A stretch of 64,000 nucleotides of DNA. It comes from Auanema rhodensis. Lineage: Eukaryota > Animalia > Nematoda. The notes beneath the pieces were generated by a model. That model was given only the letters and a program-made list of their open reading frames with translations. It searched no databases and had not been told where the DNA came from. The stretch covers positions 7,254,001-7,318,000 of the forward strand of contig OZ059894.1 of NCBI GenBank assembly GCA_964057225.1. Reading direction: 5' to 3'. Shown piece after piece: positions 1-64,000 of the stretch. The first letter of the stretch is position 1. Each line of letters starts with the position of its first letter. The position numbers were made by a program, and so were the translations under genes.

Positions 1-2721
1 GTATGTATGTGTGTCTGTTTTCGCAACTTCTTTGAAGGAAATAAGAGTAGAGTGTTGTGAAAACTAACGTGTGGTAGCAATATGATAGGAGTCGAGAAGT
101 TAACTTGATAAAACAGCAAGAATATGAATTCATGATCGTAGGAGTTCAAGTAAATATTTGATGGAAAGACCATCAAATCAGCTAATTTGTCATTGAGAAG
201 CTGATAGATAATCATATTGCAAGCATGAGTATTGATGATAATCAGGTTCATGACAGTAACGAGGAGGTCAAATGAACGACTGAGCGAACAAACAAATAAA
301 AAGTCATCTGCAGACGTTGTTAGAGTCATCTCCGTCGTCGTCATACTTTACTGTCACTGCCGCTACTGATGATGACGACCACGACGTCGAAGATGATGCT
401 TGGCTGTTACTCCTGCTACTGCTGTATGGACCGCCTTCAAACAAACCCAAAAACCTCGCTTGACAAACGGCGAAAGTCCATATTGATGAAGAGTTTCTAG
501 GATTTTGCTAGTATAGAACGTTCAGTGAAGCGGAAATGATCTCATTCTTTCCATTATTCTCTCAATCTCTAAGCGCAGTTCGATCTCTATCAGTACAATC
601 CCTCGAATTCGCTATATCTTTCTCATTAATTCCCTATTCCATACATTAAAAGCAACTTCGTTCATTTTAGAAATTCGCTACTTTAATATCTATACCTTCT
701 GATAGATTAGTTAGAGTCAAAATTATAATTTGATCTATAAGAGCTCTCAAGCAATCTCTAGTTGTTACTTCTCTCGTATCCTTATTTTTCCATTACTCCC
801 TATTCCATCACCCTTTTATCTATTTCAACTTTTATCTTTTTTTAACTTACAACTCATTTAAAAACTATGTGTTTATCTACTTATGTTTTTCTCAAACTTA
901 TGTTAAAAATATATAATCAGTAAATAACTAGTTGGCAGTATGACCCTGATCTATTGACTATTGAGTTACGAAGAGAAATGTGACACAAAATTTGGTCTAA
1001 GACTATTAAAGGACACATACATCTTGGATTTCCCTTCTTTTTCTCATCAACATTCCAACATATTTTTTTATTTTTTCTCATTTTTCTTTCTTTTTATGTT
1101 CTTCTTACTTCACTCATTCATTCATTCATTCCTTTTTCTCTGTATTGTGAATCCTTCTATGAATTCTCAAGAGATATAACTAAAGTTGAATATATGCATG
1201 TAAGTGATTTTTCGAACTGAGTTCAGCTATATATATTAAGCTAAAAGTACAACTGGAAAAAGAAGAAACACTTTTACACTTTTCTTCGTCAAGTTCAACC
1301 ACGAACGGTTGTGAGTCAAGTTCAAAATTAAGAGAATGAAATATGCTGAAAGAAAAAATATTTCTTTAGATATATTGAATAATTAACAAATGAATAAGAC
1401 GGTGTATTCAGAAAATGTTGTAAAAAGATTTTACAATGGGGAAGTAAGCTCAAAGAGTAAAGTGCATACTCAAAATGAATTTGGTTAGAGAGTAGGAGAA
1501 AGTGAAGAAAAAGGCAGCGTAAACTTCTATTAGAGTCAGATGCGTGTATGAAGATGATAAATTTATTCGATTTTTTCGAATTTCATCAATTTTTTCATCG
1601 AGATGTGTGTATGTAAAAGTATAGAAAAATATTTAAACGCATCCACAGATGAATATTATAGATAAAATTTGAAGCGAACTGTCTGAACTCAACTTGGGAA
1701 AATATAATTATATAGACCAAATAGATCGAGCGAACTTGCTATAACGAACAATTGTGCGTTCATTCTAACTCCTTTGGAACTATGTGAAGAAAAAAGGAAA
1801 ACCTAGAACTTAACTTTTTTTTCTGAACTTTCCTACCTTTTCATCTTCGTCTTGTCAGTTGTCAAAGTAGACTCGAACGCACATGTGGGAATTACGACAT
1901 GCATCCCTATTAGTGCTGTGATAAATCTCGCTCAATGACGAACTTAGGCATCAAGCTTCCGAAACAATTTGTGATTCGGAAACCAGCTAAAGTTTGAACC
2001 TGCTGACGAGTATGTCGGAAATTGATGCTTTTTTGCCCTAGAGGACCCTTGGAGCAACTCATGAGACACTCTGTTCAATATGAAAACCTTCTACAAATTC
2101 TGAACCGTCTAGGGACCATACTCAAAACATTGCAAAGTAGAAAACTGAGAAGTGAGAGCAATCAAGGAAATGACAGGCAACAACATACTACCTAGCTTCG
2201 ATTGACGAGCAGAGAGATCAATTTCACCTGACAAGAATCATGACAAACTAATATATGTTCAATATTTGAAAATTAAAAAAAATTCAAATAAAATTCAAAT
2301 CAGCATAATATCAGATTGAAAATTCATAAAATTAAGACAGAAAATTTTTCAAGAGGAAACTTGAAAAAAAGCTATTACGTGTCTGTTTTAACGAGAGAAA
2401 AAAAACGAGCTGACAGTTGAAGCGATCAAGGTTTTTCAAAAATGAAAGAAAACAAACAAGCTAAATCAAACGACAGATTGACTTTTCATGATGGGTAAGG
2501 TAACTGGCAAACATGAGACTTTTTTGAATAAAAAAAAGTAAATTGTAAGCCTTTTATGTGTATTTATTGAATTACAAAGTTATAAAAAAGACTATAGACT
2601 TGAGAAAATAACTTCTAAATCAACACCTTGGTGCAGAATAAAACAAATGTAAACAATGAAGAATATAAAAGATAAAAAGTAACGAACAAAACATGTTTGA
2701 TTGAATTTCAGCTGAGTACGA

Positions 2722-2757
2722 GAAGAAGAAGAAGAAGAAGAAGAAGACGACGACGAC
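2722..2757. repeat. (GAA)8(GAC)4 trinucleotide microsatellite
   Basis: Read directly; it explains the poly-Ser ORF 2592..2774(-). Confidence 0.9.
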
Positions 2758-3609
2758 AAAAGCAATTGGAACATTCGTTGTCTTCAGCTACATGTCCTCG
2801 GGGGAATAATTAAAGGTAGCTAGCCAGGAACTTTAAGCTTTTTGAGGCCGATTACAAAGTGCAAACCTTTTAATACATGAAAGTTTAAGGCAAGGTTTTT
2901 TGAGAGCAAATCCTGAAATTAATGCTAATCTAAGTGCAGTCTGGGAGCAATTGGAATAGTATGAAAAAAACTTAACAACATTTCTATAACAAACTAAATA
3001 TTAAACTAATTACATTAGAAATTTTTTTCATGAATAGTAGTATATGAAAAATAATTTACGTGAAAAAAGACGTGAACATTCCATTTTTTAAAACGAATGA
3101 GACAGTAAACGGTTGATAAAATTCAGTAAGAAGGATAAACTTGTTTGAGCGGAATTATTTGAACTTTATAGTTTCAATAGAAAGAAAACGACAAATTTTT
3201 AGCAGCAAATACCTTATTTCGACTCGAAACAACGTAAAAGTACTTTAAAAGAAAATGAGTCAAATGAAGCATATTAGAAAAGTAAAGGATAAAGAGAGGG
3301 GTAACCTGTTGTGCAGAGGTCGGCAGAACGTTATAATAGGAAAGTTAGTCGTTACAGGTCGATGACATCATAAACTAAAGCCAGAAGGGAACACCAGATG
3401 TTCATATGAGATCCAAGAGCAAAAACATTACAGATATTACTAAATTAAATTCAATATACTTATTGAAAACAAATTACTCAAATCTGATAAGTTTTTAGTT
3501 AAGTTGCTGGAAAAACAAACCCAGAATCAGGTGAAGTACATGACAATGTGATGAATGATTGATAGGATTGTCGAAACAATAGTACTTAAAGCTAAGGTGT
3601 GTCGGCGCT

Positions 3610-3670
3610 TGTGTCTGTGTCTGTGTGAGTGAGTTTGTGTGTGTGTGTGTGTGTGGGGTATGTGTGTGTG
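3610..3670. repeat. TG-rich microsatellite, (TG)10 core at 3636-3655
   Basis: Read directly; it explains the HT/CV-repeat ORFs. Confidence 0.9.
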
Positions 3671-6600
3671 CAAAGTTGTCAGGAGGAAGTATTCTGCAAT
3701 TCTTCAAGCGGTTTGAGTAATTTTAAAAGTTTGTTTGAAAAGCAAACGAATTACCAAAGCGGACAAGCGAACGCTTTAGTTGATCATGTCATTGAGTATA
3801 GGTGTGGCAACCTTCAACAGCCATGAGTTCTCTCTGAAGCACACAGACGTTTTTTCGCTATTTCAATTAGACTTAACACGGGATGTTTACAGAGTATGAG
3901 TAATCAAATGGCAAAACAATCAGTCTACGATTGCGTAAGTCGTCGACATGAACTGTGAACTGCATTATGTTATACAGCCGACGTGCCTTTCAAACTACAG
4001 CGAACATTTTGTGTACAAAGGATTTCACATGCAGTTGCAAAGAATTATATTTGAGAAACAAAAAAAAAGACAGAAAAAACGAAAAAAAAGGGAAAAAGTA
4101 AATGAAAACTAGTTGAGTAGAAGCAGAAATTGAAGAAATGTGTAGCAGCAGGATAGAAGATTATCCTGAAAGACAGTGAAAATTAGAAGTTACATTGGTA
4201 TGCTTAAAATGAAATTGAAAAGTAAGACTACAAAAATCATTAAATGTAGAAATATTTTTACAAAATGTTAATTGTATATTATGTATTATATAATATATAT
4301 TTATTTTATTAACTATTAGTTTATCATTTTCTTTAAATTTTCTGTTCTAACTTTTATTAAATCATTCCTTGTCATTTAAATTGAATCCAAGTGCTAGAAA
4401 ACAAAAACATTAAATAAGGAATATCTATTTGTATTATGATCGTCATGAAATGTCCAGCATTACAACAATTGATCAAGCTTTTATTTATATGTTTATTTTT
4501 GGATTTATAAGTGTATGTGATACAGCTAAGTATGAACGAGCTAAACAAAAACCTCAAAGATAGATGCGCATGGTGATGACAAAAGCGGATAATGCCCATT
4601 ACTTGTGTACATAACATATATGATCGTCTTCTTCTATCTTTATATCTCTGTTGTATTTTTCTTCTCTCTCTCCCTTTTCACCTTTCACGACCTTTTCTTC
4701 CGCAATCATTATCTTGCTCTCCAGCAAAACCTCAAGTCATCAGAATGAATCATGTCGTTGTGAGAGACTTATCATGGTCCGCCCACAACTTTGTCTTTAT
4801 TGCCTGTCATTGTATTATATGTCCAATTTTTAGTTGAAGAGCCGATATGAGATCAAATTCGTCTTAAGTGTGAACAATTTCTAAAAAAGGTTAGTCAATC
4901 TGATTTTTGAGTGAAAATTCATGGAAAATTTCTCAAACAACAACCATAATGCTATACCTAGCCAAGTGGGTGTTAACAATCCTCTAGGTTATTATAGAGA
5001 AACATCTGTCCAATTCCATCAAGATTTTTCTTTTTCAGATCATCCATTGTGTTTTCCATTAAATTGCTAATTTTTTAGATGAGATAAGAGGAAATAAATG
5101 AATAATATTATTACATCGTGCTAGCAAATTCATAATCGTTTTTATCCTTTCAGTACAAAATTCTTCAGAAAATTTTCAGACAATCTCAGCAATGAAAGCG
5201 ACTTTTGCTTTATTTCATAATCAGCATCTATTACGCTTCTTTTAAGCTTTTATCTTTTTTTAGATTTTCGAATGTTTCTATTTGCATTCACTTCACTTCT
5301 CATATCATAATACGTACATTTATCAAAACGGAAATGCCATATGAATCTGAATATCAGAAATACTATAATAATGTATTACCAATAATAGTATTGCATCATT
5401 AAAACAATAATATTACCTCATCTTGTTTGCTTCGTTTAGTAACTCGATAAGGTGTAACGTTTTGAAATTGTCTAAACACTTCTTTAAGCCACCTAAGGCT
5501 TTTAAACAGCAGGACTTAATCAACGATAAGCACTCGATCCTACACGATCGATTAATTACTGATAAGCAATATATAAATCAATTTAGGAATTTGTTTTAGT
5601 TCACGCCTTATGGGAAACATTACTGAACATGTGTATGTATTTTAGAATTATTCATCTTTAATCTTCCTTCCTGAAAAAATCAGCATCTGTTCGAACATGG
5701 ATCTTTTTTTATGATCATCTCTAGCATTTCCTTTTTCATTCTTCTACCTATTTCCCATTTCAATATTTTTCACTCTTTCAGATTTTCTACAAGCTCTTCA
5801 GCTTCAATCTTATTCATATCGTTTTTATACGTAATATTTAGATATAGAAGCATTTTTACATCTTTTTCATGCATCATCTTCTTCTTTTCATTCAATACCC
5901 CATCTTGATCAACGATTTTCGCACAATACTTCTCACATTCTCTTTAGCAAACATTTTTCAATTCATGTTTGGCCCTATACGTCTATGTATGTATGTGATC
6001 ATAGCATATCATGAAAATACGATAGAGGCTGTCCCATACCTTTCTCTCCCTTACTTCTTCTTTTCAGTTTCCTGTGTCCAGATTCAGTGTTCAATTTGAA
6101 CCCCTGCCAATTCACAAATCATCCGAAGGTTCCTGACCATTTAACTAGATTAATGATTTTTTTTCTGGATTTCATTTTTTTCCAAGTTTCAATTCACATT
6201 CACATTTGTTCTACCTTTCTTCTCAATGACGTCGATGAGTAATGGTACAATCGAAACATTCTTTCGTCGTCGTTTTAAAAATTATTGTTTCTCACAAAGA
6301 TCATCTAAATATGTAAAATATTTTTGAAAGATAGCAGATTTTCTTTTTCTCAGCATATTAGTCGGTATGTATAGCTAGATGAACGTGTGAATACTGATTA
6401 CAATTCTACAACTCTGTCTTTCGTTATACTACAGCAACCATCATTCAATAGTCTTCAGATACATACGCTTCCATCTTCATCAAAATATTAAATTTTCACA
6501 CTTTAGTAAGTATGTTATACTTTATATAGCACCTCTGATACTAGCTGGATAATCTCATCCAAGCCAGATGCAGATAAAGCAAGCATCCAGCTTGCGTGGG

Positions 6601-7119
6601 ATTGCCCAGATGTATTCAATATGTATTTTTATTTTTATTTTTATTAATTAGATCTGAAATCTATTTATATTCAGTTGTATAATTTTATAAAACTTTCTTA
6701 TTACATATAACAAAGACAAATGGCATTTCGAATGATTATGTTACCTCTACTGTAAGCATTATGATCAATCACTCAAACAAGCGTAAATGGTGATGAGTGA
6801 TGTTGATGACGAAGCAACATAAAAGTAACGCGATGAATCATTAGGTTATTAAGGTTTATTAATCATTTTATTAAATAAATTTTTCAATAAAAATTTTATA
6901 CTCAATTGTACTTAAAATAAAAAAAAATAAAACAGCTGTACGAGTTGATGCATTGGATAGTCGAAGATACGTCTTAGATTTCAAATCTGTAATTCAAAAG
7001 CCACTTTTTATATTCTAAATTTTTGAAAATTAAACTAAAAGCTTTAGAATATTATAAAAAACAAGTTTTTATAAATAGATTTGTATAGTTACAATAATTT
7101 TTAAGGTAATTAATAATTT

Positions 7120-8272
7120 CTTGAAGCTTAGTTACATTGCGAACAATTGTTAGAATCAATTGGTATCTATGTATCCGAACTAGCCTTATCTTTTTCAGAA
7201 AAAAATTGTTAGAGGCTTAAGAATCGATTCATTTTTTGAGTAAAAATTCACAAAATAAAAAAAGGAAATTCACAAGAATTTACAAATGTTGATTGTGTTC
7301 AAGGATTGGCTGTCTCTTTATTATTAGCTATAATTGCTCATGAAACTTACGAGAAGATTTACTTGAAACTTGATAAAGTTCAAATTCTGAGCTTGATAGT
7401 ATAGTTGATAGTTTTTGCTTTAAGTAGGTTTATCATTATTGCCAATGACAAAACCATAGAAATCTTATATGGAACATCAATCGATTTTCGAAATATTGAA
7501 TCAAACGCAACTTTTGGTGAAGTATGTATCAAAAGAAGTTTTCAATTTATTTTCCATATTTCCAGAACAAATTGCTCGTTTGAATGCTCAACTGAGTTTC
7601 AAAAATAGAAGATTGTTAACATATTCAGAATGTAAATACAAGGATAAACCTCCATTTTCAGAGTGTGAACTCGAGTTTATATGAATTCAATAAACCAAAA
7701 TATTCACGATGTTGGTTGCAGGGTACTAAATCAAATGGAAGTACTCTTATGATGATTGGTAATAGTTTTGCTGTAAATAATATTCGCGTAATTTCTTCTA
7801 GTTGTAAAGATTATGACTGGTAATGAGAAAGAACAAATACCTCTTGTCGAAACAATTATTTCATATTTCGCTAGAAATGTTAAAAAGAAGATGTATGTAT
7901 AGTCTTCATGATTTTCCTCAGAGCCTTACGCATCAAGTATCATCAGTGAATAATCGGATTCTGCAAAACATTCGGATAATGAATTTAGAACTAAAGGCCA
8001 GCTATCAATTGACTGATTCAGAACTCATTAATATATTTTATAGTTTGATCCTGAACTTTATCGGAACAAGAAGGCTATATACTTCGCCTAATTAGGAAAA
8101 AAATTGTCAGAATTGTGAATTATTAGATATTAAGTCGTATTTTAGTGATGAAAACAACACTTTTCATTTTCATAATGAAGAAAATTGCGTTTGTTACTTT
8201 ACTGATAGCAAGCATATATCATCTCCTGCATATGGTCTTTAGAAAGTTAAGTATGAAAATGCATGTAAATAA
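7120..8272 (+). pseudogene. Degenerate nematode O-acyltransferase (Acyl_transf_3 + SGNH, oac family) pseudogene, 3' half
   Basis: Collinear fragments LAVSLLLAIIAHETYEKIYLKL, EQIARLNAQ, CKYKDKPPFSECEL, TLMMIGNSFAVN (SGNH block I), NVKKKMYV/LHDFPQ and NCQNCELLDIKSYFSDENNTFHF..YFTDSKHIS (DxxH) resemble remembered oac proteins. Disrupted by TAG plus frameshift at 7900-7902, in-frame TAG at 8240-8242 and an apparent internal deletion near 7790-7800. The 5' boundary is approximate. Confidence 0.7.
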
Positions 8273-9269
8273 TTTTATTGTCTTGTAATATTTATTATAT
8301 ATAATATTTATTCCGAAAATGGTATATAATTCGATTTCTTTCAAAATAGCTTTAATTATTCCGTCAATAAACCAAGTAGACCAAAATAGATGAATGAAAA
8401 GTTGAAGAATTTGTTTAATGTTATTGATATCTTGATCCAGCTTAATATTTTGTTATAGTTTTATTATATTTACAACTATATCTTCGAAATTACATTAACA
8501 TTAATTGGAATGCATTTTCAATGTTTTGTTGGTGGATTAAGATTCATTTTCTGTTATTTTTTTGAATTGATTATGGAAGTAATTTTATTTTCATTTTTAT
8601 TTCATTTTAGTGCATTTTTCTAAATGTTGCATATAATATTAATATAGTACTGTATATTAGTAAAAAATATTTTAATAAAAGGACAATTTAATATAATTTA
8701 ACTTTTAACTGAATTTATAATTTTAATAATCATTTTTTAATTTTTACAAATTTTGATTGTGTTGTTTGTGACGTCAAACGTTATTCTGGCGCATGGTTGA
8801 ACGTGGAAATAGTGAAGTTATTTGAAAATGTTAAGAGCTAGTTATCGGTTGCATTCGATTACAACAAAGGGAGACGTGTTTTTTTAAGATTTTCTTCTAG
8901 AAAGTTTCTTTAAATATCTTGTAATTAACTTTGATATTATATAAATGTGAATAAAGTTAGTAGAAAATACGTAAATGTTCAAGATACAAAAAAATGCTTG
9001 TCATTCGTGTGAAAAAATAAGTTTTGTTTTTAAAAGGATGTATGCATCAAACATTTGCCTGTATATAATTTTAGTTTATTATGTCATAGAAATTTGATCG
9101 TATATTGTCTGAAAAATAGATTTTCGCAGAGTGATATAATTCTCTTGGAGAAAATATATAATAAATTCTCATTTTATTTAAGAGTATTGGACTGAATAGC
9201 ATTCATTCACATTTCTTTGTATCATTGATAAACCTAGTAAGCATCAGATTTCTACGAACTATTTAGTAT

Positions 9270-10679
9270 ATGAAACCATCACTTGATTATGATATGGAAA
9301 AGTATAAATTGATAACTATCCTTGATATACTTTTGGTTTGTTTTATAATTAATTTTTCTTAATCGTCTTCTTCTTCTAATTCTTTCGAAAAAAATTAAAT
9401 ATTCTTCTCTTATTTTTGTATAATATAGGTTAATATATTAGCTCTTTGTGCTCATTCTGTTATTGTATTTCAATATATGAAACATAACTCACTTCATACA
9501 CCATATTCATTTATGACTTCTGCTCGATCATTAGCATATATGCTCATGTGTACATGTGATCTTATTGGATATATTTTTATGGTATTTATCAGGTAAACAC
9601 ATATTTGTAATTTTGGTTACAGATTTCATTATTCACAATATTTTTAGTAATAAATTAATTTCAAATATAGCTCAATTTTTGAATTCTATGGTTTTCATAC
9701 ATGTGCTCGTCTCTGAATTATTTTTCACATCAAATCGATTAATTGCAATAGTGTTTTGGAAATATTATGAGAGAATATTCAAAATGAAATCCGTGAAAGT
9801 TTGTGATTTTAGTGTTTTATGAAATCAAAGTATCAAAAGTTATATAAACAAATGCTTGTGAACATCATGAATACCAGAATCAAATGTTGCAACTGTTTGT
9901 ATTTCAGATATCTTTGCTATGTTTTATCATAATTAGTATAAGTTCATGTCTCCCAAATATTTTTTATGGTTAGTTTTTCTTATTTACTTTTAATTATACA
10001 ATGAATGCATTTTTCATTTGTAATACCTGTTCAACGTTTTTTCTAAAATATTAATTTAAGGTTGTGAGTATACAATTGATGAAACATATCGTCTAGAATA
10101 TGCTAAAACTGATACTATTCATTTTTGTTATGAAATAGACGATATTCAAACTTATTATATTATATATCCAATTAAAATACTTTCTTTTATATTCACTATA
10201 ATAACTTCCTTTGTTTTAACAAATTATTTTGTGAGTTATATTAAGAATTTTAATTTTAATTTTGATTCTTATTAAGTGTATGAGATCATCTGTTGTTAGA
10301 CAGTCATCTCAAATAACAACTCATATTCCTACATTCTGCTATTCGTTACTCTTAACTATAATATCTACACTTGAAATGTATGTATGGATTAACCCTGATT
10401 TAGTGCCATTAGATAGGAAGAAAAGTATTTTTTATAATCTTATATCAATTACAATATTCACAGCTGTATTCCAAAATATGGCTTTACTTGAAGGGTTCGT
10501 TTCAATTATTTTTCTGCAAAACAACAATTTAGAACTAAATTATCTTTCTTGCCTTCAGTATTACCTCGATTATCCTACATAGAAAAGTACTTTTCAAAAA
10601 TTCTGCATTCGGAACATCTGTTGTTCGACATGTCGTAGGAGCAAGTATAACGTTAGTTTCATCAAGTATTGACCTTTGA
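9270..10679 (+). CDS. Serpentine 7TM chemoreceptor, Srx-like (316 aa, 7 exons)
   Basis: Exons 9270-9335, 9429-9592, 9648-9798, 9908-9968, 10061-10230, 10277-10494, 10559-10679 join in frame with GT-AG introns. Hydrophobic helices; motifs LHTPYSFMTSARSLA, TSNRLIAIVFWKYYERIF, GCEY and LLEG/I resemble Srx receptors. Confidence 0.8.
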
Positions 10680-12863
10680 TGATTAAACTATATATTTGTA
10701 GGCCAAGTCGAAAATGAATAAAACTTCAAATTGACAAATTTCAAAAAAATAAATTTTGGTCATCGGGTATATGAACGAGATTTAAATAGAATAAGACTTA
10801 TGTTTATTTGTGTAAGTAAGTATGTACAAGTATATATGAATTAAATATTTGAAAACGAAATAGAAAAGATGAAACTACAATAGCTTTTCCGACTTACAAT
10901 CTCTTATGAGCAATATACAAGCTCTTTTCTAGTCTGTTTGTTTCGCATGAAAAAGTAAAAAATAAACGGAAAATGAGTTCACATTAAGAATTTCGCCATT
11001 TCACAAAGTGCTTCTTCTATTCAATTACAAGCTTCCCAAATTCACCAAAGGCAAATTAAAATAGTTATTTCATGTTATAATCCTATTGTATTACGAATAC
11101 AATAACAACATGTTCAATGGTTTAACCTCATCGATAATTCTTATTTTCAACAATTCTCTATTCAATAAACAAATAAACTCTTAACTATCATAAGCGATCA
11201 GAAAGCAATCATCCGGAACAAGACAAGCACAGAACATCTGTATTTGATTAAAGCCTCAGTTGTTCATAATTTCAAAACAAAATACATTTGAGCAGAAGTT
11301 CTTCTATTTTCAAAATCATTGCAACTGTACTTCCCAAGCTACTTATTTTTCATATTTATTTCTTTCAGAATGGTAAAAGCAATCCATTTACCTTCTGGAA
11401 GTAATGCTTTATCCGTCTACTCGCTTATTTTATCCGGTCAAAGATTCATTTTGAATGTGGTGTTGCTATGAAACGAATAAATATTCCTAAAGTGTTCTCC
11501 ATTATACCAAGTAAATAAAAAATACACAGAGTTTTTTCAGGAACGAGTGCTTTTTCATGTTATCATGATAGAAGACCAATTTTTTGTTGCTCAGCAGGAG
11601 TTCGAACTTTTCGTATCTTCTTACTTTTAAGCAATACCCGATACTGCAGCTGTTTTTTTATTATGAAACTAAAAAATATTGCAGTTCAATGAGGCCATAG
11701 ATTATTGTTAGGCTTTCGCTCATGTGGTAACCACAATAGGTTATACCGTGTCATTGATCGAAAACTAGTTAATGGATATTTCGGACAGGTCAGACAGACT
11801 CATCGTTGAAAAAAATGGCAAACGTTGTGATTGGAGAGAAATAATAACGCTATGGTATGAATAGAAAAAAAAACTTCATAATAAGAACGCGATAAAAAAT
11901 AACCTTTTATGCATCACACCTATTACGACTAGAACTACAGAGTCTTTGGAAAAGTTCTGTCAATCTGTCTTTCCATCTGGTAACTGCTTGAATGTTAGCA
12001 GCATATTAGACTTGTAATTAGTTTGAACAGGAAATAGTAGTCGGTATAGCCCTGCTGCTTTATTAAATTGGACTTTCTTTGTCATTTTGAGATATATGTT
12101 TCTGTGAAAATATCTGAGCGCATGTTTCTTGGAGGGAAAGTCTAACTTGAATATTCTGTCATTCCGCCTTAACTTGTGGAGATTCGCATGAGTCTTCCAG
12201 ACAAAATTTCACTATTAAACGGCTGAGCTTATGTATGAGATAATGCGGAAAATCCATATGAAAACAAGAGAGTTAGTTAGTTAGAGAATGAAAATGAAAG
12301 AAAGAGATGGAGAAGGAACGATTCCTTCCAATATATCGCATTTCCCTCTGGGGATGGTGTATGTTCTGTAGCTACATCGTTCTAGTAAGCAAGCCGAAAG
12401 AGAGAGCTTGCAGCCAGCCAGCTTCTCTCTTTCTCCTCATGCTCTTAGTAGTTCTTCCTCTGCCCCATTCATGTCTCTGCTCTCACTCCCTTATTTTATT
12501 TTACCGAATAGCTGTCTATGCTATTGTGCTCTCTATATCATCCCTCAGTTAGCTTACACTCTCTCATGCATTTTGTTACACTGTCTGACCTGCTCTATAT
12601 CTTCTCAGCGCTCTCTCGGTCTCATCTCCTCTGTGAGACTAACGAAAGAGAGCGAAAAGGCAGTGTGGAAATTTAAGGAGTGTGCAGACATGCAGAACAG
12701 CGAACCGATTGCTATAAACCATGAGAGAGACAGAGAGCAGCAAGAGAAATAGGAATTGAACGAGAGAGAAAGAGTGGGAGGGACTCTACCAGCGCAGCCC
12801 AGCAGTCGCAGTGAGTCTGTGTGTGCTATGCGGGTAACTGCGACGACGAAGACTGCCAATGCC

Positions 12864-15800
12864 ATGGACGCTGATCTACGAATACCCGATATACCTCTAG
12901 CAAAAGAAGAAGACATTGATTCGAACAAGAATAGTCAGAAGTAAGTTTGACTGTTTCATTACTATTTTACGTTTTATCTATGCTTTTCCTTCTATTTTGT
13001 TCGATATTCCTATTGCTACAAGCTGGTGCGACCCATATATATCTTGAGGCTCCCTGACCAAGACGACGATCGATAGCCTTTTTTGGCGTTTTGCCACCGA
13101 CTTTTTGATCGTTCCCTTTGTTTAAAACAATATATAATCACATATGTACTAACCCTATTGTTATCTTTATTATTTTTATGAGTTATCTATTACTTTGTTC
13201 AAAACACGTAAAAAGCATAATTCATGAACTTTTTTTTTCATTTTATCGTTCTCAACTCCACTATTGCTTATTCCAAATGTCTTTGAAACAGATTGATCTT
13301 ACAAGCCTAAACTTGAATTACTTAGCGTGGTTACTCAACCAAGCTTTTCCTGTACTTCGCTCCGCATTGTTCTCGAAGGATATTGAATAAGCTTTACCCA
13401 TCATGTGGCCATGGCTCACTTACATACAGCTTTTTTCCATTCTATGTATGCTTCTATCGATATCTTAGAATGTATTTTGTGCTCATCCCAGCCGTTTCTA
13501 ATTGAATTTAATTCTGGATATGTGCAGTCCTCTTTTCGTTTCTTTCCCTTTGTTCTCCATTATCAACAAATTCGACCACCCGTTGGTTCGTATTCGTTAA
13601 ATTAAGCTAACAAGGAAAGATAAAAGAAGAAGACTGCAATGAGTTTTAGGAAAGGCTTAAATTTAGCTCATTTTATTTATTCTTTGCAATTTCATGAAGT
13701 CATTCCATCCAGAAAATCCATATCACTTCTTTCTCCGGATTTTATGCTGAAAAGAAAAGTGATTATTTATGTTTGTGTTCGAAGAAAAACCCCATACTGG
13801 CTAACTTTCAGTGAATTATTGCATTGAGAGAAAAAATAGATCATTGATAGTTCTCAAAGAATGAGCTGTGATATCCGATAACAGCCGTCTGATGGCATAA
13901 TGACTGAAAAGCTGACAAGCCAATCAGATATGTCAAAACACTAACGATGCAATGAATTTGACCAAATTTGTTTCGTATTTGTTGATCTAACAAATAATCT
14001 TTCGGACTACGCTAGAGAGAAATCGCCATCATCATCAATCGTTATCCCTCTTCTCCCTACCATCCCACGATTCCGATAGCTCAACCGTAAATAATTTTCT
14101 CTCCGCAATCACATCACAGACTATGCTTAGGAAGTGTGTATGTCGTCAATGTCGCGTTCATGCGACCACATTCACTGCTCTCTTTATCTTATCCTTCCCC
14201 TTTCTCCGTTTCCTTTTTTGTTATTTTTCTTTTTGCTCTCATCTTCAGACATAGTGAGCATCGTTGTTGACCCTATCGAAAAACTTCGACATCCACCACT
14301 TCTACTTGAAGCTATTCATCAGGACATACTTTGTGCTTTTGAATCGTGAAAATTGGTCGCGAACGCCTTCACATAGACATGAGTCACTCACACAATGGCG
14401 ATGACCAATATGAAATGTCTTCGGAATACGGACGGCGTCCTTGCAGTTTCATCATCCTCATCATCATCAACATCATAGACTGCTGTTGCCTCATGTCACA
14501 TATTCAATCCTTCATGCCCTGAAAGTGTCTTTTTGTATCCTGCAAATCTGGTATTTACCTCATGGGCAGGAGAGTAGCTACCAAATCTTGGCCTTATAAC
14601 AAGTTCAAACCGGAAAAGCACTTGTTTTTTTTTTTTTTTTTTTTAAAACTACATTCTAAGCTTTCTTTCGATTTCTGGCTCTACTATTCGTCTTTCTCCC
14701 AAGTTTCATGTTGACGTTTTGATGTTTTCTACTTACTTTATAAAAATTACATCCCACATTTCTCACTATTTTAACACTTCACCAACTTTTTCATATCCTG
14801 TTAGAGCTTTTCTATTCATTCCAACAAATAACTTTGTTAGAGCTTCAGTGAAGCCTTGTTCTCTTTATTGAGTTTGGGCCAAATTTCAATGTTTCTAGTT
14901 GCTTTAATTAATTCGTTCTGATAGTATGTACTAGGAAAAGAAACTGAATAGCAATCAATTCTGAAACATTTTTTTGCTCTCGTTCATCGACGCTTTTTCA
15001 ATTTCACTTTCTCTGTGGACTTCCTATTCCGTAGGCCGCCAGTCGCCAACTTTGCTCTACAATCTTTGTTTAGCATTGAATGTAAAGATAGAAGCAGCAG
15101 AAGCAAAAGAATCAATGAGTGGTTGAGAAATGAAGCAGGTAGTGAGGATTTGAGAGGGAAATAGCAAGAGCGAAAGAAAGAGAAAGGGAAAGAGAGATTT
15201 GGAGGGCACTATCCCTGTTTGTATACATGAGGAAATGTTTATAATAAGAGAAAATATGTATCGTTTCTGTTGTAAGTGTGAAGATTCTATGCCACATGGT
15301 GGAAACAAATCTGCGTTGCTTATTTAATTTTCTTTCGTTTTATTTTTCTTTTCTTTGAGCCCCGTTTGAGCTCCCTCTCTTGGCTGTATGCCATAGATTG
15401 ATTCATTTGGTTTTCATCTTTAAGACATGTATAGCCTCCTCGTTTTCTTTTTTTCAACATCTTAGTTAGCATGTGTCCGCAATCGACTGAATTCAAAAGA
15501 ACATAGATATGTCTTAAATGCCATTAACAGCTACAAGTCTTCTGGTAACTAGAAAGTTGAAATAGTTTCAGAACAAAATCAACAACAGGTGTAGATTATA
15601 CATATTCAACAAATTTGTTCATCAGTTATTTAGACTACGGAAATCTAACTGTTCATAATGCTTTTGCCTGTTCTACACTAAAATTATTAACTATAGTTTC
15701 ATATAGTTTCCCTTCTCTGTTTCCCTTCCTCGGGTTCTCGTAAGAAAATTATAAGAGGCAAAAGCAACTAAATGAAATAAAAGAAAACTGAAGAAAAGGA

Positions 15801-18800
15801 AGCTGAAGAAAAGAAAGAATATACAAACACAAATTTCACACATACACCAGCATACCAACATATGCAGTATGTCGTGGCTTTTGTCCGTTCAAGACGGCCT
15901 CACTGAATGAGAAAGAGAGACAGAGAGAAAGAGAGAGAATACAATGAAGAGAAACTGAAGATACCGCTACACGAAGCTTACTTAAGGATGCATTACCGCT
16001 CTAACCAGATATCTCTCCAACAGAACGATATGCTATTTTCGTTCACAAAGGGAGTTCCTTCGTTTTGCCAGTAGTTGACAACAACACAGAGTCAAGACTA
16101 TTGTTCTTTCAAAAAAGCATATTTTACCAATCTTAAAAATTCACTGTTTTCTTACAATTTTGCCCGCTTTCAATCTGCTTGACCTCAGATGGTATTACCA
16201 GGTTTCTTCTTAAACTTCCCACATGCATGACTTAAGTCTTTTGTTCAGTTTAAAAGCTAGCAAAGTATTCTTTGTTTTTAGCATCTTATTCAACTTTGTT
16301 GTTGATAAGACAGTTCTTATATTCTGAACAATCAAATTCTTCCGTTCAGGTTTTTTAAATTCCACAAGACCAGCTGGACATTGAATCAAACAAGATAGCT
16401 GAAGCATATTGGCCTTTGATGCTCAAAACATACATATATCTACATGGTCTCCATTTAACAAGATAAAATCATTTTGGGGACAATGTCGATGAACATGACT
16501 AGGAGACAAATCTATGTTTCCAAGCCTACACAAAGGCAGTGATATTAGTACTGAGCCGGTCGATGGATTCCTCATTGAAGCAATTTATTCCCCGAGGACA
16601 TTGGCTGACGAAGAGAGATATGGCGGGAGTCCGAAAGAATGAGCATAAGAGGAGAAGAAGGGAATAGTAGAAATGTTGCAAATAGGCCAATTTGTCCAGA
16701 CTACGAGAATTTACCACAATCCTCTCTACAGCATAACTATGAAAACGAGAGTAATGTGTCAAAGAGTGTTGAAACTTCCTGTATCATTGGGGCATTTTTA
16801 TTCTTCTTCTTCTCTTTTGAGCCTAATGGTGCTGAACTGCTGAATTCAAGATTTGTATATAGGGATTTCAAAAATAATGGAAGTATTAAAGATTCGTCAA
16901 ACAATGTTTTAAAAACGTTTGCCAAGTGCCTAATGAAAGTAGTCTCCGAGTAATATTAACGACAAGCCTATTGACTAGTGTAACAACTATAAACTCAAGC
17001 ATAGTAGTTTTTCAATTTATCACCTGAATCACAAATATATTTTTGTTTTTTTGAGTTCAATAATATAGTTTGAAATATTTGTTATTATATTTTTTATTTT
17101 CAGTGAAGATGATGAGAATCCTGTTAGATCTGTTGAAGAAGAAAGAATTAGCGACGATTTCTCCGGGTCACTCGAGGTTTGTATTGCTTTTGGATTTGTT
17201 GAAACACAACTTCTTTTGAAAATGGAAAAACTAATCTTATTCTGCTGTGTCATCAATACAAAATCGAAAGAAAAACGTTATTTGTACTTTTGTGAATCAT
17301 GTACCTTCATTTTCTCAATATGATCACGCTATACAATCAAAAAATTATTTGTAACAAAAAATTTTTTTTTCTCATGACTAATTTTTGTAGGATCTGGTAG
17401 GCAATTTTGATGAAAAGATTATCAACTGTCTCAAGGATCATGAAGCTAATACGGAAGAGATAGCTCCCGTTCAAGTTCGAACTCAGGATGAAATCATGTC
17501 TGAAAGCCAGTACGTTTTCATTTCATTTTTTTCAAAATGTTGGTACGATCTTCATCATACTATCTAAGTTTTCTAACGGGTTTTCATTCAAATAATTGGA
17601 TCTAGTCTCCAAAATTGGCGCCTATTTCTCTATCATTTTTGGTGGCTTCTCTGTCGGAAATTAGTTCTGACTATACTAGTTGGATTTTTTATTCTGAAAA
17701 TCGTATATGCGCTGAACAAAATAATTCCTATAGACTATGAAATTCTGATTTTTCGATTTTCTTCATGATTAAGGTATAATTCGAAAAATCAAACAAATCT
17801 GGAATTCTATATGTCTATAAGAGTTTTTGAAAAAAAATTTTAAAAAACTTCTAAAGATAAGTGATTATTACGATGCAAAGTGAGCTATTCTTACGAAAAG
17901 AGGATGACATTACGATAGTAACAAGTGTTCCAGTCATATTTCTTTTTGAAGTTCTTGCATCCGTATTCAAATCACTTTAGATTTATTTTATTGTGTTTTA
18001 ACAGTCAATAAAATCAACTATGTAATACAAATTTGAGTTTACGCCACATATTCTTTCTATTGAATAATCAGGCAAAAAAACATTCGGTAAAATTCTTGTT
18101 TTAATATGAAAAGAAGAAAGGGAATAGAGTGAAAACGGTTTCATACCGTTGTTTAGCTAGTATTATAAGAAGATTATTTTGAATTGTTTTCAATATTTCC
18201 TATTCTCCTAGGAAATATACATATATATTTGAAAACAATCGTATAACAAATGAAAAAAAATACAAATATACATATACATATACATATATTTCTAGGACAT
18301 GGTGGACACTCACAGGAAACTTTGGTAACATTCAACCGTTGGATTTCCACAAATCAACAATTCGAAAACACATGTTACCAGCTTTAGATCTTCACGATCG
18401 TGTGGTGAGTTAGCATTTGTGATTGTTGCAAACCCGATGTAATTGGATGGTTAGAATATCAATGCTTGATACCTTTTGCCCTACTTTCTTTCTCAGAGGA
18501 TATTCTGAAGAACAACTGACTTGCCCATCCAGATGGCCCATATGTCGTCAACTTGTCACTTTGAAAGCTATCTCAAGTATCGAAGCTCAAGCTGTTAATG
18601 ATCCTCTGCCTTGTTTAATGAGACAGTTATGATATTTTCTTGACTAAGCACATATTGAGTTGGCCTCGCTCGATATCTCCAGGGTATTTTTGATTGAGCC
18701 GTACTCCCTGTTCACACTATAATCTTCTTCATCCTTTTATATTTCTCGTCACTGCATCTCATTGAAGAAGCTTCTCATTTCTTGTTGTTGTGAGTTCCAT

Positions 18801-21800
18801 ATTGTGATCTTTCTTCTCCCTTTTCTATTTGTTAGTTTGCTCCAGGGTTACATGCTCTTTTTCAACGAAACATAAACCATCCAGACGACTTTCTTTGCTT
18901 ACACCCTTAGAAAGAAAGAATGATGAAGGAGTAGGAGGGGGGTCTTATCTGGGGTCTTAATCCTACCGCTAGATTCTCTGAACCTCCGGCACGCCACTGG
19001 TCCATTTCCTCTCTGCGTTTTCATCTAATCGTACATCTCTTTGTTCTCCCGAGCTCACACGAGAAAACATCCAGAAAACTAAAAGAGCTGAATAGACAAC
19101 AAAGATGTGTGGTCAATAGGATTGGGACACCAAGCATAGCCTCTTCAACCAATGATTCCCGCGCATCTGGAGAAGAATAATTTCACAAACTGAATATTGT
19201 ACTTTATGATCCAATTTCTAATATAGGGAATATACTTTTAGATACAATATCAATATCCTATCCTCCCTAAAAGTGTAATTGACGATTCCAGCTGGCATTC
19301 AATTAATGACCTTTCTTATATACCCCCTCCCAAATATCCTTACGAACAGCTCAATTCTCAAAGTTTCCTAGGGAGACACCATAAAAGGGGCAACCATAGT
19401 AAAAAGCAGTAGCAACACACTACTAGCTGATTCCATAAAAAGATGAGTGAATTGATGAAAAACAGGAAATAATTGAGGCTAAAGATAGTGAATTAAATCG
19501 TTGAACCCTAGCTGTTCTTCTTTTCTTAGCTTCAAGCACTAAAAGCTCTTCCCCCTGTTAACGGCCTATGCCCTGCTTCAAAGACTAGGAAACAAGTGCC
19601 AAATAACAAAAGGATTGTATGCCAAATAAGCTTATGAGGAAAGAGAGCATCGGTAGGCTGGAGAGATGAGAATATAGAAGAATCGGAGGGAATGAAAAAA
19701 GAGGTGGATGCAGAGACGAAGAGGGGGCTCTCCCTGAGCTTCAACAACACACACCCACACGTGTCTAGCTGGGTTTTCATCGATTGCTCTTGTCGAGCTC
19801 TCTTTCTCTGAAGCATCAGGCCGTGCTTGACTTCTAACTATATATGTCGTCAAACACGCAGACGTGAGCATCTTACGTGCTTTCCAAGTTTAAAGGTCAC
19901 CAATATGAATATTCTTATACTGTAAGGCTCAGTCGTTCAGCAAGCAAATGTATGTCATATATATGCTGCTTCTTCTCCCTCTTAACTTGGTGCTGAATTT
20001 AATTAGATATTGGTACCCTTCTGGTCCTATATCATATGCTTTTGCATAAATGGCCAAAATAATAATTGTTTCAAATACATCTAAGGGTACACGTTTCCTT
20101 TCTCATAATTCATCCATATTTTCTTTCTCTCCCTGTCTCCCTCTTTTTCTATCTATCTGGCACCAACTATTCTTTCAATATAATTTCCAAGTGACGAAAA
20201 CAGAGAAAAATAAGCTGCTTTCAATACTAACTAATACAAATGAACATATTAAGAATTAAAATATCATCCAAAACCTCTCCTCTTTTACTGATTTCTCTGA
20301 CTCATTTATTAGTTAAGCTTCAACTATCAAAACAAATTAAAGCCTTATAAAAAATAAAGTAGTGACTCATTTTTGGTAAAAAAAACTTATAATTCATGCA
20401 TCTATCCATTGCTTCGTCGTTTTCTTCAAAGCTTATTGATTTATGTGTGTTTCGTATGCTACATCGATTTCAAATGTTCTACGATAAATCAGAATTTGTT
20501 TTCAGAGTAATAGTGAGGACGGAGGTGTCTCGTCCGGGGACGAGGATGAATTAAGACATCAACTCGATATGCATCAGCTTGTAGCTCAAGGAAGTCTTAC
20601 AGATTCTCCTCCTCAAACTGCAGATCAGGTCATTGAGGAAATCGATGAAATGTTACAGGTATGAGCAGTATTTCAATAATTTTTCTTAAAATGTTGTATA
20701 CTATGTTTATTAAACTTCCTACTTTTCAGTCATGTGATTTTACTGCATCGATGATGACCGATCGAACAATGGAATCTGTAGATTCAATGTACTCTTCAAT
20801 GCGTTCGCCATTACCCTCAGGTGGAAACTGCTCAGATGCCGACTCCAAGTTGCGACAAACTCAGGCTTTAGCAAGTAACCCAGAAAGTAAGTCAGGTTTT
20901 ATTTATTCCATTTCGGTTTTCTTCATTCCTAATACTTGTTGAAATAGTATCGTCACCGGGATACGGACTCTTTCTTTGGCAAGAATCTAGCCGCTTTTAT
21001 ATGCACAGCTCTTCTTAATATTTCTCTCTTGTTATACTTTATGGGTTGAAGCTCCTAAGCTTGTTCAAATGTGAAGAAAATCACTATATGCGAATTTTCT
21101 CTGAATATTCATCAGATTCTTGCAGTCTGTGCTCTCTAATAGAGAGCACGTGGATAAGCTTTTCCTGCTTAGGCGCACAACACCAACTTCTTACAGTCGT
21201 TCCCAGCATTCTTCATCCTGCTTTCCCTTTCTACTCTAATAATTTTATCTTAACAATTCACTTTTTTCTTAGTCAACACTTTATTTCACTTCCTTCACAA
21301 ATTTGAAACAAAAAAATTGCATTTTAAAATTAATAAATGAGTCCTTTATCCTGTGTGGTGAGAGGGGCGAGAAATAGATATCAGAAAGTTGAATATAGGG
21401 TGTTTGAAAATGAAGCAAGAAGAAATCATTAAATTCATTAAACATCCAAATAATATATCGAGATTATTGAATTGAAAAGGAATAAACAACTTTCTTTCTC
21501 TGCAGGATTCAACAGTGAAGCCCTCCATGGTAAATACTATTTGGATGTATTAGATTGGTTTTATGCACTCAACTTAGTTCTCTTTCTAGATTTTTTTTTC
21601 TGATTCATTAGCTTAGTTTAGCTTATATGTGATGTTCTATTGTTGTCCGTACAAACCGATCTGCATCCTCTTCTGTCTGTTTTTACTTTTCTCGGAAAAT
21701 GCTTTTTTCATTTCATTCTAAAAACAGCACTTTACACTATAAATCCACTTTCACTGTAGGACACCTTGTCACCTATCTTAGAAGTTTTTAGTAATGCACT

Positions 21801-22460
21801 GACTGATCTGAGCTTGGCTTCGACATCTCCACATTTGCTCATTCTGATCTTTTCAGATCTCCAAGAATTATCGTATTCCAAATTGGTTACCCTTAATGCC
21901 GAAATGGAACAACTTATTCAAGTCTATAACGAGAGTTTAGTAGAAGAATTAGCACACAGGTTTCAATTAATTTCTATACTTCAGTTTATATTCCAATTTC
22001 AGAGATGAACTTGAATATGAGAAAGAAATGAAAAATTCTTTCATTTCGTTGATATTGTCTATACAGAATAAACGAAGACAGTTCAATAATGAACGAAAAA
22101 GAAAAGGGGTATGGCATTAGTATTCTGCGAACTTCAACTAAGCTTGATGTATTTCAGTCCAAACTTGACGCATCTCAACTCCCACAATTCATGACGGCTA
22201 CTATTCCTTACAATGAAGGACAGCATGTAGATAATTCAACCTTAGCCCAACTCATAAAAAGTAAGACAATAGCTTCGTTTTGGATTAAAGAACGTTTTTT
22301 ATTTTGCTTCTTTTCAGTTCTAAAAGCTATTAATGATGACAGCGCAACAGTTCCATCGTTACTAACAGATTATATTCTCACTGGTAAACGATATTTCTAT
22401 GTTTTCTGTACCAAAGCCTTTTCAATTTCAGTTGTCTGCCCAAAAACTGTAGCCTGCTAA
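12864..22460 (+). CDS. unc-76: UNC-76 / FEZ1 kinesin-1 adaptor
   Basis: Exons 12864-12940, 17104-17176, 17391-17509, 18296-18404, 20506-20658, 20730-20886, 21857-21959, 22003-22108, 22158-22260, 22318-22383, 22432-22460. Hallmarks DLRIPDIPLA, SGSLEDLVGNFDEKI, WWTLTGNFGNIQPLDF, PPQTADQVIEEIDEMLQ, LAHRDELEYEKEMKNSFIS, VPSLLTDYIL, VCP. An in-frame upstream ATG lies at 12828. Confidence 0.95.
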
Positions 22461-22879
22461 CCGGTGCTCTCTGATCTCATCAGGCTTTTCCTGCCACAGC
22501 TACTTCATTATCATAATGTTTTCTAATTATAACGCTTTCGTCTAGTCCACAAAACATGATTTTAAAACCAAGGATTTTGGGTGTCCGGTTGCTTTAAAGT
22601 TTCTTCACAGAACAATATCTATAGGTCCCATTTTATAAGCTTGCAGGTGTTCGTATTTGCTTGACCAGCATTTCAAATGATTTTATTGACTGAATCTCTA
22701 TAGGTCAATATTTCCATTATGTTAAGATGAAATATTGTTTCCATTATTTTGCCATCACAGATTCTGAGATTGCGCTATCTTATAGAGTTATACAAAATCT
22801 GCTTATTTTAAGCAGTTATTGTGAATAAATTTTTCTACTTTTACATTTTATTTATCGAAAGGGTTTAAAAAACAAAACA

Positions 22880-24564
22880 TTAAAGATCTTTATTCTTACG
22901 AAACATTTCGCTGTTAAACAGTTTGATAGGCATATCTCCATGAAGTGTATGGCCGCTTAACTTATTGAAAATCTTCCTTGGTACTGTATCTCTCTCATCA
23001 GTACCGATATCAAACCGAGCATGCGCATATATTGAATCAGGTATGGTTGAATTGGAATATATCTCAGCGCTTCTGAAGAAATCCGTTGATAAATAATAAT
23101 TCACATATTCGCATAAAACATAATCGCGTGCACACGTGGGGATTATCTATTATTGTAGTTGACGCATTCAAACAAATGGTTGTTTCTTAATTTAAAAAAA
23201 CTTACTTGGCATTCATCATCAGAATACCTGTCCATGCTATCATTTCAGCATTATCAGTGCACAAGTGTGGGGGTACAGCAATATGATCTATGTTATAATA
23301 CGAACACACTTTTTTAATTCCTGAATATTTCATAATTTTCCCCCTTTCCATTTATATTTACCGTTATTAATATAAGCATTAGAAGCCACACCACCACTAA
23401 CTACTAAATGATTAATATCCTCAAGTTGATGTTTATACTTTAGAAAATCCAAAACGCCATTCAGTCGACTAATTATGTGCCGAGCAACATAATGCTAAGG
23501 GAAAAAGATATTCTAGCCAAGATTAAAGTTCACACCTGAGCACTGCTGCAAAAATCTTCAATAGAAAAATCATCTTTGCACATGGATCTTTTAGCTAAAT
23601 TGAGAAAACTGGATTTTAATTGAGAAAAATTCATATCGGCGCCAGGAATGCTTGGTAAATTCACTTGATAACGTAAATAACCCTCCGATGAAGCCCTAAA
23701 ATTACCAACATATTTCAAACTGGAATAAAAACCTTACTTTCGGGCAAGCAATTCAAGAGCTGCACCAGCATGCATATTTTCATATCCTGGTATATTCTGT
23801 ATATTTAGTTCTCTTGCTATCTTATCCAAACATTCTCCTGCACTACCTGATAGGCTTTTGCCTGAAATAATTTAATTGATTAAATATACAATATAGACTA
23901 TTTTATCCTACCTAGAATAACAAAATCTTCTACCGATCTGACCAACACTATCAATGAATGTCCTCCTGATATCAATAAAGTTAGAAAAGGAAAATTTAAC
24001 GATTCTGAGCATAGAAATCCAGAAAGAGCATGAGCTCTCATATGATGAACAGGAATCAAAGGCTTATTATGGGTTCTTCAAAAATTCATTTTAATTTTTT
24101 TGGAAGTATTAATTACTTTGCTAATTGTATTCCCATTTTGATTCCCTCTTTTAATGCTATCACAAGCCCTGGCTTTGTTGTTACCGCAACAGCATCTATA
24201 GCGTCGAAGGAACACCCTGATTCAGTGATGCATTGCTGAATCAAACTGGGCAATTTTTCCAAATGCTACAATCATTTCAATGATCCAAAGTTTGCAATTC
24301 ACGATTAACCTGAACAGCCACACTCCCCGGGCATATTCCTCCTTTTAATTGTTGGTCCGATCTGTTAGTATAACGAACAGAGGAAAAAACTTTTCTATCA
24401 CTTCCTACAATGGCTACAGCAGTATCATCGCAACTATAAAAACAAAACAATAAAAACCTCCGAAATATAAACAACCTTGTTTCAATTCCTATTACTTTAT
24501 ATCCCCTTCTTGATGTAACAAGCTGATGAGCACAGTGCCGTAAAAAAGGCTGAAAGCTTCTCAT
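22880..24564 (-). CDS. osgl-1: Mitochondrial tRNA N6-threonylcarbamoyltransferase (OSGEPL1/Qri7/TsaD family)
   Basis: Arg-rich presequence-like N-terminus followed by IGIETSCDDT, AVTTKPGL, VHHMRAH, LISGGHS, GECLDKIAR, VSGGVASN and CTDNAEMIAW across short GT-AG introns. Confidence 0.92.
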
Positions 24565-24745
24565 CTATCGACGAGCCATAGCCATGTACGATAATGTGCT
24601 CCAATGCTAACTTGGCAACACGCCCAATAATCCTAAATACCGTAAACTAGGTGGGTATTGGCGATGGCGGGAAATCCATTCCAAGAGGACGTGGCGACTG
24701 CGTTACTACGTTTTTGCAAATTCGTCTGAGCCTCTTATTCTAAAT
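24565..24745. promoter_or_regulatory. Compact bidirectional promoter (181 bp between ATGs) with E2F-type site GGCGGGAAA at 24666-24674
   Basis: Head-to-head start codons at 24564(-) and 24746(+); GC-richer patch containing TTTCCCGCC on the minus strand. Confidence 0.65.
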
Positions 24746-26260
24746 ATGACTTCGAGAGTTTACATTGGACGTTTATCCTTTCGAGCATCTGAAAAGGATA
24801 TAGAAACTTTTTTCCGCGGTTACGGAAGAATTCGCGATATTGTTCTGAAAAATGGATTCGGCTTTGTTGTAAGTGTTATGAAATTCAAATTATTTTTTTA
24901 TTTTTTTAAATTTAAAAATTTAAATTTATTGTTTTTGTTTAGGAGTTCGATGATCCAAGAGATGCAGATGATGCTGTTTATGACTTGAATGGTAGAGAAC
25001 TTGTTGGTGAACGAGTTACACTTGAATTCTCCAAGAAAGGTCCTAGAGGTCGCGGAGGCGGAGGCGGAGGTGGCGGAGGCGGTGGTGGTGGCGGTGGTAG
25101 CTATGACAATCGCTTCCCTCCTCGTCGTGGAGATAGATCGAAGTAAATTTGCTTTATTTTGTTGTTTATTGTGTTTTTATTGGCATAGGTATGGACCACC
25201 TACACAGACAAGACATCGGTTAATAGTGGAAAATCTTTCCACAAGAGTATCATGGCAGGTTCGTACTTTCGTTTGTTTTATTTTAACTTTTATAATTCGT
25301 CCAACTTGCAAATCTTAGCTCGTTGACGCCTCTTGAAAGTTTTGAGCGATTCTCTGAGAGTCTGTGCGGTCGTGTGGCCTGGTGACTGGAATTGCGAACG
25401 CGACGCAATTGAGCATTATTTCAAAAAGATTCTGTTTATTCGATTTCGCTTGTCGTCTGCCTGATTCGCTCCGAGACGCTGAGATTGAATCTTACACTAT
25501 CTCTTTCCCCGTTGTACTCGATGTTGAAGACGATGAAACGTGCTTTGCGTATTTCCATTTGACTGTCCGAGGCTTGAAGCAAGACCGTCTGATCATAAGT
25601 GACCAAAGAAGTGATGAACAACGAAGAGTGTTATAGGATCTGAAAGATTTGATGAGACGAGCTGGATGTGAAGTTACATATGCTGATGCCCACAAAAGCG
25701 AGAAGAATGAGGGGTAAGCATTGGTCATAATAAACGATTGATAATCATAACATTTTAGGGTTGTATGCTTCGCTACAAGGGATGATTTGGACCGCGCCAT
25801 CAGTAAAATGCAGGGTGAAGAAATAAATGGAAGAAAAATAAAACTTGTTGATGACTCTGAACGTAGAAGCCGTAGTCGCTCACGTTCCAGGGGACGATCT
25901 CGCAGTAACAGGTCAGTTTCTTTTTTTAATTATATGCTAAATTTTGTTATTTTTAGCAGATCTAGATCTCGTTCAAGATCACGCAGCAGATCTCGCAGCC
26001 GCTCAAGAAGCAAGAGCCGTAGTCGCAGCAGATCTAAGAGTAGAAGCAAGAGTAGAAGCAAGAGTAGAAGCAAGAGCAGAAGCAAGAGCAGAAGCAAGAG
26101 CAGAAGTAGAACTCGTTCGGCCTCTAGGTCTCACTCCCGCTCCAGAAGTGGATCTCCAAGAAAAGATAGATCCGTTAGCAGAGATAGATCTCGTTCTCGT
26201 TCAGCCGGACGAGAAAGTGCTGGACGTAAGTCTAGAAGCGGTTCTCCCATGGCTGAATGA
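24746..26260 (+). CDS. rsp-1: SR splicing factor of the SRSF4/5/6 class (RRM, Gly linker, RRMH, RS domain)
   Basis: Exons 24746-24868, 24943-25142, 25189-25258, 25637-25713, 25759-25911, 25957-26260. [19 protein letters not shown]|DLKD and a long RS tail. Family is secure; rsp-1 versus rsp-2 is less so. Confidence 0.9.
25319..25636 (+). other. Poison exon extension (upstream alternative 3' splice site, PTC TGA at 25334-25336) in the SWQ|DLKD intron
   Basis: Acceptor aatcttag ending 25318 gives a normal 60-nt intron and reads LVDAS*. The productive acceptor (gaagagtgttatag) is purine-rich and weak, and the intervening sequence is GC-richer with GAAGAC/GATGAA motifs. Confidence 0.75.
26037..26110 (+). 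repeat. 12-bp coding tandem repeat (AAGAGYAGAAGC) encoding KSRS units of the RS domain
   Basis: About 6 copies read directly. Confidence 0.85.
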
Positions 26261-26989
26261 GCATCATTGTTCCTGTTGTTGTACAGAACTAATATTGATA
26301 ACCTGTTACTCTTTATACTGTCGTTTTCGTTAATGTAAGATCTCCTTTTCGGTCCATTTATGTATTCTATATTTTGTTAATAATAAACGATAGTTTAACT
26401 TACGCTATTTTTTCTTGAACGAAATTTGACAAAAAATGGAAAGCTTTTGCTCGAAGACTCATCTATAGCTGACTTGAATAATGAGTGTTTCTCATATTTG
26501 CATGGTAATGCTGTTCAGTGCTCCATCTTATGAGCTTATATACTAGACTCTTGCTATGACCCATTTCTAGCTCAAAGACTGAAGTTATTGTTATAAAATG
26601 TGGACAAGTGGAGGCGTTACTGTTTCTTAATTGATGTCTATGGGGTAGAGAAAATACATTTTCAAGAAGTTTTAAATAAAATACGTTTTCGTCTATGTAA
26701 TTATTCATAGAGGAATCAAGTTAAGTATAGCTATTACACATTTTCGTTTCATACATAAACAATTATCCCATTAATAATATATTGTATGCTAATCGAATTG
26801 CCCAAGTTGGATGTGAACAAGTAGATTTTTGAGAATTTTGATTTATTTCTTGGCTATATACAAACGGTTAGATTAACATAAAATGATAAGTGGTAATGAA
26901 ATTAAACATAAACATAATTAACAATAAGAATAAAAAGTAAACACATGCTAGGCAATTAAAAAAAAGTGATTCAGACTATGCTCTAAGTT

Positions 26990-28085
26990 TTAACAAGCTT
27001 GAGCCTTGTGTGGATGTCTCTTTCTACGAAGAATCTTATCCTTTCTGAGACTGACTGGTCTTTTGCGATTGTTGCGAGCTTGATAGATGTTGCAAGCACT
27101 AAAATAAAATATATTTAAAACGACGAAACAATAAAAAACCGTACTTGCATTCCACTTCACCATTTGCGTTCCATCTCCAAAGAGGAGTTTCAGTTGTTTT
27201 GCAATTTGAGCAAACTGAGTTTTTGTGAAGCTGACCAGCAGCACCCTAAATTTAAGTTAATTAACATGAGTTGAATTAATAAAAAACGTACTCTGTTAGT
27301 TCGATCTACAGGCATCTTCAAAGTTTTTTCTTTATCCGTTGATGGCATATATGGATGATATTGATAGGAATAGTGGTTAGTCGTATAATTGCAGTAATTA
27401 GAAGGAGCTGGCATGAATTCCTAAACAAGAAGTGTTAAGCTAAATAATTACAAAGAGTATGAACTTACATTGTTTTTATACGGCTCTGCTTGTAAAAACT
27501 GTAAAAGAAGAGGATGACTTGCTTGTAATGCGTTATCGCTGCCCATGTAAGGAGGGCTGTAGGATGAATTAAATGTTGAAGCAGGAGAGCACAGCTAAAC
27601 AAGTCATAAGTATTCAATATTGAAAATTTATGAAATACCTCATCCTCCTTGTGATATTTGGGACATTCTGGTGTCAAATTGAGACTAGGAGAAATGTTGT
27701 AAGATAATGACTGCTCACTGAAAAAAAAGATAAAGTTTGAATTCTTTCATTATGGGAGCTTACGCTGGGCGTAGAAATTCATAGAATGTTTGTAAGTCTT
27801 CCGGCGTAGGCTGAGGTGGACATTGTGAGATATTGCTACCTTAAATTGTAAAAAATAGAATAGATAATATAACTATAAAATTTTACCTTCAGACTGCTTA
27901 AGCCACTGAACTACTTCTTTTTTGAATTCATAGGGAGACGTTATAGGATCAGAAGTGAACAAACGGTCTGAAAAAAAAGAATAATGCAAAATAAATTTAA
28001 AAAATTCTAAATTACCATTTGCTGGAGCGTAGTTAAGAACAAGAGAGACGGAATCGGGTGCTGATTCAGAGTGATGATTATACAT
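26990..28085 (-). CDS. Single-finger GATA transcription factor, ELT-3/ELT-7/END clade, divergent
   Basis: 8 exons splice to MYNHHSE...GQLHKNSVCSNCKTTETPLWRWNANGEVECNACNIYQARNNRKRPVSLRKDKILRRKRHP. C-x2-C-x17-C-x2-C finger; HxNS..CSNC, ECNACN and NNRKRPxSLRKD are ELT-3-like; intron 27099-27144 splits the Asn codon of ECNAC. Confidence 0.88.
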
Positions 28086-28408
28086 AATTCTTGTACAAGA
28101 AGAACTGATGAATGGAGAGATAAAGCTGGGCTATATATATCCCTACGATCGACGGCCAGATCAGAAGGTTTTATCACAGCTCTTGACCGCCTTTGGAATT
28201 CGTGAACTTTTTTCACACTGTTAACAGTGATAAGTTGCTAGAGGGTAAAGTCAGAGGCTGCCGCCTGACACCTTGAAAGCGGTGTCTATTTTACGTGACA
28301 GTCCAAAGAAGTTCATCAGTTCATATTTATTAACAATATATTGAAAAACAAGAGAAAGTGATAAAAAATTAAAACTCTGTAAAGTTTCTACTTTGCATGT
28401 ACAAATTA
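28086..28408 (-). promoter_or_regulatory. Compact promoter of the GATA gene: TATA-like element and four WGATAA sites
   Basis: TATATATA near 28132-28140; AGATAA 28118-28123, TTATCA 28171-28176, TGATAA 28228-28233 and 28359-28364; 14-bp palindrome CACTGTTAACAGTG at 28216-28229. Confidence 0.5.
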
Positions 28409-31400
28409 TTATTGAGTAGTGCTTTCCGTACGTCTAAAAATATAATATGTTTAGAAATTGAAGAAGTTTATATACCCATCAGGATATTTTCTTCTTATAT
28501 ATGAAAGTCCTCTAGCATCCTTTCCTAATACATAATGAAAATCTGGTCGGGTTCCCAAAGTCAATTTTTCGACTAATCGTTCGTCATGGGTAATTACAAT
28601 CATCTAAATTTCTATTTATCTTCAAAAGTTTTATATAAGCTCTAGCATACTTGGAACTGACGACCCCTTGTGCTACCATTTTCATCATCATTTCTTCGAG
28701 CAGCAATGAGATCATTGAGCATATCAGCAAGATATTCAACCTTAAAAAAGTGTTCAGAGTCTTAAGTAAGAAGTAAGAAATACCTTGTGTACATCAAGAT
28801 TTGTAGTAGGCTCATCAAGTGCAATCATAGAACAAATTCCTCCAAACACATCAGCTAAAGCTATTCTAATCAGAATGCAAGCAAGCATCTAAAACACTGT
28901 ATTCTAGATCTCACAAAACAAACCAAAAGTAAAACCTTTTGCCCAGCAGAGCAGCGATCCCTCATATCCATTTCAACACCCCCTTCTACCAGCATAACTA
29001 CTTTGTAGTCATATGATTTGCGAGTATCAGTGCTAGCCACATCAGATCTGAAAGCTTGGATATATATATATATATCATTAATAGATTTTGACCTGATCTT
29101 AATGCTTTCAATATCTCCTCCTTTATATACTCTTCTCCAAAGATCATCAAGAATTTCATTGATAGCGGACATTTTCTCTGTGTGGAACTTCAGAATGGAT
29201 GAATCCAAACATTTCCCATATTTGTCCAGATCTTCGATCGTTTTAGAACATACAACCTTATCAACTATAATATCTCTATAGTTCTTTTCAGCATCTTTCA
29301 TATTTTTTCCAGACAAAGCTATTTCGGCCTCGCGTCGCTTAATATGAGTAGAATATTTAAAAGTGTAGCAGTTGTATGTCACACCTTTTTCTCGGTTTCT
29401 CCTAATTGCCCATCAATTCTACCTTTTTCGATTTCTGCCTTTTCTCGTTCATTGTTCCTTAACTACATAGCGAACATTTTTCATATCTAGCATTTGATAT
29501 TTACCGTTACTTCTCTTCTCAAAACTTCAGGGTCTTCCACCCCAATATCCAAATGAATAAGTTCTTTTTCAATATTTTGAATGCTGTTTTCTAATATCAT
29601 ACGGCTTTTCTGATCTTCTAATGTTCTTTTACGGAGATGCTAAAAACAAAAAGTTGAGCTTGAATTCGAAGCATAGCAGTTACCATACTATCCATATCTC
29701 CAACTTGATTTTGAAGTCTATCAATCATCATATTTTTATTCAAAATTTCGTCATCGGTTTTTTTTAATTCTTCAGTACATCTACCAACCTAAAAATTGAA
29801 ATTACAAATTGCCGTTTCACATTTGTACCTCATTCTTATTTACAGATAAAGTAGTCAACTTTTGTACTAAATCGTCCAGCTTTGTTTTGTGACTGGTCAT
29901 TTCTTTAGTTAAAAATTATATTATTATTTATTTTATTTATATTACCATTCAGTTTTCGTAAAATTCGTAACTCCTCTTCTCTTGCAGAGTTTAAAACGTC
30001 CTCTTTCTTCACCTTTGCAGCCTTAATGAATCTTTCAGAAGAGTTGGTTAAGAGACAGACTGATAAACCTCAACGACTTTTTGGAAAGAAGGGAGATCAC
30101 TTGATAATAAACACTGTTTTTTCAACAAAGCATTCTTTTCTGCTTTCTTACTTTCTAGTTGTTCTATAATCATTGTAGATTGTGCTGCTGCTTCTCCTAA
30201 TGTTACGCGCCGCTCACGAAGAGAATTCAACTGTAAAAATTTTTTTTTAAAATGTTATATCAGCCAACATACTCTGTCACCAATCGCATTTCTTTCATTC
30301 GAAGCTATTTGAAGATGCTCTCCTCTTTTTACCAGATTGTTAATGATACCCTGTATTTCAAAAATAGCATTCTAACTTCCTCCATTAAAGTACCTCAAGC
30401 TCCGAAATGTTCTCTTTTAACAAAGAGCAAGAGTATGCTTGTGATGGAGGTATTTGAGCTTTGAGAACTTTTATTTCTGAACTGAGTCGTTCAAGTGATT
30501 CGAGATAGTTATCCATTAGCCCCACATCTATCTGAACCCTTTTCGTGATACCAATGTTTTCATATGCAAATTACCTGAATTTCACTCAACATTTTAGTTT
30601 TCTCTCGAATTTTATCTAATTCTCGCTTCCTATCTTTCACTCCTGCCGACTCTATCAACAGAGATCTTTCAGATTCAGATCGTCTTTCAGCTAATTCAGT
30701 GAGTTCGGCTTCGATCTTTCTTAAAAACGCACAAGTTTTCATTTTTGAAATATTTCTAACTTGACTCTATCTACATCACTAACTGCTAAAGATAGGATGT
30801 TTTCCTTTTCCTCATAAATAGAAACTTCGTTTTGAAGCTTGCCGATTTCCTCAGGGAAATTTAAACTCATATTCATTAGCTGAAAATTCTGCATCAGATA
30901 AAATTCGTTAAAAATGGAACCTTTGTTGATAAATCATGCGCAGCATTTTTATTGGTAAAGCGACGTTCACAGAGAGGACAGCAGGATTTCTGTGTGACTT
31001 CGTTACTCCATGACTCGTACAAGATCTGTAGAAAAAATCATTGAAATGAAAGAAAATAAAGTTTTTGTTAAATTACCGCTTTGGTATCTAAAGGAGCAAG
31101 CTCATTACGAGATTTTTTTAAACTTGATTTAACATGAATAAGTTCAGCAGAGACATCATCAGGTAGACAACCAGATGTCTGAAACTCATAAGAAATAAAA
31201 ATAAACAAAAATAATAACAACATTCAAAATTTTTGACCGAAGTTCGTTTAATTCGTCGGTCAATTTTCTTTCAGAATTGTCGATTTGAGACAGATTTTGT
31301 TGTTCACGATCAGCACTTAACTGAGCTCTATTAAGAGCATTCTCCGCTACAGATTGTTCTATTGAGTTATCATTTTGATAACTTGTAACTTTCTGACTGA

Positions 31401-33775
31401 AATAGAAATAATTTGCAATAAACGAGACCTGATGCGTTACCTCCAGGGCCCAGAAGAAAATGATCCGAAAAAATTAATGAACGCGGGTTTGTGTTTATAT
31501 TCCAGATCATCTAATTTAATCTTGATAACAGCATGCTCCTCTTGTTTTCTTGACAATTCCTTTTCAGATTCTTCAAAAATTTCAGAACTTCTTAGCTTAT
31601 TTCTCAGATCAGTTAACTAAATGCTAGTGGTAATCTAGTATTTACGAAGATTTTACTTTATCCTGCTGAAGTTGTCTTTCTTGACGAATCCGATCCGCCT
31701 CATTTTCGTCTCCGGGCGGAAGATCAGACAGTTTTGACTCTAACAATGAAATTTCCGAATTTAAGTTAGCAATCCTTAAATAAAAAAAACATAAATGGAG
31801 AAAGGTATCTCACATACGCAGATTGGGAGCTGTTCGCTGCTTGCAAACGAACTTCAAATTGACGAATATCAGTTTCTAACTTTCTAATTGAAGAATTAAT
31901 TGTGGAATGTTCAAATTCCATTTTATTATAATCTGCTAAAGCTGCTTCAAGCTGTTTCTCGCATTCATTTTTTACAATGAGTACATTGTTCTGATAATAG
32001 CGATACTTGAATATTATAAGCAATTATTTCATCATACCTTCAAATTCTCACGTTCGTTTTTTTCAGAATTTATTAAAGCCTCGAATTGGGCATCCAAATC
32101 AACACCGGCACGAAGATCATAAGTTTCGGCAAGGAGTTTCTCCAATGCTCCAAGTTCTTTCATTAAACTTGCTCGATGCTGAATATAAAATTTTATAAAA
32201 TTTGCCTAAAATTATCCATACCATATCTGCACTCCGAAGTTCCACCAACTCTTCCTCTTTTGCTCTTCGAAATGCTTTCAATTGCTCAATTCGACTCTGA
32301 AGATTTGCAACTTCCCTTTCCAAGTTATTTTTTTTATCACTTAGATTTTTAAACTCCGCTGATGAGGTTAGCTGAGAATATAAAATTAGAATGCTAAAAG
32401 CAAGATTTACACCTCATCAATTTCCAATTGAAGCATTTCAGAGCTTCCCTTATATGGAGCAACATTAATATTTCTCAATTGTTCTTGTCTCATATTTAAT
32501 TCAGCTTTTTTCAGATCTAAAGACATGGGGGCAAATAGAAAATCAAGCATAAGTCATTGCTGTATTGTTTACCTAATGTTCGGCGAACCTTTTCTAAATG
32601 GATCAACTTCTCATTGTTTTGCCGAATAAACTGTAATTAGAAAATCAAATTCAGAAAATTACAGTCATCGCAAACATCTGTGCATTCTTCAATTCGTTTT
32701 CTCAAAGTTTGTAATTTAATCAAAGCATCCGCTTTCCAACGTTCAGTATCAGCAATATCTTGCAAAAACTATGAAAAAATAAATTGATCCTTGAAATTAA
32801 TATGATACCCGGGCTTTATTCTGAATAACCATTTCTGCGTTATGCTTTTTTTCTGTAACAATTTTGAGCTCATTGTCCTGTAAGCTTCTATTCTATATTA
32901 GATTACAAAATAATGAGTTACATATTCTTTTTTCAGCTTCTTCATCTGATCCAACGCTTTAACAAACTTGGTTAATTGAAAAATTTTGTCGAATCTTTTC
33001 TTTAATTCCCTCGGTTCACTCAATGGCCTGAACATCTTGGTAAAGAGGTACTGGTCTTTGTACCTACCAACATGAATCCTCTTGGTGACAAAACACAACA
33101 GAATCCAAAATCGCCGTTGGTATACCAAGAAGGTTTAGCATCTATGGAAGCTATGGTATTTAAGAGTTGTCGTATTTAAATACCTCTCTACGAAAATCAG
33201 CAACCTTTGAAGAAATTTTTCTGACCACACCATTATTATTAATTTGAATTGTGAATTCTTCTGATTCAGTTTTGAATTTCTCACCCTACATTCTCATTAT
33301 GAAAATATAACTAAAACGCTCCATAAAATACCTTAGTCAATGAGCTTGTCATTCTTTTTGTGGCAACACATTCTCTGTTTTTTGCATCAAAAAACTGCAA
33401 TTTCACCATACTATCAACTCTCGATCTTCGTGAGATCTAAAATTTTCATTCAATAGAATTCTCCATAATTCCAAACCTTCAGGTTATGTATGAAAGTCGC
33501 AAGTTTTCCGGCAGGTAACTCCCCTGTAGTTACATAATTTAAACTCTCGATGATTGTCTAAATAATATAGAAATTCCGATCCGAATAATTTCAAACAATA
33601 CAGTTTTTCCGGTTCCATTTGGTCCACTTATAATAGTTAAGGGATTCAAAAACTTTATTATATGAGCATCTTCCTCTTCTATACCAACAGATCGAACACC
33701 TCTGATCATAAGCTAAAAGTTGGATAGAAAACTTTCAACATATTTCATTAATCTAACCTGTCCTATATGAGCCAT
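28409..33775 (-). CDS. rad-50: DNA repair protein RAD50 (MRN complex), many short introns
   Basis: MAHIGQ|[10 protein letters not shown], Walker [24 protein letters not shown], zinc hook CPLC near 30970, long coiled coils, [19 protein letters not shown] and IVITHD. The last small exon is inferred. Confidence 0.95.
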
Positions 33776-33903
33776 AATTTATTATTGTTTATATACTTTA
33801 AAACACATAAGTTTATGCTTAAACATTGAACAACACAGCTTTTGATATTAGTTATTGTTTTTAATTCAAACAATAGATATGTACGTGCTTGCGTATCAGT
33901 TGT

Positions 33904-33911
33904 GCGGGAAA
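33904..33911 (-). promoter_or_regulatory. E2F/DREAM-type site TTTCCCGC about 130 bp upstream of the rad-50 ATG
   Basis: GCGGGAAA in AT-rich surroundings; plausible for a DNA-repair gene. Confidence 0.45.
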
Positions 33912-36900
33912 TAAAAGAAAAACGAATTCACAATGAAACGGTATTAATCTTAGATAAATGGCTGGTAAATAAGCTATCATGTTCTGTGTAATGGAATTGC
34001 CTCGTGTAGCGGAACTAATTTATTAAATATTAGAAAGCTTGCATGAAAACAAATATAAATATATTATTAGCCACATAATTAGCAAATAATGAATTGTTTC
34101 TGGTCACTTACTCTTAGAAAATTCATTTTTAATATGATTGGCAATGGAACGGTTGTGTTTTATCAAATCATTTTATCAAATTTATTGTGAAATTTTTTAT
34201 AATTCTTTATAGCATATAACTGTTTGCTAGAATTTGAATTTTTTTATTTAATTTTATGTTTTTAAAATAAAGAACCGTTTTTTGTGGTATTTTTAATTGT
34301 TTTTCAGAAACATTGGAAAAGCTTAAAGAATAATAACGAATTGTTACATGTCTGGTTTCATTTGGAAGGTTCGTTTGTTTGATAATATCAGTAAATTCAA
34401 AAAAATCTACACTTTGGTTTTAAAAAAAATACTAATCTACTAATCTTTGAATGATTCATGGAAATCGAATGAGTAGAAAGCCATATGCACTACCAGTTAC
34501 TGGGCTAACTAGATGAAACAAACAAAGATAAAGATAAAACATTTAATTTTAATATTTTTGTGAACTTTTCATAATGTTTCAAGAAACTGTATAAACAACC
34601 CATTAGTACTCAAAACAAAAATTAAAGTAGAAACATAATCATCCTTTCAAATTTTAAAGTTGTGTATACAGTATAAAAATTCGAAATAGAAAAGATTTTG
34701 GAAGCTGTTGGCACAAGAAGAACAAACAAAATTCTTCTCCTACTGACTGAATGCCTATTTTTTCTTTCATTTTGATTTGTTTTAGTTCTTTTAGTTACTG
34801 ACTGCTTTTCTGAAAAGTAAGCATCAGGTAAAACAAGCAAAATCGGATTATAATGTTCAAGAATTACAACTTTTCCTGAAATTTACTTTTAGTTTACCAA
34901 CCAGCTCTGCAACTTCTATCGTTCAGTTACTGTTACTACTGTCCCATCTAAAACGTTCGTAATAATTATACAAGTACCAATTATAAAATTTATAAGAATT
35001 CATTCAATTATAAGAATTCTTACTTAATTTATAAGAATTCTTACTTTTTCTTTAATTATTGTTTTTTTTTGTATTTCGTTGTACGCTCATATCAAAGATT
35101 CTCAGTTTATTCGATTATTATATACACATGATCTGTACATACATACATTGACAAAAATTCTAATGAAGCTCAGGTTTGCATAAATTAGCATTGATTCATA
35201 TATCTTGTATGTTTCATCTCAACAGTTAACCAGAAGAAAAATTATTCAGTTTCCGATAAGACTTATGCTCTTTTTTCAAATATATTATTATGAACTTTCT
35301 TAAGAAATCGTCTAATCCTGCGATCTTGTCAGAACTCAAACGATGAAATAGTGTGAGAACATTTCTATCAAATGTTTATAAGAAAATGATTTCTATTATG
35401 TGATTTACAATAATTGCTCAGTGAAGAACTATGTTTGTCAGATTTACAAACTTGCTAACTAAGCAAATTCAATAAATATCTAACCTTGGATTCAAAGCTT
35501 TTTGCGGAAAAACTTTTCCATGTGGTGATTAGGCTCTTGCAAGGACAATCAAGACCTCAAGTACTGTTTGCGTCATCTAGAATGTTTTTACAAAATTGTC
35601 GTGACTAAGACAATCGATTTCTTTATTTTATTCAATAATGCTTTAAAACATTTCTTATATTCTGTGAATAAGTTTTATAAAATGTGTAATGTATACTTAA
35701 GATGTAAACAATTTAATACGATTGTTCCTCAATTCTGTTTATTTATGGTATCTTTTTCATAATCGTTTCCTCACCACATGAACAGTTTAATGTCAAGCAG
35801 CTGTGTAGGTGGATCATTTCTAGTTAGGTGCTCCCAATAGTTCTCGTTTCTATCCTATCTTTTTCTGAATTCCGTTATTGACATGAACTGTCAAATCGTT
35901 TTTCTGAATCGACAAATGAAAATTATCATTGAAAGTAGTTGCCTTTAGATTTTCATTCTTCCTGCGTCTAGCTCAATAACGTCGAAGATTGTTGAAATAC
36001 TCTAGTTCTTCCTTAACCAGCCCTTAGTTGCCTATTCATCTGTATACATAGTATATTGTTATTGAGTGCGAATGTTTCCATATTTGATTTTCATAATTCA
36101 ACCGTCAACTGTCAAACGAGTCTATCATTCTTCGTAGACAGTTGATTGAAGTGAAGTTGAAACAAATCTGTTCGCACACGCAGCAGCAACTTTAACTGAT
36201 CGGAAGCCTGACTGATAGCTTTACGGATGATGAAACGGTTTTGATCGTTGACTTCTGCTGCATCTCCCACCATTCCAACAGTTTCGATATAAACATAATG
36301 GTGTTACATCCAATAGAAATAGGATATTTTTAGCGTGATAAGACAGACACATCTATAAGTTCCTTTAACAAAAATATGTCTTCCCTTTTCTCTTTCTTAT
36401 ATTTTTTCTTCTTACTTCTTGAAACTTTCATTTTCCAGTTTTCCTTTTGTGCTATATTACTTTTCTTCGTATAAAACCACCTTCTTATCCTCATTTCTTC
36501 TTTTGCTTCATCTTCTCTCTTTCTTGTTAGCCTATTACATCTCATCTTTTTTCTTTGTAATCTATCTCCTCATCATCAGTCTTTACATATCAGCCTCAAC
36601 TTCTCTTCTTCCTTCTTATGTTCTCTGCCACTCGGTCGATTTCAAATTTCTCTATCATATGAATGAATGACCAGATATTTCAGAAAGTATTTTTCAATCA
36701 CTAGTAAAATCAAATGTCGAATGTCGAATGTTGTTTATATATATATATACAGATTAGACTATAAAATTCTTGTACTTTGACTGCTTTCTGGTACATTTTC
36801 CCTCAACTCGACTACATTATATTATATTTATTCTGTTCAAGTTTAATCTTTTAAATTCTGATTAAAGATTTGAAAATATAAAGTCATGTTCATTTTGCAT

Positions 36901-39900
36901 TTAAGTTTGTATTTCACTTTTGAATATGAACCATCTGCATTTTAAATGACATTTGAGATGTCAACTGCCTGTCTTTATTGAATTACGGCTAATTCTCTTC
37001 TGCCTAGTCTTGATCCAATAGCCCCCCCCCCTTGTCGAACCTGTATTTATTCGAATTTTTTCTCTGACCGTCTTATCATTTATTTTATCTCCAAATTTTA
37101 TTCTTTTCTGTTTCTGGACGTAAATTAATAAAAATATATTTTTTCAATCAGTTCTCCAATCCAGAAGCAACAGATGATGAGGAGATTCCTAATTTTTCAA
37201 TGAGAATGAAGACATACAGATCTGAGTAGAAGCTAGTCTGATGATGTGTAACCAATCGATCCAATCTGCCGTGAGCTTTTCAAGTATCTCCATCCACCCC
37301 AGTCTTCCTTCTTGTTCATGGCTTTTGGTTCTCTACTTCCGCTACTTTTTGCACTTCACCTACGCCAATCTTCTCAGTTTTTTTTTTAAATCGAAGTGGA
37401 AGTTTTCATCATATTAATGACAGTCTCAATCTGTATTTTTCCACTCCAGATCTTGCTCAACTATATTCCAGTATTGACATATAGATTTCATCAACGAAAT
37501 ATTGTTGAAATTTTCTTTGATTTTCTCATTCATTCCAAAGAACTAGAACAATCCTCAGTTTTCCGGCATTCAGTCTAATGAAAGCTTCATCATATTCTTC
37601 CCGACAATTTCACTAACTGATAGTCTTAATAGATGCATGAAACCCTGCTGTGAGGAGACAACGTCACCTCTTCTTAGTTTGGCCTATTGCCTTAGAAGGA
37701 ATGAAGACCTTCAAATTATCTTGTCTTCTCTTAACTTGCCCCTGGCAATTATGACACTTCCATAAAGCGCAGATGTATGTATGTAGATGAACACGCCGAA
37801 TCAGTGAGAATTATGGTGAAGACGACCAAACAAGTTTCATCTTTCACATTCATCGTTTCTTCTGCCCACTGCTACCGTCAGCCCTATACCTCCTCCATAT
37901 GCAAAATCAATCCGTTGACCCTTATATAGAAAACGGTAATTATATCCTTTCGTTTTTTTTCAACTTCGATTTATCGCAAACGTCATTATTATTTTCAACT
38001 TGTTTATTGCTCTTCGAACTATCCATATCAACTAGTTCTTTCTGTTATTGAAGCTTTCTCAACTAGCATGACTTTTGTTCTACTTACTACGGAGCTAAGC
38101 TCAAACATTGGCAAAACATTGAGAAAAACTTTTCGTTTTCTTTATCAATTTTTTTTCTTTGTTTTTTTATCTTTTTTTTTCTAATTTATGTAATGTTATC
38201 ATAAATATAGCAAAATACCAATCACGCTTTATCAACATAAAATCTAGTTTCCTAGATATTTCATGATGAATAGTCATCATGAAGCTTTCACATAACTTTT
38301 CCTATTGTATTTCATCATAATGTATGAGAACTGTACCGAAAATCTTGAAACATTATGAATTTTCCTACTTCGTTCTGATTTTCTATCTTAAACTTTTTTT
38401 TCTGCTCGCATCGAAGTTCTATTTGCTTTGTCTCTCTACCAGCTGAGCGAAGGAGTACCGTCGGGAATGTTCGCTTATTGGAGCGCAAATAATCCAAATT
38501 TGTATTCTTCACTAAACTTCTGATATCACGATGGGTGTTTAGTAATCTTTTATTTTCCAAGATTAAGTCTTGTGACGAAATGTTGAACTTTCTACCACTT
38601 GACAGCTTATACTACTCAAAAAACTTAAACCATATTTCTCGTTGAAACGAACTTTTTTTCACTACAGTTTCTTCTTGTCGAATGAATCTTAGGTATTAGG
38701 ATCACATTAAGAGTTTTCAAAGTTTGGTAAACATAAATGTAAAACTGATATTCAACTCTTGAAGACATTTTCCCAGCTCAGAATAGTTTTTTTGTTTTGC
38801 AATGATATATCGTATGGTCAAGAATATTCACACAAGTTTCAATCACAACCAGAAGCGTGTTGTGAAACAATGTGATTGAGGGCAATTGATCGAAAAATCA
38901 ACGAACGTTGAGAATATTATTTTCATTCCTTCGTGAATTCAAATAAAATATTCGGGTAATAACTTGTTAGAATGTTCAATAATCCAACATATGTGTTCTA
39001 AAAGAAGAAGGGATGAGTAAGATAAACGATTGAATGATCTTCTTAATTTCATTGCTGACTCAATAAAAATATTTTTACTTGCTTGGATTTACGCTTTTCA
39101 GTGTCTTTGTTTGTAATTCATTGATGGCTGATATAATTCTATCAATTGTACTGAACACATCATCATCACATGCACGTTTCAGAGCAAAGTGTGAAGATTA
39201 ACAGATTGACATATTGATTTCCGAGCAAGACAATCGCTACAAATCCGAATGTGATGTGGATAGGCTAAAGCGTAAGAGCAATAGAGCCAGGAACAGTCGT
39301 CGAGAAGAAGATGGACAACAGCTGTCTCCGCATTAGAGCCCTATCGTTCTCTTTTTCTCTGTCAGATTTCCTTTTCTCCTCGTTAGTCTGTAACTTTATT
39401 TTTCTCTGTTTCTCACTCTCTTAGATTGCCTCCCTTAGCCCAGCGTTCATCTCCCAAACAATAGCAGTAACCATCACCTATGTGATTCTGAATCTTAATA
39501 ACATTTTCATTGGGTGTTCGTGCTTCAACCACCTATGTTTTTGTGCTTTACCACATGTTACATTTCTGTTTTAACTATTGTACTTGCTAATTTCAGCAGT
39601 AGCATATATTTCGTCATATAATTGAAAACTAGATTGAAACCCCTGTCGTTATGAACTTGGAATTATTCGACTGAAACTTAGTCATCATCTTCGCATTACT
39701 TGTTTATAGGGAATTCAGTCAAAAATTATTTTTCTCATCTTCTTTTAAAAGACTACAAACTTTAATCTTGGCCAATGGTTGCGTTTATCACAACACGTAG
39801 AGTAGTCAGAAGCAACTGTTGTTTCGTATGTTCTTGTGTTTGCTCTTTTTTGATTTTTCTTCCTGTTATACGGCATTTAAGTTTTATTGCCAAATTACCT

Positions 39901-40092
39901 TTATTTTTCTGTTGCAAAATGTGTGCCAATATTATATTTCGTGCTCAATTCTCAATATCTAGAGAAGATTACGCTTTGTGGCACCTGTTCAGATTTCTTG
40001 CCTATTATTCTTCCACTTGAGCGTGAAAATGCCCATCTTTCATACATTTTACTTATTCTAGTTATGAAAGTTGAAAATTTTTTTTTCAGAGA

Positions 40093-43000
40093 ATGGCCCA
40101 CGAATTAATGACAGATGACGAGTTCTGTGAAGCCATTGAACAACTCGGAGAAGCTGGTGATCATGACCTCGGAGAACTTATCAGTATGTTATCAGCATAA
40201 TTCTTTTTTAGTCTTTTCTGCTTAATATTTTTAGAGGCAATGAATGAAAGCCGTATCATCTCTTGGGAAGAAGCTGAACGTATTCTACAGGATACTTGTG
40301 ATGGACCAGTAAAGAGTAGTTTACCTGAGCAGACTCGTCCATCAGAACCTGAAAATGATACAGGTTGTTACTTTTAAAAATGGAAAATAGTAAAGTATCT
40401 GTCTAGATGTTGAACAATGTATTCGTCGTTTGAATGATAATGATCCTACTTTGAAGGAAGTTAATCTAAATAACATGAAGGTATTGAAATGACTACATGA
40501 TTATTTTTTTTTATAAATTTCAGAGAACGCCTGTACCACAGATTCGTAGATTACTTGAAGCTTTAGCTTACAATGAATTTTGCGAAAGAATCAGTTTAGC
40601 TAATATGGGGCTGTACGATAACGATATTGCTGTATGTTTTTGTACTTCTCATAATATATTTTGAAGAAAGTGTTTGTATTTCAACCTTTTTTCAGGTTCT
40701 TCCATCTGTTCTTGAAATTAACCAAAGTTTGAAGAAATTGAACTTGGAAACCAATTATTTATCTGGAGATTTCTTCTCAAGATTATTCAAGGCAGCCTGT
40801 ATTAATATGAGTGTCGAAGAAATAAAAGCAGTTAATCAGGTAATAAAATACTTTTTAATTGAATATTAACAAATTTATTTTAAGGGAGTATCTTTTGCAA
40901 CTACTGCCGAAAAAGAAATTATTGATGCTATTGTATCAAACAAAGGATTAACAAAGGTAAACAATCATATAATAAATCCTAATACTGTAGTTTTAACATT
41001 TCAAGGTATCTGTTAATCTTCGATTACCTGAAGGAAGACACAAAATTGAAAAAGCTACTCTACGTAACGGAGAGATTAGTAAGTTATAATTTTCTGGCAA
41101 CCGCTCGTCGTGTTTTATTCATTTAAAATAAAACATAAAAATTAGGAAATGCCATGTATTAATCTGCATATTATTTGTACAATATTTCAGAACGTGTCCT
41201 ACGAAGAGAAGCAGCTTTGAAGGCTAAACAAGAAGCTGAGGAACTTGCTAAGAACCCTGTGGTGAGTAGTTCAAGCTCAGAGTCAAGCCCAACTAGTAGC
41301 TCTGAATATACGCCTTCTTCTGATAATAGACGAAAGAGTACATTAAAATACACGTTCATTTGAGCGAACCCATACGAGTGTTGTTTTATTTTTGACATCT
41401 AATTACACTTTCCCAAACCATCAGAATAACTTAACATAATTCAATTATAATGTTTTGTTACGAAACATTCTCTTAGTTAACCGAATATCACATACTAGTT
41501 ACCGTGAGTATAGAATAACTAGCACAACCTTCAGACATCCAAAATCACCAAAATTATTCTAAAAATATCTCATCAAAGTCACGATACTAATTATTTTCTA
41601 TGCTCTCATCTTTTCAGCCCAAGCTAGCTCCAGAACTTCCCAAAAAAGTTGCTGAACCACCTAAGGTAGGTTGCATGCGTATGAATTGCACTCGTTTGTC
41701 ACGTGATCCATCACGCTGAATTTCAGCATGAATTGAGTTGTGCATGAAACTTGAGTTGTCGTCATTCTGTGATTACGTGTTCGGTGTAACCGTGTGTTTA
41801 ACGTTTTTCAATTTCGGTTTGGATGTTATACATCTCCTGCTTTCCCTTCTTCCGGTTATTTTCAGTTTATATTCAGTTTAGCCCATTTATGTTCATGTGT
41901 GTACGTCTTATTTGCAATTATATGTTTTGTATTTTGTCTTTTTCTTCATAGTTTTTCCAGCTTTATATTATGTTGGAAAAATTAGAAAAAAAAATAAAGT
42001 GTATGTGTTGTGTAAATGTATGTCTGTCACTTGGGTGCATGCCAACGGGAATTTGTTTTATTGTTTTTTTTTCCACTTGATTGCGTGGTTTCTTAATTGT
42101 TCTATAGTTTCTCTGAAAATTTTGTTCGACTCACCGGGAAGTGTGTACAACTACTCTTACCCCTGCTCAAGCACATCATTGCTTTGTATATAATCAGCGA
42201 TATAAATCAGGCACAATTTTCATCCTGTGTAGTGTTGTATTGGAATGACAACTTTCGTTTTCTCCGTCAATTATTTGGAAGCCTCAGGTTAAGCTGCTGA
42301 TCGTTGATTGTCGCTTTTCCCTTTGTTGCTTCGAGTGTCAATTCGCAAAATGTTTTTTCTGCTAAGAGTTGATAATTAGACAGTTTCGTGTGATGTAATC
42401 TAGGTTTCGTTGTGAAAAATAGAATGCCAAGGTTTATATTTGGTAATCTGAATAGTGTTAATACGTAGTCGTAGCTTTGTTATACAAATATTTGAAATTT
42501 ATGCAACTTCTGCGTTTTAAGACTGCTCCGCCTGCAAAACCGCGTGGTAGCCATTTGACCAATCCAACTATTGCATCAACTGCTAAGGAAAAGAAATCGG
42601 AAAGCGAACGACGGCCTAGTACAACTAAAGTTCAAGCTGCTCCTCTAGTTCGACGACAATCTAATGCTGATCAAAGCTCAACACCAGTTATAGCTATGGT
42701 CAAAGCAGTAGATAAAACTCCTCCCTTACAGAAGGGTCCTCCAGCAAAACTGAAAAAAGAACACAGCTCAACTGATAGTGTATCATCAACGGGTAAAAAG
42801 GTTGCTAAGCCAATGGAAGAGAAAAAGTCTAGTACACCATCTGTGGGTGCTGCTCCAACATCTAAGCCAGCAACAACGAAGTCAACAACTAAAGATTCTG
42901 TCACCAAACCACCTACGTCAACTGTAAAAAAATCCACAAAACCAAAACTTTCTGATACGAAGGAAACTCCCGGGAAAGCTACTCCAGAATCGGAAATGTC

Positions 43001-43244
43001 AGCAGACTCTGGTACCGCTACACCGGTTAAGAAATCATCAACAACACAACCTTCGACAATTATTAAAGATACATTGAAAAAGCTAGCAGAAACAAATGAT
43101 GTTAAACCTAAGGCGATTGATGCCACAAAATCAGATGAAGAAATTGTGAAGAAGAAGAAGATTGTAAAACGAGTAGTGAAAAAGAAGAAGCCAGTCGATG
43201 GCGCCGGAACAGATCCAGCTCCAACTTTAGAATCAAAAAAATGA
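40093..43244 (+). CDS. tmd-2: Tropomodulin TMD-2 (LRR domain plus long Lys/Pro/Ser/Thr-rich tail isoform)
   Basis: AHELMTDDEF, MNESRIISWEEAE, EPENDTDVEQCIRRLNDNDPTLKEVNLNNMKRTPVPQI, SLANMGLYDND, LNLETNYLSGDFF, AVNQG, LRLPEGRHKIE; exons continue at 41191-41261, 41618-41665 and 42522-43244. A further 5' exon may exist. Confidence 0.88.
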
Positions 43245-43698
43245 ATATATTTATATTTATTTTATAGTCTACCAGCCCTAAACACAGAACTTGATCTGAA
43301 CTAACACACGAAGCAATTCCAGTAATTTCTTCAGTTTAACATAGCTCGAGCTTTATCTTCAACACATTTGTTAGCACCAATTGCACAGTTTCCCATAATT
43401 TCCTATTTTTTCCGTTGTCGTTGTCTACTTTTCAAGCATCCACAGCTTTTTGCCATCTATGTTCTTTCAATCTATCTACTTTCTCTACTTTTTTCCATTT
43501 CTGGGTGTATGCTATTGTACATTCAATGAAAACCTATATCATCTTCCACGATGTTTCATATTTCTCTTCAAACTGCTTGTGATATGCTGCGTGTATACAT
43601 ACATATATTTTATGGTTTTGTAATCACAACACACCCTTGCACATCATCACCAAACCCATATATCATGTTCCATACAATAAAACTTTATTTTTGTTTAG

Positions 43699-43773
43699 GA
43701 TCCAGTGGATAAGCCTATGGCCGTCTACAAGTTGAACCGTCATTATTCCAAGGACGCTACAGCAACTTCATAA
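43699..43773 (+). CDS. tmd-2: Alternative terminal exon of tmd-2 (DPVDKPMAVYKLNRHYSKDATATS*)
   Basis: Strong ttgtttag acceptor; phase 0 matches the donor after 41665. Confidence 0.65.
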   Translation, partial: DPVDKPMAVYKLNRHYSKDATATS

Positions 43774-44365
43774 GCTTTCTAGCTGTTGTGTCCTAACTTT
43801 CCTCAAATCATTTACCACAATCTGCTCAAAATCGCAGGTTTTCATCGGAATTCTTATTAATATATTATTATTTTATAAAAAACGTTTTTCAATTGCTCGT
43901 TCCATAAAATTCAATTCCTTTTATTCAATTAACTGTTTTTTTTCTATCTCATGGTTTTGCTTTTTCAAGATACAGCAGTGTTCCAAAACTCAGTATGAAA
44001 ACCTCCAGAACAAGGCTCTCGATTTGATACGAACCTTCATCTGAACATGAGCATATAATATATCATATCTTAATATAATTTTATTATTTTTTCACTCATG
44101 AACAAAACAAAATTTATGTTTTCTCATTTTTTTTTCATTTTCCTTATTCGTTTGTATATGTATATTGAAATAGCCTAGTCATACGTTTTAACTGTGTGTT
44201 TAGCAGACAAAAAAGTTTATTTTATGCATAAATGATCAATATTCACCCGTGTATCACACATAATTGTAGCAATAGAATTGCAAATAAACAATAAAAAAAT
44301 AAACAAAAACAGGATGTATTAAGATCACCGGCCATCAATTAATTTTCAATTGGCTAAAGATTACA

Positions 44366-45077
44366 TCACAGAAATGCCAATATGACTTTGTCGTCAGGAC
44401 TGAAAAATGATATTTACATATTTATTAAAATAAAATAAAAAATATAATATAAAAAAACCTATTTTTGTATTTTTTGAAATTAAAAACCAATTATGAAATT
44501 ATTTTAAGATTATTTGAATATGACTAATTCATAAACACTAATGAGACTTAAACATAAATATTCCCAAAAATCTAAATGCAACCGTTCGAATAGTTTTCAC
44601 CATAAAAATAAAATAACGATTCTATTTTTTCTAGAAATGAGTTTAGCTCATATTCTGGATAATATTTTTGAAATCATTTTATACGTTTAAAACCCTATTA
44701 ACTTTAAGTATTTATTATGATTATATACATATGTGCAGCTCAAACTTTTTTTGCGATTTGCCGCTTCCTCAAAAACATTTGTTAACTGAATATTATTGAA
44801 CTGAACCGTAAAAAATTGAATTTGGTACTACGTCGTTTGAGATTTTGAAAGCATTTTGAGAATTGCCGCTGATTTGCGTTAAGGGATCAAACATTTCGGA
44901 AAAAATTAAAAATATTTCGAAGAAATACCTTACAGCTGCTGCAACAACATCACTACGATATAATCCAGCAGACGAATCCATATCTCGGAATATTCGTTGG
45001 CACATCAAAGCACAATAAACAACAACCCAAATAAGAACAGCTAAAGCCATTACTGGCATAAAATCGTCCAGCCACAT
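44366..45077 (-). CDS. 60-aa single-pass membrane microprotein of unknown function
   Basis: Exons 45077-44929 and 44399-44366 (AG|GTATTT...TTTTTCAG) give MWLDDFMPVMALAVLIWVVVYCALMCQRIFRDMDSSAGLYRSDVVAAAVSPDDKVILAFL*; candidate trans-splice site TTTTCAG at 45276-45270. Confidence 0.65.
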
Positions 45078-48000
45078 GATTCAAAATTACAAGAAATCAA
45101 TATTTATAATTAAAAGTGATGAGTATAGATGATGACGAATAATACAGTTGGCAGACAAGTTCACGTCAGCAATTGGAAACCAACGACTTCCATGAGCTAG
45201 AAGAAATTGCTTTGAAGTCTTTTCCTGTCCAGCAAACCAAAAATCTATCGCGCTTTTCGTGTTCTGGCGCTGAAAAGAAATGAAAGTAAGAAAGTAGCTC
45301 TAATGGATGTTAATCGGGCGGCAGACGTTGTATTTCCTATTTGAGCCTAGGTGATACACAACACGTAACGAGAGAGAAATAGAACAATGTATATAGTAAA
45401 GCTGAATAACTACATAAACCAAATATAATAACCCAAATTGCACAAATTAGCGATAAACTGACAAAATTCATACCATTCTGACAATTACGAGAAAAGTATA
45501 GAGAGCAGCATGGCTTATATAAGTTTTGTGAAAAACAAATTTTCTCAAAACAGAAAGTAAACATTCATCTAACAGGTCTAAAATTTCAAGAAAATTGAGG
45601 CTTTTCATCGGAACCGGTAACTGATAACTATAACAGCAGAAGTAGAGCCTACATATTCTTCAACTTCACTGTCCACACCATAGCAAATAAATATATAAAA
45701 AGGATTTACCCTGAATTCTTAATATGAACTGAATTGTGAACATCCAAACAAATATGAGGTTTTCATGACTTTCTGAATACTTTTCGGTATAAACGATGAA
45801 AAAAGAAAGCCTTGTAGCATCATGACATTTAAGAATATCATAGATAAACTTTTTTTCTTCGAAAAAATACATCCTATATGGACTCTGTGATGAGGACACA
45901 TAAGAGCATTTGAAAAGGAAGAGCACAAAGAAAGTATGAATGCATATGTAGATATAAAAGAAATTTAAAATATTACTATTACATGCTCAAACCAGATGAT
46001 CTTGTCTTAGAATAAAACATCAACTAAACCTGTCAAATTAATGAAATCTTAAGTGCATCAAAACAAATCATGAGTAATTGATAAGTTTTCTTTTTGTTCA
46101 GATCATGAAAAAAACATTAAAAACGAACAAAATTTCAAGAAGATAGTCAGTACTAATCACATTCTACTATCCTTTTAACTTGATGTTCGAAAGTGCGAGT
46201 ATAAAGAAAGAGATGAGAATTTCGAAAAGGAGAAGAAAAGAAATCTTGATATATATACCAATCTTCACTATGTTTCTATCACTAAGCCGCACTTTGTTGG
46301 TCTTCTCCTTTTCTTCTTTTCTTATAATATATATGTATATATTTATATGTGGTGGCCAAAACCGTTTAATCAAATTTACATATTAGCTGCTAATGAGAGA
46401 AGCTTTACTTCCATTCACTTTCGGACTATTCTTCGTGAAGACACCTGATTTATTAGATTTCTGATGTTTCGATTGAACTTATAGGTTAATCTCCAGAAAA
46501 CTACAGTGATTGAAATAAAATTAGATAGAGGGAAGCCCGAGAAACAACTAGAAACAATAGGAGGCGACCTGAAAATTTTGTCAGAAATCACGATATAAAC
46601 AAGATGTTTAAGAACAACAGGATATACTTCAAACAATTAAACTGGCAAAAACATTGCATACAAGATTGGAAAAAAGTTCATAAGTCCGCACAGGTTTGCT
46701 ATACATGTGGTAGAGTTTTGAAAGTTTTTGGAAGCCGCAAATATTAAAATCTACACAAAGGACACTGGGAGTTGAATGTTAGTTTCAACTGATTGAGCAA
46801 ACAGTGCGTGACTGCCAATCTCATCAAGAAAAGTCCTTTAGTACCGGAAGTTGGGAGGCGAAAAGCGATCATTTTCGGAAGATTGTTAGAGGGTCTGAGG
46901 TGAGTACGGAAATATGTTAGAAATAAGAATAGACATCAGACCAGACACGTACAGCGATGCCAAAGTTTGTCTGTTATATCGTAGAGAACAGAAATAGGAA
47001 ATGGCTCGCTACACAGGAAATCGTTCTATTCGTGCTTCACTGGTCTCTACATTGCGATGGAATAGCACAACGAGACAAGCTTAAAATACTGGAAAGACGA
47101 ACTTGGCATATGAAACTTATTGAAAATTAGCTCTATCTTCATTAATCCATGCATATCAAAGCGATGCATTAGAAAAGGATTTTCTGAATTATCAAAGATT
47201 AACAACAATAGTTATCATTATCAATGAATATGCTGTTGTAATCTTTGTAGTTTGTTCATGAGAATAAGTTCATAACTATCAATATCATAGCAGTTCCGCT
47301 TGAATTTCTCAAAAGTATATTGAAATAGTACAAGAAATATCATATTACTCCAAGCGTTAATCAGCCTAAATTTAAATCTGGAACGAATCTACCAACTAGT
47401 TGATATACAATACATAAAATATATATATATTTCTCTTTTTTTATTTTTCAGATAAATTTGATTATCTGGGTGGGGCTCGCTATAACAAAATGGGAAAAAT
47501 ATTTGATTGCGAACCAATTTGGTTTTAATTATTTCTAAAAAGCTAATGAAAATCTATGCGGGATTTAGAGTGTCTCGGGAGTTGGATCATCATAAAGATA
47601 CAAACTGAATTACTCTGTCTAAGGCTTAAAAATCAAGAGACTCGAACTATCAGAGTACTTCGAAGAAGTTTGTCTGAACTATAAATTTTTTCGGAAAATG
47701 TGTTAAAAACAAAATCAGTGAATGTTCTTCCTTTCCTACAAAGCTTTGATGTAGCTCATCTCACTTGCATATAAGATCTTGCGTACATACATGGATCTGG
47801 AGTAGCTGCAACCACGACAAGTGGACATATCGAATTCTACAATTGCTCATGAAAATACATCAAATCGGCAAGATTTGTTGGTCAAGGAAACGCAATGATG
47901 ATGATGCATCCACATGATCATCATGAATTGTACATGAGTAGGCGACGAATGATTCTCATATACGGATAACAGCACTTTTAATGAAGAATAAGACAAAGCA

Positions 48001-48614
48001 AAAGAGCTAAAGAAGGCTATGCATTTGATACTTTTCAGAGAAAAAGGGCGACGATCTCCCATTATACTAATAAGGCGAGAATTTCAAATATCCTAAAACC
48101 CTCTCTTCTCTTCCCTATTAAGATTCCTAAGTATATCTACCGATCATCATGGGGACCCATTTGCTAGAATAATTCAATGAGCGCTCCAAGACAAAGCTTT
48201 TTTCTATTTTCTGATCGTTGAGCAAGTGTATACACTACTATATATGAATATGGTTCTGAACTATAATTAAAAGCAGAAAGGGAACACGGGACACAATGAC
48301 TTATATACTAATATTCTCCTTATACAGAACAGACTTTCCAATAAGTAAATTTTAGACGAAAACGCTTTATTTAAAATCAGTTGATAAGAAAGAACATTAA
48401 TGCATATTGAGAGATAAATTAGGGTACAAAATGAAGAGAAAACTTCTCTGATGGTGATGATAATGACAATATATGAGCAATTGCTTAACGCTTCATTGGC
48501 TGAAATCTTTAAAAGGCATAGTAGAAGTAGGATTCTTGTAGTCACGATGTGGGGACGGTGGCCTATATCACAAATAATTGAATCATTGCAAAGGGCAAAA
48601 GGCGCAAATCATCC

Positions 48615-49553
48615 TCACTTGAATCCTCTGAGATGATGTTGCTGCCAATTTGGTTGCTGATTCCAATTTGTCATTGGTGCTACAGGCATAATTTGAGCTG
48701 GAGCAATTCCATATAATGACGATGCTGCAAATTTGTGAATCGTAAATAAACATAACAATTGAATATTTATTGATTACCTGACCCTACGTGGAAATTTGCA
48801 GGATTAACAGCTTGAGGTACGATGAGCCCAAGATTGGAACCTGGAATAATATTTCTTTACAAAAGCAGAATACAGTTTCGTATTACTTTGAAGATTCTTT
48901 AAGTTTGTTATCATTGTTTTAATGAAAGTAGGATCGTGTTCAGACATTTTCATCAGAGCAGTCACGAAGTCTTTATAAGTTATACCCGATAGCAGTTCTT
49001 CTGCAAAATTCTAATAGTATGAATCGTATTATTAAAACAAGCAAACCGAGAATGGCATCAACACTTTTAGGTCCTTCTACTCGTGGATTTCTAATTCTAT
49101 TAATACTGAAATAAACATGAAATTTTGCAAATTGTGCATTTGAGCTTACCTTTCTATTACAGTAGCCTCATAAGTGGCAAAATTCCGCATATACTCATCA
49201 TATTCAACTGTACCTTCTTGTCTACTGTAAAATGAACTAAAATTAAGAAAAAGAAAAAAACCAGCTAACCTATTTTCGATTTTCCATTTTTCATAAGCTG
49301 CTTTGGCTTCTTTATATTCCTTCTCAAGATCTTCAACCTTAAAAGGTAATAATAACATTAAAATACTTGAAAATACAAGAACAATAATATAATTATTCTC
49401 TCCAATATTATATTCATGAAAAATCAAAAAAATAATTATGAATAATATTTTAAAAACGGGTGAAAATGAGATGAACTCCGGGCAGGGAAATGTGATGACC
49501 AACTGTATTACAACTAACAAACCATTTTTGAAACTAACCGTCTGAGCACTCAT
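48615..49553 (-). CDS. sut-1: SUT-1/SNA-1 (SL26p/SL21p)-like SmY/SL snRNP protein
   Basis: 7 exons give MSAQT|VEDLEKEYKEAKAAYEKWKIENSRQEGTVEYDEYMRNFATYE..SVDAILEELLSGI..DFVTALMKMSEHDPTF plus a Pro/Gln-rich tail ending HHLRGFK*. The gene model is solid; the name rests on remembered similarity (EKWK...GT..Y..Y...F; DAIL; DPTF). Confidence 0.6.
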
Positions 49554-50114
49554 AGTGGATGATTTTATGGACGTAACCGATTATGCTATTAATTATTTAA
49601 TGGCAATTTAAAACTAAGTTCTCAATATTTTTTGTCCTCTGGAAATAAAATGTCGTACGCAATAAAACGAATGTACCATTTGTACGCACGTCTCCAATAC
49701 ATTTTGAAAGTATTATATCCTCATGGAGAAAAAGATTACAGTGGACTAGAATAGTTTCATGTAGAAAGCGAATTGCACATATATAGATACATATCATAAG
49801 AAGATGCAATCGGACAAATTTTTGGTATCAATTATTTATTAAACTTATCTTATGTTTACAAATGATTTAAATCTCGACCAGCATTTTATATTTGTCAAGT
49901 ACAACCTACAATCGTTCTGGTTTGTTGCTAATTGTTAAAATGATGTCAAGAGTATTACATCACACTAGATCCACGTCTATCATACTGTACAATTATATGC
50001 TAATTAGATCGTAATAATCAACTGGAATTTCAGATTTCTTAGTACAAATAATATTTTAAAGGTAGAATTAAAGTTTTTATTTGAAAGACATGAAATAAAT
50101 TGAAAGACAACTTT

Positions 50115-53100
50115 TCATGATTTTTTGAAATTTTGTTTTATAGATAATGATAGAGACTTGTCCTGTTCTAAGAATGTGCTGTAGTTTTCTCCCCATATTT
50201 TCTAAAATGGTTGAAATTAATTGTATTTATACAAAGTTCAATCTGACCTGTTGTCTCCAAAGCCAAATGCTTATACTTTCTGTTTGAGTCATAACAAACG
50301 TCGATCCCTCGAATTTTGTAATTGGTAAGAGCTTATCTTTGTTAAAACTTTTTGAAACAATGCCTAGTACCTAAAGAATAAATTGGTGGTTCACTTTCTA
50401 TAAATTAAAGAATACTTTAGCTTGAAGTTTTTCATGTATATATGTTGTAGCTTTATGAATACTGTCATCAGATGCACCATCACTAACTAAACATAAAATC
50501 TGAATAATCAAATTACAACAAAAATTGTTCATTGACGTTATTTTTTTACTTGTAATCTGTCATGCCTAGGAGTAGGCATCAGTTTGTGTTTCCGTCGAGA
50601 TTCCTTCAAATTTTGTTCTTTGTATAATACACCAGCAGCAAAAGACAAAGCTTTCGCAAGCATTGTTGCCCCTCCAGTATATGACATACGATTTATGCCT
50701 TCTGAAACAAGACATTTCAATTATAACTTCAAATAGTTTTAGTTAACTTTTTATATTTTCGATAGAATAATATTTTTCAAAGCCGAATACAACGCTTGGT
50801 TCTTGAGAATATTGAATTAGAGCTACTCGAGATCTACCAGGCTGTATATCAACATCTTCCAGTACTTTAGTTATATTCGATTTCATCTGAAAAAGATTAA
50901 CTAAGAAAGAATAGTAAAATATGTATATACAGCGTCAAAATTTGTTATACCAATACTGCTCGAACTATCCACTAGAAATAAAATATCAATAGGAGGTAAA
51001 GTTCTAGCAGGGTGTTCAGCTGGAAGGTGACCCCTTGGTGGAACTTCATCCAAAATCGAATCTTCAGTTTCTGAGCTAATGAAGTTTGGATCTTCCTTCC
51101 AATCTGAATACAGTCAATATAAAATATATTTCAACCTCTCTTCTTCACATCTACTAGCTAAAGATTCTCCCAATTCTAGGCGAGATATTGGTCTTCGATT
51201 AGTCAATCCGCCGTAGTTGCGAGAACTTTTACTACCAGCATAAGGATCATCATGATCAATTCTTATTTTTTCTTTGTTGAGTTCTTCTTGGAGACTTCCT
51301 TCAAAATATCTAACCTTAACAAACTAATTTTATCAGCTGAACCTTGAGGTTTCTTTGTTGACAACTGAAGTGTAACAGAACTTGGGTCATGTTTTTCATC
51401 ATTTAATAAGCGTGTAGATATATGGCCATTCGATACCTCTAGCTAAACTTATATTTTTACTGATAGAGGCACTAAAACATTATTATTATCTCTACCTGAT
51501 TTCCTTCAAATCGAAGCTGAAGATTGTTATCGTCTTTATCAATATCTATAGTCCTTTGTCTGAGAGACTGTTTCATAGTACCTTAAAGTTAAAAATCTTA
51601 ATTAAAAAAAAAAACAAAGTTGAACTTTGATTATTATTTCGATCGTCGCTTTTTCCATCTTCTAACCGTTCTTTGTCTTTTCCCGGAGGATAAAAAGGAA
51701 TAATTATAGGTTGAGGCGCTGAGTTGTTCACATTAAGTGGTTGTTCTTTCAAATGTTGTTTTAATTCATCATGAGCATCCTAATTAAAGAGTAAAATGAT
51801 AACAATATTATTATATACAAGCCTTAAGTAGTTGTTGCTGCTGACGAATTTCCTCCGAGTGTTTCTGTCCTGTTTTTATGTGATCTTCCATTTGAGCATG
51901 TAGCTTTGCCGTAAAGAATTCATTTTGAGACCGTATAGATTTTTCATAATCATATAACAAATGTTTCAACTTTGAATCTAAAAAGCAGAACAAATATAAT
52001 ATTTTTTTAGGCTTAACTTACTCTGCTCTTTATATGTATATATAATATAACAAGCAATAAGAAAAATCAACAGTAGCCCCCCTGCTAAAGCTGCTGTAAC
52101 AGTCCAACATAGGGGACCAAACTTTGAGGAATTTTTTTGGCCTGAAACATATGTATATATTGCTGTATCAAGTTTTAGTTTGAAGAATTAAAACATATTG
52201 TTTGTCACTGAATTGATCTCGAAAACATACAGGAAGTTGTCCACCAAACAGTTTTTTCAGCGTTTTGCTGAACACATTTGGTAATATTCCAATTCAAATA
52301 TTTCCACCAAGACAGATCAGCAACAGAACCCATTTTGTAGATAAAAGTGAAGAAAACGCGTAGCAGAATATTGCGAGTAAGATTTTATGATAGAATTTGT
52401 TCAGTATGCTATAGTAGTTTACGAAACTTAAGGTCGATCTAGCATTAAGAAGCTGCCTAGCGACCGTTCAGAAATTATTCAATGGAGAAAATGCTTTAAA
52501 AATAGAAGAAACCTCAAAAGTAAAAAACGTTCAGCAACTTTTTTTTTGCTTGTGAAATGTTGGCGACCTACGGAGTGTAAGCTTAAAGTTTTTTTGCCAA
52601 AACGAGAATAATTCAATGTAGTACGGAAGAAGAAGAAAAAGTGCATAAGTCTAGGTTACGTACCAACAAAAGTATTAACACTTTCGCAGAGAGGCACAAC
52701 CAGCTGGTCAAGAGCATTGAAGTCTACAGCGTTTACTTGTATACTTGTAGCTGATGCTTGAAAGAATTCTGCCTAAAAGTTGTAACGCCAATTCATGATC
52801 TCATCAGATAGAGATTTTCATACTTTTTGATCATTTGAGTTAATATTTACGTGAAACAGATGAATGGGAGATATAGGCGACATCAAGACTTCCTTTTCAC
52901 CCTAAACAAAAGTTTTAATGATAATTTATGGTAGAAATTCTCACGATTTCTGGCAATTTGTACCGACTATTCGATATTGACACTATAATATCAGGCAACC
53001 ATTTCCTATTACCATTTTCTAGACCGTATCTAGCGAGAGAATTTAAACTGGCAATTGGTGAACAGTTTTGTTTCTTATCGAAAGTATCACACGGGGCGTA

Positions 53101-53593
53101 AAATATTTGCTTAAAAAATAAATTGTAATAAAAGTTGTGTAATGGCAATAATTTAAAAACCTGTAATCTGTAATCAATTTCTTCATTATCACTTGCATCA
53201 GCTAATCCCCATTCGTACCTGGCTTTTGGTGTGAATTGAGCAAGAGATATTCTTGACTCAGCTTCTGATACCCGTATATTTTCTAAACACTGAAAGAAAA
53301 AATAAATCGTATCACTAATTTAGCTAAGGCTTATAGATCTTTAATTGTTCATCTGTTTAACAAAAAAACAACTGACTTTTCGGATGAACGATATCTCTTG
53401 TTCATGCTCATATTGATTCACACTGTATGAACCATCTAAAATAAACAAAATATCTGACTTTGGCCATTTACACATCTTGATATACGGGCATCCTGCCAGC
53501 AATAGAAGCACCACAATCTGGTAATCACTTGGTTAAATATTATAAAATGCTTACTGAGACATATATACACTGTATAATAAAATAACCTACCAT
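50115..53593 (-). CDS. Membrane protein: signal peptide, VWA, TM, coiled coil/linker, second VWA
   Basis: N-terminal hydrophobic IVVLLLLAG; VWA1 SDILFILDGSYSV; TM LCWTVTAALAGGLLLIFLIACYIIY (52141-52022); VWA2 IDILFLVDSSSSIG..SRVALIQYS..YTGGAT..LVSDG. Joining needs splice 52664>52141 and one GC-AG intron; it could instead be two genes. Confidence 0.7.
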
Positions 53594-54234
53594 TTTTAAA
53601 TAGCATTAGCAATGTTGATTAGAGTAGTTATACTTCTCAGTTTTTCACGTGCTCGTCCAGCTCATCTAAGCGCTACTCCTTGTTTCTATGGGCCACCAGT
53701 GTCCGGTTGCCAACCTGTCTGCGAATAGCCTATGGCTCTCAGTTATGAAGCCAAGCATCACTAGAAAAACAACAATGCTATACACATGAGAATATGAGAA
53801 AAAGAATAAAGCAAAAATAAAAGGTTGAGGGGATTCGAAGCTTCATGTACATATATATATATATATATATATATAGTATTTGAACTCATGTTTTAGATGC
53901 TATTAATTCACTACGTGAGAATATAAAATATATGATTTATATTTACTTCAATGTAATTACGAAGTTTATTCAACGACCCGTGCTCTAACATGACTTTCAC
54001 ATTTGCCTATCATTCTGCTACAAATTAGTTCCTATATTTCCATTTGCTCCGTTGATACTTATTTTTATTCAGCGAAGCGAGTTTAATATGAAACGTTTCT
54101 CTTCTGTGACGAGGGTAAAAAACAAATCTATACATGGACGTCGATAAAATATTTAATCCGTGTCCGTTAGTTGGCTCACCGGAGAGTTTATTTCTGCGTT
54201 TTCGCTATTTGTTCAATATTCTCTTGATCAAATC

Positions 54235-54283
54235 ATGTTCATGCAGGGAGCACGTCAGGGTGCCCAAAAATCTTCACAAATAG
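54235..54283 (+). CDS. rme-1: Candidate rme-1 alternative first exon A (MFMQGARQGAQKSSQI)
   Basis: AG|GTAATA donor, phase 1, in frame with the shared exon at 60649. Confidence 0.5.
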
Positions 54284-55353
54284 GTAATATTCAATTTATT
54301 AAAAATTGATAAATCTATTGAATGATTTTATTTTGTTTATGTTCTCAATGTCGTGAGCAAACCTATCTATATTAGTTGTTTTGCTATTTTATTGATTACT
54401 AATCAGAATGCAGGTTGTGAACAGGAAAAAAAATTATCAAAATAGACAGTTCGACATAATTTGAAAAGTTATTTTTATTAATTGATCGATGTTTTCTTTC
54501 AATTACTTATATACATATTTTTTATGGACTTTTCTAAAAAAAATATATATATATATATACTAAGGTTGAATCATATTAATAAATTTATTTTCATTTATGC
54601 ATGATGTATACTTAAATCAATTTATGTCCCATTTCTATATATCAGAATGCAATAAGCGCTGTTATTGATTTTTTGATAACTTAATTAACATATTTATGCG
54701 TATACAAATTTCACGTGATTTAACGTGACCATGATTCCGTTAGCGTTTTCTCATTTTTCTCCATTCGTCGTCATAGCATGGTCGGTATGTTAACTTTTAT
54801 TTCAATTGTATTACTTTTCTTTTCGAAGAATTGTATATGTCATTTTTCGCTATATCATTGGTAATGTTTTGTTTGACTTTTTTCCCGTGCTCCATTTTTG
54901 ATAACATTTTAAAGCTGGCATGATTTTTTTGTGATCTCGAATCAATAACTTATCCAGCAAACTGGTAATTACACTATCTTCTCTTGGACTTTATCTTTTT
55001 TTCGATCGTTCTGTATTCTGGTGAGCATAGTATAGATTGTTAATTTTGGTAGTTACCTGCATATGTTTTATATTTTAGCGATTTTCATTACATAACCCCT
55101 CTTATTATTATTCGGCTCAGATATTTTTTGTGCTGAATATACTTTTTTTTATATCATTTATGGTTCTTATCTCACAAACATGGAGAAAACATAATTGCTT
55201 CTTTCTTTTTTTCTCTCATTCTCTATTCTTTCATTCTAACTCTTTTTCTTTCACACCCTTCCTCTCTTTTAATCCTTATAATAATTGTAATATTTCTTTA
55301 CACCGTAAATTTCTAAATCATTCTTAGTGGTCTGTGTTGACATTATCAATCTT

Positions 55354-55540
55354 ATGGGTTGTGGTCCTAGTGCAGAGGAACAAGTGGATAATGGGAGAAA
55401 TCAGAGGAACTTGGCAATTGCAGAAGCTTTAAAGGAATGCCGGAGTTCCATTAGAAGTAAAAAGTATATTGTGAACACAGAATCTAGTTATCGTCAAAAT
55501 CCATACGAGGATCTCTACAGTCAAAGATTGAATCCATTTG
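55354..55540 (+). CDS. rme-1: Candidate rme-1 alternative first exon B (MGCGPS...RLNPF)
   Basis: 62 codons plus 1 nt, acceptor-like ttcttag at 55327 upstream, donor G|GTGCGT, phase 1 in frame with 60649. Confidence 0.65.
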
Positions 55541-56632
55541 GTGCGTAATTCTATGACTCTATCGTTTAAGAGTTCACTTTTAAAACGCTTAACAGATTAT
55601 TTTGCTTTATTGCTATCTTTTGACATTCCCTAATTTTTCCCACATTCGATATATTCACTTTTTGAATATTTTATTCCTTCCATTCAGTTAAATTCTTTAA
55701 TTTTGAGTAATGATATGTTTCTTTCAAAAATTTCAAGTATCAAAATGATTTTATTATATATTGATCATTCGTTGCTTGATGACTGGACGGGCCCCGAATT
55801 TTTTGCTTTTAGTTTTGTAAGGTTTCATCTGTCCATGAAAAATCGCCACAAGCTGTCATGATGGTTGATGATTATCAAGGCCCTCTAATCATTAAAATGA
55901 CATTCTTTTTTTAATGCATAGCGCATCTAATTTCTTTGCTTAGTTAAAAATTTCAAAACATCAGATAGTTATCATTTCCGGCCTAGAGATTGTTTTATAA
56001 CCATCAATTTGGCTCAGTTTCTTTTGACTTTGGAAATAATCTATCGATATATCCTTTTGTATATATTACATTGTTCTCTTCTTGTCCAAACTATGTTCTT
56101 TCACAACTTCACCAACTAATTTTGTTCCATTTATATATACATTTGATGTGTACTTTGTTTAATTGATTTTTTCATATAATGATGATCCTCGACCTTTGCT
56201 ATTCCTTCCCTATCTGGTAATAATGGATTAACTTATTTCTTATAGCTAATACTTTTAAATCTTACGGACATTGTAACGTTTTTGATATCAGGGAATCATT
56301 TAATCGCAAAAACCAGGAGAAAAAAATCTCATAAATGTCAACTGCATTTTTTTAGTCACTTCTTATCACTGGCTTATTCACATCTTTGAATAGTTGCTAC
56401 GAGTTTCATTTTTCCTGCTAACTGTAGTTTTCTCTCTTTCTCTGCGCGCTCTATCATTAGTTTTTGTTCACCTTGCCTTTTGCTTTTCCTTGTTACACCC
56501 TCCCATCATTTCTTTTACCACTATTGTCACCCAAGGGTCTTATTGAGCCTTTCACAATCTGTTTTATCTCGATCTCACCGCGAGCTATTTCATCGCTGAG
56601 ATTGGAATTAATAGTATTGCACTATATTCCTA

Positions 56633-58085
56633 ATGGCATCTGTTATGAAAACTGATCCTCTTCACTTGGAATGTGATGACAGTTCGGCAATCGATCAGCC
56701 TGTTGCTCAACAAGTTGTAGTTTCTACTACAATGAAAAATGTGGATACTATGAAGTCTGCTCCATCCTCCGAATCTAAAGAAACTGTAGCTCTAGAAAAC
56801 GAGGCCAATCTTCGCGATTCTCTCGTCGTTTCTCCATCCGGGGAAAGTAGTATGACAGCATCAGGAGTTTGCTCTTCAGATTCATTTGAAGATCTTAGCA
56901 GAGATGCGGACAATGAAGAACCATTGCCTGACAACAATGCGATCGATGCCCATGATTCATCCAACATTCAGTCGTCATGCTCACCTAATGCGAACGTTCC
57001 GGAAACTGTGGAATCAGAAAAAATATTTGAAGATTCTTTACTAACCTCTGCAATGGCCCACGATCCTATTCAAGTGGAGCCCAGAGAGCATATTGAGCCA
57101 ATTGTCTCATGTGAATCACTATCTTCTATCGAACCTAATGTACAAGCAGAAACAGTTCAATCTATTGAACCCTCTGTTGAAGTTGAAGATGTTTCTCCAA
57201 TAGATGTGTCTCATTCTTTCACTGAATCAACATCAGTTGAAAGTTCGGTAAAAGAGGAAATTGCCAGTTTCGAGGTTTGCGATGTTATATCAGGTGTTGA
57301 TGAATCAGCAGATTTTGTATCAGAATCTTCACAGTCCCCTGAAGATACTACTACCATGCTTTCAAAGAAATTTGATAGTGAACCGATAATTGAACATAAG
57401 CTCGACACTTTTGAGGATACTGAAACATCAGCTAGTGAAACAATTCTGGATGACAGCCAACCATTGTCGGACTTGGTTGTCTGTAACCAATCACATCCGG
57501 ACACGGTTAACGAGTCAGCTACTCCAACGGACGCGATTGTTGTGTCCCATTCAGATGTGCAAGAAGATGTGAGTGAATCCAAGTCTATTGTCGATGGTTG
57601 CAACATGCCACAAGCATGTTCGGATAGCATAGCACATGAGGTTGAAGTGATTTCGATTCCTTTGGATGTTTCTACTTCTGAAAAGCCAAATGTTGAAACT
57701 GATGTTACTCCTAGAAGCGAGAACTATGCTGAAGAAAATTCAAAGGAAGAACAAGTGAAAATAGTCGGTACGTTTCCTTCGTTTTTATTTTACCTCTGCC
57801 GATATAGCAGATTAAAATTATATTTTGATATTAATTCGTAACTCATATTTTCAGTAACAGGAGTTTCATCTCCCGAGGAAGAAGCAGAAAAAAGAGAAAC
57901 AGTAACTGAATTACGCAATTCTCCTGTGGTTCCTATGCGCAGGCGCTCAATAATGCAAAATACATCTCCCAGAAATTCTCCTGCTGCCCCACCAAGACGT
58001 CGATCATCAATTTATGCCTCACAAACATCTATCAGCAGAAACTCAACATCTACGTACAGTTTACCTCGAAGTCCACTTGTTCACA
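56633..58085 (+). CDS. rme-1: rme-1 long acidic disordered N-terminal extension (exons 56633-57767 and 57855-58085)
   Basis: Long Ser/Glu/Asp-rich ORF; both donors are phase 1; joins as PLVH|[15 protein letters not shown]. Confidence 0.75.
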
Positions 58086-58957
58086 GTTAGTTTATTGCTC
58101 AATGTTAGGACTTTGATTTTTGCATTATATTATTCGGAGCTCTTGCGTCTAGTCTAGCATATGCCGGTCAAGACTCCGCCGCTTCGTACGGAATACTTAC
58201 ATTGTGAAGGTTGTACAAACAGTCCTTGCACCTCTCACTTGCGGTCTGCTATTTTCTCTCGTTTAGCAACTTCAAGACCTCTGATTTATTCCATTCTTGA
58301 TTCAATTGTAGTGTATTATTTTCTAAAAATTGTAATGACAACTAAAAAGGGTAGGTTGCTATATTCTAATTTTTTATCTATAGACCTACTGCATCTAACA
58401 TTTCTACTACGTATACATTTTTTTTCTGCTCTCTTTTCGTATTTTTTTCTGTACTATCATAACTTTTCTACCTCTCTTTTTAAATCAAATGTACTGCTAC
58501 ATACCTTTTATAACAATTTTAGTCAAGCTAAGACATTTCACTGCTATTTATTTAACGGTTAGAAGATAAGAGACATGTGAAAATGGAGAGAAAGGAGAGA
58601 AGTTGATTCATCGTCGTCTGGTTGCAAAATAACTAGCTATACTTTTGCTCATTCTTGTCCTACCGTCCTACGCATTCCATTCCAGTGACTTCTATTTTTC
58701 GGATTTGAAGCTTGTATACTTGAGGTAGTGACAGTTCTTGTCGTTGCTTGAGGGTTTCTGATAAGAGGCATTTCTTTATCTCCATTTTTCATAGTATCTT
58801 TCTTTCTTTTTTAATTTTTGAGCACACGTATCTGAGACTACGGGACTGATAATTTTGTATTCATATTCTTGTTTCATTACTTGATAATGCGCTTCAACCT
58901 CTTGCAAAGTTCCATTCCCGTTTGGTTTCAGATACTACTTTTCTAATTATATTTAAA

Positions 58958-59003
58958 ATGTTAACATGTGATCGTCCAATCTGGAGAAATGGAGCTGGAT
59001 CAG
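58958..59003 (+). CDS. rme-1: Candidate rme-1 alternative first exon E (MLTCDRPIWRNGAGS)
   Basis: TTTCAG at 58926-58931, aaaATG context, CAG|GTCGTT phase-1 donor. Confidence 0.5.
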
Positions 59004-60680
59004 GTCGTTTCCTGCAATTTAATTTTACAAATACAGCGCGATCAAACGATATCAATATTTACAAATATCAATTGTTTCCTTGATCAAGGCTTGTTCATGC
59101 TTCTGCCTTGGTTATCCAATTTGATTGTGACAAGTTCGAAAATATATTTTCAAAACAATAGTTATCCAGAAATTTGCAGTATTTAAAAGCTCAAACTCCA
59201 GTTTTTATGGCTAATATCTGAACTCCTAGACATTGAATATACATCTTCCTCTGACTCTCTACTTCTTCCAACTCTTCTTCTCTAACACTCGTCTGTCCTT
59301 GTGATATGCTGGACGAGGTCCTTAGTTTGGACTCTATTTCTTTTAGACAAACTGTTTTTCGCCTATGATCGAATAGAACCTTGCTGTGTCAAGAGAAAGG
59401 TCTTATCTGTTGTTGTCCCTAAATCGCTTAATTCGATGTCAACTATCTGTACACATTCATTACGTTAAAGTTTCTGCTTAGTTTCTTCATATTTTTGTGG
59501 ATTCGTCACTGATTATTTTCTTTTCTGCTCATATTGACTCCGTGTAGTTCATACAATCATGAGGTTTGCTAGTTGGCCTGTCATCATGTTTGCCAAATTG
59601 ATTTCTCAACCCATCCTTTTCTTTTTTTAATCATTCCAACGTCGAGGACGCCAACGAATTTGACGATATAGTTTCTGATAGCCAGCCGCTATCTACTTTT
59701 TGTTTTGTTTTTTGCGCTTTTTGTTTCAATATCTCTGTCGATTTCAACCCCTCGTTGACCTCTTTTTCGCTAGCAAACATTGATCAATACTTTCTTTCGT
59801 TATATAATTCATTTGCAAACAGTTACAATGATCTACCTATATAGATGGGATTAATATGATCACCTAATTGCTGATGTGTCATCGATTGAACTCATAGATT
59901 CATCAACGCATCGGGTTTCGTTGTTTCTGTTGAACTGCTTCTCTGCCATTTTGTTATATGTCTGCTCTAAATATTGATCAAAACTTGATACTGAGGCCAA
60001 TGACTTTATCCAAATAAACTAGCAGATTTTATACATATACTTAAAATTTTTTTAACTATTCTGTATTTGTTTCTTTCTTTACGACTTATTCCATATTACT
60101 AAATGATCTTGATGACTCATACGCTAAGGCGAAGTGACCAGCACTACAGGCGGTTTGGCTATTGATGTCATAGTGCTGTGTAGACGATGAATCATTCTGT
60201 TTTTCTTGAATTTATTAGAATTTGAATTGTTCACTTGATAAAAAATATGTTTACTGGTAAATAATCATTTTTGCTTGTGAATTCTTATCAAATTGTCTTG
60301 GTGTAGGTATTTATATAGCGTTGTTGTGTGACCTCTAGCTGAACTAGTAATTCAATTGAATTCTGTCGGATTTTCAACTCATGCAACTTATCCCAATTAC
60401 GTCTTTCTGTATCGATCTTAGTGTTCATTCTTCTACATATCGCGATTTGTGGTTGTCGCGTGGTCTTTATTCTTTAATTTCATGGGTCTTATATTTAAAA
60501 ATCAATTTTTTTGTTCCAACGCGTTAGCTAAATCATTTTCACTTTTAACAAAAAATACCTTTTTTCAACATAACTGCCAGCGAGTTACCGTTATATCACT
60601 AATCACCAATTCATTTCACTTTTTTTTACAATAACTTTACCATTTTAGAAGAGGCAAGCAAACCAGCAAAAAAACGAAGC

Positions 60681-63569
60681 ATGTTTAGCTGGATTGGAGG
60701 AGATTCATCCAAAAAAAAGAACAAGGAGGTTTGATACTTTTATTGAATACTTATGTGTATGAGTTTTAGGTTCTTGAAACCGTTAGCGAAGGTCTCAGAA
60801 AGATTTATAAGCAGAAACTTCATCCACTTGAAGAACACTATAAGTTTCATGAGTTCCACAGTCCTGCTTTAGGTTGATTTATTTAAAAAATTTGTTTACG
60901 AGTTTAAATTCTTAGATGATCCTGATTTTGATGCTAAGCCAATGATTTTGCTTGTTGGACAATATTCCACTGGTAAAACCACATTTATCCGTTTCTTACT
61001 TGAGAAGGTTTGAATACTGACTAGCTTTTTATATATTTAATTTTTTCCAGGACTTCCCTGGTATTCGAATTGGACCAGAACCCACCACTGATCGTTTCAT
61101 TGCTGTCATGCATGGTGATGAGGAAGGTGTTATTCCTGGAAATGCTTTAGTAGTTGATGCCAAGAAGCAGTTTAGAGCTCTTAGCGGGTATAGATGATTT
61201 ATTGATTAAACGCTGATTTATATTTCACTTTTGTAGGTTTGGAAATGCATTCCTTAATCGTTTTCAGTGCTCAACTTTGCCTAATCAAGTTCTTGAAAGT
61301 GTAAGCATTATTGACACTCCAGGAATTCTTTCCGGAGAAAAGCAGAGGTATAACTTTTTTTTCATTTTTCTTGCTTTATTTTACGCGGAAAACAAATTAA
61401 GTCAGGAACTGTCAGCATTATTTTCAAGGACTTTGAATAGGGGGTACATGTGATAATGCTTACTTGAGTTGCGTTTAACCTTGACGCTTGTTTGATAGTA
61501 TTACAAACATTACAGTTATTGAATTGATCAGTCATTAACCTACTATATATTGCGCTTTTTTTCATTGTGTATACATTTATCAGTATCATTGCAGAATTGA
61601 TCGTGGATATGATTTTACGGGTGTCTTAGAATGGTTTGCAGAGAGAGTAGATAGAATCATTCTTTTGTTCGATGCTCATAAACTGGATATCTCTGATGAG
61701 TTCAAACGTTGCATTGAAGCTCTTTCAGGTAACTATCGCAGGTTTTTCAGTTTAATTTGATTTTTTCAATTGCAGGAAATGAGGACAAGATTCGTATTGT
61801 ACTTAACAAGTCTGATATGGTTGATCATCAGCAATTAATGAGAGTGTATGGAGCTTTAATGTGGTCTCTTGGAAAGGTATACTTGATTTTTCTTCTTCAA
61901 TCTATATATTTACAAAATAATCGTTTTGTAGGTTTTCCGTACTCCAGAGGTTGCTCGTGTTTATATAGGTTCTTTCTGGGACCAGCCTCTTCATTACGAT
62001 ATTAACAGGTTTGTAAGCCTAAATTTTTTATATTCATCTTTCTGTTATTCATTAAACGTTTAGCCTGATTTTTTAAATTGTATTATAAAAATTTTCAGAC
62101 GTCTTTTCCAAGATGAACAACAAGATCTGTTCCAAGACCTTCAAGCCTTACCGAGAAATGCTGCTCTACGTAAGCTCAATGACTTAATCAAGAGAGCCCG
62201 CCTGGCTAAGGTATGGTTTTTGTTTCATATCATCTATATATTATATTTGTGTAATTTGATCAATGTTTTTTGTAGTTGTAAGTAATTATATAGGAAACCT
62301 TTTATTAATATTAATTAAACACAGCACGGTTGCATTCATATTTAATATTGGCCAGATATTTATTATATTTTCTTATTCAGGTACACGCTTACATTATTGC
62401 TGAATTGAGAAAGCAAATGCCAACTATGATTGGAAAAGAGAAAAAGAAGAAGGAACTTATTCAAAATCTTGATAAGATTTTCGACCAGCTTCAAGTAAGA
62501 AATCTTTATTTTAAACGTCTAACTTTTCTTTCAGCGGGAGCATAACATTTCTCCAGGAGACTTCCCTGATGTTAACAAGATGAGAGAGAAACTTCAGAAT
62601 CAAGATTTCACCAAGTTCAATCCTATCAAGCCTAAACTTCTCGAAGTTGTCGATGGAATGCTTGCCTCTGATATAGGTAACCATTAGATTAAATCCTTAT
62701 TTCAAAATAATGATATATAGCTCGTTTGATGTCTCAAATTCCCAAAGAAGAGCAAGCCATGGTTGTAAACGGTGGTCCTCATGAACAACCATCAGTTAAA
62801 GGAGGAGCATTTAGTAATGCCCAAGAAACGGAAACTCCATTTGGTTTCGGAAAGGTACTAGCTTCTCTTTTCTGTTTTTTTTAAACTTTTTAATCTATTG
62901 ATAATTCTTGAGTAGTTCACTTTTTTTAGTATAATGATCGTTGGGTAGGTGATAAGTTTCAGTTCAGATTGATCCTTTTTATGCTTTTCTGCAATTCTGT
63001 CGACAGCTTTTTGTATTCCTTGTTGTTCATTGTTTTCTTATAATCTTCTGTTCTGTAAGCCCTCTGTGTCCTGAAACGCTGCCAAAAAGTTTACTGTTAT
63101 ATCCTTATACGTAGCCAAATATCCCTCAGAAGTGCTAATTAGCATATGTAAAACTGAATATGTTTTCAGGGAGAAGGTTTCGACAAGGGAGCCGATGAGA
63201 ATGAATGGGTAGTAAGCAGGGAACGAAATACTGCCGATTCTACATTTAACAGTCTTGGCCCAGTTAATGGATATCTCTCTGGTTTGTATAAGACAAGCCA
63301 CTTTCGATTATTTATAAAATGTTGCAGGACGCATTGCTAAGGAACATATGGTTAAATCTAAGCTTCCAAATGCTGTTCTCGGAAAGATTTGGAAACTGGC
63401 CGATGTTGACAAGGACGGTCAATTAGATAATGACGAGTTCGCTTTGGCTAATTATCTTATCAACCTGAAGCTCGAAGGCCACGAACTTCCAAATGATTTA
63501 CCTGGTCATCTTGTTCCTCCTAGCAAGAGAAATGTTGAGACTGTGTACCCCACACTTGAAGACGAGTAA
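60681..63569 (+). CDS. rme-1: RME-1 / EHD endocytic recycling ATPase, core (shared exon begins 60649)
   Basis: [74 protein letters not shown]-terminal EH domain ([22 protein letters not shown]) and YPTL tail. Confidence 0.97.
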
Positions 63570-64000
63570 ATCTCTGATAACGAATCTTATGCAACAATTG
63601 TTGTTTAACGTCTGGAGCCTAACTATCTTCACTTTTTGCACATTTTCCGGTTAACCTATGTATTTCTAATACTCACCTTCGTAGTACAGGATATTACTTA
63701 GGAGTTTGCTTTGCCTTTTCACCTTTTAATATACATGTCTATCCGTGATTACACGGCGCTCTTTAGCGACCATTTTTTCCGAATGTCATCTGTTATGTTT
63801 AAAGTTTATGCTAACCGCATAATATAATTCAATCTGTTAGCAGAACATCTAGCTTCTGTTTGTGATAAAAAAGAAAGGAAGACGATTGTTTGATAAATTA
63901 TATAAATAATGCTGTTTCAATTTTCAAGTGCTATAGTAATTTATTGTTGGAGCGGTAATAAAGTTTTTATGAGCTTACCTCTTTATTAATTTTCAATATA

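What the first reader, a model, noticed from the sequence alone, without database searches (positions are those of the whole stretch)
55354..60683. Predicted dually acylated RME-1/EHD isoform whose splice junction builds an NPFEE self-ligand
Seen: exon 55354-55540 begins MGCGPS and ends ...QNPYEDLYSQRLNPF+g. Joining its phase-1 donor to the shared exon at 60649 (aa gag gca) gives [18 protein letters not shown]. Established: G2/S6 is an N-myristoylation consensus and C3 a typical palmitoylation site; C-terminal EH domains of EHD proteins prefer NPF followed by acidic residues (MICAL-L1 and Rabenosyn-5 type). Inference: this isoform is a lipid-anchored EHD that presents an EH ligand, so it could act as its own membrane receptor and nucleate other RME-1 isoforms, or be auto-inhibited. 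I do not know of an acylated, NPF-bearing EHD isoform having been described.
Basis: partly seen in the sequence, partly recalled or inferred. Interest (0 to 1): 0.85.

Follow-up and report, generated by a model that had tools for sequence, protein, structure and literature searches.

The report
Lipid-anchor-type RME-1/EHD isoform, conserved
A rarely used first exon of this nematode's membrane-recycling gene rme-1 is spliced exactly as predicted and gives a protein with a fatty-acid-anchor start (MGC) and NPF docking motifs; the same isoform is already in the C. elegans databases, but its anchor and motifs seem never to have been studied.

Summary
Exon 55354-55540 (MGCGPS...RLNPF+g) is joined to the shared rme-1 exon at 60649. 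RNA contigs of two samples from one study carry exactly this GT..AG joint, at low depth, so it looks like a minor isoform. The product is a 625-aa RME-1/EHD, 88% identical to C. elegans RME-1 in the body.

It is not lineage-specific. C. elegans has the same first exon (MGCQLC...NPFEK...NPFGGEI+g, phase 1, same shared exon) in the annotated 613-aa isoform NP_001024196.1 and in the 835-aa cDNA 'isoform II' AAK27715.1. I also found the exon unannotated in Caenorhabditis sp. 36 and C. angaria, as MGCGPS in Nippostrongylus, and as MGVCGS in Pristionchus.

- **MGC start:** it fits the N-myristoylation pattern in all of these species.
- **NPF motifs:** they are kept only in Caenorhabditis and this worm.
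- **'NPF-EE built by the junction':** this detail is specific to this worm.

These NPFs are the only ones in nematode RME-1, which lacks the internal PF loop of vertebrate EHDs. No paper I could search, including a 2026 EHD review, mentions acylation of an EHD. Acylation is likely. EH binding, self-nucleation and auto-inhibition are untested.

The parts
55321..55327 (+). Putative trans-splice acceptor (ttcttag) 27 nt before the ATG
   Evidence: Sequence. The X5 contig starts aligning at 55326 after 5 unmatched letters, as expected if a spliced leader ending in ..AG were joined at 55328. The letters themselves were not shown, so this is an inference. There is no ATG in 55328-55353.
55354..55540 (+). 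Alternative first coding exon: MGCGPS...NPYED...RLNPF plus the first base of a split Glu codon. It carries the N-myristoylation/palmitoylation-type start and NPY plus NPF motifs.
   Evidence: RNA contigs of X4 and X5 cover 55339/55326 to 55539. Orthologous exons are in L002, L005, L006 and L001.
55541..60648 (+). Intron of 5108 nt removed in the MGC isoform (GT..AG). It contains the other alternative 5' exons.
   Evidence: Joint.
56633..57767 (+). Large acidic/Ser-rich first coding exon of the long isoform (378 codons, phase-1 donor)
   Evidence: Joint 57767>57855 in all four runs. No Pfam family and no sequence homologue. It sits in the same position as C. elegans MESVNSEE... and N. brasiliensis MAVIETEQ....
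57855..58085 (+). Second exon of the long isoform (Ser/Pro/Arg-rich), phase-1 donor A|GTTAGT joined to 60649
   Evidence: Joint 58085>60649 in X4, X5 and X6.
58959..59003 (+). Coding end of a further alternative 5' exon (MLTCDRPIWRNGAGS plus a phase-1 G) joined to 60649
   Evidence: Joint ~59003>60649 in X1, with the contig reaching back to 58434. Frame.
60649..60728 (+). Shared exon. Its first two bases, AA, complete the split codon. It reads (E)[26 protein letters not shown] and contains the ATG of the short isoform at 60681.
   Evidence: The same acceptor is used by four different upstream donors. The exon start AAGA[AG] is shared with C. elegans, Caenorhabditis sp. 36 and N. brasiliensis.
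60770..63569 (+). Thirteen further rme-1 exons (G domain, helical domain, linker, EH domain, C-terminal YPTL, stop at 63567-63569): 60770-60872, 60916-61007, 61051-61187, 61237-61347, 61595-61728, 61776-61876, 61932-62008, 62099-62210, 62381-62494, 62535-62676, 62721-62854, 63170-63281, 63328-63569
   Evidence: Homology-guided model. 487/555 residues are identical to C. elegans RME-1. Pfam EH and DUF5600 hits on exons. Only the first junction (60728/60770) was seen in RNA (loose ends).

Best explanation
The exon is one of at least four alternative 5' exons of the single EHD gene rme-1. All have phase-1 donors and all splice to one shared exon. Shown: this one is transcribed and joined to the shared exon. 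It gives a 625-aa RME-1 whose 72-residue N-terminal extension begins MGCGPS and carries NPYED and NPF-EE, followed by a basic cluster (KPAKKRS) and the normal MFSW start. It is the orthologue of the C. elegans 613-aa isoform. Inferred: after removal of Met1, Gly2 is N-myristoylated and Cys3 is then S-palmitoylated, as in G-alpha subunits and Src-family kinases with MGC starts. A small pool of RME-1 would then be fixed to a membrane independently of ATP-driven lipid binding. More speculative: the disordered tail then presents the only NPF motifs that exist in nematode RME-1 to EHD-type EH domains. The most likely targets are the EH domains of neighbouring RME-1 dimers (in trans), because RME-1 oligomerises and nematode RME-1 lacks the internal PF loop that serves this purpose in vertebrate EHD2. 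On this reading the acylated isoform would seed or stabilise RME-1 assemblies at particular membranes.
For: Transcription and splicing: joint 55540>60649 in two samples. Identity as rme-1: 88% identical body, EH and DUF5600 Pfam hits, and nematode RME-1 proteins as the best database hits. Orthology and conservation of the exon: C. elegans P0040 and P0133 (MGCQLC..NPFEK..NPFGGEI), Caenorhabditis sp. 36 (MGCQPC..NPFDK..NPFGSEF), C. angaria (MGCQPC..NPFFDPES), N. brasiliensis (MGCGPS, no NPF) and P. pacificus (MGVCGS). All have phase-1 donors and lie upstream of the same shared exon. All these starts match G-{EDRKHPFYW}-x(2)-[STAGCN]-{P} and have Cys within three residues of Gly2. The MGC ATG is the first ATG after the putative trans-splice site. 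NPF/NPY occur nowhere else in the protein. The vertebrate KPF loop reads [11 protein letters not shown] in nematodes, and the linker GPF is TPF. The EH domain is 72% identical to vertebrate EHD1, with the [24 protein letters not shown] stretch identical. EHD EH domains prefer NPF followed by acidic residues and also bind internal PF motifs of EHD2. The first motif is followed by E or D in all three species that have two motifs (NPFE, NPFD, NPYED).
Against: There is no protein-level evidence of any kind, and acylation is predicted from a pattern only. The isoform looks minor: contig depth 4-7 against 24-216 for the long isoform and 280-590 for the shared exon, and it is absent from two of four samples, although contig depth is a poor measure. 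NPF is not kept in Nippostrongylus or Pristionchus, and no MGC exon was found in Diploscapter, so NPF and the anchor are separable. Only two acidic residues follow the NPF here, and a basic cluster comes next, unlike MICAL-L1's NPFEEEEED. The first motif here is NPY, not NPF. AlphaFold2 gave pLDDT of about 30 over residues 1-76 of the C. elegans isoform with no local rise at the NPFs, but the model was poor overall. The RME-1 EH domain was a weak, selective binder in a yeast two-hybrid study.
Confidence: 0.72

Rival explanations
1. The lipid anchor is real, but the NPF motifs are ligands for other EH-domain proteins (EHS-1/Eps15, ITSN-1/intersectin, REPS-1), tying a membrane-fixed RME-1 pool to the endocytic machinery rather than to RME-1 itself.
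For: C. elegans has four other EH-domain protein genes with broad NPF binding, whereas the RME-1 EH domain was the most selective and weakest binder. The second NPF in Caenorhabditis is followed by G-G/G-S, not by acidic residues.
Against: The first motif is NPF-E/D or NPY-ED, and here the second is NPF-EE, which is the EHD-type flank. Nematode RME-1 has no other PF ligand for its own EH domain.
Confidence: 0.25
2. The N-terminal NPF folds back on the EH domain of the same dimer and keeps this isoform auto-inhibited until it is released, in the way the linker GPF holds the EH domain on top of the G domain in EHD2.
For: There is precedent for intramolecular EH-PF contacts and auto-inhibition in EHD2. 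The tail is long (72 residues) and predicted to be disordered, so it could reach.
Against: Nothing here speaks directly for a cis contact over a trans contact. AlphaFold2 showed no docking, though at low quality. A tail pinned to the bilayer by two acyl chains is poorly placed to reach an EH domain sitting on top of the G domain.
Confidence: 0.12
3. Only the acyl anchor matters. The NPF motifs are short-motif noise in a fast-evolving disordered leader, and the isoform simply places RME-1 on the plasma membrane or a raft-like domain in particular cells.
For: Nippostrongylus (MGCGPS, and a mini-exon MGNVCNS), Haemonchus (MGNTCA) and Pristionchus (MGVCGS) keep an acylation-type start without NPF. 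The rest of the exon is poorly conserved.
Against: NPF or NPY is retained at matching positions in four species of two genera despite heavy divergence and indels around it, and twice in three of them. In N. brasiliensis the next exon has QPFE and DPF at the corresponding place.
Confidence: 0.2
4. The joint is low-level splicing noise or an untranslated alternative leader, with no protein made.
For: Low contig depth, seen in two of four samples, one study only.
Against: The open frame, the MGC start and the phase-1 donor are conserved over several nematode genera. The isoform is annotated in C. elegans, and the exon heads a deposited C. elegans cDNA.
Confidence: 0.04

Closest known systems
C. 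elegans RME-1 613-aa isoform (NP_001024196.1, UniProt Q8WSP1, CCD72162.1) and the 835-aa cDNA 'receptor-mediated endocytosis 1 isoform II' (AAK27715.1)
   Same: The first coding exon starts MGC and lies upstream of the long acidic exon. It contains NPF motifs near its end and stops on a phase-1 G before a GTG donor. It splices to the shared exon that starts AAGA.. and gives Glu-Glu, then a basic cluster, then MFSW.
   Different: The C. elegans exon is shorter (47 against 62 codons). It has two true NPFs (here NPY plus NPF), a second Cys at position 6 instead of Ser, and four residues (GGEI) between the last NPF and the junction. It can also splice into the long acidic exon (835-aa form). Here no in-frame acceptor exists for that.
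Vertebrate EHD2 internal EH-domain ligands (linker GPF; G-domain loop KPFxxxNPF)
   Same: An EHD protein carries PF-type motifs that its own EH domains can bind, proposed to control auto-inhibition and oligomerisation.
   Different: Those motifs are internal and present in every molecule. Here the motifs sit on an isoform-specific, probably lipid-anchored N-terminal tail, and the nematode G-domain loop has no PF motif at all.
Dually acylated MGC proteins (G-alpha subunits, Src-family kinases such as Lck and Fyn)
   Same: Met-Gly-Cys start with a small residue at position 6: the textbook context for N-myristoylation followed by palmitoylation of Cys3 (own knowledge; pattern check).
   Different: No EHD or dynamin-superfamily member is known to me to use it. 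The 2026 EHD review contains neither 'myristoyl' nor 'palmitoyl'.
EHD1 partners with NPF plus an acidic cluster (MICAL-L1 NPFEEEEED, Rabenosyn-5, Rab11-FIP2, syndapins; AMPH-1 in C. elegans)
   Same: NPF followed directly by Glu-Glu.
   Different: There are only two acidic residues, followed by Lys/Arg, and the motif is on the EHD itself rather than on a partner.

Membership tests
EHD/RME-1 family (dynamin-like ATPase with C-terminal EH domain) | N-terminal G domain with P-loop GQYSTGKT, helical domain, and a single C-terminal EH domain | tested here: met
   The spliced model of 553 body residues is 487/555 identical to C. elegans RME-1 and 372/540 to a vertebrate EHD1. Pfam EH (E 4.7e-15) and DUF5600 (E 3.8e-16) hit single exons. 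The best database hits carry EHD_N, Dynamin_N, DUF5600 and EH.
Orthologue of the C. elegans RME-1 'MGC-exon' isoform | Alternative first exon upstream of the long acidic exon, MGC start, phase-1 donor, joined to the shared exon before MFSW | tested here: met
   Collinear exon order and identical phase and junction codon. The peptide alignment shows shared MGC, NP[FY]-[DE], NPF and EE-basic-MFSW.
N-myristoylated proteins (NMT substrates) | Gly at position 2 of the translated product, in the context G-{EDRKHPFYW}-x(2)-[STAGCN]-{P} | tested here: met
   MGCGPSA matches, as do the C. elegans, Caenorhabditis sp. 36, C. angaria, N. brasiliensis and P. pacificus starts. There is no upstream ATG after the putative trans-splice site.
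N-myristoylated proteins (NMT substrates) | Covalent myristate on Gly2 | not testable with these tools
   This needs metabolic labelling or mass spectrometry. A C. elegans click-chemistry list of 40 proteins exists (PMC8404530, Table S1), but the table is not held.
Dually acylated MGC-type proteins | Cys next to the myristoylated Gly, and palmitate on it | tested here: inconclusive
   Cys3 is present and conserved (Cys4 or Cys5 in Pristionchus and in the strongylid mini-exons). Palmitoylation itself cannot be tested here.
EHD-type EH-domain ligands | NPF followed by a run of acidic residues | tested here: inconclusive
   NPF-E-E is present, but with only two acidic residues and then KPAKKR. 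The upstream motif is NPY-E-D. In Caenorhabditis the first motif is NPF-E/D and the second is NPF-G. Known strong ligands have three or more acidic residues.
EHD-type EH-domain ligands | Measurable binding to an EHD EH domain | not testable with these tools
   AlphaFold2 of the C. elegans isoform gave a disordered N-terminus and a poor model. No complex prediction or binding assay was available.

The most novel reading that the evidence does not exclude
Nematodes have moved the EH-domain self-ligand of EHD proteins from the G-domain loop, where vertebrate EHDs carry their PF motif(s), with the NPF in EHD2 only, to an isoform-specific, doubly acylated N-terminal tail. A small, membrane-fixed pool of RME-1 would then act as the seed that captures the EH domains of the abundant unanchored isoforms and decides where RME-1 scaffolds assemble.
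Probability: 0.15. Interest if true: 0.75.

Novelty: new member of a known kind. Interest (0 to 1): 0.5.

Why it matters
EHD/RME-1 proteins are thought to reach membranes through ATP-dependent lipid binding and NPF-bearing partners. A conserved isoform that carries its own lipid anchor and the family's preferred docking motif would add a built-in targeting or seeding mode. It would also give a reason for the long-known but unexplained multiplicity of rme-1 5' exons. Because the same exon exists in C. elegans, the idea can be tested directly with standard knock-ins (G2A, C3A, NPF>APA). For this genome, the practical result is a verified gene model with at least four alternative 5' exons.

Tried and rejected
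- **Peptide searches.** phmmer of the 62-aa peptide against 1.84 billion representatives gave only a spurious repeat protein. This says little, because isoforms collapse into one cluster. Word-index searches with the peptide and with the 378-aa long exon gave nothing.
- **Exact look-ups.** Look-ups of the last-exon ORF and of P0040 were not on record.
- **Profile alignment.** A stacked alignment that included the MGC peptide (A1) was abandoned because MAFFT shredded it. The profile actually used (A2) hit only through the EH exon.
- **MGC exon into the long exon.** I looked for an in-frame splice here, as in the C. elegans 835-aa form, and rejected it. There is a TAG at 56612-56614, the only nearby acceptor is out of frame, and RNA contigs run unspliced upstream of 56633.
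- **C. elegans isoform-c exon.** No orthologue of the MYNFF... exon was found in the window.
- **Plasmodium EHD.** I followed a lead that it might be myristoylated and found no support.
- **Structure prediction.** AlphaFold2 of the C. elegans isoform was too poor to judge docking.
- **Other species.** Diploscapter pachys has no MGC exon in the 4.5 kb between the upstream gene and MFSW. Steinernema hermaphroditum has an MGCLTS ORF 230 nt upstream of MFSW, but I could not find a convincing splice.
- **Papers not held.** Grant et al. 2001, Grant and Caplan 2008, Shi et al. 2007 and Pant et al. 2009 could not be read.


Full report
**1. What is in the sequence**

An ATG at 55354 opens a 62-codon frame: MGCGPSAEEQVDNGRNQRNLAIAEALKECRSSIRSKKYIVNTESSYRQNPYEDLYSQRLNPF. 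It ends on one extra G before GTGCGT at 55541. At 60648/60649 a ttttag acceptor precedes AA GAG GCA..., so the join reads [18 protein letters not shown]. A ttcttag lies 27 nt before the ATG, and there is no ATG between it and the start codon.

**2. Is the junction used?**

The two searches for sequencing runs found only six runs of one 2019 study, labelled 'RNA?'. The contigs carry exact GT..AG joints, so they are RNA.

- The predicted joint 55540>60649 is present in X4 (contig 229 nt, depth 4.3) and X5 (246 nt, depth 6.6), without mismatches.
- Both contigs stop 27-28 letters into the shared exon. That is where a 31-mer assembly graph must branch, because three other upstream donors use the same acceptor.
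- The other donors are 58085 (long isoform; X4, X5, X6), 58349 (X1) and about 59003 (X1).
- The X5 contig begins with 5 unmatched letters and then aligns from 55326. This fits a spliced leader joined at 55328, but I could not see the letters.
- Depths suggest a minor isoform (4-7, against 24-216 for the long-isoform exons and about 280-590 for the shared exon). X1 and X6 lack it. The tool warns that contig depth is a poor measure.

**3. What gene is it?**

Guided by C. elegans RME-1, I built a 15-exon model ending at 63569.

- The MGC isoform is 625 aa.
- Its 553-residue body is 487/555 identical to C. elegans RME-1 and 372/540 identical to a vertebrate EHD1.
- Single exons hit Pfam EH and DUF5600.
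- The protein ends in YPTL, the counterpart of the C. elegans YPSL.
- Earlier notes of this scan call the genome Auanema-type. I did not verify the species.

**4. Conservation**

Direct searches with the peptide found nothing. The word index is length-limited and the representative library collapses isoforms, so this means little. A profile whose informative part was the last EH exon retrieved nematode RME-1 proteins of all lengths. Among them is C. elegans P0040 (613 aa), which begins MGCQLCRPTVTDEDIDKTLVIFRKKSTNPFEKTSERFSSTNPFGGEIEEGQKKKKTRS-MFSW.

Its cluster lists NP_001024196.1, Q8WSP1 and CCD72162.1. It also lists the 835-aa cDNA AAK27715.1, 'receptor-mediated endocytosis 1 isoform II', which starts with the same exon spliced into the long acidic exon.

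I then fetched genomic loci from other species.

| Species (locus) | Exon reading | Donor or note |
|---|---|---|
| C. elegans (L002) | ...NPFGGEI+G | GTGAGT, phase 1; shared exon starts ttttcag\|AAGAAGGA, as here |
| Caenorhabditis sp. 36 (L005) | MGCQPCRPTVIDEEPSDKIFARRSTNPFDKSSADRFSTNPFGSEF+G | GTGAGT; unannotated |
| C. angaria (L006) | MGCQPCKPVLTETDAPKAIYPNPFFDPES+G | GTGAGT; unannotated |
| N. brasiliensis (L001) | isoforms of 1003 and 1019 aa start MGCGPS, identical to this worm for six residues | no NPF in that exon; the next exon has QPFE and DPF; also has a mini-exon MGNVCNS |
| H. contortus (L003) | mini-exon MGNTCA | MGC exon not found within the 10-kb flank |
| P. pacificus (L004) | isoform starts MGVCGS | no NPF |
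| D. pachys (L007) | no such exon found | |
| S. hermaphroditum (L008) | MGCLTS ORF upstream of MFSW | splicing unclear |

All the MG-starts in the table fit the PROSITE-type N-myristoylation pattern, and all have a Cys within three residues of Gly2. The acylation-type start is therefore old and widespread in clade V nematodes. The NPF pair is shared by Caenorhabditis and this worm.

**5. The 'junction-built NPFEE'**

The Glu-Glu comes from the split codon (G+AA) plus the first full codon of the shared exon. It follows every upstream exon that ends on a phase-1 G: C. elegans MSNLF-EE...DYE-EE...NPFGGEI-EE. Only in this worm does the exon end exactly on NPF, so that the junction supplies the acidic flank. 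In the species with two motifs the first one carries its own acidic residue (NPFE, NPFD, and here NPYED).

**6. Context that makes the NPFs interesting**

- In the whole 625-aa protein, and in C. elegans RME-1, the only NPF/NPY motifs are those of this exon.
- Vertebrate EHDs carry KPF or RPF in a G-domain loop, and EHD2 carries KPFxxxNPF. They also carry GPF in the linker, and these are proposed internal ligands of the EH domain that control auto-inhibition and oligomerisation.
- Nematode RME-1 reads [11 protein letters not shown] in that loop and TPF in the linker.
- The EH domain itself is 72% identical to vertebrate EHD1, with the stretch [24 protein letters not shown] unchanged. The known preference for NPF plus acidic residues should therefore hold.

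**7. Mechanism**

- **Shown:** a conserved, expressed alternative first exon that puts an MGC start and NP[FY] motifs on an otherwise normal RME-1.
- **Inferred with fair confidence:** N-myristoylation of Gly2 and palmitoylation of Cys3, giving a constitutively membrane-bound pool.
- **Inferred with low confidence:** the disordered tail (AlphaFold2 pLDDT about 30 over residues 1-76 of the C. elegans isoform, in a poor model) offers its NPFs to EH domains.

The candidate targets for the NPFs are neighbouring RME-1 dimers (seeding), the same dimer (auto-inhibition), or other EH proteins. I favour binding in trans to RME-1, but nothing here decides between them.

**8. Novelty**

As a sequence the isoform is already in the databases: it is annotated in C. 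elegans, and the exon heads a deposited cDNA, so this is an orthologue in a new species. As a functional idea I found nothing.

- No paper combines EHD or RME-1 with myristoylation or palmitoylation of the protein itself.
- No paper in the library uses 'RME-1 isoforms' or names an isoform other than d.
- Three papers name W06H8.1, and the one I opened cites only W06H8.1a.
- A 175,000-character 2026 review of the family contains neither 'myristoyl' nor 'palmitoyl', and gives one sentence to 'five splice isoforms'.

The primary 2001 paper and the 2008 review were not readable. I therefore cannot exclude that the MGC start was remarked on there.

**9. Verdict**

This is a real, conserved, probably lipid-anchored minor RME-1 isoform. 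The self-ligand idea is plausible and testable but unproven. Interest is moderate: it is not a new kind of gene, but it is an overlooked, conserved feature of a well-studied trafficking protein that can be tested directly in C. elegans.

Noticed in passing
window 58434-59003 and 60649: A further alternative 5' exon is joined to the shared exon in run X1 (contig depth 12). Its end reads MLTCDRPIWRNGAGS plus a phase-1 G, giving a 15-residue unique N-terminus, comparable to the short C. elegans leaders MSNLF-EE and MYNFF...-EE.
   Followed up: partly
window 58086-58349: In run X1 the long-isoform transcript uses a donor at 58349 instead of 58085. The retained 264 nt begin with an in-frame stop (CAC AGT TAG), so this form cannot encode the long isoform. 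It may be a non-productive or 5'-UTR variant.
   Followed up: partly
window 58974-60697: Contigs of X1 (1725 nt) and X4 (60149-60678) run unspliced from the intron into the shared exon. This is either a proximal promoter for the short isoform or retained intron.
   Followed up: no
window 56633-58085: The long isoform's 455-residue N-terminal region (acidic/Ser-rich, then Ser/Pro/Arg-rich) has no Pfam family and no detectable sequence homologue. Exons with the same position and the same composition exist in C. elegans, Caenorhabditis sp. 36 and N. brasiliensis. It looks like a fast-evolving disordered region kept by position.
   Followed up: partly
L001 30955 (N. brasiliensis) and L003 26524 (H. 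contortus): Strongylid rme-1 has a second, tiny alternative first exon, MGNVCNS / MGNTCA (also seen as MGNMCDS in a Logan-derived protein, P0148). It also fits the myristoylation pattern with a nearby Cys. This is a second acylation-type start in the same gene.
   Followed up: partly
L001 6410-6470 (N. brasiliensis): The annotated 1003- and 1019-aa models read ...LLDPF-LFLFIAIFLYWS-MAVIETEQ. They run straight through a hydrophobic stretch into the ATG of the long exon. This may be 5'-UTR translated only when the MGC exon is spliced on, or a model error.
   Followed up: no
L005 16639-18483 (Caenorhabditis sp. 36): A second, compact gene for a 555-aa EHD lies directly downstream of rme-1 on the same strand, apparently a tandem paralogue with few introns.
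   Followed up: no
L007 19820-20972 (D. pachys) and beyond the window's end: A ChaC gene follows rme-1 in Diploscapter.
   Followed up: no
proteins P0012, P0021, P0024 (Onchocerca, Ascaris): Clade III RME-1 models have Cys-rich alternative N-termini (MCACEQ..., MCGDNAD...) instead of MGC. These may be palmitoylation-only starts or mispredicted starts.
   Followed up: no
window 63550-63561: The C-terminus keeps a YPTL motif (C. elegans has YPSL), the type of motif that binds Alix/ALX-1.
   Followed up: no
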